Part shown: positions 1 to 64,000 of the stretch, in pieces
Position numbering within the stretch: the stretch's first letter is position 1
How the letters are laid out: each line of letters begins with the position of its first letter
From: Lytechinus pictus
Taxonomy: Eukaryota
Assembly (NCBI RefSeq): GCF_037042905.1
Contig: NC_087250.1
Coordinates: 7,318,001-7,382,000 of the forward strand
Length of the DNA: 64,000 nucleotides
Direction of reading: 5' to 3'
The notes under the pieces: generated by a model
The model's input: only the letters and a program-made list of their open reading frames with translations
Database searches by the model: none
What the model was told of the DNA's origin: nothing
Program-made: the position numbers and the translations under genes

Positions 1-24
1 AACCAATTACATAGGAAACATTTT

Positions 25-335
25 GGCCCGTATTCTGAAGTCGGGTTTAACTTAAACTCAGGTTTAAAGTTGTGGTTTAAGTATGGATAGCCAATTGTTA
101 CATAAATCACTGACGGTAGAGATATTATATTTCAGCTCATTTGGCTCTAAAATGCTTCATAATTTTCTAGGAAGTGTAAATAGATGATTGTCTTCGCCAT
201 CGATGAATCAGGAAAGAGCACAGCAAACATAAGAAACATACAAATTAATAAAAATTTTGACACTTTTGAGTTCCCATAATTTTAACACAGATTTAGACCA
301 TGGTCTAAGTTAAACCTGACTTCAGAATACGGGCC
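25..335. mobile_element. MITE, PIF/Harbinger-like
   Basis: About 30-bp TIRs GGCCCGTATTCTGAAGTCGGGTTTAACTTA / TAAGTTAAACCTGACTTCAGAATACGGGCC; non-coding. Confidence 0.8.
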
Positions 336-1919
336 TTAATGTCTAGGCTAAAGCCATTGGCTAACATTGATTTGACTCTTTTTACAAATCTGAGCTGCGA
401 GGTCCCATTTGTCACCTGTGTCTGTGATATGTAAAAAAAAAATGAAACCCAAAAAAAAATCGCGTCCGAAAATCATTAGTTAGTGCTTCAAAAAGTGAAA
501 TATAAAGTGACCGGAAACACCATTTTAATTTCATCACATACACTTATGTGTTCTATTATTATCGCAACGATACAAATTACACTAAATCTTCGATTATAAC
601 GTATCAAAAGCATTTCTTTTGATTTTTTTTTGGTTTCAGATTTTTTTAGGTTGATAGAAAGGCATCCATGTACATATTTCATCTCTCCTTTGTTTTTATT
701 TTATTTTAATTACAATCATGTCTATAACGTTAACTTATGTCTTTAATAAGGCACAGTAGCTGACTTTTAATATATAGAGGACAAAAATTACTCTCGGGTC
801 TTTTTTCATCAAAGTGGAAACAATGACAGAGCGGGTATTCGAATTCGCAACCTTATGATCATGAGTCCAGTGCTAAAACCCCTAGAACACACGTACTTTT
901 ACCAATATATTTTGTTTAGATGTTTCTCCTATTCTTAAAATCAACCTATTGTCAGGTCGAACTTCCTCTTTATGTTTCTGGCAGATTAGTGCAATATAAA
1001 AAAAATTCCACGTTATCATCGAATATACATCTGAAATGCATTCACGAGAAATAAGAATTGATGGTGTTTATCTTCTCTTCTTCTATTAAGTAAAGATAAA
1101 TTTAATAATTGAGTCTGTAAATCAAAGGTTAATTGTCACATTATCCTTACTTCTAGATCTGCTACTACAGGACTTAAACTGAATCTGAAATTGTAAAGAG
1201 ACGAACTCTAAGCCTAAAAACGATCACACTGAAAATCACCAACACAGATAAGCACACATGGGACAGTGCATTATTATTTCTTGGAACAAGACCCTACAAA
1301 TTGCTGAAATGTTAGGGCCTCTGCTTATTTTGCTTTTTGAGAACTTCCTTAAATGTATAGAAATATGGAATCCATTTTTAAGAGGAAATTCAGGGTTGTC
1401 TGTTGTCATTGTTTTTATCAATCTGTCGACTGCGCGGGCCGCGAAATTATTTTCCCCCAAAAGTTCCGGACCCCGATATGACTATTCATGCTTTCTTCTT
1501 CGGAATAACAGTGGGCTGCGCGTGGACATTGTGGTCGTTCGCGGTGCATGCCGTGAATGAATCAATCAGCACATGTACTATACCCCTTTAGTCCTTAGGC
1601 TTAGATCTATAGATCCAATTCTTAAACACTTATCAAAGTGCAATTTAATGACACTATAAAAATACTAGGCTAAGGTAGGCTAGGCTATGGCTTACCTATG
1701 GGTTAGGGCATAGTATCTAAAATCTGGACCTGTCTAATGCCTGGAGCCAAAAATGCCATGGTTAACTTAGAATTGGTTAAAGGTAACAGTAGATCTGCCG
1801 ATACCCTTAATCATAGGCCATATAGGCTTCTTTAGATGCAATTCTTAAACACTTATCAAATTGCCATTAATGACAAGACAAAATCAAGGCTAATTGCCCA
1901 AATATTATCATAAATCTAG

Positions 1920-2085
1920 ATAATAATAATAATCCGTTTTTTATATAGCGCTTAATACATCGGAACGACGTGTCTAAGCGCTTTACAGATATATTATTAC
2001 CCCGGTCATCGGATTCAATCAGTCATTCCCGCACACAATGTGTGCACATCCTCCACTCCCTGGGGAGTATTCCAGTCAGTCGCCA
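1920..2085 (-). mobile_element. SINE 3' fragment with L2/CR1-like tail
   Basis: (AAT)n followed by TATAGCGC...AAGCGCTTTACA...TATTATTACCCCGG; related fragments at about 25860, 31130 and 40780. Confidence 0.6.
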
Positions 2086-2628
2086 GATCAGTAGATCTGT
2101 TACATTTAATGTAAACTTTTTTTGTAAAATAATGACATCCTCGCTCAAAATCGATAACTATGATGATGATCACTAACACAGAAAAGTATATGTGGGACAG
2201 TGTATTAATATTGCTTCGAAAAATATCCGACGTTCGATGGAATTCCGTGCTTATTTTGCTCATTTCTCAGCACGTTTATGCATTTTCTTTTAGAGCTATT
2301 TAGCAATACATACAAACACTTTGGTGGTAATTTCAATGAATTTTGTTCGAACTCAATTTGAGATCGTTACAACTGGGTGGTATGCCCCCTACTTTTCTTT
2401 AATTCCGAACATTACGTTTACTTAGTACGTTAATCAATGAGATCAAATCAATGCCCTATAGCCTACGCTAGCAATATCTTAGCCTAGCATGTTGTTTTGT
2501 CACTAATGGCAATTTGTTCAGTGATTAAGAATTGGATATACAGTAGATATAGATCTAAGCCTTAAGGCATAGAAGGGTACCGGCAATTTTAGGGTGCTGA
2601 TTGATTCATGGCACATACAACGCGAACA

Positions 2629-4067
2629 TATGGCAATCCCTTTTAACATTTATTCACATTTTCTCATCATGCTCATATCAAGAATTAGACATCTTGATAT
2701 CGAGAATTAGATTTCTTGATATCAAAAATGTATTTCTTGATATCAAGTATTAACTTCTTGATATCAAGAATTCACTTCTTCATATCAAGAATCCACTTCT
2801 TGATATCAAGAATTCACTTCTTGATACCATAAATCGTTTTATGATATCAAGAATTCATTTCTTGATATCAAGAATTCACTTCTTGATACCATAAATCGTT
2901 TTATGATATCAAGAATTCACTTCTTGATATATCAAGAATTCACTTCTTGATATCAAGAATTCACTTTTTGATATCCATAAATCGTTTAATGATATCAAGA
3001 ATTCATTCATTTCTTGATATCAAGAATTAACTTCTTGATAGTAAGAATTAACTTCTTGATATCAAGAATTCACTTCTTGATATATCAAGAATTAACGTCT
3101 TGATATCAAGAATTAACTTCTTGATATTAAGAATTCACTTCTTGATATCAAGAATTAACTTCTTGATATATCAAGAATTCACTTCTTGATATCAAGAATT
3201 CACTTCTTGATATTAAGAATTCACTTCTTGATATCAATAATTCACTTCTTGATATCAATAATTCATTTTTTTATAGCAATAATTCATTGTTTTATATCAA
3301 GAAATCGATTCTTGATATCAAGAAAATAATTTGCGTTCGAAATCAAATTGAATTCTTGCAATACATGAATTACGCTCGGTGTCAGAGAAGAATTCTTGAT
3401 ATTAAGAATTCACTTCTTGATATATCAAGAATTCACTTCTTGATATCAAGAATTCACTTTTTGATATCCATAAATCGTTTAATGATATCAAGAATTCATT
3501 CATTTCTTGATATCAAGAATTAACTTCTTGATAGTAAGAATTAACTTCTTGATATCAAGAATTCACTTCTTGATATATCAAGAATTAACGTCTTGATATC
3601 AAGAATTAACTTCTTGATATTAAGAATTCACTTCTTGATATCAAGAATTAACTTCTTGATATCAAGAATTCACTTCTTGATATCAAGAATTAACTTCTTG
3701 ATATCAAGAATTAACTTCTTGATATATCAAGAATTCACTTCTTGATATCAAGAATTCACTTCTTGATATTAAGAATTCACTTCTTGATATCAATAATTCA
3801 CTTCTTGATATCAATAATTCATTTTTTGATAGCAATAATTCATTGTTTTATATCAAGAAATCAATTCTTGATATCAAGAAAATAATTTGCGTTCGAAATC
3901 AAATTGAATTCTTGCAATACATGAATTATATACGCTCGGTGTCAGAGAAGAATTCTTGATATTAAGAAATTAATTCTTGATATCAAGAAATGAATGCTTA
4001 ATTGATATCAAGAAATCTAATTCTTGATATCAGAAAATGTGAATAAATGTTAAAAGGGCTTGCCATA
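2629..4067. mobile_element. TA-flanked TIR element filled with a palindromic 21-bp satellite
   Basis: About 35-bp TIRs (TA)TGGCAATCCCTTTTAACATTTATTCACATTTTCT / AGAAAATGTGAATAAATGTTAAAAGGGCTTGCCA(TA). Confidence 0.85.
2685..4032. repeat. Tandem 21-bp satellite CACTTCTTGATATCAAGAATT with a ~0.5-kb higher-order duplication
   Basis: Dozens of units; the block at about 2916-3408 recurs at about 3409-3965. Confidence 0.95.
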
Positions 4068-4254
4068 CGAACGACCCAAAGCGATCACAAGTTTGTAAAG
4101 AAAAGTCTACGTGCATGCGTACTCTTATTCCGAAGACGCGAGTCATGAATATTCATATTGTGGTCCGGCACTCTTGAGGGAAAAATAATTTCGCCGCCTG
4201 GATCCGCCTATGTATACCATAATTATAATCGATTGACCTATCTTTAACACACAG

Positions 4255-4419
4255 GTATGGTACTACATGGTTTCCTCGATACTCGGCTCTCTGATGGGGT
4301 TAGTTCTGTTTGTAATGCACATCTTGGCCGCCATTTTGGAAGGATATAGCTTTTGGCACGATTGGGAGTGCCAGCCTGGGAATTCCGGGTCCTGGAACCC
4401 AAACTGTGGCAAATCATTG
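4255..4419 (+). CDS. MS4A/CD20-like tetraspan protein, exon encoding TM3 and the Cys-containing extracellular loop
   Basis: acacag|GTA...TTG|gtaatt, 165 nt, phase 0-0: VWYYMVSSILGSLMGLVLFVMHILAAILEGYSFWHDWECQPGNSGSWNPNCGKSL; splices in frame to 13107. Upstream exons were not found in the window. Confidence 0.8.
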
Positions 4420-4429
4420 GTAATTTGTT

Positions 4430-4555
4430 CCTTTAAAGACAGAGAGAGACGCTCCATTCAACTCGGCTTACGCCTCGTTGAATAGAGCATCTTTCTTTCA
4501 CCTCATGCGAAATGTTGCACCATCGCACTCATGCCTATTCGCTATGTGTATGCAT
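4430..4555. mobile_element. Partial palindromic element (Crypton-like hairpin family)
   Basis: Centre TTCAACTCGGCTTACGCCTCGTTGAA and right arm are homologous to 12615-12790. Confidence 0.55.
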
Positions 4556-4615
4556 ATTGTACAGCGCCTACTTAGCTTGTTGTACGCGAGCAAATGAAAG
4601 GCTGAATGCAAAGAC

Positions 4616-5808
4616 CAACGAACGTAGAGGGCAGCAACACACAAGCGTGTTGCTCTAAGGAAGGTCAACTCCGCTCGAATTTTGTGACCACTTTAAAAAA
4701 TTAAGGTGGGGTTTTGTGAAATTTGTCGAGTTGATTTTTTTTCATTTGTTAATTTCAAATATTTTTTAATGAACAATTATTAGATCGGTTATTCTGGGTA
4801 TAAATATTAAAAATATTACTTTCATTTTTAAAGAAAATATTTAGCTTAAATAATCATGATTTTGACATTTTTCCTAATTTTGGAATATTAAGTCTGTGAC
4901 GAGGATACCTCATATCTCTTATTTTCTTCTGCTGAATTTCGCTGCACCACTAATAAATGCATAGACAACCACCGTAATAATCGAGGTCATTTTTCTGGCT
5001 TGGGTGCGCCGAGTCTGGGCCGGTCGCGCAGCTAGCTAGTGACATTGATGATGCGCTGGGGCTTCAGGCGACTCGTCATAGATCTAGCAACTTATCCCAA
5101 TGACGTCTAATTTGCCTGGCCTGATTTGAAGTGTAATGGCTTCAGGGCTGATGTTTATCAACGATGATTGTTCAAGGTTAGATTTTAAATTTTAAATGTC
5201 ATTTGACTTTTAAGTCTATAAATCTGAAATAAAGGCGCTGTATCCCCGAAATCCGGGTCTAAATTTCAACTCTGAGTCCGAGACCATGGCATGGACGGCG
5301 AAAAAACAACCCATGCATCGGATACGGATGCATTGCATTGGCTGCGCGCTGCGCTGCAGCTGCACTGTGATGATGGGTTCAGCGAAGAGCTCAGAGAAAA
5401 TAAGGTGGTTATATTCAATCCCGAAATGCTTTGCGAGTGGTCACAAAATCGTCTCGACGCAAATCACCTAATACAGCTGTCTGGTGAAATCGCTGATAAC
5501 AACAATCACCGATTTGGTAATGATTTTAGTTTCCTGAAACTTATATTTGTAAAGTTTTAAATATCAAAGTATGTTTTTATATGTATGTATATTCCTCAAC
5601 ATATTTTTTAAGTTATCTTTGATATTGTTGTAGTCATATTCTTTCATATTCGTTTTTTGATCACTACTAATTTGTTGTTGTATTAGATCGGCATTTGATT
5701 TCGTTGGCATGAACAATAAAATACGCGCGCAGCTCAGCTGCATGCGCGTATCGAGTTGACCTTCCTTAGAGCAACACGCTTGTGTGTTGCTGCCCTCTAC
5801 GTTCGTTG
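4616..5808. mobile_element. Non-autonomous DNA transposon with 8-bp TSD, P-element-like
   Basis: Perfect TIRs of about 56 bp (CAACGAACGTAGAGGGCAGCAACACACAAGCGTGTTGCTCTAAGGAAGGTCAACTC); TSD GCAAAGAC at 4608-4615 and 5809-5816. Confidence 0.9.
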
Positions 5809-8800
5809 GCAAAGACCTTATAATATATTACTAGACCGAAAGCTGCGTGCGCGTTCAGCACAAAACAAATGAGATTAGGCTCCGCCTACCGCGATCATTT
5901 GAAGACAAAAATAAGCCCTCATTGACATTCATGAGCATGAAGATATTCATAATCCGGCCTTTTCATTGGCTAAGAGCGTCATTAATACGCGATTTCCCCG
6001 ATTCTTTGTCATCGATACTAGTGGTATCGTGTTACAGAAATAATTATTCATTTGACCTCATTACGTCATCTAATTTATTCATTCTGAAACTTTTCTTTCC
6101 ACACACAAAATGGACCTACGAACACTCCGGTGAGTACGTATAAATTGATATAACCACATGAATTCAGTGGACTATTTACACATTTCACACTGTATTTTGT
6201 GATCTTAGGTTATTTCTTTAACAAATTAGAGAGTTTGCTATCATTCTTCTGTTAAAGGAAAGCAGAATTTGGTACTTGAAATTGAAGTTAGATTGTCATC
6301 GTCGCCCAGTGCAGCCTGTATGTTGCTTGCAGTGTATTTTGTACGGGCTCCTAGGCGGCTGGGAATCGAGAGATAATCGGGCTGGTTTGGTTCACCTCCA
6401 ACAAGGACCAACCCACGATTGATCAAATTTAAAACAAGAAGAATGAGGCTTCTTTTTGTACACTGTAACGTTAGATCTAGAGGGAGATCTGCATCTGTTT
6501 TCAGTAGATCGAGACTCAGTCAGGAATAAACTGTGAAGCGGAGTGTGGATCAAGATACGCCTGTCATACCTGTCATTGTGTCAGTCCTCACTTTGTTTCA
6601 GATATCAAATTTATTTTGCATAACTTCAGGCTTCTGCATTTAGCCCCCACCATTTTAACTCTTATTGTTATTCATAAATATATAGACTCGGTCTTAGAAA
6701 TAACATGCTGCTCTGCATGTTTGTCTTATTATCAATAGATCTATGACCTAGGCTAGATCTTCTTAATCCTAGGCCCTACTTACTTTATACTTAGATCTAG
6801 GCTACTTTACTTTTATTTATTCATCGATGCTATCAAGAGCTAGGCCTACCTAATTAAAATCTAGTCTAACTTATACTTTCCCAACCCTCGGCTTGATACT
6901 TACCCCCAGGGCTTATGATCTAGGTCTGTAATTTAGGCCTAGATCTAGGTCTGGGCCTAAACGACTCCATTTACATGTACGAGTATAACCGTCAGTGGAC
7001 CAAGGAGTCAGACTAGATCTAGATCTACTATCAGTCAATAATGGCAATGAAGTCTTAGCCAGGAATAAAAGTCAAAGTCAGACATCAAAAATTTCTAAAC
7101 CGATATAGGGTTTAGAACCGAAGCTTTACTTTCTAGGTCTAGATAGATCGAGAGTCCATCGTTGAATGCTGTCGCACAGCATTGAGTCTCGTTGGACTAG
7201 ATCTATATTTTCTTACAAATAGATCTAGACCTAGTGCATGAGATTATGAAATTATGTTAATATCTAATGAAATAAGATTCGGAAATAAAAAGATCCAGAT
7301 TTTTTTTTTTTTTTTTTTTTTTGGGGGGGGGGCAGACATGTGAAAAAATTGAGAGAAACCTAAAATTCAGAAAGCGAGGGCCAGAAGCGACCAATATTAC
7401 CTAGGGCCGTTTTGTGCATTTTCTTAAGTAAAATTGAAGGATGTCATGCAATTCTCTTTTTGATGAAGGTTTTCACATTTCAGCTCTTACCCAAACCCCT
7501 CCCCCTATACATACGGCCATGAAAAAGATCACTTTTTATTATTGTTCTCTCTCTTCTTTCACAAACAGGTTGAGTTTGAAGAACAAGAAAAACATTAGAG
7601 GTCTACCTATATGGTTCAAGATGATGATCATAAGTGCATGCATCATTTTGCAGATTCTCATCCAGGTATAAAACTTAAACTAACCCATATACAAAATTAC
7701 AGATACATTACATGCATTGAATGTTAACCATGTTTACATTAAATAAAAATAATCTGAGTCACAAAGAGGTAGGATCTGTAATGAATATACACTTCTTAAA
7801 TATACAGGCTCTCGAGTCTAAAATAGAACCAATGCCAAAAGTTATGTACCTTGGGCAAATTTATAAAATAAGGTCATGTCCTTGATCTACTAGTAATTAA
7901 ATGGCCTTTTTATTTCCTATTTGTTTATAAACAAAGCAATATTTATTTTTCATATTTTACTAATTTCATTTTATGCATTCTTTAGTGTGATATTCATATT
8001 TCATATTTGTAGATTTACGATTTTTTAAAAATCTTGTTATTTTACATTTTGTCCAATAGGATGGTGCAGTTTTACAATTTCCATGGAGGTGATTGATGAT
8101 GATAAATAATTGGTGAAGTAGGCCTAATAGAACAGCGACTAGACCACAAAGAGAAATACAACCTACAGCAGTTATATGAGTGAGTTAATTAGTGAATATT
8201 TTTAATAATGGAGGTTGTTCACATTTTTTGGTAACAAATAGACATGCCTTTGAAAAACCCATTTCAATTTTGTTTTTAGATTATAGTTAGTGTCGTTTTT
8301 AATCACAGATCAAAATATTCTGTGCAACAAACATATCAACTTTAATTCTGACTATTTATATAATTTACATATGTTGATTCATATATTCATATTTATGATA
8401 AATCTCTGGCATTTGTTCATAGAGAACATGTAGTTATAATGGAGAGTGGTATGTAAACTGCATAGAACAGGTTCAAGTGATATGCTTTATAGAAGTACAA
8501 GTTTATAATTAGTAGAAGTAAGATTTCCTGTTATGTGTTGAAGAAACATATATATGTATAGTCTCACATTTCTTAAAACATTTAAGTTTCATAAATCACG
8601 ACAATTTTAATTTAAATTCATTGATTTTCTTTCTCTATTTTTTCAATTTGCAGGACTGGTGTAACAGATGTTTTCATTCAAGAAATCCAACAATTCAACA
8701 TTGAAGAGTCTGACTTAGGAACCACTTGATGAAGATGGAAAAGTTTTTTTTTTTCCAAGTCCAATTTTTCACCAAAAAATTTTTTTTTCACAACCCCAAA

Positions 8801-10002
8801 TTCATGACGTATGAAATTTCTTGTTGATTTTCATTAAAACTGGTTGCAAAAGGAGAAGCTATAAACATACAAATAGGAGCGGCGGAGTGAAGTTGAATGT
8901 GGGGAAAATGCTGTATTACATGAAATTTTTAAGAAGTTGTGAGCGAGCAAAATTTTGACATTTTTAAAAAGAAAATCTAAAATATTCAGAATGATATATT
9001 TCACCCTTTTCTTTCCTTTTCTCTTTTTTTTTTTTTGGGGGGGGGGGGCAAGAGTCCTTGAAGCCCCCCTCCATCTGTACGAAACTGCTTATATACCCCA
9101 CTCATGAATTATTAAACTTAATGCACAAAGGATTTCCTTCATAACTATATTATCGAAATGAGAATATTGTTTTCTTGTTTCAAAGGGCAATCGTCATGGT
9201 GACCATAAAACGGGTTCTTCTCAGGTGAAAGGGGCACAGAACAAGTTCTTTAGGAGCACTTTTCTTGGGTAAAAGGGGGCAGTGATTCGAGAAAGGGCAC
9301 TTACAAGAAGGCAAGGGGGCACTCTTTAACACATGAAACGGGCCCTCAGATGAAAGGGCACAGAACACGTTCCGGGGGGGGGGGGTCATTTTTGGGTTAA
9401 AAAATTGCATACAAGGAAGAGCACTTGGTAACACCTAAAACAGGTTCTCGTCAGGTGAAAGGGACACAGTACACGTTCGTGAGGGGGCATTTTTCTTGCA
9501 TAAAAAGGCACTTTTCAGTGCTTCAAGAAGTAGGGGGAACTGTGCCCCCCCCCCCCTCCCCAGGATCGCTGCCCCAGCATACAAAAAAATTATTTTGGTT
9601 CAAAGTATTAACATACGCTTAAGAAAAAGGTAAAGCTTAATCCTCTGATAATGTGATATATTTTTATGGCTGATTAATAAAATTCACCACTAACCAGAGA
9701 ATTCCTTTATGTCTTTCATTTGTGTTCATATAGTATTTGTACAGAGCTAAAATGAAAGGGATTTGGAATTGGCAAAATTGAAAATGAGATGAAGATCGAG
9801 AGAGGGAAAGAGTGATGAGAAGTGGGTTGAAAAGAGATGAGAAAGAAATGGAGGGGCACATATGAAGAGATAATGTAGAGGGGGTGGTAAGAGAGCTAGA
9901 ATGTGGGAAGTAGGAACAAAAGGGGTGGAAGAGAAATAAGACGAGATTTATGGAAACCAGGAGACAGATAACAAGTGGGAAAAGAAGAAGGAAATATATG
10001 AA

Positions 10003-10810
10003 GAGTTTAGTTGCAAAAGGGGTTAGGACCATTCCGAGAAAAACCAAGTTTTTATTCTCACTTATTGCAATATTCTTCTGAGAAACTAAATTGTCATGAT
10101 GTACTACTCTATCATGTGAACAGTGAACATAAAATTGGGTATAAAAGAAATCTACCTGTCTTCAATTTTTTCTATATACTTAAAAAAAAATATCATTGTG
10201 TACCTAACCCCTTTTGCAAGTAAATTGAAGTGAATCCAATCTCTTTTGATTAAAAAAGTGATTTTTTTTTTGCCACTTCCATTCACGTTTTCATTTGAAT
10301 TTCAAATTTCCTTTGGTATCATCAGAGCGACTGAAAATTTAGAGGTTTAGAGACAGAAAACAATAAAATATATGAAAAATGGACCTAACCCCTTTGACAA
10401 ATGAGTTCTGTATTGGTTGCAAAAGGGGTTAGGTCCACTCCCAGAAAATATATTTTTTTTAAAGATTCTCCCATATTGCAATATTCTTATGCAAAACTGA
10501 ATTTTCATGATACCCTACCATGAGAACATAAAATTGGGTATAAAAGAAATCTACTTGTCTTCATATTTTTGTAGATATTATTTTCCAAAAAAGTCTGTGT
10601 GGACCTTAACCCCTTTTGCAACTAAACTGAAATGGACCTAACCCCTTTTGAAAAAAAGGTGATTTTTCTTTGCCATATTAGTTCACTTTTTAATAGGAAT
10701 TTCAACTTTTCTATGGTATCATCTTATATAGCTACTAAAAATCTATACATTAAGACATAAAAATCAAGTTTGATGAAAAATGGACCTAACCCCTTTTGAA
10801 AATGTGCTCT
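10003..10810. mobile_element. Two tandem copies of a ~400-bp TIR element
   Basis: GTTGCAAAAGGGGTTAGG ... CCTAACCCCTTTTG motifs; internal sequence of 10003-10408 is repeated in 10414-10810. Confidence 0.65.
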
Positions 10811-12100
10811 ACATATTATGTAGGAGAAAGGCGGCACAAAAGAATTTTGAGTGGGAAAATGATTAAATGGAGAAAAAAACAGAGTAAGAAATGCTGGAGA
10901 ATAAAGGGGACAGGAAACGTATTAAACATGATAAATTGGGGCCCGTTTCATCATGAGTTACAAGTATGGTAACTACGATGGTATAACCAACCAATCATAA
11001 TCAAGGTTACCACGGTAATCACAAGAATAGCAGTGTTTTTAAATAGCTGTAATTCATTATGAAACGGACGCCAGATGAAGAAAGAGCGCACGGGGATCCA
11101 TGAAGATTTTTTTTTTTTTTTTGCTTCTCGAAATTTGTTTCTAACAAGAAATGTACTCTTTAAGTGGTGACAGTTATTTTTTTCAGTAACCATAGTCTCA
11201 ACCAGTGAAAATTACCATCAAATTGTTATAACCATGTTTTGCCCCCACCCCCGCCCCCTCCCCCCAAAAAAAAAAAAACTTTAGGTCAGTACAACAGCCC
11301 CCTTTGATCTTTCCGCGGCCTCTGCCGGCTATAATTTAGAGTCGAGATTCTTTACATTTGTTAAAAACTAAGATTGCTGTATATCTTAACATGTGACAAT
11401 TTAGGGATGGCAAAAGCACTAGAGACCTCTTTACCTAATCACGACTTGATCTATTCTTTTTTTCTTCCCTTTTGGAATTGACAAAGGCCTATAAGACGCA
11501 ATGCAAACAATGCTTTGTTTTTAAGTGATATCGCTTGTGATATCGATACTTTATAGAGCGCAACGTATCGCCTCAGATTTGCGCTTGCTTGATTCGCTGA
11601 ATCCTTCGCGTCACGAGCGCGTAACAAAATGAATACATTAATGAATTTGCCAAGTTGACCTTTGTCATTGCGCTGATGTGCGTATTGTCTAATACACGTA
11701 TAAAACCACAGTTGACGAGGGAGCATCGTACGAAATTAATATTAATGAGGGCTTATTTTAGCTTCTAATGGATTAAACAAAATGGCGGTAGCTTCGGGGG
11801 CTTGGCTGAATGTGAAACATTCGTACCGTTGCGCACAAGACGTACCATCCAAAATGTACCGTCCAAAAACAGTTGCACGGCTTTAGGAGGTGACGTCACA
11901 ATACGATTTAATAAAAAAAAAAAAAGAATGAAGGTGCAATGCGCGTGTAAGCCTGCTGGCTAAATGCTGCCCGAGGTCATGTCCGCTTGTGGGATTTTGC
12001 TTTTCGCTTTCTATATTTTGCTCCCTTTTCATAGATTACTGCAGGGAAGAACTCTTTTTTTTCCTTCATATTTTCGCTAAATCCCGAGACGTTGTATGAT

Positions 12101-12601
12101 GGGGGGGGGGGGGACCTAAAGCTACGCACTTTGTTTACAAACGATAAAAACTGTGCCAATTTTAATATTTGAACAAATTATCTTTCACTAATTTGTGGCA
12201 AACATTCTAAAGATCATAAACTAAGAAGAAAATATCACAAAACTCACAAATACAAAAATCCCGCCGTGTTTTCCGAACACCTCTTAATTTCGCCGGCCGA
12301 TGTAGAAGGGGTCCTAAAGCTATGCACTCGATTTTTTCATGCAAAAAAATTGTATTTCCTGTGCCTCAAATACTAAAATAAGTTCTTATTATTATAGGAA
12401 AAAATGAAATTAAAATGAATGCAACTCCAAAATTCCAAAGAGTTGAGGGTTTTCTTTACATTTAGAGGTTAACTGCAGCCTCAGTAAAAAAAAGTTGAAT
12501 ATGAATCGTTCGTCACTCTGCAGTCACAGTTTCACATTAAGAATGCGCATTTGCCATTGAAAACTGCAGGCGCGATGAGTGGTGCGTAGCTTTAGGACCC
12601 C
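12101..12601. mobile_element. MITE
   Basis: TIRs GGGGGACCTAAAGCTACGCAC / GTGCGTAGCTTTAGGACCCC, with a third internal copy at about 12308. Confidence 0.7.
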
Positions 12602-12614
12602 ATACCATTATACA

Positions 12615-12790
12615 ACACAAATAGAGAATATTCGTATTCGTGCAATGGTGCAAGATTTCGCATTCGGTGAAAGAAAGAGATACTCTATTCAACTCGGCTA
12701 ACGCCCTCGTTGATTGGGGCATCTTTCTTTCATCTCGTGCGAAATCAGCTCGCACCATCGTACTCATGCCTATTCGTTGTTTTTGTACCC
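12615..12790. mobile_element. Palindromic hairpin element (Crypton-like)
   Basis: Imperfect inverted arms of about 80 bp around the AACTCGGCTAACGCCCTCGTT centre. Confidence 0.6.
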
Positions 12791-13106
12791 ATTTATTGTG
12801 TGTCCGGACGATCAATTTTAGAAAGTCATTTGGAAAAGTTTACAAGCGAATTTTCATCAATTTTTTGTACAAAATGTTAAGAAATTTTATACAGAACAAA
12901 TAGATGATGATTACAACTATTGAATTCATATTTTTAGTGTAATCCAAAGACAAAAAAAGAAGGTTTCTAAAATATAAAGTGTCTGGACACCCGACCCCCA
13001 ATCCTACTATATAAGTGTTACAAATCTGGTCGAAATCGATTTGTGTTTAGTGCAACATGCTCAGAGTAGATTTATTGTTTCGTTTCCTATATCGTTCCAC
13101 TTTCAG

Positions 13107-13292
13107 GCCGCAAGAGCAACATTTGACGCTCTGATCGGCATCACCGGTTTCTTCCTCTTTATACTCTGCATCGTTTCGGCTTCTTTCGGATGCTACGCCT
13201 TGTGCCGAAGATGCGAACCATGCTGCACGATTCGTTGCTGCAATGGTGGCGGCTGTAGCGATTGTTGCAGGAATCCGCCGCCACCGGTCACG
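13107..13292 (+). CDS. MS4A/CD20-like protein, exon encoding TM4 and the Cys-rich juxtamembrane segment
   Basis: tttcag|GCC...ACG|gtgaga, 186 nt, phase 0-0: AARATFDALIGITGFFLFILCIVSASFGCYALCRRCEPCC...PPPPVT; the S-F-G-C end of TM4 is typical of MS4A. Confidence 0.85.
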
Positions 13293-13348
13293 GTGAGACA
13301 TTCTGGAGTTATTAAGACGGGGGCGTCCTTGAAAAATCACATTCTTAA

Positions 13349-13812
13349 AGGACAAGTCCATCCAAACAAAAACTTGATTTGAATAAAGAGAGAAAAATCC
13401 AACAAGCATAACGCTGAAAATTTCATCAAAATCGGATGTAAAATAAGAAAGTTATGACATTTTAAGTTTTGCTTCATTTCACAAAACAGTTTTATGCACA
13501 TCTCGGTCGGTATGCAAATGAGGGAACTGATGACATAACTCACTCACTATTTCTTTTGTATTTTATTATACGAAATTTGAAATATTTTGAGTTTCTCGTC
13601 ATTGTCATGTGAAATGAAGTTTCATTCCACACTGAATACGTGGAATTCCATTATTTTAACATTTTGTGGTTCAGGCAAGGAGGTCCTAATTGTAACTGAA
13701 ATGTCATAACTTTCTTATTTTACATCCGATTTTGATGAAATTTTCAGCATTGTGCTTGTCTGATTTTTCTCTATTGATTCAAATCAACAATTTGCTGAGG
13801 TGGACTTGACCT
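13349..13812. mobile_element. Kolobok-like MITE (family A)
   Basis: TTAA TSD; TIR AGGACAAGTCCA / TGGACTTGACCT; relative at 38418-39012. Confidence 0.85.
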
Positions 13813-14582
13813 TTAAAGATTTAAGAAACTTTCTCTGTCCCGCATTTCCAACCGTCTCAAGTTAATCAAAGACGCATAGAAGGGATTTAAATTAACAGTC
13901 CATTGGAACCGTTTTTGTTCTACACGAAATCCTTTTTTATACAACATATGGGATTCTTGATGGTTTAAAGAAGCTCATAAGTTGTATAAAGAACCCCATA
14001 CAAAACTAATAGGGTTCTTCACTTCATCAAGAACCATATAGGCTGTATTCGGAACCTTAAAGTTTCTTGTAGAAAAAAAAAAAAATTTTAAACAATTTTT
14101 AAAGGACTGTTTTAAACACTTTTCTGTTTCTTTGAAAGACATTAAGAGGTGATAATTATTCGTAACAGTCTTCTTTTCAAGGTGTGAATAAAATACAATT
14201 ACAAGTTCTCAATATTTTAATCGCGATGTGGGTAGTGCTACGGAACTGGGCGACCCATGTGGTTGGGGTAGTGTTAGGGGAAAAAATGATTTCGAATTAA
14301 GTGGGGGCTGATGGCATGTGAGTGACAAATGTCTTATATTTAGCAGTAGCCCTATCATTGATGTTCGATCTGAAATTTTAAAAAAATAGGGGGAGGGTGC
14401 AGTGTATACAGTGTAACACTGCAATACTATTCAGTTGAGAAAACAACATATGACGTCACATTTACAAAGGCCTATAGTTCGTCTTGCCCCTATCGAAATA
14501 ACCTGGTGCGACCTCTACAACATGACATGAAAGATGTCTTGTCTGTGTGATTTTAAATGAGCAGGGGTTTCAACAAGAGAGG

Positions 14583-14684
14583 GTGTGTGTGTGTGTGTGT
14601 ATTTGAGTTTTGTCAGACGTGTATCAATCAGATATGATTATTTACGTCTGGGACCGACCTTTAACGTCACCATCCGAAAGACGT
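14583..14684 (-). mobile_element. 5'-truncated copy of the candidate 7SL-headed SINE
   Basis: Reverse complement matches 29825-29927 essentially exactly, including the (CA)n tail. Confidence 0.85.
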
Positions 14685-14703
14685 AAAAGATTTAATTATG
14701 AAT

Positions 14704-14773
14704 CACCGAACGTAGATGACAGCAAAACACGGTAGTGTTGCATGCCGTGTGTTGCTGCCCTCTACGTTCGTTG
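14704..14773. mobile_element. 70-bp deletion derivative of the P-like element
   Basis: CACCGAACGTAGATGACAGC...GCTGCCCTCTACGTTCGTTG; near-TSD TTATGAAT/GTATGAAT. Confidence 0.8.
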
Positions 14774-14781
14774 GTATGAAT

Positions 14782-15253
14782 TAGAGGTCGCACGGGCCTA
14801 ATTACAACTGGCAGGCAAAAGATATTCATTCGAGCCAACCCATTGCTCAATTTTTAAATTTGACATTGCTGATTGACAAAAATGAATGAATATGACTGAC
14901 AATCTAACACTGATTCTAGGGAGGGTACCTACTGAACTTTCTTTTTCCAAATTGGAAAGATATTTCACCACTATGGACCTATATTTTTACTGGCGGAAGA
15001 ATTAGGGTAATTTTACTCTCTCAAGTGATGAATTTGGTCCCGTCAGGTGTAGTCTTCGTAAATGCTGATTTATTTTTAAAATGAGCCGGTCGAGGTACCC
15101 TTTTCTGGTCAGATATGGAATGTCAGACATTTATCCTATCCACTGGTAGTAAACATTCAACCCTCGAATTTCCTCCTTATTTTTTATGAATTCTTTTTAA
15201 GTGCCACTTTAACACACGAGTCTATGGGAAATGAATTAGGCCTGTGAGCCCTA
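14782..15253. mobile_element. TAG...CTA-terminated MITE (possibly Academ-like)
   Basis: TAGAGGTCGCACGGGCCTAATT / AATTAGGCCTGTGAGCCCTA; homologous to the units in 33630-37192. Confidence 0.65.
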
Positions 15254-15482
15254 GATTCCACTTAAAATGCCGACGCGTATGTGATACGCAACGTGCAATA
15301 TACGCAGTAGTGCATATCCTCTTGGCATGATCTGACCATTGACTTACTCCATGATCTGACCAATCCCATCATGCATTTTATAAAGCACGTGACTAGACAT
15401 TTAAGTGTGACTCTAATTTAAAACGTTGTGAAACACCCCCAGGATTGGTATCATGATATTACTTTCTGCTCCCCTCCCACAG

Positions 15483-15537
15483 GCTGTCTTCCAACCCCAA
15501 GGGAATGCTGTTACTACTACACCTGGTCAACAACAAG
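15483..15537 (+). CDS. MS4A-like protein, short cytoplasmic exon
   Basis: cccacag|GCT...CAAG|gtatgg, 55 nt, phase 0-1: AVFQPQGNAVTTTPGQQQ; bridges the frames of the flanking exons. Confidence 0.8.
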
Positions 15538-15767
15538 GTATGGGTTATTAGAAGATAAATGGCAGTTACCATGGTAACTGATGTGATCTATGAAGCGAAG
15601 TTTTTTTTCTTCAGAAATTGGAATAAGTAAATGAAGGTTTCCGTAGTTAGGCCTAATAATGGTGGCGGTGGTGGTAGTAGTGGTGGTGGTGGTGATGTTA
15701 GCTTGTGATATTGGACATACTTATGATAATGACATAAAAGATGATGTTGAACGTGGGGTCTACGAAG

Positions 15768-16441
15768 AATGATGATGATGATGGTGATTATGATGGTGAT
15801 GATGATGATGGTGATGATGATGATGATGGTGATGATGTTGATGATGATGATGGTGATAATAATGATGATCATGATCATGATGATGATAGTGGTGATGATG
15901 ATGGTGATGATGATGGTGGTGATGATGATGATGATGATGGTGATGATCATGATCATGGTGATGATGATGGTGATGATAATGATGATCATGATCATGATCA
16001 TGATGATGACAGTGGTGATGATGATGATGGTGATGATGATGGTGATGGTGATGATGATGATGATGATGGTGATGGTGATGATGGTGATGATAATGATGAT
16101 CATGATGATGATGATGATAGTGGTGATGATGATGATGGTGATGGTGATGATGGTGATGATGGTGATGATAATGATCATGATGATGATGATGATAGTGGTG
16201 ATGATGGTGATGATGATGATGGTGATGGTGATGATGATGATGATGGTGATGATAATGATGATCATGATGATGATGATGATAGTGGTGATGATGATGGTGA
16301 TGATGATGATGGTGATGGTGATGATGATGATGATGGTGATGATAATGATGATCATGATCATGATGATGAAAGTGGTGATGATGGTGATGATGATGATGGT
16401 GGTGATGATGATGATGATGGTGATGATAATGATAATGATAA
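15768..16441. repeat. Compound (GAT/GGT)n microsatellite, intronic
   Basis: Direct inspection. Confidence 0.95.
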
Positions 16442-16698
16442 CTGCAGGAAAAGACACAAATAAATGAGAAAAAGATGAAAAATGAGTGCATTAGAAAAGA
16501 CTGATTAGGAGCAAATTTTCCAATCAAAATTAACTTTAGTTCTTCTTATTGGAACAGTTTTCCGTATTCATTCATGTAAGTAAATAAAAAAGAACACTTC
16601 ATATTAGCGTTGTAACAATGTAATGGGTTATCATGTGAGGAAAACGTCGGAATAGTTATTATTTTAAAAAAAAAATCGTGTTTTTTTTATATATCTAG

Positions 16699-16946
16699 CT
16701 GGAATGTATATCGTACAGCAGGGACCGCCTCCCGCCATACAGTATCCAAACGTTGTTCTGCAACCACCTAACTCCACCAATAACGGACAAGGATTCTATG
16801 TGGTACCGCCTCCAACCTCCGGAGCTCCGCCCCCAACCCATCCAATGCCCAATCAGATGGATCCTCGGCAACCTTACCCCGATGGTCCTCCCACCTACGC
16901 CTACAGCCAGCAGATCACCCCTGTCGAACACCCAACTAAGGAATAG
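16699..16946 (+). CDS. MS4A-like protein, terminal coding exon with Pro/Gln-rich tail and PPxY motif
   Basis: tctag|CT GGA ATG...; (A)GMYIVQQGPPPAIQY...DGPPTYAYSQQITPVEHPTKE, stop TAG at 16944-16946. Confidence 0.85.
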
Positions 16947-17266
16947 AAAATAGTTTATTTCTCCCTCTCCACTCTCCTCTCTCCTCTTCTCCCCTCTCAC
17001 TTCCCCTCTCTTCATCCCCCCTCCTTACCTACTCCCGGCTCACTTACCCATCAGTTAGCCACACTGGCGAACAGATGGGGGGTGAGCTTTGGGACCATGG
17101 ACCACCAAACGTTTCACTACCAAGACAAAAAAAAAAGGAAAGAAGGGGTAAGGGAAAGGATGAATATGATAATCATCTGAACATTATGTCAAAATATATC
17201 ACATAATTAGATTTTTGTATTATAAAATGTGAAAAAAAATGTGATTGCTCACCTTTTTTGTCCCAC

Positions 17267-17527
17267 GGGTCGTGTGGTCCAGTGGTTAGAGCATTGGACT
17301 CATAATCGCAAGGTTGTGAGTTCGAATCCCAACTCTGCCATTGTCTCCACTTTGATAAAAAGGCCCAAGAGTGATATTTGTCGTCTATTACGTCAGCCAC
17401 TATGACTGATTAACCTAGACGTAAAATGTTTCCAAGGTAATTGGTTATATACCAGCTTGGCGTTTACCAGCAAAAAATGCTGTCCTGCCGAGTTCCTATG
17501 GGAGTTACCACAAACAGAAACAGAAAC
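17267..17527 (+). mobile_element. tRNA-derived SINE
   Basis: A box TGGTCCAGTGG, B box GTTCGAATCC, about 190-nt body and (CAGAAA)n-like tail. Confidence 0.8.
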
Positions 17528-18053
17528 CATTTGCCAAGTCTGGCCCCTATCATAGTGCTTTGCTCATTACGCCAATAGCTAGATTTAAGGGTACTCCGAA
17601 ATCCAAACATGTTTCGTATTTCTGTTTGACATTCTTTAAAAAATTGGTACTAAATCCTCATCAGTTGGACGAGCGTTGGTTATCAAGTGCATGTTTTCAA
17701 ATAATTACATTAAAAAATCAAACTCGTGTCGAAAGATATGCTTGTGGCTAGACATGGAATCGTTTCGCTCCCTCCCCCTTACCAGAGCAAGCACTGATCA
17801 TTCGTCCCAGGTTTCGCTAATTACCCCCCACAAACACACACATGTTTACCCCCCCCCCCCCGTGGCCTTCCCCTCATAGTACACCCCCATCCCCCTATCT
17901 CCCCAGTTTCAACGACATAATCCTCCGTCCCCCTGGAATGGATATGATCCATGCTAAACAAGTTTCATGATTATCAAAATTTGTTAATAGTCTGCCAAAT
18001 CAATTCGTCATCGTAAAGCCAGCTAGACTTTGAAAAAGTGCAATGGTGTTTAA

Positions 18054-18636
18054 AGGAGAATGAAACCCTTGAAACTAGCTGAATCCATATCAAAGAGAAA
18101 AATCAAAGAAACATATTGTTGAAAGTTTGAGGAAGATTGAATGAATAATAAGAAAGTTATGAGCATTTGAATATTGAGATCACTAGTGCAATGTAGATCC
18201 TCCCATCGGCAATGCGACCAAGATCTGTGATATCACACACGTACAACTCCCTCATTACTTTAGTACTTATTTCACTTATATTCTCACTTTTATAGAGTCT
18301 ATCACAAAGTTAGGTGTTTTCTTTATGAGATGACAAGTACAGAGGTTTCACAATATTATATCATTGATGAATCGTTTGTCATATGATTAGAATGAGCAAA
18401 AATAGATGTTTTGGGGTATATTTTCAGTGTCCGAATGGGAGAGTTGTACGTGTGTGACATCACAGATCTTGGTCGCATTGCCAATGGGAGGATCTCCATA
18501 GCATTAGTGATCTCGACATTCAAATGCTCATAACTCTTTTATTGCTAGTCCTATTTTACTCAAAGTTTTGTTGATCTTATTCTTTGATTTTTCAGCTTTC
18601 ACAAAAGCTAACTTGCTCCAAGAGTTTCATTCTCCT
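18054..18636 (+). mobile_element. Kolobok-like MITE (family B), copy 1
   Basis: TTAA TSD; TIR AGGAGAATGAAAC; near-identical to 18925-19506 and 27207-27790. Confidence 0.9.
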
Positions 18637-18924
18637 TTAATGAAATAATACATGTTTTATATTATAACTTGCTTTCGTAGTACAGATGCAGCTAAAACTT
18701 TTTATGTATGTATTAGATAATTTATATTTCATTGTCGTCACTACATGTTTCATTCAACAAACGAGTAGAAGGCAAGGAGACATGTGCAGTCATGAAAGTG
18801 TGCTGTAACATAGTTCCGGCACATTTTTTTTTCGTTGAGTAATTTACCAAAATGTGCAGTAACACGGTCTCAGCTACATTATGCAATTCAATATGTAGCA
18901 GTCGTTTTTGCTTAGTGACATTAA

Positions 18925-19506
18925 AGGAGAATGAAACTCTTGGAGCAAGTAAGCTTTTGTGAAAGCAGACAAATCAAAGAATAAGATCAACAAAAGTTTG
19001 AGTAAAATAGGACTAGCAATAGAAGAGTTATGAGCATTTGAATGTCGAGATCACTAATGCAATGGAGATCCTCCCATTGGCAATGTGACCGAGATCTCTG
19101 ATGTCACAGATGAACAACTCTCCCATTTTGGACACTGAAAATATACCCCAAAACATCTCTTTTTGCTCATTCTAATCATATGACAAACGATTTATCAATG
19201 ATATAATGTTGTGAAACCTCTGTACTTGTCCTCTCATAAAGAGAACACCTCACCTTGTGATAGACTCTATAAAAGTGAGAATATAAGTGAAATAAGTACT
19301 AAAGTAATGAGGGAGTTGTATGTGTGTGACATCACAGATCTTGGTCGCATTGTCAATGGGAGGATCTACATGGCATTAGTGATCTCAATATAAATGCTCA
19401 TAACTTTCTTATTATTCATTCAATCTTCCTCAAACTTTCAACAATATGTTTCTTTGATTTTTCTCTTTGATATGGATTCAGCTGGTTTCAAGGGTTTCAT
19501 TCTCCT
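18925..19506 (-). mobile_element. Kolobok-like MITE (family B), copy 2, inverted
   Basis: TTAA TSD; reverse complement of copy 1. Confidence 0.9.
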
Positions 19507-20794
19507 TTAAACACTAGTTACATTTTTGTAACCTTTTTTTACAGTTTGATCCCCGGGGTATGATAAGCTTGCCCAAACTTATACGTATACTTACGATTTA
19601 ATATAGCAAGCATACGTTAAAAGAGGAGTTTTATTCAAGTTTGTTGACCTGGCGTGACCTTTGACCTCGGTATTGCGATATGAAGACTGTGTCACATAAT
19701 TTGCTTTACATTGGGTATTTATTATAGAGACATGTTCTATGGAATAGTAAAAACAAAAAAAGAAAACGCTTTTTTGGATACAAAAAAAAGCTCGGCTGCT
19801 TCATTCGCTCGTCTATAATATCTCTCACATCTTATTCTTGCCCACAACATGCTTTCTGTGTTCTTCTGTTTTGCCTGAAATGAACTTTCACCTTGATTTT
19901 GAAACCAGTGGGGGTGTTTTATGAAGTCAATAGCCAGTGAGTATTACTGACAGATGTTTCCCGAGCCAATCAGATGCAAGGATTTCGATAGCTTATAACA
20001 ATTGTCAGTGAAAATCATTGAATGATTATTTGATGGAAAACTCCCCCACATTTTCTGTCACATGATGTGTGACACTAAATTGCCCAGTAGGGTATTGTAT
20101 TTCCAGAGTAATGTTTATCATGGTATCATCTGTAAAAGTTTGATCATAGCAGAGACTCCCATGAACATAGTTCAATTTTTGATGTCGACAACGCTGCGGC
20201 GGCTTTTGCCGACGAAAAAGCGACGCCTGTGTGTCTCGCCTCTGTTACGGCCGCAAAACATTTTGTTGATGCCAGTGTTTTAAGTGTGTTTAATTCATTT
20301 GAAATAATTTTCAATAAGATTAATTGTAAAGGATTTGTAAGTGGTGGTCCATGTATAGTTTGAGAGAGATCATAGAGTTAGATATACTCAGATACTAATA
20401 AGAATAGATGAAGGACTGAAATGTTTTTTATTGATTTATAATTTCTTACTACATTTACTGCATTTTCGTTTCATTGATTCATTGCTTTAATGAAAGTATA
20501 GTTTTTGAAAGAGCTTTGTATGATTGAAAATTATATAGTTCTGTATGAACTCTGTTGTGATTTTGATTTAAGAAATCAAGAAATGAACAGCACTATTAAA
20601 TGGCAATCAATGCATCACTTTGCTAAATATCGAATCTAAAATGGCTACATTTTCACGTATTGCTCCGATTGAGAAAAAAAATGACTAGTTGTCAATTTTA
20701 ATCTGCCTTATTATTAAATAAAAAAGCGTGTGACACATAGCCTCTGTAATTGTCATTATTTGCGGATTTGCCGCATCCCCCGATTTGTAGAAAA

Positions 20795-23375
20795 CCAGCA
20801 AATTCCTTCTCCTCGCCTATAGAGTTCAAGTAGAAGATGATACAAATGTTGGTTCAATTCACTCTCAATTTGAGCTAAAGTTGATTACTAGAGATTTTGT
20901 TTTGAAACAGATTGATATTCTGAGTATAGATAAATCAACTGGGGAAGATCATGTCAGCTGCAAACTTTTAAAGATGACAAAAAATGTTATCGCAGAGTCC
21001 CTTTGTGATATTATTAACAAATCCCTTTCTACTGGAGTTTTTCCTCATGAATGGAAAAAGGCTCGGGTGGTACCAATATTTAAATCTGGTGATATTTCTT
21101 CGTTGAATAATTACCGCCCCATTTCTATATTACCAATCGTAAGTAAAATTTTAGAAAGGGCTGTTCACCAACAGCTAAGTGAATTCTTGGACGTGAATGA
21201 TTTATTACACCCAAATCAATCTGGTTTTCGGCCTATGCATTCAACAACTACTGCCCTTGCAAAACTTGTAAATCAGTGGTCGTTAAACATTGATAACAAT
21301 TTAATTTCTGGAGTTGCGTTCATAGATCTTCGGAAGGCCTTTGATACCGTGGACCATGAGCTGCTTTTAAAGAAATTAGCTTTGCATTGGTTGTAGTAAT
21401 AGGACTATCACTTGGTTCAAATCATATTTATTTGATCGGCAACAAGTGACACAATTCAAAGGAGCCAAATCGCACCCTTCAATCGTCAAATTAGGCGTGC
21501 CACAAGGGTCAATTCTAGGTCCCCTTTTATTTTCAATATATGTTAATAGTTTACCTGAATGTATTCATGAAGGTATCATAGATATGTACGCTGACGACAC
21601 GACACTTACCGTCAGAGCGAATGATGCGACAGTTTTGGAAGAAAAATTAACTGTTGCATTAAACAAGGTCATGGCATGGATTAAAGATAATCAGCTCGTC
21701 CTCAACACTGAAAAAACTTGTGTCATGATAATAGGTTCTCGTGCTAATCTCAGGAAAATAGATTCTTTCACGATTTCGTTAATCGGTGATTTGATAAATA
21801 GAGTTAAACTCACCAAATGCTTAGGAGTTTTGATAGATGAAGAACTGAAATGGTCAAAACAAATTGAAAATGTATGTAAACTTACTCAGAAAAGTATTGG
21901 CATAATAAAGAGAGCGAAAAGTTCTTTGCCTGTGCAGTCCTTAAAGTTGCCTTTTATTACAGTTTAAAGTTGCCAATATTTGATTACTGCTCTGCGGTAT
22001 TGTCGAATGGATTTCAATCCCATACAATTAAGCTGCAAAAAATTCAGAAGAGGGCTGCAAGAATAATATTGAGCAAGACATACGACACACCGTCGGCTGA
22101 TTTGTTCGCAAGTCTTAAAGGGGAATCCAGCCTTGGCCATAAAATGTTGTGTTGGGAAGGAGAAAAATAAATGAAACAGAATGGTGAAAGTTTGAAAGAA
22201 ATCGGACAAGCAATAAAAAAGTTATAGCTGCTTTAAAATTGAGATCATTAATAGTATGTAGAATTCAAATTGGCAACTGGGTAAGTAAATTATGACAAGG
22301 GGCAAGGACAACTTTCCCATAGGCCATGTACTTTATTATCAGGGTTTTGTGGTTTTCTCCTAAGTACCCATTCCCCTGGGGCAGTAATCTAAAAATAACC
22401 CAGGTAGTATATTGTTTTATGTCCTCATGAAAGAAAAATATAATTTGAAATAAAACTTTGGGGAAAATGACATTTTAGCCATAATATGTATTGGAGTACA
22501 TGGAAGAGTAGTCCTTGCCTTACATCACTATGACATCCCATATGCGGCCAATTTGAAGTCTCCATGGGTATAGTGATTACCAATATTTACAACTTTTAAA
22601 AATTCATAACTTTCTTGTTGTTTGTCCAATATTTTTGAAACTTTCACATATCAACTTGTCTGATTTTTCTTTTTCTTATAAAAACAAGTTTTCATTTGGG
22701 TTGAATTCCCCTTTAAATGGATGACACTAGACAAACGATTTGAGCTCAGTCGCGTTTTGATGATATATAAATGTGTTCATAATTTAGCACCTTCTTACCT
22801 TCAGGTAAACTTAACCAATCCAAATGATGTACATGAACATCATACCAGACAGAGAGACAGTGGATATTTACGCGTGCCCAAGTTTCGCACTGATTGTTAT
22901 AAGTGTAGTCCAATTGTATCTTCAATATTTGAATGGAATAAGCTTGATAATTCAATTAGAACAGCTCCTTCTGTCATTTCATTTAAGAGAATGTTTAGAA
23001 GAACTTGTAATTTATAAATAACTTGCGGAACATCCACTGTTGTGCGTATTTTGTGTTAGCATGACCTTGATGATTTGGTGTATATTATCAGTATTTTCAA
23101 GATGTCGTTCTTAGTTAATTTGATTTATTGATATTTGATTATACGTCAAACGAGTGCCCGTCTGCGTTTTGTTTGCTGCTAAGTTTGTTAATGTTTCGTT
23201 TTACATTCAAATTCTAATGTGAATTTTAATGCCGTAACATTCTGTACATACGTTATACATTTTGTAAATATGTTTATTGTTATTCAGGGCCCCATGGAAG
23301 ACCACTACTTATTGGTGAATGGGCTACCCTTTCAAAATATCAGAAACAAATAAATAAATAGATTAAATAAATAAA
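20795..23375 (+). mobile_element. 5'-truncated CR1/L2-group LINE with a disrupted ORF2 reverse transcriptase
   Basis: Motifs NYRPISILP, QSGFR, FIDLRKAFDTVDH, GVPQGSILGPLLF and YADD (21587-21598); frameshifts at about 21380 and 21960; MITE insertion; (TAAA)n tail. Confidence 0.95.
22119..22712 (+). mobile_element. Kolobok-like MITE (family C) inserted in the LINE
   Basis: TTAA TSD; TIR AGGGGAATCC; near-identical copy at 54611-55205. Confidence 0.9.
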
Positions 23376-23514
23376 TATATATGCCAAGAAATCTCTGTTT
23401 TTAATTTTTACAAATTTCACTGTCTAAACAAGGATCGAAGCGTGGAAACCCTTTTAACAACTATGCTCTGTTCATCATTGAGCTCTTCGCGTTTGCGTTT
23501 CTGCATTATAATAA

Positions 23515-23787
23515 GGGACCCGTCTTACAACGAGTTGCGATTGATTAAATCAATTACAACTATGGACGGCCTGCAACGTCAACATCTATTTTGCATGTTT
23601 GTTCAAAATATTTTCTAACTATGATGCATACTACATGCATTCATTGTTTTCTTGAAAATTCACTGCGCTTCTTTTTGTTTACCACGGACATTATGCAAAT
23701 ACCTTGGTGAAGAAATTATGACACTGATGGATTTCCATAGAGTTACGATTGATCGGATCAAGCGTAACTCTTTGTAAGACGGGGCCC
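23515..23787. mobile_element. Harbinger-like MITE
   Basis: TIR GGG(A/C)CCCGTCTTACAA; inverted relative at 32195-32467. Confidence 0.8.
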
Positions 23788-24526
23788 TGTGTTTTTCGCT
23801 CCGGGACGCACAATGAACAAAATAACAAAGTAAATATATTCAAAATCCTTGGTAAATGACAAAGGACAGCTCGGAGGTCTTTGTCGAAAAATTGGTTAAC
23901 TGGAACAGCCATTTAGTCTAAGTTTCGGAGCTGCCGAAAAAATGCATATATGTTTTGAAAAAGGTGCTCCTTTTTTTCATACATTCACAAAAAATTTTAA
24001 TTGTTGAAAAAGATTTGTACACAGTCATCATAAACAGAATTTCAGAGATATAAATTAGTAGGAAAGTACACGTTTATTGCTACGTTCTTTTCAAATTATC
24101 AGAATGAAAACTACACAAAATACTTTTGAACACACTTTTAACCAACTTTGCGGGGCGGGAGTAACCAACTTTTTTCTCAATTCAAATGAAAGGTGTAATA
24201 CAGTTACTACACGACCTATTTTTTCTTCGTTTTTCATTTACCCCCTTTCGTCCTTGCCCCCCCCCCCGTGTGTAACCGTCACTAGATGTCCCATAGAGCT
24301 TTTTAATATAATTTCCTTATCTTATTTGCAATTCGTTTGAAGGAAGTGGAACAAAGCTTAGCATTGATCGTAGAACATTTCTGTTACGATTGCTTGCATT
24401 GACCACAATGTACAATCAATCCTAAAATACAAGCATTAACAGTTTATAATCTTTTTATTACGGGGGCCCAGAGCATGTCAATTTTAAGCTGTTGGTTTGT
24501 GAATTTTCTAAGGAATTATGAAGATT

Positions 24527-24931
24527 TTTATTATTATTATTATTATTATTTGTTTGGCGTCATCTGTGCCTGGGAGGAGAAGAGCGAACTGAATCACTGT
24601 GACCCGCAGGTCTCTCCTCCCGATATAACTTATTGGGGGGGGGGGGGGGTGCAGGTGGACCACTACACCGGGGTTTCCCCCTACTCTTATACGAATAGTG
24701 CAGTGGGTTCTTAACGTGCAAAGGTGGTGACTCTCCTCTACACGGGGCCTCCATTTAACGTCCTATCCGAGGGACGTAGTGTTTTCCATTGTAACATAGC
24801 CTGCATCTATGAAACATGGGAGAGACGTTTACACACAACGCACTGGCTTCAGTCATCCGCCCGGGGTGGACTCGAACCCACGATCTTTGGTTCGACGGGC
24901 AGACGCGTTACCGACTGAGCCAACACCGCTC
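24527..24931 (-). mobile_element. Full-length tRNA-headed DeuSINE-type SINE
   Basis: Minus strand shows A box TGGCTCAGTCGG, B box GGTTCGAGTCC, Deu-like core CTCGGATAGGACGTTAAATGGAGGCCCC...AAGAGTAGGGG..ACCCCGGTGT and an (AAT)n tail. Confidence 0.85.
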
Positions 24932-25076
24932 TTTCATCATGGTAAATTTTGATTTCGATTTAAGTCATCTTCGTTGAACAAAATGCCACCAAATACAGTC
25001 AAAATAACAGTACATATTCAAAATATCGCAAACAGTTCGATGAGAGTACATAAACAAATATAAAAAAGGTCAACAC

Positions 25077-25120
25077 CAACGAACGTAGAGGGCATGTGTT
25101 TCTGCCCTCAACGTTCGTTA
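25077..25120. mobile_element. 44-bp minimal derivative of the P-like element
   Basis: CAACGAACGTAGAGGGCA-8 nt-TGCCCTCAACGTTCGTTA; near-TSD GTCAACAC/GTAAACAG. Confidence 0.75.
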
Positions 25121-25382
25121 GTAAACAGAAACTGAGGTGAACCCCAATGAGTTTGGCTTAAAAATAAATAAATGGAACAGAACGGTGGGGCATGCCAAGA
25201 ATAGCCAAGCTTGTTTGCAAGATAACGAAAGACTATTCTGCCATACACAATATTTTTTTACAATCTGCGTGAGTTGAGACACACAATTGGCAATATTTAT
25301 TTTAGAATCTTTAAGATATGTTGATACCGAGAATCGTTGGCTATTTTTCTGCATTTTTGTTAATTTCCCTTCATTTTTAGCC

Positions 25383-25625
25383 CATCATCATCATCATCAT
25401 CACCAACACCATCATCATCATCACCACCGCCGCCACCACCACCAACAACAACATCATAATCACCATAATCATTTTCATTATCCCCATGTTCAACATCATC
25501 ATAAATGAGATAATCATAATCACGGTAATTATGCCTATTATATATCGTAAGCAAACATCATCACCACCACCATCACGACAACCACCACCACCGTCACCAT
25601 CATTATCAACTCCGCCACCGCAACC
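25383..25625. repeat. (CAT/CAC)n microsatellite
   Basis: Direct inspection; positional counterpart of the GAT tract downstream of exon 15483-15537. Confidence 0.85.
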
Positions 25626-25704
25626 TTCATTTTCTTATTCCAATTACTGAAAAGTATCGGGCTTCAAAGATCATAATTATCATTTACCATCTAATAACCC
25701 ACAC

Positions 25705-25759
25705 CGGGCTGATGTCCCGGTGTAGTAGTAAAGGCATTGCCGTGTGATTGGAAGACAGC
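25705..25759 (-). pseudogene. Inverted paralogous copy of the 55-nt MS4A-like exon (orphan exon, or part of a paralog)
   Basis: Minus strand reads ctcccacag|GCTGTCTTCCAATCACACGGC...CCCG|gtgtgggttattag = AVFQSHGNAFTTTPGHQP; same length, phases and intron flanks as 15483-15537. Confidence 0.8.
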
Positions 25760-25789
25760 CTGTGGGAGAAAAGAAGAACATTATATTGT

Positions 25790-26810
25790 TCACTCAGAGG
25801 AATACTTTAAAAAATAGAATAAAATTATACTGGTGAAGGTTAGAGAAAAATCCATCAAAGATAATAATAATAGGTGGATTTAAGAAGCACTTTTTGCCAG
25901 AAGATACAAAGCGCTGATATAATTAGCCCGGCTTTAGCTCGAGCTACCATCACCGACGCTCAGTGCATGCAAGGAGTTACTCCTGCCGGGTACCCATTCA
26001 CCTCACATGGGTGGAGTGCAGCACAGTGTTGAAGAAAAACACGCTTATGGCTAGGATTCGAACCCACAACACTCTGTTTGAAAGGCGAGAGTCAGAACCA
26101 CTAGACCACGACCCGCCCACAGATCACGACGCGCCCACAAGATTAAGTGTCGTCATATCATACGAGCAGCTGCCCCCATATCTTATGTGTTTCAATATCT
26201 AATGGTTCATGATGAATAGCATTTTTTTTCAGTAGCGGGTGTGAAGTGATTTGTCTGCTGATATACTGAAGGTACAATAAAAAAAAACATGTTTTTAAAG
26301 AAAATTACATCTCATGGACTCTTTTTAATTCACGATAATGGAAAACTGCTCGCTTATGACGTCACAGATAAAAATAAACTACTTTTTTTCAGGAGCGGGT
26401 GTGAAGTGATTTGTCTGCTGATGTACTGAAGGTAAAATTAAAAAAAAAACATGTTTTTAAAGAAAAATACATGTCATGGACTCTTTTAATTCACGATAAT
26501 GGAAAACTGCTCGCTTATGACGTCACAGATAAAAATAAACTACTTTTTTTTCAGGAGCGGGTGTGAAGTGATTTGTCTGCTGATGTACTGAAGTTACAAT
26601 TAAAAAAATAACATGTTTTTAAAGAAAAATACATGTCATGGACTCTTTTTAATTCACGATAATGGAAAACTGCTCGCTTATGACGTCACATATAAAAATA
26701 AACTACTTATAACCTCTTAATTCTTTCCTGAAATTTCCTCAAACCTTCACCGATATTTTTTCATTCTGCTATTTTTACAATAATATGTTTGTCAGGGTGA
26801 ACTTTCCCTT
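25790..26810. mobile_element. Kolobok-like MITE (family D) with a SINE insertion (about 25862-26135, -) and an internal ~160-bp triplication
   Basis: Ends GGGTGAACTTTCCCT|TTAA; three tandem units at about 26223-26707; relatives at 43494-43979 and 46511-52722. Confidence 0.7.
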
Positions 26811-27206
26811 TAAGATCACACAGATAGCATCTTGCATTCATGTTTCAGGCAAGACACCAGTTTTCAATAGGGGCAATTGAAGACCCACGCCAGTTGATTT
26901 GTTATAGTTTCATCTAGTGTCATAACGCCACCTACGTTGAATATGTGAAGAACGGTCGTTTGCTACGTCGGCCTCGCCTTGGTTTAATAAAGGTGTTGAT
27001 TTTCACTACTAATGGGGGCGTCATACATATATGACTTCATATGATTTCGCAGTGTTACACTGCACTCTAAAAACGATGTCTATAATAATTTTAAGCACTT
27101 GTTTAAACCCGTCACGGTAACGACAAGTTGTTTGATCTTTCAAGCAATTGCTTAAACTGCTTTGAAATTGTTTTTACCCCTTTAAAACAACTTTTTCAAA
27201 ACTTAA

Positions 27207-27790
27207 AGGAGAATGAAACCCTTGAAACCAGCTGAATCCATATCAAAGAGAAAAATCAAAGAAACATATTGTTGAAAGTTTGAGGAAGATTGAATGAATA
27301 ATAAGAAAGTTATGAGCATTTGAATATTGAGATCACTAATGCCATGTAGATCCTCCTATTGGCAATGCGACCAAGATCTGTGATGTCACACACGTACAAC
27401 TCCCTCATTACTTAAGTACTTATTTCACTTATATTCTCACTTTTATAGAGTCTATCACAAGGTGAGGTGTTCTCTTTATGAGAGGACAAGTATAGAGGTT
27501 TCACAACATTATATCATTGATGAATCGTTTGTCATATGATTAGAATGAGCAAAAAGAGATGTTTTGGGGTATATTTTCAGTGTCCAAAAGGGGAGAGTTG
27601 TTCATCTGTGACATCATAGATCTTGGTCGCATTGCCAATGGGAGGATCTCCATAGCATTAGTGATCTCGACATTTAAATGCTCATAACTCTTCTATTGCT
27701 AGTCCTATTTTACTCAAACTTTTGTTGATCTTATTCTTTGATTTTTCTGCTTTCACAAAAGCTAACTTGCTCCAAGAGTTTCATTCTCCT
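27207..27790 (+). mobile_element. Kolobok-like MITE (family B), copy 3
   Basis: TTAA TSD; near-identical to 18054-18636. Confidence 0.9.
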
Positions 27791-28050
27791 TTAAAGCAGT
27801 ATTCATGACAGTTGTCAAGCAACGCGCTTAAAATGTTAGATAGCGTTTTTAAAGTACAAAGCCACTGTCCTGAATTTTCATGTTGCATCCAGGCTGGGGC
27901 GGCGCATCCCACCCCCTTATATTTTAAGAATTGAACCTTCATATTAATATGGCTAAATCCATGAAATTTGTCATCCTTTTCATTTTAAAATCTACGTCAT
28001 TCAAGCGCACTCTGATAATTTTGCAAACAGAAGTAAATAATGATGACACC

Positions 28051-28115
28051 CAGTGGCGTAACTACGGGGGGCATGGGGGGCACGTGCCCCCCCCCCCCCC
28101 CCCCAATCTGCTGAC

Positions 28116-28147
<32 letters not shown>

Positions 28148-29224
28148 GGGGAAAAGGAGAAAAAGAGGGAGAAAGGAAGAGAAACGGAATGAGAAAGAAT
28201 ACATTAATGTTCATTATGATATTATATTATATCATAATTATGTTATGTTATATTACATAAGAAACATTTTTTTTCATAACTTTACAAAACATAATTTGCT
28301 CAGGGCCTATGTCTTCATTGCTCCTGGTGCTCGCATTGTCTGTTTAACGAGATATATAATCCTGTCATACTAAAACCTCCCGTTTTTAAGTCAATATACA
28401 CAATACTGCCAAATATATTTCCTCGCACTTCGAGTTATTGTTTTATGTACAATAGTATGCTTTTTTTCATGACTACTTAAAGTGATTGCCCCATTTTAAG
28501 GTCTTAATATAAATATTTCCTGTCCGTGCTAACGTTCGCAGTAGTGGATTGGTGAAATATGTCTGCTCTCCATGACTTTCTAGAATCAGTCATTAAAATG
28601 CCCTTTTTTCTGATGTGAATATCAAAAATTTTCAGCTCGCGCTTCGCGCTCGCCATATTTGGTTAGTGAACTTATGGTCTTCGTGAATTCTTACAAACAA
28701 GCCTAAAAATGCCTCTCTTCAGGGCTGAATTTCCTACATTTTAGCTTGCGCTTCGCGCTCGCATGATTTGATTAGTGAGATGGGTATGTTAATCATGATT
28801 ACAAGTGCTTTATGTGCATGTTTAGATGTAATTCTAACAAAATCAGCAAGCGCTTATTGGCACTCGCAATCGATGACTATGGTGAGATGTGTATACTCCT
28901 AATGAATTAAAATCTTCCTGTTTGGGAGTCAATATTTACAAAAATTTCAGCTCGCGCTTCGCGCTCGCATTATTTAGCGAGACAGGTACGTATTATAACT
29001 ACAAAAGATTGATTGTAGTGTTCCTTTTTAGGTCTGAAGATCAAAAATTTTAAGCTCGCACTTCGCGCTCGCATTATTTGAGATACATATCCGTTTAATG
29101 GCACCCTCCTTAAAATGTCTATATTAGGTCAATATACCTGGCAATTGGGCGCGCTCACTAAGTGACTCAAAATTTTTGCTGGTGCCCCCCCCCCCCCAAT
29201 GCCGTTACCCACGGTACGCCACTG
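28051..29224. mobile_element. Non-autonomous hAT-like element
   Basis: TIR CAGTGGCGTA / TACGCCACTG; perfect 8-bp TSD ATGACACC; repeated internal GCTCGCGCTTCGCGCTCGC motif. Confidence 0.9.
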
Positions 29225-29329
29225 ATGACACCAATGAACTATAATAGTCATACTTTGCAGGAGCATCACGGGGAGATTTAAGTTAACATCTACGATCACA
29301 ACCTTTATATTCCAGTAGATCATACTTCA

Positions 29330-29590
29330 TAGTGTGTTCACAGTGTGCTCACAGTGTGTTCTGTGTGTTCATATTGCATTTAAAGTGTGTTCAAAGTGCG
29401 TTCACAGTATGCTCAAAGTGTGTTCAAAGTGTGTTCACAGTGTGCTAAATGTGTGTTCAAAGTATGTTCAAATTGTGTTCACAGTGCTGCAGTGTGCTCA
29501 TAGTGTGTTCAAAGTGTGTTCACACTGTGTTCACAGTGTGTTCAAAGTGTGTTCACAGTATGCTCAAAGTGTGTTCACAGTATGATCAAA
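29330..29590. repeat. 11-bp minisatellite (CACAGTGTGTT / CAAAGTGTGTT)
   Basis: Direct inspection; degenerate continuation at about 29980-30120. Confidence 0.85.
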
Positions 29591-29660
29591 GGAGGCGCGA
29601 TAGCTCAGTCGAGCGGGGGATTCAGATTCCGGTGACCCGGGTTCGATTCCTTGGTGCGCT
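29591..29660 (+). mobile_element. tRNA-like SINE head
   Basis: A box TAGCTCAGTCG and B box GGTTCGATTCC; followed by a TAGTCTGCTG element like 42967-43121. Confidence 0.65.
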
Positions 29661-29741
29661 AGTAGTCTGCTGTGCAAACCCTTCACTCGAGTAAAGGGTA
29701 TGAATTGCAGCCTACTCATGCCTTGTGTACGCCCTTGTGTA

Positions 29742-29927
29742 CTGGGCGTTGTGGCGTGCGCCTGTAATCCAAGCTGTGGGGAAGTTACAAATTGATGCAG
29801 AGGTTCGAGGTTCGAGCCCTGGTCACGTCTTTCGGATGGTGACGTTAAAGGTCGGTCCCAGACGTAAATAATCATATCTGATTGATACACGTCTGACAAA
29901 ACTCAAATACACACACACACACACACA
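29742..29927 (+). mobile_element. Candidate 7SL (SRP RNA Alu domain)-derived SINE with B box, Deu-like core and (CA)n tail
   Basis: Head CTGGGCGTTGTGGCGTGCGCCTGTAATCCAAGCTGTGGGGAAG; B box GGTTCGAGCCC; core GTCTTTCGGATGGTGACGTTAAAGGTCGGTCCC; second copy at 14583-14684. Confidence 0.75.
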
Positions 29928-30374
29928 GAGAAGGCCCTCTCACTAGTCCTTGCGTAGAGACACACTTGTTGATCAAAGTTTCAATCAAAGTTTCACACTG
30001 TTGACAATAAAACAGTGTAAGTGTTAACAGTGTGTTCACATGCATTGTCGGTATATGAGATTCACATTTGTTGATAAAACACACTTTGAAGATGATTTCC
30101 AAGTGTGAACACAGTGTGGATGCATTGTAGTACGCACTGTGTGGAAACCATGAACCCGTTTCATAAAGACTTGTTATATTAAAAAATGCGCAATTTCTAT
30201 AACAAATTAACGATCAGCCAATAAGATTGAAGGATTTCAGCAGCTTATAACTGTTATTGGAAATTTGTTATTATAAAAACTTTTGTGAAACAGACCCCAT
30301 GTTCTTTGATGCGCCATTTGATTAATGATTTATCAAGTTGAATTTTGTTCCTCACCGGCCATGCTATATAGTAT

Positions 30375-30775
30375 ATACAGTCACACTATAAAACGAAACC
30401 GACTCCAAACCGGCCGATTGTATATCATTAGAAATAACGTAATATATTTCCTCGGTCTTGAGCTGGTTTATTCGTTGTGAGTTTCGTATACCAAACCGAC
30501 TCCCTATCAACCGATGATATGCCATTAGAAATACGTAGTAGCTTTGATCGGTATGGAGTCGGTTTACCCGGTGTGAGTGTCGTATACCAAACCGACTCCC
30601 AGCCAACCGATGATATACCATAAGAAATAACGTAATATATATTTCCTCGGTCTGAAGTCGCTTTATCCGGTTTGAATGTCGTATACCAAACCGACTCCCA
30701 ATCAACCGAAGATATGCCATTATCCGTAATAGATTTACTCGGTCTCGAGTCGGTTTACCCGGCGTGGCTATAGCA
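30375..30775. repeat. About 95-bp minisatellite, ~4 units
   Basis: AAACCGACTCC recurs at about 30396, 30493, 30589 and 30688. Confidence 0.8.
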
Positions 30776-31661
30776 CTCAAAATGGGTAACGGAGGAGAAA
30801 TAGGCTGTAAGGTATGTCTCAAAGTGGTAGGCCTGAATGTAACGATACCACTGATATTAAGGATACAGCGATTGATAATAAAGAAAAAAAATCCATATCT
30901 TATATTTTGGAATAGAAATCTTAAATAGAAATATTCTGAAAAGATCACGTTGCCCAATATTGATCGTAGGCCCGGCAGAGATTTATTTTTTCCGTCAGTA
31001 CTTCTGTACCCAACGCAAGAGGGCAATATACCGTACCCGTAACTTTTTCGTGAATATGTCCTTCTTCAAGTGCTGGTTCAAGATGATGACGATAAACGCA
31101 CTGTTTGTGTCTGGAAGTATATGGGGATAATAATAATAATAATAGTCAGTTGTTGTATAGCTCATAACACATTGTGAATAACGTCTCTATGCGCAGATGC
31201 GCTTCCAAAGGACTTGGATATTATTACCCCGGCTGTAGATCAAGCAGCTAGCTTCCAGCGCTCGGCATTTCAAGGGATAAATTCCTGCCAGGTACCCATT
31301 CACCTCACCTGGGTTGAGTGCAGCACAGTGTAATAGTGTTTATTGCAGTGCCAGATGGACGTTGCTCGTGGGGTTTTATTATTTGGAGAGATTAATGATA
31401 AAACTATTAATATCACCGAAGTTTGTGTATGTTATATAAAGGACTGGCCAGGGGCAACACCTAGGTCGGTATTTTGATTGGGGTCAAAGACGGTCAAGAT
31501 TTGTTTTACTCATTTGAAATAAAGGGGTAATGCAGGGTAAAATTTATTCTACCTAGATCTCTTTTTCAGTGCTCCTTCGTTTTTCGTCCTCTATAATTAT
31601 TTTCTTTTCCTCCTCTTTGTTTTTTCTCGCCCATACAACCATGTGGCGTCGTCCCTGGAAG

Positions 31662-32087
31662 CAATGTTTCCACTTTGAAGGAAATTTCCCGAATTCCGAT
31701 AAATCCGGATCATTTTCTTGTAATTTTCGAGAAATTAGAAAATTTCGGGAAATCAGACAATTACCATGAAACTCCAATCAAACGTAGCAACTTTGAATAT
31801 TCATGTTATATTTAAAGAATTGTTTGCCTCATACGTAGCTCAAAAATTTTCCGCTCGCGCTCCACGTTCGCTTTTAGTAATAAGTTTGTTGCTATTTTCA
31901 AAAAGTGCATTAAACAAAAATAGGTTAGATTCCTTGATTTTGCTCACTTGGACCAAGTTCAGGCTGGCTTTTTTTATTGTCCGATTTTTGTTAACAATAA
32001 AATTGGAAAATTCCGGGAAATGTCTATGAATTTCAAGAAATTTTAGATTCAGTTTCGGGAAATTTGTTTTTTATGTGTGGAAACCTG
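31662..32087. mobile_element. hAT-like MITE
   Basis: 8-bp TSD CCTGGAAG; TIR CAATGTTTCCAC / GTGGAAACCTG. Confidence 0.8.
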
Positions 32088-32194
32088 CCTGGAAGTATTA
32101 TAAAACATTTCGATACAGTTTCCTTATCTTCCTTTGTCTCTGTTTCCTAGGGCTGTTAAACTGTTGTTGGTTTAGGAATTTTATCAGGAATTCT

Positions 32195-32467
32195 GGGCCC
32201 CGTCTTACAAAGAGTTACGTTTGATCCGATCAATCGTAACTCTATGAAAATCCATCAATGTCATAATTTTTTCTACGAAAAATTTGCAAAATATCCTTTG
32301 TATGCAAAAAGAAGCACAGTGAATTTTCAAGAAAACAATGAATGCATGAATATACATAATAGCTAGAAAATGCTTTGAACAAAGTATGTATAATAGATGT
32401 TGATGTTGATGGCCGTCTATAGTTGTGATTGATCGGATCAATCGTAACGCTTTGTAAGACGGGGCCC
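32195..32467. mobile_element. Harbinger-like MITE
   Basis: TIR GGGCCCCGTCTTACAAAG. Confidence 0.85.
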
Positions 32468-33629
32468 TGAAGTAGATATGGAGTTAGATTTAGATTTAGA
32501 TTTTATTCATTTCCGTTCAACAAAATGCAATCAAAGTAACAGTACATATTCGAAATATCACAAGCATTTCAGTGATAGTACATAAAAATTGAGGTAAAAC
32601 TAACCTGAAGTGAACTGCAATAATTTTGGCTCTGTAGAGGTAAATGACACAGAACTTGCCAAGAAAAGCCAAGCTCGTATGAAAGATAACGAAACACTAT
32701 TTTGCCACACAAAAATATTAATTGTTTTTTTTCAATTAATGTGAGTGGAAACACACTCTGGAAAATCTTTATTTTATATTGTGTATGGTTTAACAATATG
32801 TATATTTGTTTGTTGATACCGACAACCATTTGCTATTTTCCTCACTTTTTTTTCATTTGATCTTTCTTTTCGTCTTTTTTAATGTATTTTTTCCTCAATC
32901 ACTTCTTACTTTTCTCGCTTTTCTACTGATTACCGAAACCATTCTTTCAAAGAGTTGTGATGAATTAGAATCACACTCAAATCGAGATAAATATTTTTCA
33001 TCTTTGATCTATGAATTTAGATCAATCTCAATTGAATTTGATATATTCACCATTTTATCTCCATGATGTTGATCCGTTCTGTAGCTTTTATGTCAAACAA
33101 TCAAAACTAACCGTTTTTGCCACAGGTAGGCTATTCTTACTTTATTCCATAAGAAAATAGTAGTCATGCTATATTTTCTTTCATTTTATCTTTGAATATT
33201 TGTTTCTTTCTTTTCTCTCTCTTTCTCTTTAATCTCGTATCTTACGTCAATTACATGTCTTGTTAATCTTTCTATAGCGGTGGTGTTAATGAGCCAAACA
33301 TTTTGAAGGGGCTAGATATGGCATATCGCATAAAATTTATTAAAAAAAAAGTTGCGAGCGAGCGAAGAGAGCGTGCAAAATGTTTGATATTTTTATTACA
33401 AAAATCCAATTTTGTGACAGGTTTTGACATAAACTTCAGTAAATAATATAATTTTCACCATTATCTCTTTCCTTTACAACCCTTTTTATTCTTGGCCGTG
33501 TTTTTTTTTTGGGGGGGGGAAACCTACCCATCCCCCCCCCCCCCCTCTGTACGCCATTGGTCTAGCGTCTATTTCGTGAATTCTTCATTCGCCTACTATA
33601 CGCGTTAAACCGAGAGAGTGCGCAACTCC

Positions 33630-36600
33630 TAGAGGTGCCATGAGCCTAATTACATCAGGACGGCTAAAGATATTCGTTCGACCCAACCCATTCGAATTTT
33701 TTCAATTTGATATTGCTGATTGACAAACTCCCGAACTTCCTTTGCCCAAATTGGGAAGATATATCAATGATTTGGAAATATTTTTTTATCTAGCGGAAGA
33801 ATTGGGGCTATTTTACTGTTTCAGTTGATGAATATGATCCCATCATGGCTACACGGGCCTATTAACATTGGGAAAGCAATATAGGCCTATATTCATTCGA
33901 GCCAACCCATTGCTATTTTTTTTATTTTGATATGGCTGATTGACAAATTGTATGCATATGATTGTCCATCTAACACTGATTCTATTTTTGGTAATGACTG
34001 AACTTCCTTTTCCCAAATTGGGAAGAAATATCACCAATTTTGGACTATATTTTGACTGGCGGAAGGATTAGGGCTATTTTGCTGTTTGAGGTGATGAATC
34101 TGCTCCCCCCCGACGGTGTCTTCAAACACGCCAATTTATTTTTAAAATGAGCCGGTCGAGGGACCCTTTTCTGGTCAGATATGGATTGCCAGATATATAT
34201 CCTATCCACTGGTAGTAAACATTCGACCCCCGAATTTCATCCTTATTTTTTATGAATTTTTTAAAGTGCCAATTTAACACACGAGTCTATGGGGAATGAA
34301 TTAGGCCTGTGATACCTGTAATCCAAAATAGGGGAAAATCTCAGTTTTCAGTAAGTCGATGAAATATGTACTAAAACTTGTCAAAAATACTTAATTTTCA
34401 CTAAATATCCACATTTCAATCATCAGGAGATGCAGTAAAGTGGGAGAATTGGGCTAAGCAGGCAGTAAGCAGGTAAGTAACTGATCCATCTATCCATTCA
34501 TCCAGTTTCACCCCCCCCCCCCCTCTCTCTCTCTCTCTCACCCCATCCCCTCTTTCTATACAATATGATATTGTAGAGAAAGAGGGGATGGGGTGAGAGA
34601 GAGGGGGGGTATATATTAATATTTAATACTCTCTCTCTCTCTCTCTCTCATATTTCTTCCTCATTCTCTCTCCATATTAATATAATGCACATTAACTGCA
34701 AAAGAAAATACAAATGTTTAAAGCATGCATACAGTACACATTGGTTTATTGTTTTCTTATCATTCATTTGCAAATTATTTAAGTATGATGAAGGACATTG
34801 CCTTGAGTCCTCTAGCACCCAGTTATGATCAGAAATTGTACATCTTTATACCTCCATGTTGCTAAGTATATCTGCTTGTACATTGCATTCATTTATGGGG
34901 ATACAGTAAGGATTGTGTAAAACACATATAAACATGTACATTTATGGGCTCCATTAAATGAGTCATTACCAAATACATTGGAATTATTGGTGCAATTTTT
35001 TGTTATAATGTGAGTATGGAGGTGTAAAGGAATAGCAAGGAGGCTGAAATAATAAAAAAGAAATACAAGTGAGATATTACAGGCTACACGGGCCTATTAA
35101 CATTGGGAAAGCAAGAGATATTCATTCGAGCCAACCCATTGCTATTTTTTTTATTTTGATATGGCTGATTGACAAATTGTATGCATATGATTGTCCATCT
35201 ATTAAACACTGATTCTATTTTTGGTAATGACTGAACTTCCTTTTCCCAAATTGGGAAGAAATATCACCAATTTTGGATTAGGGCTATTTTGCTGTTTGAG
35301 GTGATGAATCTGCTCCCCCCGACGGTGTCTTCAAACACGCCAATTTATTTTTAAAATCAGCCGGTCGAGGGACCCTTTTCTGGTCAGATATGGATTGCCA
35401 GATATATATCCTATCCACTGGTAGTAAACATTCGACCTCCGAATTTCATCCTTATTTTTTATGAATTTTTTAAAGTGCCAATTCAACACACGAGTCTATG
35501 TGGAATGAATTAGGCCTGTGATACATCATAGTTATCTTCATAAATGGCGATTTATTTTTAAAATAGGGTGGCTACGATACCCTTCTCTGGTCAGATATGG
35601 AATGTCAGATATATATCCTATCCAAAAGTAGTAAAACAAATTCGACCCTCTAATTTCACATTTATTTTTTTTGAATTTTTCTTAAGTGCCATTTTAACAC
35701 ACAAGTCTATGGGGAATGTTTTACGCGCGTGACACCTAGAAGTAATACAGGCAAATTCTCTATAGTGGATGGAATACCTGCCCAAACTCCTCAATAGCAA
35801 ACCTTTTCTAACTGATATCAATATTTTTAGTCATCAAGTGGTGCAAAAAATGGATTTAATGGCTTAGCAAGGCTATATATCAGGTGAAGTTAGTAGGTAT
35901 GTGTATGTAAGCCTAGGAATGCAAATAGACTGGTCAATGAGAGTCTAGGCCTCTTTATGTTCTGATTCATCATTGGTTTTTGCTAGTGTATGATCACCTA
36001 CTTAATGTAAGAAAGACCTTTACAAATTGCTCATGTTAAAATCGTTCTTTGGAATGAGGTAGAGAGGAGATAGAGATTTGTGAACTTTACTGAAGAAAAT
36101 AACTAGAGTGGTACCTTCAATAAGGTATTTATAAAAAGGCACAGAGCAAGGTAAGGTATCTAATAGTGCTCAACTAAGGAGGGAGGGGGGCAGGTGGCTG
36201 TGTACTCCAATCTTAGTCTAGCCCCCCCCCCCTCTTTATAAGCCATGCCATCTATTAACTTATCTTTCTTTCTTTCTTTCTCTCTCTCTCTCCCTTTCTC
36301 TCTCTCTCTTTCTATCTATTTATGTATCTCTTCCTTCTTACATCTGATAGGCAATAGCCCTAGGAAGATTTTGATATAATAGGTCAAATGCAAATGTACT
36401 AAAGTAATATGTTCTCTGTCTCTTATTGTTTCCTCATTCAATCTCATGTATATCTGGTAATTATGTCTGGGGCAGTTCTAGTATCCTGATATCTACACAA
36501 AATTTACATACACCTTTATATTACAAGGAGAATAGGGGCCTATATAATTGTCATTGCATTCACTGTTGGGCTATAGGCAGGTAGGATATGTAGACATCCA

Positions 36601-37192
36601 TATAGTGAATATAACATGTATGAGTAACACATTAAAATGGGTCATTGCATAGAAAATAGGCATTTTCAATGCATTTCTTTGTGCTAGTGCGAGTGTACAG
36701 ATATAAAAGAATAGCAAAGTAGCTATTAAAAAAAAATTCTTAGGTCATATAATATAGGTGCCATGAGCCTAATTACATCAGGATGGCTAAAGATATTCGT
36801 TCGACCCAACCCATTCGAATTTTTTCAATTTGATATTGCTGATTGACAAAAGTGTATGAATATGATTCCTACTGAACTTCCTTTGCCCAAATTGGAAAGA
36901 TATATCAATGATTTGGATCTATTTTTTGACTGGCGGAAGAGTTGGGGCTATTTTACTGTTTCAGTTGATGAATATGATCCCATCATAGTTATCTTCATAA
37001 ATGGCGATTTATTTTTAAAATGAGCTGGCTACGATACCCTTCTCTGGTCAGATATGGAATGTCAGATATATATCCTATCCAAAAGTAGTAAACATTCGAC
37101 CCTCCAATTTCACATTTATTTTTTTTTAATTTTTGTTAAGTGCCATTTTAACACACAAGTCTATGGGGAATGTTTTACGCGCGTGACACCTA
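33630..37192 (+). repeat. Composite array of same-orientation ~440-bp MITE units with related spacers
   Basis: Units at 33630-33845 (partial), 33846-34320, 35080-35525, 35526-35740 (partial) and 36756-37192. Confidence 0.8.
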
Positions 37193-37864
37193 GAATCTGT
37201 TGGCAACAGAAAACAGAGCCTCTGTTGACGCTATCAGTCAGCTTGGCGCGAATAGTTGATGACTTCCGCGACTTGTTGACTTCTGAATTCAGTAATTCCC
37301 ATAGATTTTGTAGAGGATCCACTCGATTCCTGCAAGCAAAGGGTTAATGTCAAATAACGCAGATACCAGAACTAGTACCTCATAAACGTTGTTTAAAGTC
37401 TTCATCTTACATCTCAATGATCTAATCTTGTGTGGAATCCATTTTACTGTATTCATGGGCATTATTCAATGCAATGTTAAGCTGGAAATATGATAATATC
37501 CTATGGATTGTATGTTAAACTTTATCACAAAATTATATCTTTTTATTAAAATGGCCACAAGTTTTGCTCGCTCCCTTTTTTGAAATATCGCCCCCTCGAA
37601 GATTTTGGCTCGCTATGCTACTGTTGTTGTTCATACATTATTTGGGTCTACATATGGGGCAAAATCCATATATCGTTCACATGGAAACGAAATCTAAAAC
37701 ATCAAATGTATTCTCATTCGTTTCCCCTTTTATATCGCCTTCTATTCACATATCTTTCTCTAGCCCCCACCCCCTAAATTCTTCTCAATACATTCCTCAC
37801 ACCCTCTCCAAAGCGCTCATGGACCCGCCACCGACCCTCTTACTCTTTTGTCTGACTAATTAAC

Positions 37865-38388
37865 AATCGGGCATGTTGATTGGACACTTCCTTCGCAAAC
37901 TTCCTGCCAAGTTAAACCGGCGAGGAGCATTCATGTAACGAGCTCTCTGATTGGTCAAATGTGCTGTCTGTCAAGCGAGCGGTGTACAGGGGGACACGTG
38001 TGTGCAGGGGGATAGATGTTATTCCACACACAGTCACGCGGGGATGAACGGAGATCATTTAAAAAAAACGCACCGGAAACGAAGTGGGGATCATTATTAG
38101 TGTCGCATACCTAGTCAATTTGTCCCTAGTTAATGTGAACTATTATTATACTTCGCGAAATTCTTCTTCTTCTGCGTGGAACGACAAGCCTGTGCGACTA
38201 ATTGAAATTGAAAGTACCATTTCTTTCTTTTTCGATTCCGTGAACTTAATGAATATTAAACTCGACGTTTGGATACATAGAGAGAGAGAGGGGAAATTCA
38301 AGAGAGAACCCAGAAAGGCGGACCGTGTTGCATGATTATTCTTCGTAATATTTTGAACGGAATTTATCTGATGAAGGAAATATAAACG
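37865..38388 (+). promoter_or_regulatory. Putative promoter and non-coding first exon of gene 2
   Basis: CpG-richer unique sequence; reverse CCAAT boxes (GATTGG at about 37878 and 37949); strong donor ACG|gtaagt at 38389. Confidence 0.5.
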
Positions 38389-38417
38389 GTAAGTGCGTTT
38401 TGACATCAGTAGTTTAA

Positions 38418-39012
38418 AGGTCAAGTCCATCCCAGAAAATTGTTGATTTGAATAAATAAAGAAAAATCAAACTAGCATAACACTGAAAATTTCATCAAAA
38501 TCGGATGTAAAATAAGAAAGTTATGACATTTTAAAGTTTCGCTTATTTTTCACAAAACAGTGATATGCACAACTCAGTGACATTCAAATGAGACACTTGA
38601 TGATGTCCATCACTCACTACTTCTTTTGTTTTTTACTGTTTTAATTAAACAATATTTCATTTTTTTTGCAGATTTGACAATAAGGACCAACTTGACTGAG
38701 CTATATAGTATCAAACAATGCTAATTCTACATGTTCAGGGAGGAATTAAACGTTGTTTCACTTGACAACGAGGAGAAAATTTAAATATTTCATATTTCAT
38801 ATAATAAAATACAAAAGAAATAGTGAGTGGATGACGTCATCAGTCTGCTCATTTGCATACCGACCAGGAACTGTTTTGTGAAATTACGCAAAACTTCAAA
38901 ATGTCATAACTTTCTTATTTTTCATCCAATTTTGATGAAATTTTCAGTGTTATGCTTGTTGGATTTTCCTCTTTTTATTCAAATCAACTTTTTGTTGGGG
39001 TGGACTTGTCCT
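38418..39012. mobile_element. Kolobok-like MITE (family A)
   Basis: TTAA TSD; TIR AGGTCAAGTCCA / TGGACTTGTCCT. Confidence 0.85.
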
Positions 39013-39235
39013 TTAATGGTTCGGTTACACCAACGTAACGGACTCCAATCCGACCGATCGTATGTCATTGGTAATAACCTAATAGCTTTGATCGGTCTAG
39101 AATCGGTATCGTTGGTGTGGCCATATCATAAATGTGAAAAAAGGGACAAAATTAAGTTGTGTATCGTTGTTACATAACATGAAAACAGCTTGTCGAATTT
39201 GTTTAAATTTAAGTAATGAATTCCATATAGTAATA

Positions 39236-39560
39236 CACTGTTATAGAAAAAAAACAGAAAATTTTACAGAAGAAAAAAAAATTAAAACAGTTTTTACAGA
39301 AAGAAATCACCGAATCATTTTGTAAATTGTTATGAGAGGAAATATTTTTTTTTACAATTTTCTACATTTTAACAGAGCAAGTCTGTTTTGAAAAAAGGGG
39401 GAAAATTTGTTTTAATAAATGTGTAAGGTTACATACACCGATTACCAATTTTCTGTAATTTTACACAAATGCATGTAAGATTACACAGTGCAGTAAGATT
39501 ACAGGTGTTGTCGAGTCTCTGCTGCAGGATTTTTTTTTGTTGTTGAAATTTTCTAACAGT
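39236..39560. mobile_element. TA-flanked CACTG MITE
   Basis: CACTGTTA...TAACAGTG; relative at 50326-50612. Confidence 0.7.
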
Positions 39561-40126
39561 GTACAATCTAACAATAGGATTTGTCAAAATGAATATTCTC
39601 TTGGTCAATACGTGTTCCAGCACCGAGAAAAGTAGTAAAAGTTGACCAATTTTTTAATTGGCTAAAATCTACCAAGAATTTGATTGGTTTTGACGAATTT
39701 CATTTGGCGGACATTAGAGAATGGTAGTTTTGACCATACCTATTTAGAGTGTTTAAGAAAAGAATATTTAATATTTTTTTCCTGTTTTTTCCTCGATATC
39801 CTGTTTTGACAACACGTTTTCATTTGCTCCATTAGCGTTAGTGGTCAAGTTCATTTATGTACATATAGACGTTGAGGCTGATCAAAGAAAGCATTATACT
39901 TATATTCTTTTTAAATCAAAATTGGATGCCAGATTTATTGATTTGATTTGATTTATTTGTTCTTTACTTCATACATTCATATAATTCGTACAAAACATTT
40001 TTTCATAACATAACATAATATTGCATAGCATAACATTATTTGCTGTAATTGGCAAGAATCATAGAATATAGGTACTAAAAATGTCATTTAACACACATAA
40101 AAAAATGACCCACTACCAATATATTA

Positions 40127-40367
40127 CACTGCAAAAACTCTGGTGTTGATTTAACACCAGCCCGGAATATATGTATGTCCACACCAGAGAAGTGTTAAAC
40201 AACACCAGTTTCATTTTGGTCTAACACCAGATAGGTGTTTATACAACACCAATTAGTATTAAAACAGCATCGGTTTGATTCCAAACTGGTGTTGTTTCAA
40301 TACTTCTCTGGTGAGGACATAATAGATTCCGCGCTGGTGTTAAATCAACACCGGAGTTTTTGCAGTG
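40127..40367. mobile_element. TA-flanked palindromic CACTG MITE
   Basis: TIR CACTGCAAAAACTC(C/T)GGTGTTGATTTAACACCAG; relative at 57553-57794. Confidence 0.85.
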
Positions 40368-40452
40368 TACATAATAGGAGGATTGTCATCATAATGAGAT
40401 TGCTTGGAAAAAAAATGACAACCCCGGATTCAAACTCATGAAATTGATTGAA

Positions 40453-40648
40453 AACTCTAAAAAAAAACGAATAGCTACGAAGAGCTAATTTAGCTCTTAA
40501 AGATCATGTATCTAGTGACTGCACTTCGGAGTGCTGATTTTGTTCGTTCAAATTTGAACTAAACGAGTCAGCACTCCGAGGTGCAGTCACAATACACGCT
40601 CCTTAAGAGCTAAATTAGCTCTTCGTAGCTCTTCGGTTTTTTTAGAGT
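40453..40648. mobile_element. Hairpin MITE
   Basis: Arms of about 90 bp (TAGCTACGAAGAGCTAATTTAGCTCTTAA and its reverse complement). Confidence 0.75.
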
Positions 40649-40769
40649 GAATACAATTATACAGCAGAATGGGTATATCTTTATACAAAAAAAGTTCATA
40701 ATGAAGATGGAGATGGCGAAGATGATGGTGACAATGGTCAAGATGAAAGCAACGGAGATGATGATGATA

Positions 40770-41075
40770 ATGATAATAGCCAATTTTATATATAGCGTTT
40801 TTCCCAGAACGGCTCTAAGCGCTTATCAGTATATTATTACCCCAGTCATTGGATTCATTTCAATCCCGCACGAAAAGTGCACAATTTCCACTCCCTGGGG
40901 AGCATTCCTTGCATTCATCGCAGCCTCATCATGGCGCTGGCAAATTCAAACATACACTATTTTTCGCATCCTACCGGGTATCCAATTAGCTCCTGGGTCG
41001 AGAGTGGCAAAGTGTGGATTAACGCCTTGCCAAAGGACGCTCCAAGGCGAGAGTCAGAACCACTACACCATGCAC
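40770..41075 (-). mobile_element. Degenerate SINE
   Basis: Same tail and body as 1920-2085 and 25862-26135. Confidence 0.6.
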
Positions 41076-42966
41076 TGCTCTTCCATGATGATGATGGTCA
41101 TGATGGAGATAATAGTGGTGATTAGTGTAAAAAGTTAACAATTTGTGAAAGGTTCCGAGATTTCAAAGTTCGCTTAAATAGCACCAAACAAAATTGTAAG
41201 CGTACATGTAATCATTGCATAAAATGTATTAAAAATCAGAAGATAATAAGGACTTGATCGAATCATTTAAAGTTTTATTACTGTCGATTCCACATAAACC
41301 AGATAGCGCCTGACATTGTTTTACATTTACAAGAGAAGTAAACTGATTTTCTATTCGTATTCTAAGCAAAGTGATACAAAAAAAACGAAAAATAACAAAA
41401 ATTTAAAATATTACAAAATAATCCATATTCAACATCCGATTTCAATGTTATGCATGTTTGATTTCTCTTTATTTTATTCAAACGAATTGTTGGCTGTGTA
41501 TATAGAATCTTGGCACCGAAGCATTTTGTGACAAACTGACTGTGAAATTGGTCCGACGTCTGATATGCTCTAAAATCGTTGTTGAATTAAGTCTGTAAGT
41601 AATGGTTTTATTGATCGCTTGTCTTCCAAATGCGTTTTGAAAACGTTCCAAGTTTTTTTGACAGGGGAGTTTAAAGTAGCCCGGGCGGCGCCTACACTAA
41701 AAAAAAAATACTGGGTAAAAGTTCTCCATGAGTGTAGTTATGTGTCCAACCAACATGGGGCATTTCTTTAAGGCATTTTCATTTATCCAGTGTGATGAAG
41801 ATTTCGCCAATTCTAAAGTAATTCCTGCTTATTTTTTAACCTTACTGGACAATATGCTTCCCGCATTAGGTAAAATATTGCCCAAGATTGGTTGAACACA
41901 TGATTGCCCTCGTGGTGGTAAAAAATTTACCCAATATTTTGTTTACGTTATTTAATTACATTGTTCAATTACATTACATTGTTTGAAGCAGTGAAACGAA
42001 GCAGGAGGGTAGAAAAAGTGGAGGAAAAGGAGAAAAAAGGGGAAAGGAAACAGTTCATGTATTACCATTGTGATACAGTTACGGAGACAAAATGGGTCGT
42101 CCAAAATGCCCCCTGTAAAATGACATTCGAATTTAATAGCAGCCTTAAGTAGTCTGGTAGGGAGGTAGGGTTCCCATGCACCCGAATGATATATTTTTTT
42201 AACCCACATTTTTGTAATCCTCAAGATGTTTATTGAATGAATTTTGATGTTCCCAAAACGAAATATTGTCCCATGGGGTTCAAATTCAAGATGGCGTCCA
42301 AAATGGCCGCCATATTCATGGGATTTGGATTTTCGTACATAGATTCCGACACAAACATTCATTTGCCACAAAATTAGTGTCATATGAAAGATAAATAATT
42401 TTTTTACAAGTTGATACTATTCATTGGTGATGAAATGGTAATTCGGCTGAGATTTTAATGAGAAAAGTACAATTTTGAGAATTTTTTCCAAAAAATTGAA
42501 AATTTGTGAAATACATGATTTACCATAAATCTAAGGAAAATAAAGGAATCGCCTCGAAAATTTCTAGAAAACTTTCCTAATATACAATTATTAAGTGGGC
42601 GAAATTCCAAATTGATGTATTGTACTATTCGTGTAATGGGTTCGCATTCATGAGCTCATTACGGTTTCATATCATTAGTCAAGCTAAAAGATATTTGTAA
42701 AGTGAATTCTGTTAAGAAGGGTGAAATTTGATGCCGATATCACGCAATCATTTAGACTTAAATAACAAACCTTTGAATGGAATTATATTTGAAACGTTCT
42801 TTCTTTACATGAGCCCGATCTCATGCTTTTAATTACGCATATCTGGCCAAGTTCATTACCCATAATGCACCATTCTGAACGGTGTAAATAGTTACCTTTC
42901 CTCTCGATAAAAAACACATTTTAGTTTCTATACAAACAGTAAAAAAAATAGCAGGTTGTTTAAGCC

Positions 42967-43121
42967 TAGTCTGCAGGCACAGACCTTGATTGAAACGCAA
43001 AGACTCCACGCAAAGACTAGCACATACAAAAATTGTTGTTTAGAGGGCCGTCAGTACACAAGGCATGGGTAGGCTGCAATTCAGACACTTTACTCGAGTG
43101 AAGGGTTTGCACAGCAGACTA
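42967..43121. mobile_element. AcademH-like non-autonomous element
   Basis: TIR TAGTCTGC / GCAGACTA; perfect 9-bp TSD GTTTAAGCC. Confidence 0.8.
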
Positions 43122-43493
43122 GTTTAAGCCCGTCACTCTAACAACAAGTTGTTTATTTTTGATAATTGTTTAAACTTATTAAACAAATTGTTTAAAAAGT
43201 TTAAACAATAGTTGTTAGAGTGACGGGGTTAAACAACGTGTCTAAGCTTTTAAAAGCACTTTTACAGTGCACAAATGTATAAAGTTATAGGCTAATTTAT
43301 TCTCTGTATTTCTAATAGTTGTCTCGAAATGTAAATTTGTTAATAAGGACTAGCTATTTATATCACAGAGTCAGTATACCAAGCATGTTTTTTGTCAACT
43401 CTGTCACTTTAAAATAAAATGGCACTTCGGCCTCTCATATTACCATCTGTTATAATGAATCATACTACGCCTAACTGTGATCCTACAAATTAA

Positions 43494-43979
43494 AGGAGAA
43501 GTTCACCTTGAAAAGGTTTATTGTAAAAATAGTAGAAAAATAAAAATAAAATATTGCCGAAGGTTTAAGAAAAATCCATCAAGGAATGAAAACGTCATCA
43601 GAATTTTAATTATTTGATTTGTGACGTCATATGCGAGCAGCTTTCTTACGTATCGCATGGTCAACAATCAAAGAAATGCCAATTTCTCAAAAATGGAAAT
43701 GTTTTATATTTGTACATTCAGTATATCAATAGTCAAATCATTTCACACCCGTTCCCAAAAAGAAAACAAAAACAAGACATCACAAACCATTCAAAAAATT
43801 GAAATTTATGCATTTTAGTTTACATAACATATGGGGCAGCTGCTCGTTTATGACGTCAAAAATCCCAGACATAGAATCTAATTACTTTCCTAATCTTAAA
43901 TGAATTTTCTTCAAACCTTTACCAATTTTTTTTTAATGTTATTTTTACACCAAACTTTTCTTCAGGGTGAATTTCCCCT
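43494..43979. mobile_element. Kolobok-like MITE (family D)
   Basis: TTAA|AGGAGAAGTTCACC ... GGGTGAATTTCCCCT. Confidence 0.75.
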
Positions 43980-44849
43980 TTTATTTTGTTCACTGCAACC
44001 ACCCTACCTGCGGTGAATCAGATGTAGATGTATGCAACATACAACGCACATTACTTTTGTAACCAAAAATACTAAGTTCCGTTCAGATATGACTTTTTTT
44101 GTTATTAACTTGGGGGTCATTTTTTTTATTCACCAGAGCATTCAAAATCTTTAGTTTTTAGCATATTTTTTGTGTGGGGCCCCTATTGGTGGAAAGTAAA
44201 GTTGGTCTGAATTGTCACCAAGCAATCTCTTTTTAAATCTAAACAAATAGTTTAAAGGATTCAATTTACTTAAGAGCCAAGTTATATGATGAATAGCTGT
44301 AATATATTCTGACAGTGTAAAAAATCAAGCATTCATATCCCCAAGAACAAAAGAAAATAAGCCAAACATTGCCAACCTTATTTCACCACTCAGGGAGTTC
44401 CTACCTAATAAAGGACAATGTTATATCATAACCTTGTACATTGGATTAGTGACATCGGCCTATTATTATACGATGTAAAAGATGTTGTTTTATTTTGAAA
44501 CACGTTGTTTAAAGCCTGTTACTCTATAATATAATATTAAAAAAAAACTTTTAAACAATATTTTTATTTTATAAAATAAATTGTTTAAAACATTGACCAT
44601 TTTAACTTTTAAAGAACATGTTTTTAAAATTTTAAACAATAGATGTTAGATTGACGGGCTTTAACATCGTGCTAACTTTTTTTAAATTGTGTTTTCACAG
44701 TTTTACACAATATGATATCGACTGAATGAATATTGATTGATCTGCATTCATTTCAACACACAAATCAGTAAATTTTATAAATCTATATGAATACATAGTT
44801 ACTTTGTAAGATACTTTCTTTTCATTTAAATATCACCATCATGGCACCG

Positions 44850-45600
<751 letters not shown>

Positions 45601-45877
45601 CGTACTTTTACTTTTACTATCATTATTATTAATATTATTATTTTTATTATTATCATTATCATCATCGTTGTTGTTGTTGTTTTGTTGTTGTCATCATCGT
45701 TATTAGTATCATACTAGAGTAAACATCAAATACCTTTCATGATTATTGTAGCTTCATCAGACTTCTTTGATTCTCTCTTTTCCTTGACAGGAAGCCAGCC
45801 ATTAGAGTACAAGTGGTCAAAATATCGGGATATAATTTGTCTAATCACCAAATGGAAGTACCCGGATGTTCAATATA

Positions 45878-45948
45878 ATGGCTTATACACCATCCGAAGA
45901 CAACGTCGAAGGCAGGACAATACTCCTGGTTTTCTCAAATATGATAAG
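45878..45948 (+). CDS. Gene 2, first coding segment (exon 45791-45948)
   Basis: Acceptor ttgacag|45791; ATG at 45878 (alternative 45941); MAYTPSEDNVEGRTILLVFSNMI; donor AAG|gtattt, phase 2, in frame with 63444. Confidence 0.45.
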
Positions 45949-46039
45949 GTATTTTTTTTTCTTTTTGATCTTGCTCAATATATCTTTAAAAACCTCCTTT
46001 TTATGACTTACATTTTCAGATACTGTGGGGTATACGATC

Positions 46040-46441
46040 GGTGAATTTCCAATTCGTCCACTGCCAACTCGTCCACTCACCACATGGTCTACTTTCATAT
46101 AGTCTAATGTCATTCCGTCCATCAACATTTCGTCTAACAACCATTTGGTCCAATAACCATTTGGTCCAACCATCACTTCGTCTAATCACCAGTTCGTCTA
46201 TCACCATTTCGTCCAATAACCAGTTGGTCTAATACCCGTTCCTTTTCATTCATTTTGCACAATTAACACTTAAGTTTAATTAGACCCAATGGAATATGGA
46301 CTAAATGGCAATTGGACCAGCTGGCAATTAGACGGAATGGCATTAGACTAAACGAAAGTAGACCATGTGGTGAGTAGACGAACTGATGATAGACCAAATG
46401 GTAGTAGACGAGTTGGTAATTGGACGAATTGAAAATAAGCC
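46040..46441. mobile_element. Foldback/MULE-like MITE with subterminal ~15-bp repeats
   Basis: Perfect 8-bp TSD ATACGATC; inverted CAATTCGTCCA ends. Confidence 0.85.
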
Positions 46442-46762
46442 ATACGATCTTGCATACTGGGAGCAACCCTGAAATCGTATCTCCAATATCAAAATCCCCC
46501 ACCAAGCCTTAAAGGGGAAGTTGAAGCTGAAGTTTGTCGTGAATATAGCAGAAAACAAATAATTAAAAAATATTGGTATAGGTTTGACGAAAATCCATTT
46601 AAGATTAAGAAAGTTATTAAAATTTTAGGTTTTGGATTTGCGACGTCATAAACGAGCAGCTGCCCCATTTGTTATGCAATATAAAATGCATACATTTCAA
46701 TTTTATAATGGTTCATGATGGCCTAGTTTTGTTTTCTTTTTAGGACAGGTGTGAAATGATTT

Positions 46763-46793
<31 letters not shown>

Positions 46794-47178
46794 TTTCTGC
46801 ATGTCATGACAATGTACATAGTGTGACCATCACACAATTGATTACATTAAATTTTACATAATACTAATGTATAATTATGATGATTAACATAACATTAACA
46901 TAACTGATTATAACAAGGTTGCAGACATGCAGTGGTATGACAAAATAAGCAGATGCTTGAGCTGTTGTCAGACCTTTGGATATATGAAATACATACATGA
47001 ATATAAAAACAATACTGAAAAGTCAAAACTAACGATTACACAAAGAGGGGAAAGAAAAAAAAACTAACAAACAAACAAAGAAAACCAAATAACAAATTAT
47101 TATGTTCCACAACTATTTACAAATATTTACAAGGAGTGTGTGAGGCGCATGGGCGGAAATCCCAGGGGGGACAGGGGG

Positions 47179-48479
47179 GACGCGTCCCCCCTACCATTTT
47201 GGAAAGGGGGGACATAATATCAAATGTCCCCCTACTATTTGTGGTCTTTTATTATGGAAAAAATACATAATTCAAAATCGAAATTATACACATGGGCATT
47301 TTCACGGTAACTGACAATACAAGGCACAATTTTACACACTTTTCATTGTGTGTAAGATTATCTCTAAAACAACAAATGATGGGAGTTTTGTTTTAAAGCA
47401 GACCATATTTCGAAATATATATAAACAGATAGCTTTTGTTAAGAACTTGGATAGGAAAAAAAGGCATACCGGCCCGACTATTCTCGAACTCGCAGCTAGC
47501 CCTATATGCCAGCCAAAGAGTGATGACATTGATGGCCATTGTCAATTTCATAACTAATAAAAATGACGAAAAAAGAAAATCACCTCTGGATACTTATAAG
47601 TAAATTTAGTAGTAGACGAGAATGTTCCATACCCCGTGAGAACCGCATACATTCGTAATTCCGAAGGTTCGGATATTCCGAAGGTTCGTTATTCCGAAGG
47701 TTCGTATTTCCGAAGGTTCGTAATTCCGAAGGTTCGTTAGTCCGAAAACGAAATGAGGTTCGTAATTCCGAAGGTTCGTTAGTCCGAAAACAAAGTGAGG
47801 TTCGTAATTCCGAAGGTTCGTTAATCCGGACGCGTCCCCCCTACCATTTTGGAAAGGGGGGACATAATATCAAATGTCCCCCCTACTATTTGTGGTCTTT
47901 TATTATGGAAAAAATACATAATTCAAAATCGAAATTATACACATGGGCATTTTCACGGTAACTGACAATACAAGGCACAATTTTACACACTTTTCATTGT
48001 GTGTAAGATTATCTCTAAAACAACAAATGATGGGAGTTTTGCTTTAAAGCAAACCATATTTCGAAATATATATAAACAGATAGCTTTTGTTAAGAACTTG
48101 GATAGGAAAAAAAGGCATACCGGCCCGACTATTCTCGAACTCGCAGCTAGCCCTATATGCCAGCCAAAGAGTGATGACATTGATGGCCATTGTCAATTTC
48201 ATAACTAATAAAAATGACGAAAAAAGAAAATCACCTCTGGATACTTATAAGTAAATTTAGTAGTAGACGAGAATGTTCCATACCCCGTAAGAACCGCATA
48301 CATTCGTAATTCCGAAGGTTCGGATATTCCGAAGGTTCGTTATTCCGAAGGTTCGTATTTCCGAAGGTTCGTAATTCCGAAGGTTCGTTAGTCCGAAAAC
48401 GAAATGAGGTTCGTAATTCCGAAGGTTCGTTAGTCCGAAAACAAAGTGAGGTTCGTAATTCCGAAGGTTCGTTAATCCG
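47179..48479 (+). repeat. Near-perfect ~650-bp tandem duplication
   Basis: 47179-47828 matches 47829-48479 with only a few differences. Confidence 0.95.
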
Positions 48480-48869
48480 AAAAAGAAATGAGGTTCGTAA
48501 TTCCGAAGGTTCGTTTGTCCGAAAACTAAATGATTAACTAACCTTATTTCGTTTTCGGACTAACGAACCTTCGGAACAATGAACCTTATTTCGTTTTCGG
48601 ATAAACGAACCTTCGGAACAATGAACCTTATTTCGTTTTCGGATTAACGAACCTTCGGTACAGCGAACCTTATTTCGTTTTCGGATTATCGAACCTTCGG
48701 AATAACGAAGCTTCGGAATAACGCCACAAATGTTCGGATTAACGAACCCTTTTACGTTTTCGGATTAACGAACATCGAGGTATAGGCAATTTGCGTGTTT
48801 CGGAATTACGAACCTTCGGAATAAAGAACCTTCGGAATTACGAACCTTCGGAATTACGAAGTGTAACCG
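48294..48869. mobile_element. Foldback MITE built of 17-bp TTCGTAATTCCGAAGGT-type repeats
   Basis: Two inverted repeat arrays; flanking direct repeat TAAGAAC. Confidence 0.8.
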
Positions 48870-49113
48870 TAAGAACATACCTTTGTTAAACCAATTCATT
48901 TTCCCTTTATTCCACATTTACTTGGAATAACTAGAATATTTTCATTGTTCGCGTACTCAGTAAAAAGAATAGTTTCCATGAGTTATGATGAATCCTTCGC
49001 TATGAGTTTGAACTATATTTAATCCCCAAAATTTGTTTTTAAATACTCTATTAACGAGACTTTTATATTCCATTTATACACGAAATTCCTGCCGTGGGAT
49101 GGGTCATCATAGG

Positions 49114-49332
49114 CAGGCGCGGATGCGGGGGCACTGGAGGCACGTGTCCCTCCCCTTTGAGAAGCAAAATTTGTAATGTAAAAATGCCTTTAAACCAGAA
49201 GACCTTTTTTTTTGCTTGTCAATTTTTTTCGGGTATAAAATATCCTTAATTTGTGATTTTTGGGGCTTGTCAAAATTTTCCTGCGAAAATTGTGCCCCCC
49301 CCCCCCTTTGAAAAATCGTGGATCCGCCCCAG
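49114..49332. mobile_element. hAT-like MITE
   Basis: 8-bp TSD ATCATAGG; degenerate TIR with GCGGAT/ATCCGC. Confidence 0.75.
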
Positions 49333-50174
49333 ATCATAGGTAGATCAAGGAAGCGAAGCGGTGGCCCGCCCCCTATTGGCGGCACAAAATAGGAAGGTGA
49401 GGAGAAAAATAAGAAGAAAGATAGGACGAGGAAGAAAATTAAATGATGGAAGGGGAGGGTAATAATTGGAAGAAAAAAAAGAGAAAACTTTAAGGTCATG
49501 ATATAAAAATTAAAAAGTCGCTCGCGCTTTGCATTAATACACAGCCATCTCTTTATTTAAAAACGTGCTTATTCTTTTCACTTTTTAGATCGAAATATAT
49601 AAAATCAAATCATTCATTTAGTAAGATATCCATCTTTTTCCTTATTTGTAGGTTTAAATATTTAAAAAAAGAATAGCTCGCGCTTTTTCGCTCGCATTGC
49701 TTATTGAAATAAACTCCTTGTTCTTTATTTCAAAAGTGCTTGAAAGATCCAGTTTTCAGATCTGAATATTGAAATACGGGTGTATAGTCATTTCGCGCTT
49801 CACGCTCGCATCAGTAATTATGGTTGAGTCGGATACTATTCTGTTTATTTCTATAAGGTGAAAAGAAGATGACTTTTTTGGTCGAAAAATAAAAAGAATC
49901 AGGATACGCTTTGCGCTCACATTAATCAAAATTTAGTGAGATAGCTACCCTGTCCTTGATTTTAAAATATGCTAATAATACATATTTTTAGCCCGATAAT
50001 GACACATCTTCAGCACACACTTCGCGTTCGAATCTAATATTGTTTAGTAAAATTTCTATCGTGTTCATGATTTGAAAAAGTGTTACGATTGTCCAGTTTT
50101 TAGGCTGGAAATACAAACTGTCAGCTCGCGCTTCGCGCCCTCATTAATTGTTTAGATTCCTATCCTGTTCGTTT

Positions 50175-50670
50175 TTTAGGTGCCAGGTAAAAATGGCAGA
50201 GGTAATAATGGCAGAGGTTAAAATGGCATAGGTAAAAACGGCAGAGGTAAAAAGAGCAGAGGCATAAATGACAAGAGGTAAAAATGGAAGATGTGATAAT
50301 GGCAGGGGTAAAAGTGGCCGAGGTACACTATTAGAAAAAACAGTAGATTCTACAGAAAAATTAAAAAACAGGTTTTACAGAAAAAAACCCAATAATTTTC
50401 CACAATTTTTCTACAATTTTACAGAACAGATGTTTTAAAAAGGGGAAAACAGTTTTATTACAGTAAATTTGTAAGGGTACGCGCAGAAAATACAAATTTT
50501 CTGTAATTTTACACAAATGCATGTACGATTACACAGTACAGGAAGATTACAGGTATTCTCCAGACTCTGTTGCAGGAATTTTTTATTTTTAAGTATAAAA
50601 TTTCTAACAGTGTAAAAAATGGCAGAGTTGAAAATGGCAAAGGTAAAGATGGCAGAGGCAAAAATGAAAG
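50175..50670 (+). repeat. 16-bp tandem repeat GGTAAAAATGGCAGA, interrupted by a MITE at 50326-50612
   Basis: Direct inspection. Confidence 0.75.
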
Positions 50671-53145
50671 AGATATGGGGTGCTGGTTTGTTAAAAAGCC
50701 GAGAAAAAAATGTTTTCACTCCAAAATGAAAGGGGATTTGGTGAAGGGGGAAAATGACACAAAAAATTATTTCAACTAAATGAAGTTCTTTTATGTCCGA
50801 AAAAGAATTACAACAAAAATAATAACAATTAGATAATAAACAATGTTTTTTTTTCTTCTGTTTGAAAAATAACAGAGATTTGTATCAAATCTCTATACAG
50901 TTTAGCATACCAAGCTAATTACCAAGAGGGTGCTGCTTATGGTGTACAAAATACCCAACAGCACTTCCGCTTCCAAGGGTTATGACCATCAAGCCGTTTA
51001 TATCATATTGGATGCAGTGGTAAAGGTTCAGGGTCTTCTTTTATGCAAAGAATCTGAACCAGACAGTCCCCCTCGATCGACCCCAAATTGGTTTACCAGT
51101 CAAAACAAGATTATTATTGATTTTCATAATCAGAAATCAGTTACATATTCAGTTCCAAGCGTGGGAACGCATGCTTAATATTGTCATTCAAATATTCAAA
51201 AAGAATAGTACAGACTACATTACAAATAAGGACATAATATTTAATCACAATCTTTCGTGACAATTTCAACCTCTAAGCTTTACCCGCTATGTTCTCTAGG
51301 TTTTTCCCCTCCCCCTAACCCTCAGTCTCTGTCTCTCCACCTCTCTTATGTCTACACTTTCTCCTGTTTGCATGGTAAACCTGGCAAAACTTTAGAAATA
51401 AAAAAAAACAGCCAGACAAATAGGAATGTTATAAAAGGATGAATGAGAATAGTGCAGTCAGAAAGCGTTCACGGTACACCTCCATCAAATTCGTAAATAG
51501 CATTGTTAGGCCGATGAAGACATAATGATATGATGAAATGTCTAACCTTGACATGCACTTCTAATTTAATCTATGTACATGCGGGGGCTTTTTGACAATT
51601 CATTGCATGGGGGTTTAAGACTGGCCATATTTTACCTAGAGCTGTCAGCTATTATTTAGTTGAATTCCTATTCTGTTCATGATTCGAAAAAGTATTACGA
51701 ATGTCCCAGTCTTTACGTAATTCCTATCCTGTTCATGATTTGAAAAAGTACCACGAATGTCTAGTTTTTAGGTTGGAAAATCAAAAACTTTCAGCTCGTG
51801 CTTCGCGCTCGTATTAATGGTTTAGGTAGGTTCGAATCTAGTTCATGTTTTCAAAAACTGTTCAGAATGTTAAATTTCCAGGTCACAATTTCTGAAATAT
51901 CAACATACTTGGGCTAGCACTTCGCGCTCGCATTATTTATTGAGGCCTTTCATCTTTAGTAAGGAATACCTCCCCTCTTCGAAATATATACTGTATACAC
52001 CATTATATATATATATATATATATACATATATGTGTGTGTGTGTGTGTGTCCCCCCTACCTTCAAGGAGAGATTTCCGCCCATGGTGAGGCGTAATAATA
52101 ATTGAAATTATATCAATATTTAAGTTTAAAATGTACAGTACAACAAAATTACATCCTAGAGACAAGTATGCGTTTTACCGCACTTTTGAAGGAATGCACT
52201 GATAATATATTCCTAGTACTAGTAGGTATCGAATTCCAAACATCAGGTCCATAATGTCTGATAGATTTGTGAGCCAACAGTGTGCGAGGGTTATACAAAT
52301 GCATATTAGATGCTTGTCTTGTGTGGTAGGTATGGATAGCACTATTTTGTTGAAACATATTGGAAAAACAGGTAGGTAACATTTTGGCATTAAACCGATA
52401 CATAAAAAGGGAAGTTTGAAGAAAATGGACATCATCAACAGTAAGACATCGCAGCTTTGGGAACAATCCATGTGTCTACTGATATACTGAAAATACAATA
52501 AAAACCATTCTCAATTTTCTGAGAAAGTGACATTTCATTGATTTATTTTACCATACGATATGTAGGAATGCTGCTCGCATTATGACGTCACAAATCAAAT
52601 AATTAAAATTCTTATGACTTTTTTATTATTTGATTGATTTTTCCCAAACCTTTGGCAATAGTCTCTATTATTTTTTTTTCTGTTATTTTAAAAAAAAAAT
52701 TGTCAGGGTGAACTTCACCTTCAAAACATTCCATTTCATCTTATCTTATTGCAAAGGGTTTAGGGGACACCATGTTACAGCACATTTTAGTAAATAGTAC
52801 ATTTTGGTAAAGTAGGACACTGGCGGCACAGTTCGTTCACCTCTCCATAACACTCTAATCTCCAATAAGCGATACATTAATTAACATGCTATGTTTTCCT
52901 ATGTCCTACATTGGCAGATCCATAAGAGTTCCCCCTCCTCCTGGGTTTATTGTTGCCATGACACTACCTGATTCTTGGCCAAACAGAGGTTATCTCTTCA
53001 AACACGGTCGTACTTTATACAAAAAATAGCAAACAGTTAAAGAATAAAAACCAAATACAACAACAACAACAACAAAATAACAACGAAAAAGTAAATAGTG
53101 AAGCCAATGTTGCCACAGAGTCAAGCTTATATGATAATGGCAACC

Positions 53146-53362
53146 TAGTCTACAGGCCCAGACCTTTGATTTTGGCAATTTGCATAGTGTATTATGCATA
53201 ATGCAGAGTCTGCAGTTGTGAGACTAGACTCACTATGCAAATTGCCAAAATCAAAGGCTGCCTCTACTTATTTGACACAAACAGGGAGTTCTGCGTCTAG
53301 TCTTCACTCTAGACCTGGTATAATCGGTAAGGCGCCAAATTTGAGTCTGTACTTACAGACTA
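53146..53362. mobile_element. AcademH-like non-autonomous element
   Basis: TAGTCT...AGACTA ends; near 9-bp TSD ATGGCAACC/GTGCCAACC. Confidence 0.65.
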
Positions 53363-54610
53363 GTGCCAACCTTTGCAACCTTCTGATATGCCATAGAAAT
53401 TACAGCTTGTTTTTTGTCATTTTTGTTGCTTGTCGAGTATTTCTTACATATTCTGTTTACTGTATTCTCTTTGTAAATTTGTTTATGAAAGAGTGGCAGA
53501 AATCAATAAATGAATGAAACTGAAAACCGGGGGGTGAAGAACCTTGTCTACATAGACATTACCTTTGTGGTTCAAGATATAAGAAGATTCAAGAAGTTTA
53601 TTTCATTTCCATGACAAATATATATCAAATACAGATACAAATCAAAGTACGAGTACAAGATCAATCTTACCTAAGCATAACTATATAATAAAACATTGTA
53701 TAAAATAGTATTAAGCGTGTATAGAAATGAGGGATCCACTAAAAAACATTGCTTGTAGAGCGTGGATCCCCTATAGCGAGTTGAAGAAATAATTTCTATT
53801 AAGCAATTGAGAAAAGGCAAAGTAATAACAGTTAAAATTAAATGTGGTTCGGCTACCCGCCCCCCCCCCCCCCGCCCTTCCCCCAATTCACCATACTTCA
53901 CTATTAAAATCAATGAATGCTTAACCTGTCCATGAACAGGGGATCTTGTAGCTAATTATGTGACTAAAATCCGGTCGACGGCTATAAGGGATATATTGTG
54001 GGGCCGGGTAGTCGTTTTATTATGGGATGATCGGTGAAAAGGGGGCTCCGGAATTGACACAGGATATGTGGATTAACCAAGGAAAAAAGACATGATTCAA
54101 TAGACCAGCTTACATCTCCCATTTCAATTCCACCTGGACTTACTTGAACGATATGTATGTCGGGTAGCTTTTAATGTTGCCCCAGGTTTGCCCGACATAA
54201 CATTGGTATTAAATAAAGCACATTTTCTTCAAGTATTTAAAAGGGTTGCCAAAATCATTTTTATTAGATAAGTGGGTTTTTACCGATTCGAGAGACATTG
54301 GTATATGCTATTTTATTAGTGTATACTGGCTCGTATGCTGAAGCCTGGTTTAAGTTAGACGGTGGTCTAAAACTCTGGGAAGCCACATGAGTTTCAAAAT
54401 ATCCCTACAATTTTATGTTTTCTATCTTCACTTAGATTTCCTCTTTCCACCTTTTTTCTTGGTCGTGAAACTTCGGGGGGGGGGGCATGGCCATCCTAAG
54501 CCCCCTGCCTCCATCTGTACGCCAGTGGCTCCTCTTCATAACATTTCAATATCTCTGAATCAAAATACACACCCCAAACACGCATCACAACTTGTTTTAA
54601 TGAGCATTAA

Positions 54611-55205
54611 AGGGGAATCCAGCCTTGACCATTAAATGTTGTGTTGGGAAGGAGAAAAATAAATTGAACGGAATGGTGAAAGTTTGAAAGAAATCGGACA
54701 AGCAATAAGAAAGTTATAGCTGCTTTAAAATTGAGATCACTAATACTATGTAGATTTCAAATTGGCAACTGGGTAAGTAAATTATGACAAGGGGCAAGGA
54801 CAACTTTCTCATAGGCCATGTACTTTATTATCAGGGATTTGTGGTTTTCTACTAAGTACCCATTCCCCTGGGGCAGTAATCTAAATATAACCCTGGTAGT
54901 ATATAGTTTTATGTCCTCATGAAAGAAAAATATAATTTGAAATAAAACTTTTGGGAAAAATGACATTTTAGCCATAATATGTATTGGAGTACATGGAAGA
55001 GTAGTCCCTGCCTTACATCACTATGACATCCCGTATGCGGCCAATTTGAAGTCTCCATGAGTATAGTGATTACCAATATTTATAACTTTTAAAAATTAAT
55101 AACTTTCTTGTTGTTTGTCCAATATTGTTCAAACTTTCACCTATCAACTTGTCTGATTTTTCTTTTCCTAATAAAAACAAGTTTTTATTTGGGTTGGATT
55201 CCCCT
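54611..55205 (+). mobile_element. Kolobok-like MITE (family C)
   Basis: TTAA TSD; near-identical to 22119-22712. Confidence 0.9.
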
Positions 55206-55770
55206 TTAACTTAGGGTCTTTTCACACGTAAATCTTGAATCATCAATGTAATGATCGATGATTGCAATTCGTCTGTAGAATCATCGGACCTTTCACAAGG
55301 AAAATTCATACCTTAATTTGAGCGAAACTTAACTGGAATTCGCCTCCGGAGTAAAATTTGAATTCGTGATTGTGATTAGCGTTCATGATTCTAGTTTGGT
55401 TTCATACGTGCTGAAAAAAAATCGTCATTGGCCTTATTTTTCCCATGAATCATCATTTAAATTACGAATTTCTTTTTACCGTGTGAAAGGGTGGTTAGAA
55501 TCGTCCCGACTAAACAAATATTAATGATTTTTTTTAAAGAAATTTATCTTATATTTTCCGCACTCATCAAAGATTGCGACTGTGCTACTGGCGAAGAAGC
55601 GTTGGATATTTGATGAATATTCAATAGCATAAACGCCAATCATATGGTGGAATTTGAGTACACCTCTCCATATGAATAAGTCATGAAGACAATGATGAAT
55701 ATTCATTTCAAAATGACCAATCACGGAATGACATTGCTGCCTATATAAACGTGAATGGGAAAAGTGGGTT

Positions 55771-56854
55771 CAGTCAGACTGCAGGTCCCTATGCTAATGA
55801 GCAAAAAGGCCAGATTCATCCAAATCATCTCGTGGCTGAATCCTCCTCCTTGCAAAATCTCGTGATTCGTGAGATTTTCTTTCTCTAAGAATTTACCTGT
55901 TTTAACCTCAAGTTAAATGAAATATTATTGCACCATCAGATAGAGTAAAAGTTACTCTTTCATATTGGTCATTTATTTTGTATACAATATTTTGTTAAAT
56001 AAGTAAATTTCTGGCCTGAAAATGTGCCTCAAAACTGAATTTTCTTCCTCTGTTTTCTTTTGCAAATTGTGCAAAACTTTTTATTTTGAGCCTCAATGAT
56101 ATTTATATCAACATAAAGCTGAACTTCTGTACTTTCTCACAATGCCACTCTTGATATGCAGCACCTTTTAATCGGGTCAAGATCACACTTTTCCCACCAA
56201 GGTACAAGACGAGATTTCTGAAATTTTGTACTTGCATGAAATCCAGAGTTCTGATTGGCTGGATAAGATTCACAGAACAACAGGCGCGGGGTATTTGAGG
56301 AGATTACCACATGGGAAGTGTGACCTTCCCACGAACCCAGGCACTGGAACCGTTGGAATTTGCCAGTGTGCGGTCTCTTTGACCAATCAGAGTGCAGTAT
56401 TCTTGTTTTCAAGCTGCTTTATGTACTTGGCAAATGAAAAGTGTGATCTTGACCCGATTAAACCAATTCTTATTTTGAAACCTATATCATTTTAAAGCAT
56501 ACATATTCAGCTTTATCATGATATAAAAATCATTTGGGCTCAAACAAAAATAAAGTGTGAAAATAGCAGCTTTTGTCAGGTGAAAATATTTATTTTGTAG
56601 CATATTTTAAATCAAAATTTTAACCTATATTACAAAATCTTTGAATAAATCCAAACACATGACCTGAAAGAATGATTCTTCTTCTTTACAATGGTACCAA
56701 ATTCATGAAATTTGATGCACAATTAGAGCAGCAATGACCGAATGAAAAGAGGTGTTTTGGTCCGCATCAAGCTCATTAAATATGCAAAACATCTCAAGTC
56801 ATGAATATCACTTGGATGAAAGAAGCCACTTTCTTGGGACCTGCAGTCTGACTG
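55771..56854. mobile_element. TIR element with 4-bp TSD and an inner inverted repeat pair
   Basis: Perfect 19-bp TIR CAGTCAGACTGCAGGTCCC; flanks GGTT/GGTT; inner 27-bp IR at 56167-56193 / 56436-56462. Confidence 0.8.
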
Positions 56855-57552
56855 GGTTCAGGAAAGTTGTGTCAAGGTTATACCATGAAGCTATTATGGT
56901 TGTAGTGACGTCATGTTTTATTGTGTTATTTTGGTGGGAAGCCACGGATGATGCCCAGCGATACGCAGCCCCAGAGGTCATTGTATTTCTACCGAACTAA
57001 TGGAGACAATAATATTTTTATGACAGGAAGTTTGTCAATGATAAAGAATTGAAAACTAACTCAATATGTCAGGGTTGCTTTGCTTTGTAGTATAATGTAC
57101 ACGTTCTTTGTTGTTCTTTCCTGGAAAATAAGAGAAAAACGTCATCTTGTGGTGATTTAATTTTGCTGAAATCCAATGTTTATTCTATGAAATGTTGATA
57201 TATGAAGATGGTATTGTGTTTTTGTCAGATTTAAAGTTATAACTATTACAGAAAATTTAGAAGATTATAGCGAATCGTGTACTTACCAAATCAGTAGTTA
57301 TACCTTGAAGCTTGGATAGGGAGGGGAAACGTTCTCTATTCCGTCATTTGAACTTACCATGTTTACTGACATGTAAAGTAGACATACGAAGAAAATGATA
57401 TGACGTTTGACTTGAAATATATCATGGATAGTACAGAGAAAAAAATAAAACACAAAACTTGTAATTGTTTTTTGGAAATTTTTGACGCAAAACAATCTTA
57501 AGGACTAAAACTAAATACGAAATTCGGCTGTTCCCTAACTAAAGTCCACCTA

Positions 57553-57794
57553 CAATGCAAAAACTCCGGTGTTGATTTAACACCAGTCCGGAATCTATTT
57601 ATGTCAACACCAGAGAAGTATTGAAACAACACCAGTTTGGAATCAAACCGATGCTGTTTTAATACTAACTGGTGTTGTATAAACATCTTTCTGGTGTTAG
57701 ACCAAAAAGAAACTGGTGTTGTTTAACACTTCTCTGGTGTGGACATATATAGATTCCGGGCTGGTGTCAAATCAACACCGGAGTTTTTGCAGTG
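57553..57794. mobile_element. TA-flanked palindromic MITE
   Basis: Homologous to 40127-40367. Confidence 0.85.
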
Positions 57795-58059
57795 TAGATT
57801 CACGTCCACTCTTCCACTTTCTCGCCTCTCGAGCTCCTTTCTTTTCTCTTCTCTTCATTTCCCTTCATTTAGCCCATCCTTTGTGTAAATTGTTGTTTAG
57901 TCATAATTATAGGCGTATCCCACCACAAGCCCATGTAATGCTTCCCTGCATTTTACGCCTCCGTCAGTACCCGTAATTGATATTTCATGTTGCTACCGAT
58001 ATTCCTATATACCCTTCAGTTCTTTCCGGATAGTATTTGTAATCCAATGATTTTGTCTA

Positions 58060-60226
58060 CAGTGCGTCCCAAAAAAAACTATACACTTTTGAAATGGCTG
58101 CCAAATAAAAAGTATATCACTTTGGGGGGAAAGACTTATACATATGGAAAGCCGATAAAGTCATCTTTCAAATGACACCAAAATGTTGGAAAACTATTCA
58201 TGCTTGAGTGAGCACTACCCGCTTAAACAAAGGGTATGAAAATTAGGGTGGGCAGGAATTCGCCTTTCGGTTTCTTTCAGTTTTTGAGAGGCGAGTCCCT
58301 TGGAACTTGAAAACTTGAGGGTGTTCTGATGAATTGATGGTCATTCATTATCAATTTAAATTGTTAGAGCAAATTTCATGAATTATCAAATTGAAATTCC
58401 ATGCATGAGTGAGCATGAATTGCAATCTTTAGTGAAGCATTTTAACTTACAATGTGGGTCTCAGCAGTGTGTTCATTGGAGTCAGGAGAATAGGGGTAAG
58501 AAATGACTTCAGTGTGTGAAGTAAGCTGATGGGAAAAGGGTCAACAGAACGTTTAGCCTCCCTCCTACAGGTCCGTCCCTCCCCCCTCCTGTTGAGATTG
58601 AGACTGATTGCTATTACATGTACGCATTAAGTGCAAAGCGGACTGTCAATTTGATAATAAATTCTGAAAATTAGATCATCAACTTTTATCTATCAATCAT
58701 TCAATCAAAAATCTGTTAGTAAATAAACTCAATCAATGTCATCAATCAAATATTCACCTTTTTCAATAAATTATCAATCAAACATTCAGCTTTTTCAATA
58801 AATGATTTCATAAATTATCATAATTAGTCAAGTTCTTAATAAATCATTAGATGGAAAAGAAAGACCCATCAACCATCAGTCACTTGGCATTTTAAGTTTT
58901 AAATACCAACCAAGAGAAAGAAAGGGGTGGAGGGCGGGGTGAGTACATGACATGTAATTTGTAAGAGAACACAAAGAAGAATGCACCTTTAACCCAGTCT
59001 TACCCTATATCATCCCCTTGCATGTAACAGGTACCATCACATTACTCTGACTCTCACAAGCACACTTGCTAAGATCCACATAATAAACGAAAAATGCTAC
59101 ACTAAAATTACAATTCCTGTTTACATTACATTTCAATTTTAAAACTCGTGAAATTTGCTTAAGAAACCAAAACGGATCTCCATTTATCAGTAATTTAGCA
59201 TAACACCCTTAACTTTGCAAGTTCCAAAGGACTCACCTCAAAAAAAAAAAGTAATTAAGGCTAATTCCTGCTCACCCTAGCAAAGGCTAGTCTCTCAGGA
59301 GGGGTGAAAGGGGTAGAGAGAGAGAGGGGAGGGGTTAAGTGTTCTGTTGACCCATATCCCGTCAACCTACTTCCCCCACCTAAGTCCTATCCCTATTCTG
59401 ACTTCCATGAACACATTGCTGAGATCCACTTAAAAAGTGAAAAATTGTATTTCATGTTCACTCATACATTAAATTTCAATTTAATAATTCTTAAAATTTG
59501 CTCTAAAAACCTAAACTGATAATGCTTGATCATTGATTTATCAAAACATCCTCAACTTTGCAAGTTCCAAGGGACTCGCATCTCAAAAACTGAAAGAAAT
59601 TGGAAGGCTAATTCCTGCCCACCCTAATTTTCATACCCTTTGTTTTAGTGGGCAGTGCTCGCTCAAGCATGAAAAGTTTTCCAACTTTTTGGTGTCATTT
59701 TAAAGTTGACTTTATAGGCTTCCATGTTTGTAAGTGTTTTCCCCCAAAGTGATATATTTTCTGTTGACCCATATCCCGTCAACCTACTTCCCCCACCTAA
59801 GTCCTATCCCTATTCTGACTTCCATGAACACATTGCTGAGATCCACTTAAAAAGTGAAAAATTGTATTTCATGTTCACTCATACATTAAATTTCAATTTA
59901 ATAATTCTTAAAATTTGCTCTAAAAACCTAAACTGATAATGCTTGATCATTGATTTATCAAAACATCCTCAACTTTGCAAGTTCCAAGGGACTCGCATCT
60001 CAAAAACTGAAAGAAATTGGAAGGCTAATTCCTGCCCACCCTAATTTTCATACCCTTTGTTTTAGTGGGCAGTGCTCGCTCAAGCATGAAAAGTTTTCCA
60101 ACTTTTTGGTGTCATTTTAAAGTTGACTTTATAGGCTTCCATGTTTGTAAGTGTTTTCCCCCAAAGTGATATATTTTTTATTTGGCAGCCATTTCAAAAG
60201 TGTATAGTTTTTTTTGGGACGCACTG
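58060..60226. mobile_element. Non-autonomous Tc1/mariner-like element with long TIRs and an internal 417-bp tandem duplication
   Basis: TA TSD; TIR CAGTGCGTCCCAAAAAAAACTATACACTTTTGAAATGGCTGCC; 59343-59759 equals 59760-60176. Confidence 0.9.
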
Positions 60227-60265
60227 TATAATAGCCCTTACTTATATTTCATTTCTTGTAATATA

Positions 60266-61083
60266 CAGTGCGTCCCAGAAAAAACGAAACCGAGATTTAG
60301 CGATGATTTATCATAACTTAATCATAAATAAAATAGACAAATGACCTACCAATGTAAAGCTTAGAATCTCCTCTTTCATCTGGTATTACTTAGATTATTC
60401 CTCATTCATGCATGATTGAGCAAAAACAATTCGAAGAAAGGATGCCAAAAACTCATTTGGCGGGGGGTATCTGAATTTCAAAAAGAAAATCACATGACTA
60501 AAAAGTTCAATATCTTCGCTTTTCTTTGATACCTAAATCACAGAAAATGGTCAAGTAGTAAAAAAGTTATGATCCCTCGAAACAATGCTTGTATTTCCAT
60601 CATTTCATTAAATAAACGTGTTTTCACCGGTTTCCCACAGAAGCTATCGCACCGTAACAACAGACTTAATGCATGGCTGATCGTCAACAAAACGGAGTGT
60701 CGAGTGAGTTTGAACGCTAGCCTGTAAAACCTCTTCATTTTATGAAATTATTGAAATTCAAGCCTTATTTCAAATAACCAGAACTTTGTTATTTCTTGAC
60801 CATTTTCTGTAATTGAGGTATCAAATTAAAGAGCAGATATTGAACATTTTAAAAATGTGGTTTTCTTTTTAAAACCCAGATACGGCCCGCAAGTGACTTT
60901 TTGGTATCCCCTTTTCAAATTGTTTTTGCTCACTCATGCGTGAATGAGAAATAATGTTAGTAATTTCAGATGAAAGAAGAGATTATAAACTTTAAAATGG
61001 TAGGTCATTTGTCTATTGTATTTGCGATTAAGTTATGATAAATCATCGATAAATCTAGGTTTCGTTTTTTGTGGGACGCACTG
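60266..61083. mobile_element. Tc1/mariner-like MITE
   Basis: TA TSD; TIR CAGTGCGTCCCA; long imperfect inverted arms. Confidence 0.85.
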
Positions 61084-62433
61084 TACAACCCTTATTCCTC
61101 TTTAACATTGATGTCACGTTGCTATTGTTTGTAATGATCTTGATATTTTATAGTTTTAGACATACGTTTATGACTGATTGTCGTTGTTTCACTCGATTTT
61201 CTATAATGCCATAATTATTTCATTGCTATCATTTCAGTGTTTTTTATCAGTGAATAAATTATACAATTAGTAGTTTTATAATTAGTAACTGTTCCCTTTT
61301 GATAACTTAACTATTTCAGTTTGATTCATATTATCATTTATATTTTGTTAATGTTCCTTTTTTATTATCAAAATGTGAAGTATATGCCCACACCATTTTT
61401 TCCTTCAAATTATGTATTATGTTTATATTGTATGCATTATGAATTATTTTGTATATTACAAACAATGTAAATATTTATGATAATGTATTGTGAACGCAGA
61501 AATAAAAATAAAACAAACAAAACAAACAATTTAAGTAAAAATATTTGTTTATTTATGTTACCAAGCATTGTTATCTTTGACTTAGATTTTGACTTTATTT
61601 TCATGTATGATATGATGATTTATGTTGTTCTTTATGTTTTCATCAGGTCATTGATGAAAAATATTTTTATGTTGATCTTTTGTACCTGATAAATATGTTC
61701 TAATAAATAAATAAATAAATAAATAAATAAGTTATGTTTGTACTATATCATTGACTTATATACTTTTATGAAAAATATATTGGAAGAAAAATAAATGTTT
61801 ACTTGAATTTAATTGAATTTAAAAAAAATTATCTCAATTCATTTTGCTTGTATTTTTGTTTTAACCAACAGTTATTAGAGTCATATTTTAACCAAGTGAA
61901 AGCTTGGTTTAAGTATTTCTGAGAGTATATACCATATAGTACTAATAGCCCGGGACTAATAGTCACGTGTTTGGGTGTTTGGATTATTGCTTCTAATCTT
62001 TATGAGGACCCGTCCTTGTATTAAAAATAAACTATTGTATAAAGATAAATGAGTAGTGGTAACGTTATAAAGTTCAGTTAGTACAGAATCCAATAAAGTA
62101 AATAAAAATAAGAATAGTTACATCTATGTAGCGTTTCTTACATTCTGTTTGTAAGCGCTTTACATCGCAATTATTATTACCCCGGTCATCGCTAAAAATG
62201 ACAGTCCCAGTGCCTGTTTGCATAGATAAAAAAAAAAATATGCGCCAAATGATTATAGAAGAAATTGGGAAATTGCTGGGAAATTAGCAAAAACGCATGA
62301 GATTATAGCAAAATGTCGGGTCTGTTTCCAAGCAATACTAATACACTGTCCCACTTGTACTTTTTTGTGTTTGCAATCCACAGTGTGTTCGATTTTAGCA
62401 AAGATTTTCTGATTTAAAAAAGTTCAGTGTATG

Positions 62434-63314
62434 CAGGGGTGGGCGAAACGTATTTTCGTTTGGGGGCAAAGCCAAAAAAGGGCACTTTCCAAAAAAGGGC
62501 ATTTTGGTGCAAACGGATATTTTCACCATGAGCATGATGAGATTATTATCTGTGTGAAGAAGTTGTGTGCTTTGTAGTAATTAAGTTGAGCAATTTTTTT
62601 AAAGTGATTTCTGATTGATAAGATATATGTTTAGGTCTTATTTTTCGCGAGCGAGTGTAGCGAGCGAGCAGTTTGGAAAAATGATCAAATCTGAAGTTGT
62701 AAAACTCGCTTTTTGGTCAATTATGGACCTATTTCCTGTTAAAATTTACGAAATGTTGCGAGCGCGAATCACAAGCTAAAACTTTTTGAAATTTCATGTA
62801 ATCAGACATGAAAAATAAACATTCCGAGCATTTTTTGTAATCATGGAAAAGGGATGTGAATAAAAGTAAAGAATTAACGCGAGCGCGAAGCGCGAGCTGA
62901 AATTTTTGATTTACTGACCAGAAAACGAACCCTTTAAAGACTGCATTTAGTGACTGATGAATAGGATACGGGCTACAATCTCACCAATCGAATAATGCGA
63001 GCGCGAGCTGAAAATTTGTCATATTCTAACTAGAAAACTGGAAATTCTAGGCATTTTTGTAATTATGAACAGGACGAATACCTTATACTAATAATAATTG
63101 ATGCGAGTGCGAAGCGCGAGTCAAAAATTTTGTGATTTTCTGACCTAAAATGTATTATGTTTTACTTCAAAAAGGATAATATCATTTTGAAAAAGGGCAC
63201 ATTTTCATCTTGTAAAAAAAGCATTTTCCATTTTGAAAAAAGGGGGCATTTTTTCCTACAGGGATTTTTTGGGGGGCACTTGCCCTGCCTGCACCCCCGG
63301 TTCCGCCGCCCCTG
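62434..63314. mobile_element. Non-autonomous hAT-like element
   Basis: CAGGGG...CCCCTG ends; near-TSD AGTGTATG/AGTTTATG; GCGAGCGCGAAGCGCGAGC motifs. Confidence 0.8.
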
Positions 63315-63443
63315 AGTTTATGTATCTATACCAGATCTGCATGGAAGATGATGAAGCAGGAATTAATCTCGGTATTTTATGAAATAATGGTTTACTGCAA
63401 ATATTTTCATTGATCTTTACCCTACCCTTATATATATTTTCAG

Positions 63444-63571
63444 AATCATATGGTCATCGAGACGGCTTATATTAGCATGGTGTTTGGCACTCATTTTGAC
63501 CATCATGATTAGCGTGAAAACAACACCCCGACATATCACCCGGTCACGAACGAAAAATCAAGAAAGTGAAG
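63444..63571 (+). CDS. Gene 2 exon encoding a type II signal-anchor and stem (possibly a Golgi glycosyl- or sulfotransferase-like N-terminus)
   Basis: tttcag|A...GAAG|gtatgt; (R)IIWSSRRLILAWCLALILTIMISVKTTPRHITRSRTKNQESE; the gene continues beyond the window. Confidence 0.6.
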
Positions 63572-64000
63572 GTATGTACAAGTTTTCATAGGAGAGGTTT
63601 GTCCATCCATCTCCGGTTCGAAACCCTCCTTTTTTTTTGGGGGGGGGGTCTCGTTGCATATTCACAGCAAAAACTGTGGTGTTGACCATTGTTGACTGGT
63701 GCACATCGATGACCACACCATCAGCGTCAAATTGCAGGTGTTAGTTCGTCACCTTATGGGTGCTAAAGTACCCTTTGATTACTACCTTAACACTCTCTGG
63801 GATTATGTTCAAACTTATGGTGTGATTTCTAAGACCTCGTGACGCCGGTTTTAACACTGTATGTTTAACGATTGATTGCAGGACACTCTTTACGATTGAC
63901 TCCATTTTCAATCAATCATAAAAATCAGTCCCAATCTTTGTTTTAAGGGGCCTTGTTTCAATGATTTGATTTTGATTGAAGCCTTTCGTTATCACTGCGA

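What the first reader, a model, noticed from the sequence alone, without database searches (positions are those of the whole stretch)
29742..29927. Candidate 7SL-derived (Alu-like) SINE in an invertebrate genome
Seen: the first 35 nt from 29741 (ACTGGGCGTTGTGGCGTGCGCCTGTAATCCAAGCT) match 27/35 positions, ungapped, with the 5' end of human 7SL RNA as I recall it (GCCGGGCGCGGTGGCGCGTGCCTGTAGTCCCAGCT). The CCTGTA U-turn is kept, and the helix 3 differences remain pairable (G-C or G-U). A Pol III B box (GGTTCGAGCCC), a short body and a (CA)n tail follow. A 5'-truncated, essentially identical 3' half at 14583-14684 (-) shows this is a repeated retroposon. Known: 7SL-derived SINEs are established in Euarchontoglires (Alu, B1, Tu) and reported in hagfish; I do not recall one from echinoderms. 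Inference: an independent origin of a SINE1 family that, like Alu, gained an internal B box.
Basis: partly seen in the sequence, partly recalled or inferred. Interest (0 to 1): 0.85.

Follow-up and report, generated by a model that had tools for sequence, protein, structure and literature searches.

The report
SINE with a 7SL-like head
A short retroposon in this window starts with about 45 bases that look like the start of signal-recognition-particle (7SL) RNA, the same source as human Alu, joined to the rear half of an ordinary tRNA-type SINE, and other copies elsewhere share that head, which would be a rare new origin of an Alu-like element if the host is an invertebrate.

Summary
Window 29741-29927 (+) is a 187-nt SINE nested in an older tRNA-like repeat. 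It has four parts: a 7SL-like head (29741-29785), a tRNA-type B box (29809-19), a ~90-nt 3' module and a (CA)9 tail. A 5'-truncated copy lies at 14583-14684 (-), 100% identical over 102 nt.

Rfam Metazoa_SRP matches the head at 31.6 bits, E 2e-4 for the whole window. That is below the gathering score of 70. Identity to the model consensus is 35/45, and 13 of 14 pairs of helices 2-4 are kept.

It is a family, not a one-off. 12 of 30 spurious ORF products from other public contigs carry the same head after the same body, and they have unrelated sequence or a stop beyond it.

Three metagenome elements share the 3' module but have other, tRNA-like heads. Homology to one of them starts at 29786. 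The B box was therefore inherited from a tRNA-SINE parent, not gained.

Only about 45 nt of 7SL are present, with no 3' 7SL segment.

Not tested: the host taxon, the species' own 7SL, Repbase/Dfam and the copy number.

The parts
29741..29785 (+). Head resembling the 5' domain (helices 2, 3, 4 and the U-turn) of metazoan 7SL/SRP RNA. It includes a box-A-like decamer at 29745-29754.
   Evidence: cmscan RF00017, 31.6 bits. My count on the alignment gives 35/45 identical to the model consensus and 13/14 pairs kept. The decamer matches 8 of 10 positions of the human 7SL box A quoted in PMC7245038. The same head is translated in 12 proteins from other contigs.
29786..29801 (+). Linker. It is the first stretch homologous to the 3' part of the tRNA-like head of the related element L003 (TACAAATTGA...). 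The 7SL/tRNA-SINE junction lies at 29785/29786.
   Evidence: Pairwise alignment. Similarity to the SRP consensus stops at the same point. The linker peptide (QFVTS / SICNF frames) recurs in the related proteins.
29802..29819 (+). Pol III B box GGTTCGAGCCC (29809-29819), preceded by a partial copy GGTTCGA (29802-29808).
   Evidence: Sequence. It aligns with the B-box region of L001-L003. That it fits the tRNA-type B-box consensus is recalled knowledge.
29820..29909 (+). 3' module, presumably derived from a LINE tail. It is shared at 90% identity or more with elements that have other heads.
   Evidence: Alignment A1: 78 invariant columns across the window copy, the 14.6k copy and L001-L003. The LINE origin is inferred; no partner LINE was found.
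29910..29927 (+). (CA)9 microsatellite tail.
   Evidence: The 14.6k copy and L002 also end in (CA)n, whereas L003 ends in (CAAC)n.
14583..14684 (-). 5'-truncated second copy: 3' module and tail only.
   Evidence: blastn gives 100% identity over 102 nt to 29825-29926. The flanks are unrelated.
29594..29740 (+). Left part of the host repeat into which the element inserted. It has a tRNA-like head at 29594-29661.
   Evidence: Rfam tRNA 25.5 bits, below the gathering score of 29. 29661-29730 matches 43123-43054 (-) at 66 of 70 positions.
29928..29991 (+). Right part of the host repeat, resuming after the (CA)n tail.
   Evidence: Local alignment to 43020-42983 (-) scores 33, against a maximum of 28 in 300 shuffles. 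By eye, GAAGGCCCTCT at 29930 corresponds to GACGGCCCTCT in the 43k copy.
42983..43123 (-). Paralogous copy of the host repeat without the insertion. It serves as an 'empty site' comparison.

Best explanation
Window 29741-29927 is one copy of a real SINE family with a hybrid head.

Structure: the first ~45 nt derive from the 5' (Alu) domain of 7SL/SRP RNA, covering helices 2-4, the U-turn and the box-A-like promoter element. From 29786 onward the element is the rear of a pre-existing tRNA-derived SINE: linker, tRNA-type B box, a ~90-nt LINE-type 3' module and a (CA)n tail.

Origin (inferred): a template switch or a recombination between 7SL RNA or its gene and a tRNA-SINE replaced the front of the tRNA head. 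The product then amplified.

Working (inferred): RNA polymerase III starts at the 5' end, directed by the 7SL-type box A and the tRNA-type box B about 57-64 nt downstream. The 3' module plus microsatellite is recognised by the reverse transcriptase of a stringent-type partner LINE, which copies the RNA into a new site by target-primed reverse transcription. The retained 45-nt Alu 5' domain may bind SRP9/14 and bring the RNA to ribosomes, as proposed for Alu.

This copy inserted into an older tRNA-like repeat.

Shown here: the anatomy, the similarity to the SRP model, that other copies share the head, that other heads share the 3' module, and the nesting. Inferred: 7SL as the actual donor, Pol III transcription, the LINE partner and any SRP9/14 role.
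For: (1) Similarity to 7SL. cmscan RF00017 scores 31.6 bits, E 2.2e-6 in 701 nt and 2e-4 in 64 kb. The alignment starts at model position 1 at the element's 5' end. Identity is 35/45 overall and 28/31 in the core. 13 of 14 model pairs in helices 2-4 are kept, two of them in helix 2 by double-sided changes (my count). The tRNA model gives no hit on 29741-29833 at E up to 10, although it does hit the neighbouring host repeat.

(2) A family. A 41-aa minus-strand translation taken beside the head (P0001) found 5 proteins from other contigs, and 4 of them continue into the head peptide. Two wider searches raised the set to 30 proteins on 30 contigs. 12 of the 30 carry the head peptide. That peptide is exactly the reverse-strand translation of 27 nt of the window's head. 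Beyond it each protein has different residues or a stop, and on the other side the sequence beyond the (CA)n-encoded CVCVC also differs. The head is therefore the 5' terminus of the repeat unit.

(3) A chimera. L001-L003 share the 3' module at 90% or more but have other heads with A/B-box-like motifs. The alignment to L003 extends upstream of the B box exactly to 29786, where the SRP similarity ends.

(4) Nesting. A paralogue of the host repeat at about 43 kb lacks the segment.

(5) Precedent. The hagfish SINE1-1_EBu is described as a chimera of 7SL and an older tRNA SINE (PMC7245038, sections 3, 4 and 10 read). A 46-nt 5' Alu domain is reported as necessary for Alu retrotransposition and as SRP9/14-binding (PMC11760393, abstract only).
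Against: - The SRP hit is far below Rfam's gathering score (31.6 against 70; one search lists nothing).
- In the same window-wide search, 32 of the 70 listed matches stand above the SRP hit in the table. They are matches to miRNA and plastid-UTR families on hairpins and tandem arrays and are surely spurious, so these E-values are soft in repeat-rich DNA.
- Only about 45 nt resemble 7SL. The helix 5 part of the model alignment has 10 flagged non-pairs, and there is no 3' 7SL segment.
- The minimum-free-energy fold of the head is no more stable than shuffles (z -0.1 to -0.2), and it pairs the U-turn instead of leaving it free.
- The species' own 7SL could not be compared, because no genome is held.
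- Only one DNA copy of the head was seen. The other 12 are known only as peptides, so synonymous differences are hidden. Two of the three searches used queries containing the head, which favours head-bearing hits.
- 18 of the 30 proteins lack the head peptide. Three have other B-box heads, 6 diverge at the edge of the 3' module and 9 are uninformative.
- No target-site duplication is evident, and the left junction carries an unexplained 12-nt local duplication.
- No partner LINE was found. The RT-bearing LINE at 20.8-23.0 kb has an unrelated 3' end.
Confidence: 0.7

Rival explanations
1. The head is not derived from 7SL. It is a decayed tRNA or some other GC-rich Pol III leader that resembles the 7SL 5' end by chance or convergence, for example through the shared box-A-like motif.
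For: - The score is below the gathering threshold, and the E-values are unreliable in this window.
- Only about 45 nt are similar.
- Relatives with the same 3' module have tRNA-like heads.
- There is no thermodynamic signal.
- The species' own 7SL was not compared.
Against: - 28 of 31 core positions are identical to the SRP consensus, including the whole U-turn stretch, and the alignment is co-linear from model position 1 at the very 5' end.
- The tRNA model finds nothing there at E up to 10.
- The heads of L001-L003 get no Rfam hit at all at E up to 1, so such scores are not typical of SINE heads.
- Helix 2 is kept by double-sided changes.
Confidence: 0.13
2. A one-off chimeric retrocopy: a single template switch from a SINE RNA to 7SL RNA during reverse transcription, not a propagating family.
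For: Only one full-length DNA copy lies in the window. Such chimeric retrocopies are known; they are cited in PMC4758252 and PMC7245038.
Against: 12 proteins from 12 other contigs carry the same head after the same linker and body, with different flanks on both sides and with subfamily differences.
Confidence: 0.02
3. Two unrelated adjacent insertions: a 5' fragment of a 7SL pseudogene that happens to abut a 5'-truncated tRNA-SINE.
For: The region is a nest of repeats.
Against: The same junction (head, then linker, then B box) recurs in 12 other contigs. The host-repeat paralogue lacks the whole 29741-29927 segment as one unit.
Confidence: 0.03
4. The family is real and 7SL-headed but not new. 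Either the window comes from a lineage where such SINEs are already described, or the family is already in Repbase/Dfam, possibly filed as tRNA-derived.
For: - The taxon was not determined. Pfam found only a LINE RT, and the Atlas gave no taxon.
- Repbase and Dfam cannot be searched here.
- The supplements of the SINEBase paper could not be read.
Against: - The architecture (5' 7SL domain only, tRNA-type B box, stringent tail with (CA)n) differs from every 7SL SINE described in the two papers read. Those all have 5' plus 3' 7SL segments after a ~183-nt deletion, with A-rich or (AAC)n tails (PMC7245038; PMC13023118, passages).
- Four literature searches found no invertebrate 7SL SINE.
- An 18-nt body motif occurs in no paper of the library.
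Confidence: 0.12

Closest known systems
SINE1-1_EBu of the hagfish Eptatretus burgeri (Kojima 2020, PMC7245038)
   Same: [quoted passage not shown] It arose independently of Alu/B1.
   Different: The hagfish head has 96 nt of the 7SL 5' end plus about 44 nt of the 3' end (a complete Alu domain) and 7SL-type boxes A and B. Its tail is a bipartite RTE sequence ending in (AAC)n. Here only about 45 nt of the 5' domain are present, the B box is tRNA-type, the tail ends in (CA)n, and the partner LINE is unknown.
Alu / FLAM / B1 / Urop (7SL SINEs of supraprimates and shrew mole; PMC13023118)
   Same: The same part of 7SL lies at the 5' end, with a box-A-like element and the U-turn. The retained stretch is about the size of the 46-nt 5' Alu domain reported as necessary for retrotransposition and as SRP9/14-binding (PMC11760393, abstract).
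   Different: Those elements consist only of 7SL sequence (5' and 3' parts after a ~183-nt deletion) plus an A-rich tail, and L1 mobilises them. This one has no 3' 7SL part, has a tRNA-type B box and a specific 3' module, and has no A tail.
Composite tRNA/7SL SINEs (tree-shrew Tu types, bushbaby GarnAlu; named in PMC7245038, introduction)
   Same: They combine 7SL-derived and tRNA-SINE-derived sequence in one element.
   Different: Those are fusions of whole monomers descended from the supraprimate SINE1 ancestor. Here the two sources are spliced inside a single head, between box A and box B.
tRNA-derived SINEs (SINE2) sharing this 3' module: L001, L002 and L003 from metagenome contigs
   Same: The B-box region, the ~90-nt 3' module and the microsatellite tail are 90% or more identical. 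L003 also shares the linker from TACAAA onward.
   Different: Their 5' parts are unrelated to the window's head and have tRNA-like A-box motifs. They get no Rfam hit at E up to 1.

Membership tests
SINE (general; SINEBase definition, PMC3531059) | Short (under 1 kb), interspersed rather than tandem repeat. | tested here: met
   The element is 187 nt. There are two copies in the window with unrelated flanks, and 12 head-bearing and other copies on different contigs with different flanks.
SINE (general; SINEBase definition, PMC3531059) | [quoted passage not shown] | not testable with these tools
   No genome is held. Only 13 head-bearing copies in all were seen.
SINE1 (7SL-derived head) | At least 60% identity to 7SL RNA over an overlap of at least 60 nt (SINEBase criterion). 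| tested here: inconclusive
   Against the Rfam consensus, not a real 7SL, I count 35/45 over model positions 1-45 and about 39/60 over 1-60. Nearly all of the identity lies in the first 45 nt. No real 7SL sequence was available.
SINE1 (7SL-derived head) | Complete Alu domain: 5' and 3' 7SL segments joined after deletion of the S domain, as in every 7SL SINE covered by the papers read (PMC13023118, PMC7245038). | tested here: not met
   The helix 5 / 3' part of the model alignment has 10 flagged non-pairs and no sequence identity. Homology to tRNA-type SINEs begins at 29786.
SINE1 (7SL-derived head) | 5' domain fold: helices 2, 3 and 4 and the U-turn. | tested here: met
   13 of 14 model pairs are kept and the U-turn stretch is identical to the consensus. 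The free-energy fold gives no independent support.
SINE1 (7SL-derived head) | The head is closer to the host's own 7SL gene than to other RNAs. | not testable with these tools
   No genome is held, and there is no 7SL gene in the window.
SINE1 (7SL-derived head) | Uniform chimeric structure among copies, which distinguishes a family from retrocopies (Kojima's argument). | tested here: met
   The same order of head, linker, B box and body is seen in 12 proteins from 12 contigs and in the window copy.
SINE2 (tRNA-derived head) | The head is recognisable as a tRNA. | tested here: not met
   There is no Rfam tRNA hit on 29741-29833 at E up to 10, and ARAGORN finds none.
SINE2 (tRNA-derived head) | tRNA-type B box at the usual distance upstream of the body. 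| tested here: met
   GGTTCGAGCCC at 29809-29819 aligns with the B-box region of L001-L003. The consensus itself is recalled.
Stringent-type SINE (LINE-derived tail) | The 3' end is shared with a partner LINE. | not tested
   No LINE with this 3' end lies in the window. The RT-bearing LINE at 20.8-23.0 kb ends differently. Other genomes could not be searched.

The most novel reading that the evidence does not exclude
This is a further independent birth of a 7SL-headed SINE and the first in an invertebrate.

It keeps only the ~45-nt 5' Alu domain, which is about the piece shown experimentally to be the minimal Alu domain that binds SRP9/14 and supports retrotransposition. That domain is spliced inside a tRNA-SINE head, so the Pol III promoter is half 7SL (box A) and half tRNA (box B).

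The element is mobilised by a stringent, non-L1 LINE.

That would mean ribosome or SRP9/14 hitch-hiking helps SINEs well outside vertebrates and outside L1, and that the 3' 7SL segment is dispensable in nature.
Probability: 0.4. Interest if true: 0.78.

Novelty: new variant of a known kind. Interest (0 to 1): 0.66.

Why it matters
The papers read call independent 7SL-derived SINE lineages 'extremely rare': supraprimates, hagfish and, since 2026, a shrew mole (PMC13023118). All of those share the same ~183-nt central deletion.

A family that keeps only the first ~45 nt of 7SL and borrows its B box from a tRNA-SINE would do three things:
- add a lineage with a different architecture;
- give a natural test of the claim that the 46-nt 5' Alu domain is the functional core (PMC11760393);
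- show head swapping inside the A-box/B-box interval as a route to new SINEs.

The practical use is modest: better repeat annotation, and a marker family for the host clade.

Tried and rejected
- Own-genome search: no genome is held.
- Earlier findings of this scan: nothing by sequence, place or words. The one row shown, a primate window, is irrelevant.
- Sequencing runs: 20 rows, none holding half of the words or more. 19 rows hold 0.13-0.18 of the sampled words and one holds 0.04.
There is therefore no read-depth evidence for copy number, boundaries or expression.
- Exact 22-mer across the B-box/body junction in metagenome contigs: 0 hits.
- Body 22-mer: 3 loci in metagenome contigs, 0 in genome contigs and 0 in viral contigs.
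- Protein search at near length (22-72 aa): none.
- Literature. An 11-mer plus 'SINE' gave only primer hits. An 18-mer gave 0 papers. The SINEBase supplements could not be read, so a catalogued sea-urchin SINE with this body could have been missed.
- Taxon. Pfam on 58 ORFs of 81 aa or more, a subset of the 107 ORFs of 75 aa or more that passed my low-complexity filter (125 before it). I left out the 75-80-aa ORFs, those overlapping the element and several in repeat-dense stretches. The scan found RVT_1 on two LINE ORFs and a sub-threshold DUF4939 match on one of them. Two Atlas look-ups on the RT gave no usable taxon.
- Free-energy folding gave z about 0 for the head and z -1.4 for the whole RNA, so there is no support from stability.
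- Target-site duplication: none convincing. The left junction has a 12-nt local duplication of host sequence that I cannot explain.
- Rejected readings: a one-off chimera, two adjacent insertions, a tRNA-derived head (see rivals). Also rejected: that the upstream tRNA-like hit at 29594-29661 is this element's head. It belongs to the host repeat, whose 43-kb paralogue lacks the insertion.

Full report
**What is there**

Window 29741-29927 (+) reads as a compact SINE. Its parts, 5' to 3', are:
- a GC-rich head, 29741-29785;
- a short linker, 29786-29801;
- a partial B box (GGTTCGA, 29802-29808) followed by a full one (GGTTCGAGCCC, 29809-29819);
- a ~90-nt body, 29820-29909;
- (CA)9, 29910-29927.

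14583-14684 (-) is 100% identical to 29825-29926 over 102 nt, with unrelated flanks. No second copy of the head lies in the window.

**Is the head 7SL-like beyond chance?**

At the gathering threshold Rfam reports nothing in the window. With E-value reporting, Metazoa_SRP (RF00017) matches 29741-29833 at 31.6 bits. E is 2.2e-6 for a 701-nt search and 2e-4 for the whole window.

My counts on the printed alignment:
- 35 of 45 positions are identical to the model consensus over model positions 1-45, with one 1-nt insertion.
- 28 of 31 are identical over positions 4-34, including the whole U-turn stretch.
- 13 of the 14 model base pairs of helices 2, 3 and 4 are kept.
- Helix 2 keeps all three pairs, two of them through changes on both sides.
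- Helix 3 has one U-G pair and one U-U mismatch.
- The helix 5 part of the alignment is not kept: 10 flagged non-pairs across a 221-position deletion.

The box-A-like decamer at 29745-29754 matches 8 of 10 positions of the human 7SL box A quoted by Kojima (PMC7245038). The tRNA model finds nothing on this stretch at E up to 10.

Results against this reading:
- The score is less than half the gathering score.
- In the same window-wide search, 32 of the 70 listed matches stand above the SRP hit in the table. They are matches to miRNA and plastid-UTR families on hairpins and tandem arrays and are surely spurious. The E-values are therefore soft here.
- Free-energy folding of the head is no better than shuffles, z about -0.1.

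I rest the case on three things: the near-identity of the 31-nt core, the co-linear start at model position 1 at the element's own 5' end, and the family evidence below.

**Surroundings: a nested insertion**

Just upstream, 29594-29661 gives a weak tRNA hit (25.5 bits). This is not the element's head. 29661-29730 matches 43123-43054 (-) at 66 of 70 positions. After the (CA)n tail the same repeat resumes: the local score is 33 against a maximum of 28 in 300 shuffles, and GAAGGCCCTCT corresponds to GACGGCCCTCT.

The 43-kb paralogue lacks the whole 29741-29927 segment. The element is therefore a discrete insertion into an older tRNA-like repeat.

I could not define a target-site duplication. The left junction also has a 12-nt local duplication of host sequence that I cannot explain.

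**Is it a family, and do full-length copies share the head?**

The direct routes failed. No genome is held. Earlier findings gave nothing.

Exact-pattern scans gave the following:
- A 22-mer across the B-box/body junction found nothing.
- A 22-mer from the body found three metagenome loci, and none in genome contigs or viral contigs.

L001-L003 share the B-box region, the body and a microsatellite tail at 90% identity or more: 78 invariant columns in a five-row alignment. Their 5' parts are unrelated to the window's head and carry tRNA-like A-box motifs. They get no Rfam hit at E up to 1. The 3' module is thus shared by several SINE families with different heads.

I then used the fact that the minus strand of the element is an open frame.
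- A 41-aa translation of 29780-29902 (-), which lies beside the head, found no protein of 22-72 aa.
- It found five longer ones. Four of these run from the (CA)n-encoded CVCVC through the body, B box and linker into the motif WITGARHNA. The fifth diverges at the 5' edge of the body.
- A script shows that this motif is exactly the reverse-strand translation of 29745-29771 in another frame.
- A full HMMER scan with one hit and a profile search with ten aligned hits raised the set to 30 proteins, each from its own contig.

By regex and by my reading, the 30 proteins fall into four groups:
- 12 carry the head: 11 in that frame, with single substitutions in five (P0009, P0011, P0017, P0024; two in P0010), and P0025 in the window's own frame.
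- 3 have other B-box-like heads (P0014, P0015, P0019).
- 6 diverge at the 5' edge of the body (P0005, P0012, P0016, P0018, P0027 and, unclearly, P0021).
- 9 end too early to tell (P0013, P0020, P0022, P0023, P0026, P0028-P0031).

Beyond the head, every informative protein has different residues or a stop. Beyond the tail, the flanks differ too, except for P0004 and P0006, which look like the same or an orthologous locus. The head is therefore the 5' terminus of a repeat unit present at many loci, with at least three subfamilies.

Two limits apply. Two of the three searches used queries that include the head, so the share 12/30 is biased; the unbiased figure is 4 of 5. The copies are also seen only as peptides.

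**Where the two ancestries join**

Similarity to the SRP consensus ends at about model position 45, which is 29785/29786. A pairwise alignment with L003 shows that the window's TACAAATTGA (29786-29795) and everything downstream align with the rear of L003's tRNA-like head, its B box and its body.

The same linker recurs in the head-bearing proteins. The B box is therefore inherited from a tRNA-SINE parent, and the front of that parent's head was replaced by the 7SL 5' domain.

This is the route Kojima inferred for the hagfish SINE1-1_EBu: a chimera of 7SL and an older tRNA SINE, formed by recombination or template switching (PMC7245038, sections 3, 4 and 10 read).

**How it most likely works**

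All of this is inferred.
- Pol III transcription is directed by a hybrid internal promoter: 7SL-type box A at 29745-29754 and tRNA-type box B at 29802/29809, spaced 57-64 nt.
- There is no run of four T inside the element, so termination would fall in the flank.
- The conserved 3' module plus microsatellite is the likely recognition element for a stringent-type LINE reverse transcriptase.
- 5'-truncated copies such as 14583-14684 and several of the protein-borne copies fit target-primed reverse transcription.
- The retained ~45-nt Alu 5' domain is about the size of the 46-nt domain that Moldovan, Yin and Moran report as necessary for Alu retrotransposition and as associating with SRP9/14 (PMC11760393, abstract only). 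A role in ribosome association is therefore a testable guess.

**Comparison with what is known**

- Kosushkin et al. 2026 (PMC13023118; abstract and passages) state that 7SL-derived SINEs were known only from supraprimates and hagfish. They add a shrew-mole family and say all arose after a ~183-nt central deletion.
- Kojima 2020 says the same of the earlier families.
- The present element fails that architectural feature, because it has no 3' 7SL segment.
- It only marginally approaches SINEBase's formal criterion of 60% identity over 60 nt (PMC3531059, passage).
- I therefore do not file it as a standard SINE1. It is a tRNA-SINE derivative with a 7SL 5'-domain head, a new variant.
- Four full-text searches found no report of a 7SL-headed SINE in sea urchins, echinoderms or invertebrates.
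- Repbase and Dfam could not be searched, and the SINEBase supplements could not be read.

**What remains open**

- The host taxon. Only a LINE RT was found among 58 ORFs, and the Atlas look-ups were uninformative.
- The host's own 7SL.
- Copy number.
- The partner LINE.
- Transcription.

**Verdict**

Confidence in the chimeric 7SL/tRNA-SINE reading is 0.7. Interest is 0.66.

Noticed in passing
window 29594-29740 and 29928-29991; paralogue 42983-43123 (-): An older repeat with a weak tRNA-like head (Rfam tRNA 25.5 bits, below the gathering score) hosts the insertion. The 43-kb copy lacks the tRNA-like part and abuts a different element.
   Followed up: partly
window 43125-43242: A ~120-nt element with long terminal inverted repeats (GTTTAACCCCGTCACTCTAACAAC ... 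GTTGTTAGAGTGACGGGCTTAAAC), MITE-like, lies directly beside the 43-kb host-repeat copy. It draws spurious plant miRNA hits in cmscan.
   Followed up: no
window 17268-17340 (+): A tRNA-like sequence scores exactly at Rfam's tRNA gathering score (29.0 bits), but ARAGORN does not call it. It has clear A- and B-box motifs and non-tRNA sequence downstream, so it is probably the head of another tRNA-derived SINE family.
   Followed up: partly
window 20791-23017 (+): A LINE remnant. Two adjacent RVT_1 ORFs lie in different frames (a frameshift near 21380-21396), and a further ORF runs to 23017. The 3' end is AT-rich with (AAATA)-like repeats near 23340-23375 and is unrelated to the SINE tail.
   Followed up: partly
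window 29326-29581: A tandem array of an 11-nt unit (TTCACAGTGTG), 23.7 copies at 75% matches, lies directly upstream of the host repeat. Similar GTGTTCACA motifs recur downstream around 30030-30130.
   Followed up: no
window 34528-34606 and 57555-57791: Near-perfect long hairpins (inverted repeats) give strong but sub-threshold hits to many unrelated miRNA families on both strands. They are probably MITEs or foldback elements.
   Followed up: no
window 2690-3800: An array of ~60-nt units draws repeated sub-threshold hits to plastid psbA UTR families on both strands. This is probably a tandem or palindromic satellite, not a plastid sequence.
   Followed up: no
window 15588-16545 and 44799-45632: Long trinucleotide-type low-complexity tracts are open in several frames on both strands, giving poly-I/T/D/H/M and poly-L/T/S/Y 'ORFs'. 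They are microsatellite expansions, not genes.
   Followed up: no
proteins P0004 and P0006 (ENA contigs): Two head-bearing SINE copies have similar tail-side flanks (MKISEYVVVIYNFQTEIANQS... against MKITEYVEVLIYNFQTGIANRS...). They are either orthologous loci in two related species or an insertion inside another repeat.
   Followed up: no
14583-14684 (-), P0005, P0012, P0016, P0018, P0027: Several independent copies end or diverge within about 12 nt of the same point, the 5' edge of the 3' module (about 29825-29836). This could mark the border of the LINE-derived tail or a preferred truncation point.
   Followed up: partly

What the first reader, a model, noticed from the sequence alone, without database searches (positions are those of the whole stretch)
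29742..29927. Candidate 7SL-derived (Alu-like) SINE in an invertebrate genome
Seen: the first 35 nt from 29741 (ACTGGGCGTTGTGGCGTGCGCCTGTAATCCAAGCT) match 27/35 positions, ungapped, with the 5' end of human 7SL RNA as I recall it (GCCGGGCGCGGTGGCGCGTGCCTGTAGTCCCAGCT). The CCTGTA U-turn is kept, and the helix 3 differences remain pairable (G-C or G-U). A Pol III B box (GGTTCGAGCCC), a short body and a (CA)n tail follow. A 5'-truncated, essentially identical 3' half at 14583-14684 (-) shows this is a repeated retroposon. Known: 7SL-derived SINEs are established in Euarchontoglires (Alu, B1, Tu) and reported in hagfish; I do not recall one from echinoderms. Inference: an independent origin of a SINE1 family that, like Alu, gained an internal B box.
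Basis: partly seen in the sequence, partly recalled or inferred. Interest (0 to 1): 0.85.

Follow-up and report, generated by a model that had tools for sequence, protein, structure and literature searches.

The report
Sea urchin SINE with 7SL head
This is one copy of a young, abundant short retroposon in an echinoderm genome whose first 45 bases are copied from the animal's own 7SL (signal recognition particle) RNA, a type of element described so far only in a few mammals and hagfish.

Summary
Window 29741-29927 (+) is a 187-bp retroposon. An exact 29-mer of its head occurs at 734 places in the 812-Mb genome and an exact tail 29-mer at 874. Of the 43 matches listed, 13 are 100% identical.

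The first about 45 nt derive from this genome's own 7SL RNA. They match 30/30 over nt 1-30 with one of the seven 7SL genes and start at the gene's first base. They keep helices 2-4 of the Alu 5' domain. Nothing downstream resembles 7SL above chance.

The rest of the element is:
- a linker with a tRNA-type B box, duplicated in the window's subtype;
- a 3' module with a very stable stem-loop (z -4.4);
- a variable (CA)n tail.

5'-truncated copies with target-site duplications show retroposition. A bindin gene places the genome in the echinoderms.

The papers I read know 7SL-derived SINEs only in supraprimates, a shrew mole and hagfish, and all of those keep both halves of the Alu domain. This element keeps only the 5' half, which matches the 46-nt minimal domain defined experimentally in 2025.

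Not shown here: the partner LINE, transcription, SRP9/14 binding, and absence from Repbase/Dfam.

The parts
29741..29927 (+). Full-length SINE copy, 187 bp, of the subtype with head-to-tail spacing 132
   Evidence: 100% identical over 181-187 nt to 13 of the 43 matches listed. Boundaries were set by alignment to dispersed copies with unrelated flanks.
29741..29785 (+). 7SL-derived head: helices 2, 3 and 4 and the U-turn of the SRP Alu 5' domain. It includes the 7SL A-box decamer at 29745-29754.
   Evidence: Rfam Metazoa_SRP model positions 1-46, 31.4 bits. Nt 1-30 are 30/30 identical to 7SL gene L037, and 42/48 are identical over the 47-nt head. The A-box location follows PMC7245038.
29786..29824 (+). 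Non-7SL linker carrying the Pol III B box (GGTTCGA at 29802-29808, repeated as GGTTCGAGCCC at 29809-29819)
   Evidence: Sequence read. The single-box subtypes are seen. Similarity to the rest of 7SL or to the 7SL 3' flank is at chance level. No tRNA model hit falls on this part.
29825..29909 (+). 3' module (element nt 85-169). It holds a small hairpin at 29822-29843 and a long two-tier stem-loop at 29859-29895, followed by a short A-rich stretch.
   Evidence: Fold results: the long stem-loop gives -13.0 kcal/mol against -4.5 +/- 1.9 for shuffles, z -4.4, 0 of 200 shuffles as stable. The small hairpin gives z -2.4, 3 of 200. 5'-truncated copies start preferentially at nt 85-88.
29910..29927 (+). 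(CA)9 tail
   Evidence: Tail length varies between copies; total copy lengths are 171-194 bp for 19 of 21, plus one internally deleted copy of 135 bp and one whose tail end was not detected.
14583..14684 (-). 5'-truncated copy of the same SINE (element nt 85-186)
   Evidence: 100% identity over 102 nt. The upstream flank is unrelated to the SINE.
29663..29740 (+). Left arm of the MITE-like element into which this SINE copy is inserted (not part of the SINE)
   Evidence: Aligned to L002-L004 and L009 and to the empty copies in L024 and L032.
29928..29987 (+). Right arm of the same MITE-like element. It has an internal deletion and lacks the right terminal inverted repeat.

Best explanation
Window 29741-29927 is one copy of a recently active, chimeric SINE family of an echinoderm, most likely a sea urchin.

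Modules:
- The head is a copy of nt 1 to about 45 of the host's own 7SL RNA. This is exactly the 5' Alu domain: helices 2, 3 and 4, the U-turn and the 7SL A box.
- The body is foreign sequence that supplies a canonical tRNA-type B box.
- The 3' module carries a stable stem-loop and a (CA)n tail of the kind that stringent LINE reverse transcriptases recognise.

Proposed working:
- RNA polymerase III starts at element nt 1, using the 7SL A box and the foreign B box. It reads through, because the element has no T4 run, to a terminator in the flank.
- A LINE reverse transcriptase, not identified, binds the 3' stem-loop and (CA)n tail and copies the RNA into the genome by target-primed reverse transcription. 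This leaves short or no target duplications.
- The head folds like the SRP Alu 5' domain. It probably binds SRP9/14 and brings the RNA to ribosomes making the LINE protein.

Shown here: the homology, the 5' end, copy number, subtypes, truncated copies with target duplications, and the 3' stem-loop.
Inferred: Pol III transcription, LINE dependence, SRP9/14 binding, and origin by template switching of a reverse transcriptase from a tail-bearing RNA onto 7SL RNA.
For: Head.
- The Rfam SRP model aligns to model positions 1-46 with all pairs of helices 2-4 standard except one. That pair is equally non-standard in the real gene.
- 30 of the first 31 alignment columns are invariant across the 7 genes and 5 SINE variants.
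- The one variable column (nt 3) and its pairing partner change together, in the SINE and in 7SL gene L037.
- All copies start at the 7SL +1 base.

Family.
- 734 exact heads and 874 exact tails; reversed controls 0.
- 13 of 43 listed matches are 100% identical.
- 28 head-tail pairs on contig C1 have spacing 132 (9), 127 (9), 134 (4), 125 (2), 135 (2), 140 (1) and 91 (1). These are dispersed copies with unrelated flanks.

Retroposition.
- Tails vary in length.
- 8 of 21 examined tail places are 5'-truncated, with unrelated upstream DNA.
- Clear target duplications are seen at L044 (14 bp), L062 (8 bp) and L038 (7 exact, about 11 with one mismatch).
- Duplications of 6 bp or more occur in 9 of 84 copies, against 4.0% with mismatched flanks.

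Other.
- 3' stem-loop: z -4.4.
- The B box equals the consensus as I recall it (GGTTCGANNCC).
- A 46-nt 5' Alu domain alone binds SRP9/14 and supports retrotransposition in human cells (PMC12199147, passages).
Against: - No partner LINE was found. This holds for four flank-excluding pattern searches (4, 0, 0, 0 places), a mismatch-tolerant one, 20 tail-only loci, 30 reverse-transcriptase loci and 6 LINE 3' ends.
- No transcript evidence was obtained.
- The 47-nt head folded alone is not unusually stable (z +0.92; 168 of 200 shuffles fold as well).
- The helix-4 loop carries an extra A and, in the window's subtype, 2 nt fewer. The head scores 31.4 bits against 42.6 for the real 5' domain. As I recall, a loop C used for a tertiary pair in mammalian SRP is missing, so SRP9/14 binding is not assured.
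- Target duplications are weak or absent in most copies: 8 bp or more in only 4 of 84, and two of those four are artefacts of tandem copies.
Confidence: 0.82

Rival explanations
1. Same element, but the 7SL piece serves only as a Pol III start site and A box, and perhaps as a stable 5' structure. It plays no part in SRP9/14 or ribosome docking. Retroposition depends wholly on the 3' stem-loop and (CA)n tail being recognised by a stringent LINE.
For: Stringent LINEs recognise 3' ends, as stated in PMC7245038. The 3' stem-loop is the most stable feature of the element (z -4.4). The helix-4 loop has changed between subtypes and lowers the SRP model score. The C10 variant lacks 8 nt at the head/body joint.
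Against: The retained piece ends exactly where the 5' Alu domain ends, not where the A box ends at nt 14. Nt 1-30 are invariant in all five SINE variants compared. A helix-2 pair is kept by a double change. In human cells the same 46-nt domain is what SRP9/14 needs.
Confidence: 0.3
2. The family is real but already catalogued, for example in Repbase or Dfam as an unclassified or tRNA-type sea urchin SINE whose short 7SL head went unnoticed. In that case only the annotation is new.
For: Sea urchin SINEs have been deposited since 2005 (SINE2-1_SP and others, cited in PMC4758252). Only about 45 nt are 7SL-like, which is short for automatic classification. Repbase and Dfam could not be searched here.
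Against: A Repbase curator wrote in 2020 that well-defined SINE1 were known only from Euarchontoglires, plus his hagfish family. The SINEBase authors wrote in 2024 that 7SL-derived SINEs arose in three lineages only, supraprimates, shrew moles and hagfish, and their 2026 abstract names only supraprimates and hagfish as earlier cases. No held paper contains a 23-nt string of the head.
Confidence: 0.2
3. The copies were spread as DNA, by a MITE, a larger transposon or segmental duplication, and not by retroposition of an RNA.
For: Five copies sit inside one MITE-like element. Some copies, including tandem dimers, lie in a repeat longer than 3 kb that is shared by several loci. Three lie in a duplicated 7SL gene unit.
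Against: These are 5 of 734 or more places. The other copies examined have unrelated flanks that begin exactly at nt 1 and end in a (CA)n run of variable length. Truncated copies have target duplications.
Confidence: 0.03
4. The likeness to 7SL is chance or convergence, or it comes from contaminating mammalian Alu sequence.
For: None beyond the short length of the match.
Against: Blastn gives E 7e-13 against the genome's own gene. The match includes substitutions that set this genome's 7SL apart from the Rfam metazoan consensus. There are 734 copies spread over the chromosome-size contigs.
Confidence: 0.01

Closest known systems
SINE1-1_EBu of the hagfish Eptatretus burgeri (Kojima 2020, PMC7245038; passages read)
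   Same: Both are young families of a few thousand copies (2,363 for the hagfish family, as quoted). Both have a 7SL head joined to older, non-7SL SINE or LINE-derived sequence. Both have a simple-repeat tail and depend on a non-L1, stringent LINE rather than on poly(A).
   Different: The hagfish element keeps both the 5' and 3' parts of 7SL, a full Alu domain after a central deletion, together with the 7SL B box. Its RTE partner is known. Here only the 5' domain (about 45 nt) is kept, the B box is foreign, the tail is (CA)n and no partner was found. The host is an invertebrate.
Alu, B1 and Tu SINEs of Euarchontoglires, and Urop of the shrew mole (PMC13023118 / bioRxiv 10.1101/2024.08.25.609555; passages and abstract read)
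   Same: The head starts at 7SL nt 1. The A box and helices 2-4 are retained. The family has subfamilies created by small internal duplications and deletions.
   Different: Those elements consist of 7SL sequence alone, or 7SL plus a tRNA SINE. They all follow a central deletion of about 183 nt, end in poly(A) and are moved by L1.
SA46, the 46-nt minimal 5' Alu domain (Moldovan, Yin and Moran 2025, PMC12199147; passages read)
   Same: It is the same piece of 7SL, nt 1 to about 46. In human cells it binds SRP9/14 and is sufficient for retrotransposition of a tagged RNA.
   Different: SA46 is an engineered construct driven by a Pol II promoter and mobilised by L1 through poly(A). The element here is natural, presumably driven by Pol III, and has a stem-loop and (CA)n 3' end.
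tRNA-derived sea urchin SINEs (SINE2-n_SP; SP-4 and SP-5 of SINEBase; cited in PMC4758252 and PMC3531059)
   Same: Same host group, a B box of tRNA type, and a LINE-type tail.
   Different: Those have a tRNA-derived head, and several have a CORE domain. Here no tRNA model matches the element and the head is 7SL. I could not compare sequences because none was available to the tools.

Membership tests
SINE (formal SINEBase definition, PMC3531059) | Short (<1 kb) interspersed, non-tandem repeat | tested here: met
   187 bp. The copies are spread over many contigs and have unrelated flanks.
SINE (formal SINEBase definition, PMC3531059) | [quoted passage not shown] | tested here: met
   734 exact head 29-mers and 874 exact tail 29-mers.
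SINE (formal SINEBase definition, PMC3531059) | At least 60% identity with tRNA, 5S rRNA or 7SL RNA over an overlap of at least 60 nt | tested here: met
   72-77% over a forced 60-nt global overlap with the genome's own 7SL. Real homology stops at about nt 45; beyond that the similarity is at chance level.
SINE (general) | [quoted passage not shown] | not testable with these tools
   Only the motifs are seen: the 7SL A-box decamer (2 of 10 positions differ from the human one quoted) and a consensus B box. No reads could be laid.
SINE (general) | Retroposition hallmarks: variable simple-repeat tail, 5' truncation, target-site duplications | tested here: met
   Variable (CA)n tails. 8 of 21 tail places are truncated. 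Duplications of 14, 8 and about 11 bp are seen in single copies. Duplications of 6 bp or more occur in 9/84 copies against 4.0% in the control. Most copies have very short duplications or none.
SINE (general) | A partner LINE shares the 3' end (for SINEs not moved by L1) | tested here: inconclusive
   None was found. The search was limited to exact or near-exact patterns and about 36 LINE loci.
SINE1 (7SL-derived SINEs) | Head derived from 7SL RNA and starting at its first nucleotide | tested here: met
SINE1 (7SL-derived SINEs) | Both the 5' and 3' ends of 7SL are kept after a central deletion of about 183 nt, as in all described families | tested here: not met
   Element nt 48-170 against 7SL nt 48-end scores 15, against 15.3 +/- 2.0 for shuffles (290/500 shuffles as good). 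Softer scoring gives the same result, also against the 7SL 3' end.
SINE1 (7SL-derived SINEs) | Alu 5' domain fold (helices 2, 3, 4 and the U-turn) | tested here: met
   In the covariance-model alignment all pairs are standard except one, which is also non-standard in the true gene. One compensatory double change lies in helix 2. The thermodynamic fold alone is not distinctive.
SINE1 (7SL-derived SINEs) | Binds SRP9/14 | not testable with these tools
   Inferred from PMC12199147. The altered helix-4 loop leaves this open.
SINE2 (tRNA-derived SINEs) | tRNA-derived head | tested here: not met
   ARAGORN finds nothing in the window. The Rfam tRNA model hits only 29594-29661, outside the element. 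Only a B box is tRNA-like.

The most novel reading that the evidence does not exclude
This is the first 7SL-headed SINE outside vertebrates and the fourth independent birth of such a family. It is also the first natural SINE that keeps only the minimal 5' Alu domain, the same roughly 46 nt shown in 2025 to suffice for SRP9/14 binding and retrotransposition in human cells. That domain is grafted onto a foreign B box and a stringent-LINE tail. If so, ribosome docking through SRP9/14 is a recurrent, host-independent trick for parasitising LINEs of quite different clades. The central-deletion route seen in mammals and hagfish would then not be the only way to make a 7SL SINE.
Probability: 0.5. Interest if true: 0.85.

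Novelty: new variant of a known kind. Interest (0 to 1): 0.76.

Why it matters
7SL-derived SINEs include Alu, the most successful mobile element of the human genome. Yet the literature I read counts only three independent origins, all in vertebrates.

An echinoderm family would widen that range to invertebrates. It offers a natural test of which part of 7SL matters, because here evolution kept exactly the 5' Alu domain and discarded the rest. That agrees with the 2025 deletion experiments.

The family is young: many copies are identical. Sea urchin embryos are easy to inject and to fractionate. Transcription, SRP9/14 binding and retroposition could therefore be tested directly.

The short 7SL overlap also suggests that similar families may be missed by automatic classifiers in other invertebrate genomes.

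Tried and rejected
1. More 7SL in the body. Local alignments of nt 48-170, and of the linker alone, against the remainder of 7SL and its 3' end were at chance level.

2. B box taken from the 7SL 3' flank. 6 of 7 genes carry GGTTCGAGTC behind the terminator, but nothing beyond the box itself matches (166-314 of 500 shuffles as good).

3. A parent with a tRNA head. A pattern demanding a foreign sequence before nt 48 found 0 places. No other head was seen at 21 tail places.

4. Partner LINE.
- Patterns demanding foreign sequence before nt 85, 147 and 154 gave 4, 0 and 0 places. The 4 were truncated or rearranged SINE copies.
- With 3 mismatches allowed there were 67 places, and no upstream hexamer was seen more than twice.
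- 30 RVT_1 loci had no tail similarity and no CA run.
- Six LINE 3' ends were fetched. One (L118, a 1008-aa CR1/L2-like ORF) ends in a CA-rich tail, but without the CA run its likeness is at chance (237/1000 shuffles). It is a lead only.
- The LINE fragment in the window (20791-23017) ends in (AAAT)n.

5. Targeting of Pol III genes. ARAGORN found 0 tRNA genes in 43 loci.

6. Alu-like dimer. Tandem copies (L039, L084) lie in a shared repeat longer than 3 kb, with a monomer at the same site in L040. The dimer is therefore not the retroposed unit.

7. Sequencing runs. The best holders have 0.27-0.36 of the words, about the SINE's share of the stretch.

8. Protein Atlas for taxonomy: uninformative.

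9. Earlier findings of this scan: nothing held.

10. The paper by Nisson et al. 1988 was not held. No supplementary files were opened. SINEBase Table S1 and Kojima's supplements might list sea urchin families.

Full report
**What is there**

It has a 7SL-like start, a B box (GGTTCGAGCCC at 29809-29819, the second unit of a 7-bp duplication that begins at 29802), a short body and (CA)9 at 29910-29927. The copy at 14583-14684 (-) is 100% identical to element nt 85-186.

At Rfam's gathering thresholds the window has no match. With E-value reporting, Metazoa_SRP matches 29741-29833 at 31.6 bits, E 1.9e-6. A tRNA-like stretch at 29594-29661 (25.5 bits, below the cut-off of 29) lies outside the element. 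ARAGORN calls no tRNA in the window.

**It is a large, young family that starts exactly here**

The window belongs to an 811.7-Mb assembly of 368 contigs. A search with 29580-29927 gave 4,896 first-look candidates, of which 40 were scored.
- 37 of the 43 listed matches begin at query 156-166, within 6 nt of window 29741.
- 13 of the 43 are 100% identical over 181-187 nt.
- An exact 29-mer of the head, chosen to include an extra A that the 7SL genes lack, occurs at 734 places. An exact 29-mer of the 3' module occurs at 874. The reversed control patterns occur at 0.

On contig C1 there are 28 head-tail pairs. Their spacing is 132 (9 pairs, the window's type), 127 (9), 134 (4), 125 (2), 135 (2), 140 (1) and 91 (1). 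The four main classes are the combinations of two indels: 2 nt in the helix-4 loop and the 7-bp B-box duplication. Fetched copies of each class have unrelated flanks and begin at the same base.

**The head is this genome's own 7SL RNA**

The genome has seven full-length 7SL genes scoring 272-283 bits. The 18 other scored matches, at 32-35 bits, are copies of this element.
- Element nt 4-31 are 28/28 identical to a 7SL gene (E 7e-13).
- In an alignment of the 7 genes and 5 SINE variants, 30 of the first 31 columns are invariant.
- The one variable column, nt 3, has the SINE's base only in the gene on C12 (L037). L037 also shares the SINE's base at the pairing position in helix 2. This is a compensated double change.
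- The head is 42/48 identical to L037 over 47 nt.
- The covariance model aligns the head to model positions 1-46, which are helices 2, 3 and 4 and the U-turn. Only one pair is non-standard, and it is equally non-standard in the true gene.
- The head alone scores 31.4 bits, other subtypes 29.6-31.1, and the first 47 nt of a real gene 42.6. The loss lies in the helix-4 loop.
- The 7SL A box, as located by Kojima 2020, falls at element nt 5-14 and differs from the human decamer at 2 of 10 positions.

**Nothing else in the element is 7SL**

Element nt 48-170 against 7SL nt 48-end gives a local score of 15, against 15.3 +/- 2.0 for shuffles (290 of 500 as good). Softer scoring of the linker against the middle and the 3' end of 7SL is also at chance.

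The element therefore did not arise by the central deletion that, according to the papers read, preceded every described 7SL SINE. Six of the seven 7SL genes carry a B-box-like GGTTCGAGTC shortly after their terminator. The SINE's B-box region shows no further likeness to that flank. The origin of nt 46-84 remains unknown.

**The 3' module and retroposition**

- The stretch 29859-29895 forms a two-tier stem-loop. Its energy is -13.0 kcal/mol, against -4.5 +/- 1.9 for shuffles (z -4.4; 0 of 200 as stable).
- A smaller hairpin at 29822-29843 has z -2.4.
- The whole element (z -1.09) and the head alone (z +0.92) are not thermodynamically unusual.

On C1, 26 tail places lacked an exact head. I fetched 20 of these loci, which held 21 tail places.
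- 13 are full-length copies with point changes in the head.
- 8 are 5'-truncated, starting at about nt 35, 77, 80-87, 85, 86, 88, 98 and 127.
- None continues into another element.

Truncated copies L044 and L064 are flanked by duplications of about 14-15 bp. Over 84 copies with flanks, duplications of 6 bp or more occur in 9, against 4.0% in a mismatched-flank control. Duplications of 8 bp or more occur in 4, against 0.4%, but two of these four are artefacts of tandem copies. Most insertions therefore have very short duplications or none, and upstream flanks often end in A or CA. This fits priming on the (CA)n tail, which is an inference.

5' ends pile up at nt 85-88. A pattern demanding foreign sequence before nt 85 found 67 places with up to 3 mismatches, and no upstream hexamer recurred more than twice. 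A few of these are internal-deletion variants rather than truncations.

**The partner LINE was not found**

- Flank-excluding patterns at four boundaries found only truncated or rearranged SINE copies, or nothing.
- 30 loci around the best RVT_1 matches (150 scored of 12,239 candidates) had no tail similarity.
- Six LINE 3' ends were fetched. One CR1/L2-like family (L118) ends in a CA-rich tail, but its likeness to the SINE's module is at chance without the CA run.

**Host**

A Pfam Bindin match of 236.7 bits (E 1.5e-67; 0 of 14 control genomes ring) puts the genome among the echinoderms. As I recall, bindin is a sea urchin sperm protein that has also been reported from sea stars.

**How it most likely works**

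Shown:
- a 7SL 5' domain at the exact RNA 5' end;
- an A box and a consensus B box about 45-55 nt apart;
- no internal T4 run;
- a stable 3' stem-loop and a variable (CA)n tail;
- dispersed young copies, and truncated copies with target duplications.

Inferred:
- Pol III transcription from nt 1;
- recognition of the 3' end by a stringent LINE reverse transcriptase, followed by target-primed reverse transcription;
- binding of SRP9/14 to the head, bringing the RNA to ribosomes.

The last step rests on Moldovan et al. 2025. They showed that a 46-nt 5' Alu domain binds SRP9/14 and suffices for retrotransposition in HeLa cells, while the 3' domain does not bind (passages). The most economical origin is a template switch of a reverse transcriptase from a tail-bearing RNA onto 7SL RNA at the foot of the 5' domain, copying it to its first base. 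Kojima discusses this route for chimeric SINEs. DNA recombination cannot be excluded.

**Comparison and novelty**

- By SINEBase's formal criteria the element is a SINE.
- It meets the head criterion of SINE1. It fails the feature shared by all described SINE1, namely both ends of 7SL retained after a deletion of about 183 nt.
- The closest analogue is hagfish SINE1-1_EBu, which is also a chimera with a stringent-LINE tail. That element keeps a full Alu domain and the 7SL B box.
- Literature searches found no echinoderm or other invertebrate 7SL SINE.
- The 2024 preprint states that such SINEs arose in three lineages only, and its 2026 journal abstract names only supraprimates and hagfish as earlier cases.
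- Repbase and Dfam could not be searched, and I opened no supplementary files.

I therefore rate it a new variant of a known kind, with about one chance in five that the family is already deposited under another label.

**Local context**

The window copy lies inside a MITE-like element. Its left arm is 29663-29740. Its right arm is 29928-29987, with a deletion and no right terminal repeat. Only five such SINE-in-MITE composites exist in the genome. They carry three SINE subtypes and three junction forms, which I cannot explain.

Noticed in passing
window 29663-29740 and 29928-29987; L002, L003, L004, L009; empty copies in L024 and L032 and at window 43004-43123 (-): A MITE-like element of about 215 bp with terminal inverted repeats (TAGTCTGC...GCAGACTA) and a 9-bp duplication in L003. 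Exactly five copies in the genome carry the SINE at one and the same internal site. Those five hold three different SINE subtypes and three junction forms, and the window's copy is 100% identical to the commonest young form. An insertion hot spot, gene conversion, or source copies living in the MITE are all possible; this is not resolved.
   Followed up: partly
L031 877-1049 and 1290-1467; L035 1294-1467; L036 1315-1473 (7SL genes at 1501 in each): A SINE variant lies 33 bp upstream of each of the three 7SL genes on contig C10. It is 91% identical to the window copy in L031 and L035 (81% in L036, which has internal deletions) and has an 8-nt deletion at the head/body joint. It splits the conserved upstream promoter motifs seen intact at genes L033 and L034. 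My rough expectation for such an insertion by chance is about 0.003.
   Followed up: partly
L031-L036, 20-45 nt after the 7SL terminator: Six of the seven 7SL genes, including ones with otherwise unrelated flanks, carry GGTTCGAGTC (B-box-like, partly with a T-arm-like stem) just behind the T run. The C12 gene lacks it.
   Followed up: partly
window 14684; L042, L044, L053, L055, L058; 67 places: 5' ends of truncated SINE copies cluster at element nt 85-88, right behind the B-box region. This suggests a discrete 3' RNA fragment (processing?) or a preferred stop of reverse transcription.
   Followed up: partly
window 29594-29661 (+): A tRNA-like sequence lies directly in front of the MITE arm. 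It scores 25.5 bits on Rfam tRNA, under the cut-off of 29, and ARAGORN does not call it. No second copy was found in the window or in the loci held.
   Followed up: partly
L039 1501-1875, L084, L040; paired matches on C2, C4, C7 and C18: Head-to-tail SINE dimers (spacing about 190 bp) sit inside a repeat longer than 3 kb that is 97% identical between L039 and L040 and extends over L084's 569 bp. L040 has a monomer at the same site. The dimer is therefore not itself the retroposed unit.
   Followed up: yes
L024 1480-1700: A young SINE copy is inserted near the right end of a MITE copy. It is preceded by a 10-nt inverted copy of part of its own head, which may reflect a 5' inversion or snap-back at insertion.
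   Followed up: no
window 20791-23017 (+), 3' end near 23340-23375: A LINE fragment with a reverse transcriptase and a CR1/L2-like C-terminal region, broken into several frames and ending in an (AAAT)n-like tail. It is unrelated to the SINE's tail.
   Followed up: partly
window 29326-29581 and 30396-30766: An 11-bp satellite (TTCACAGTGTG, 23.7 copies) lies just upstream of the tRNA-like piece. A 96-bp tandem repeat (3.9 copies) lies downstream.
   Followed up: no
L010 285-345: An old, diverged fragment resembles the SINE's head/body joint, with an internal 18-nt duplication. It lies next to a tRNA-like SINE head at L010 395-480.
   Followed up: no
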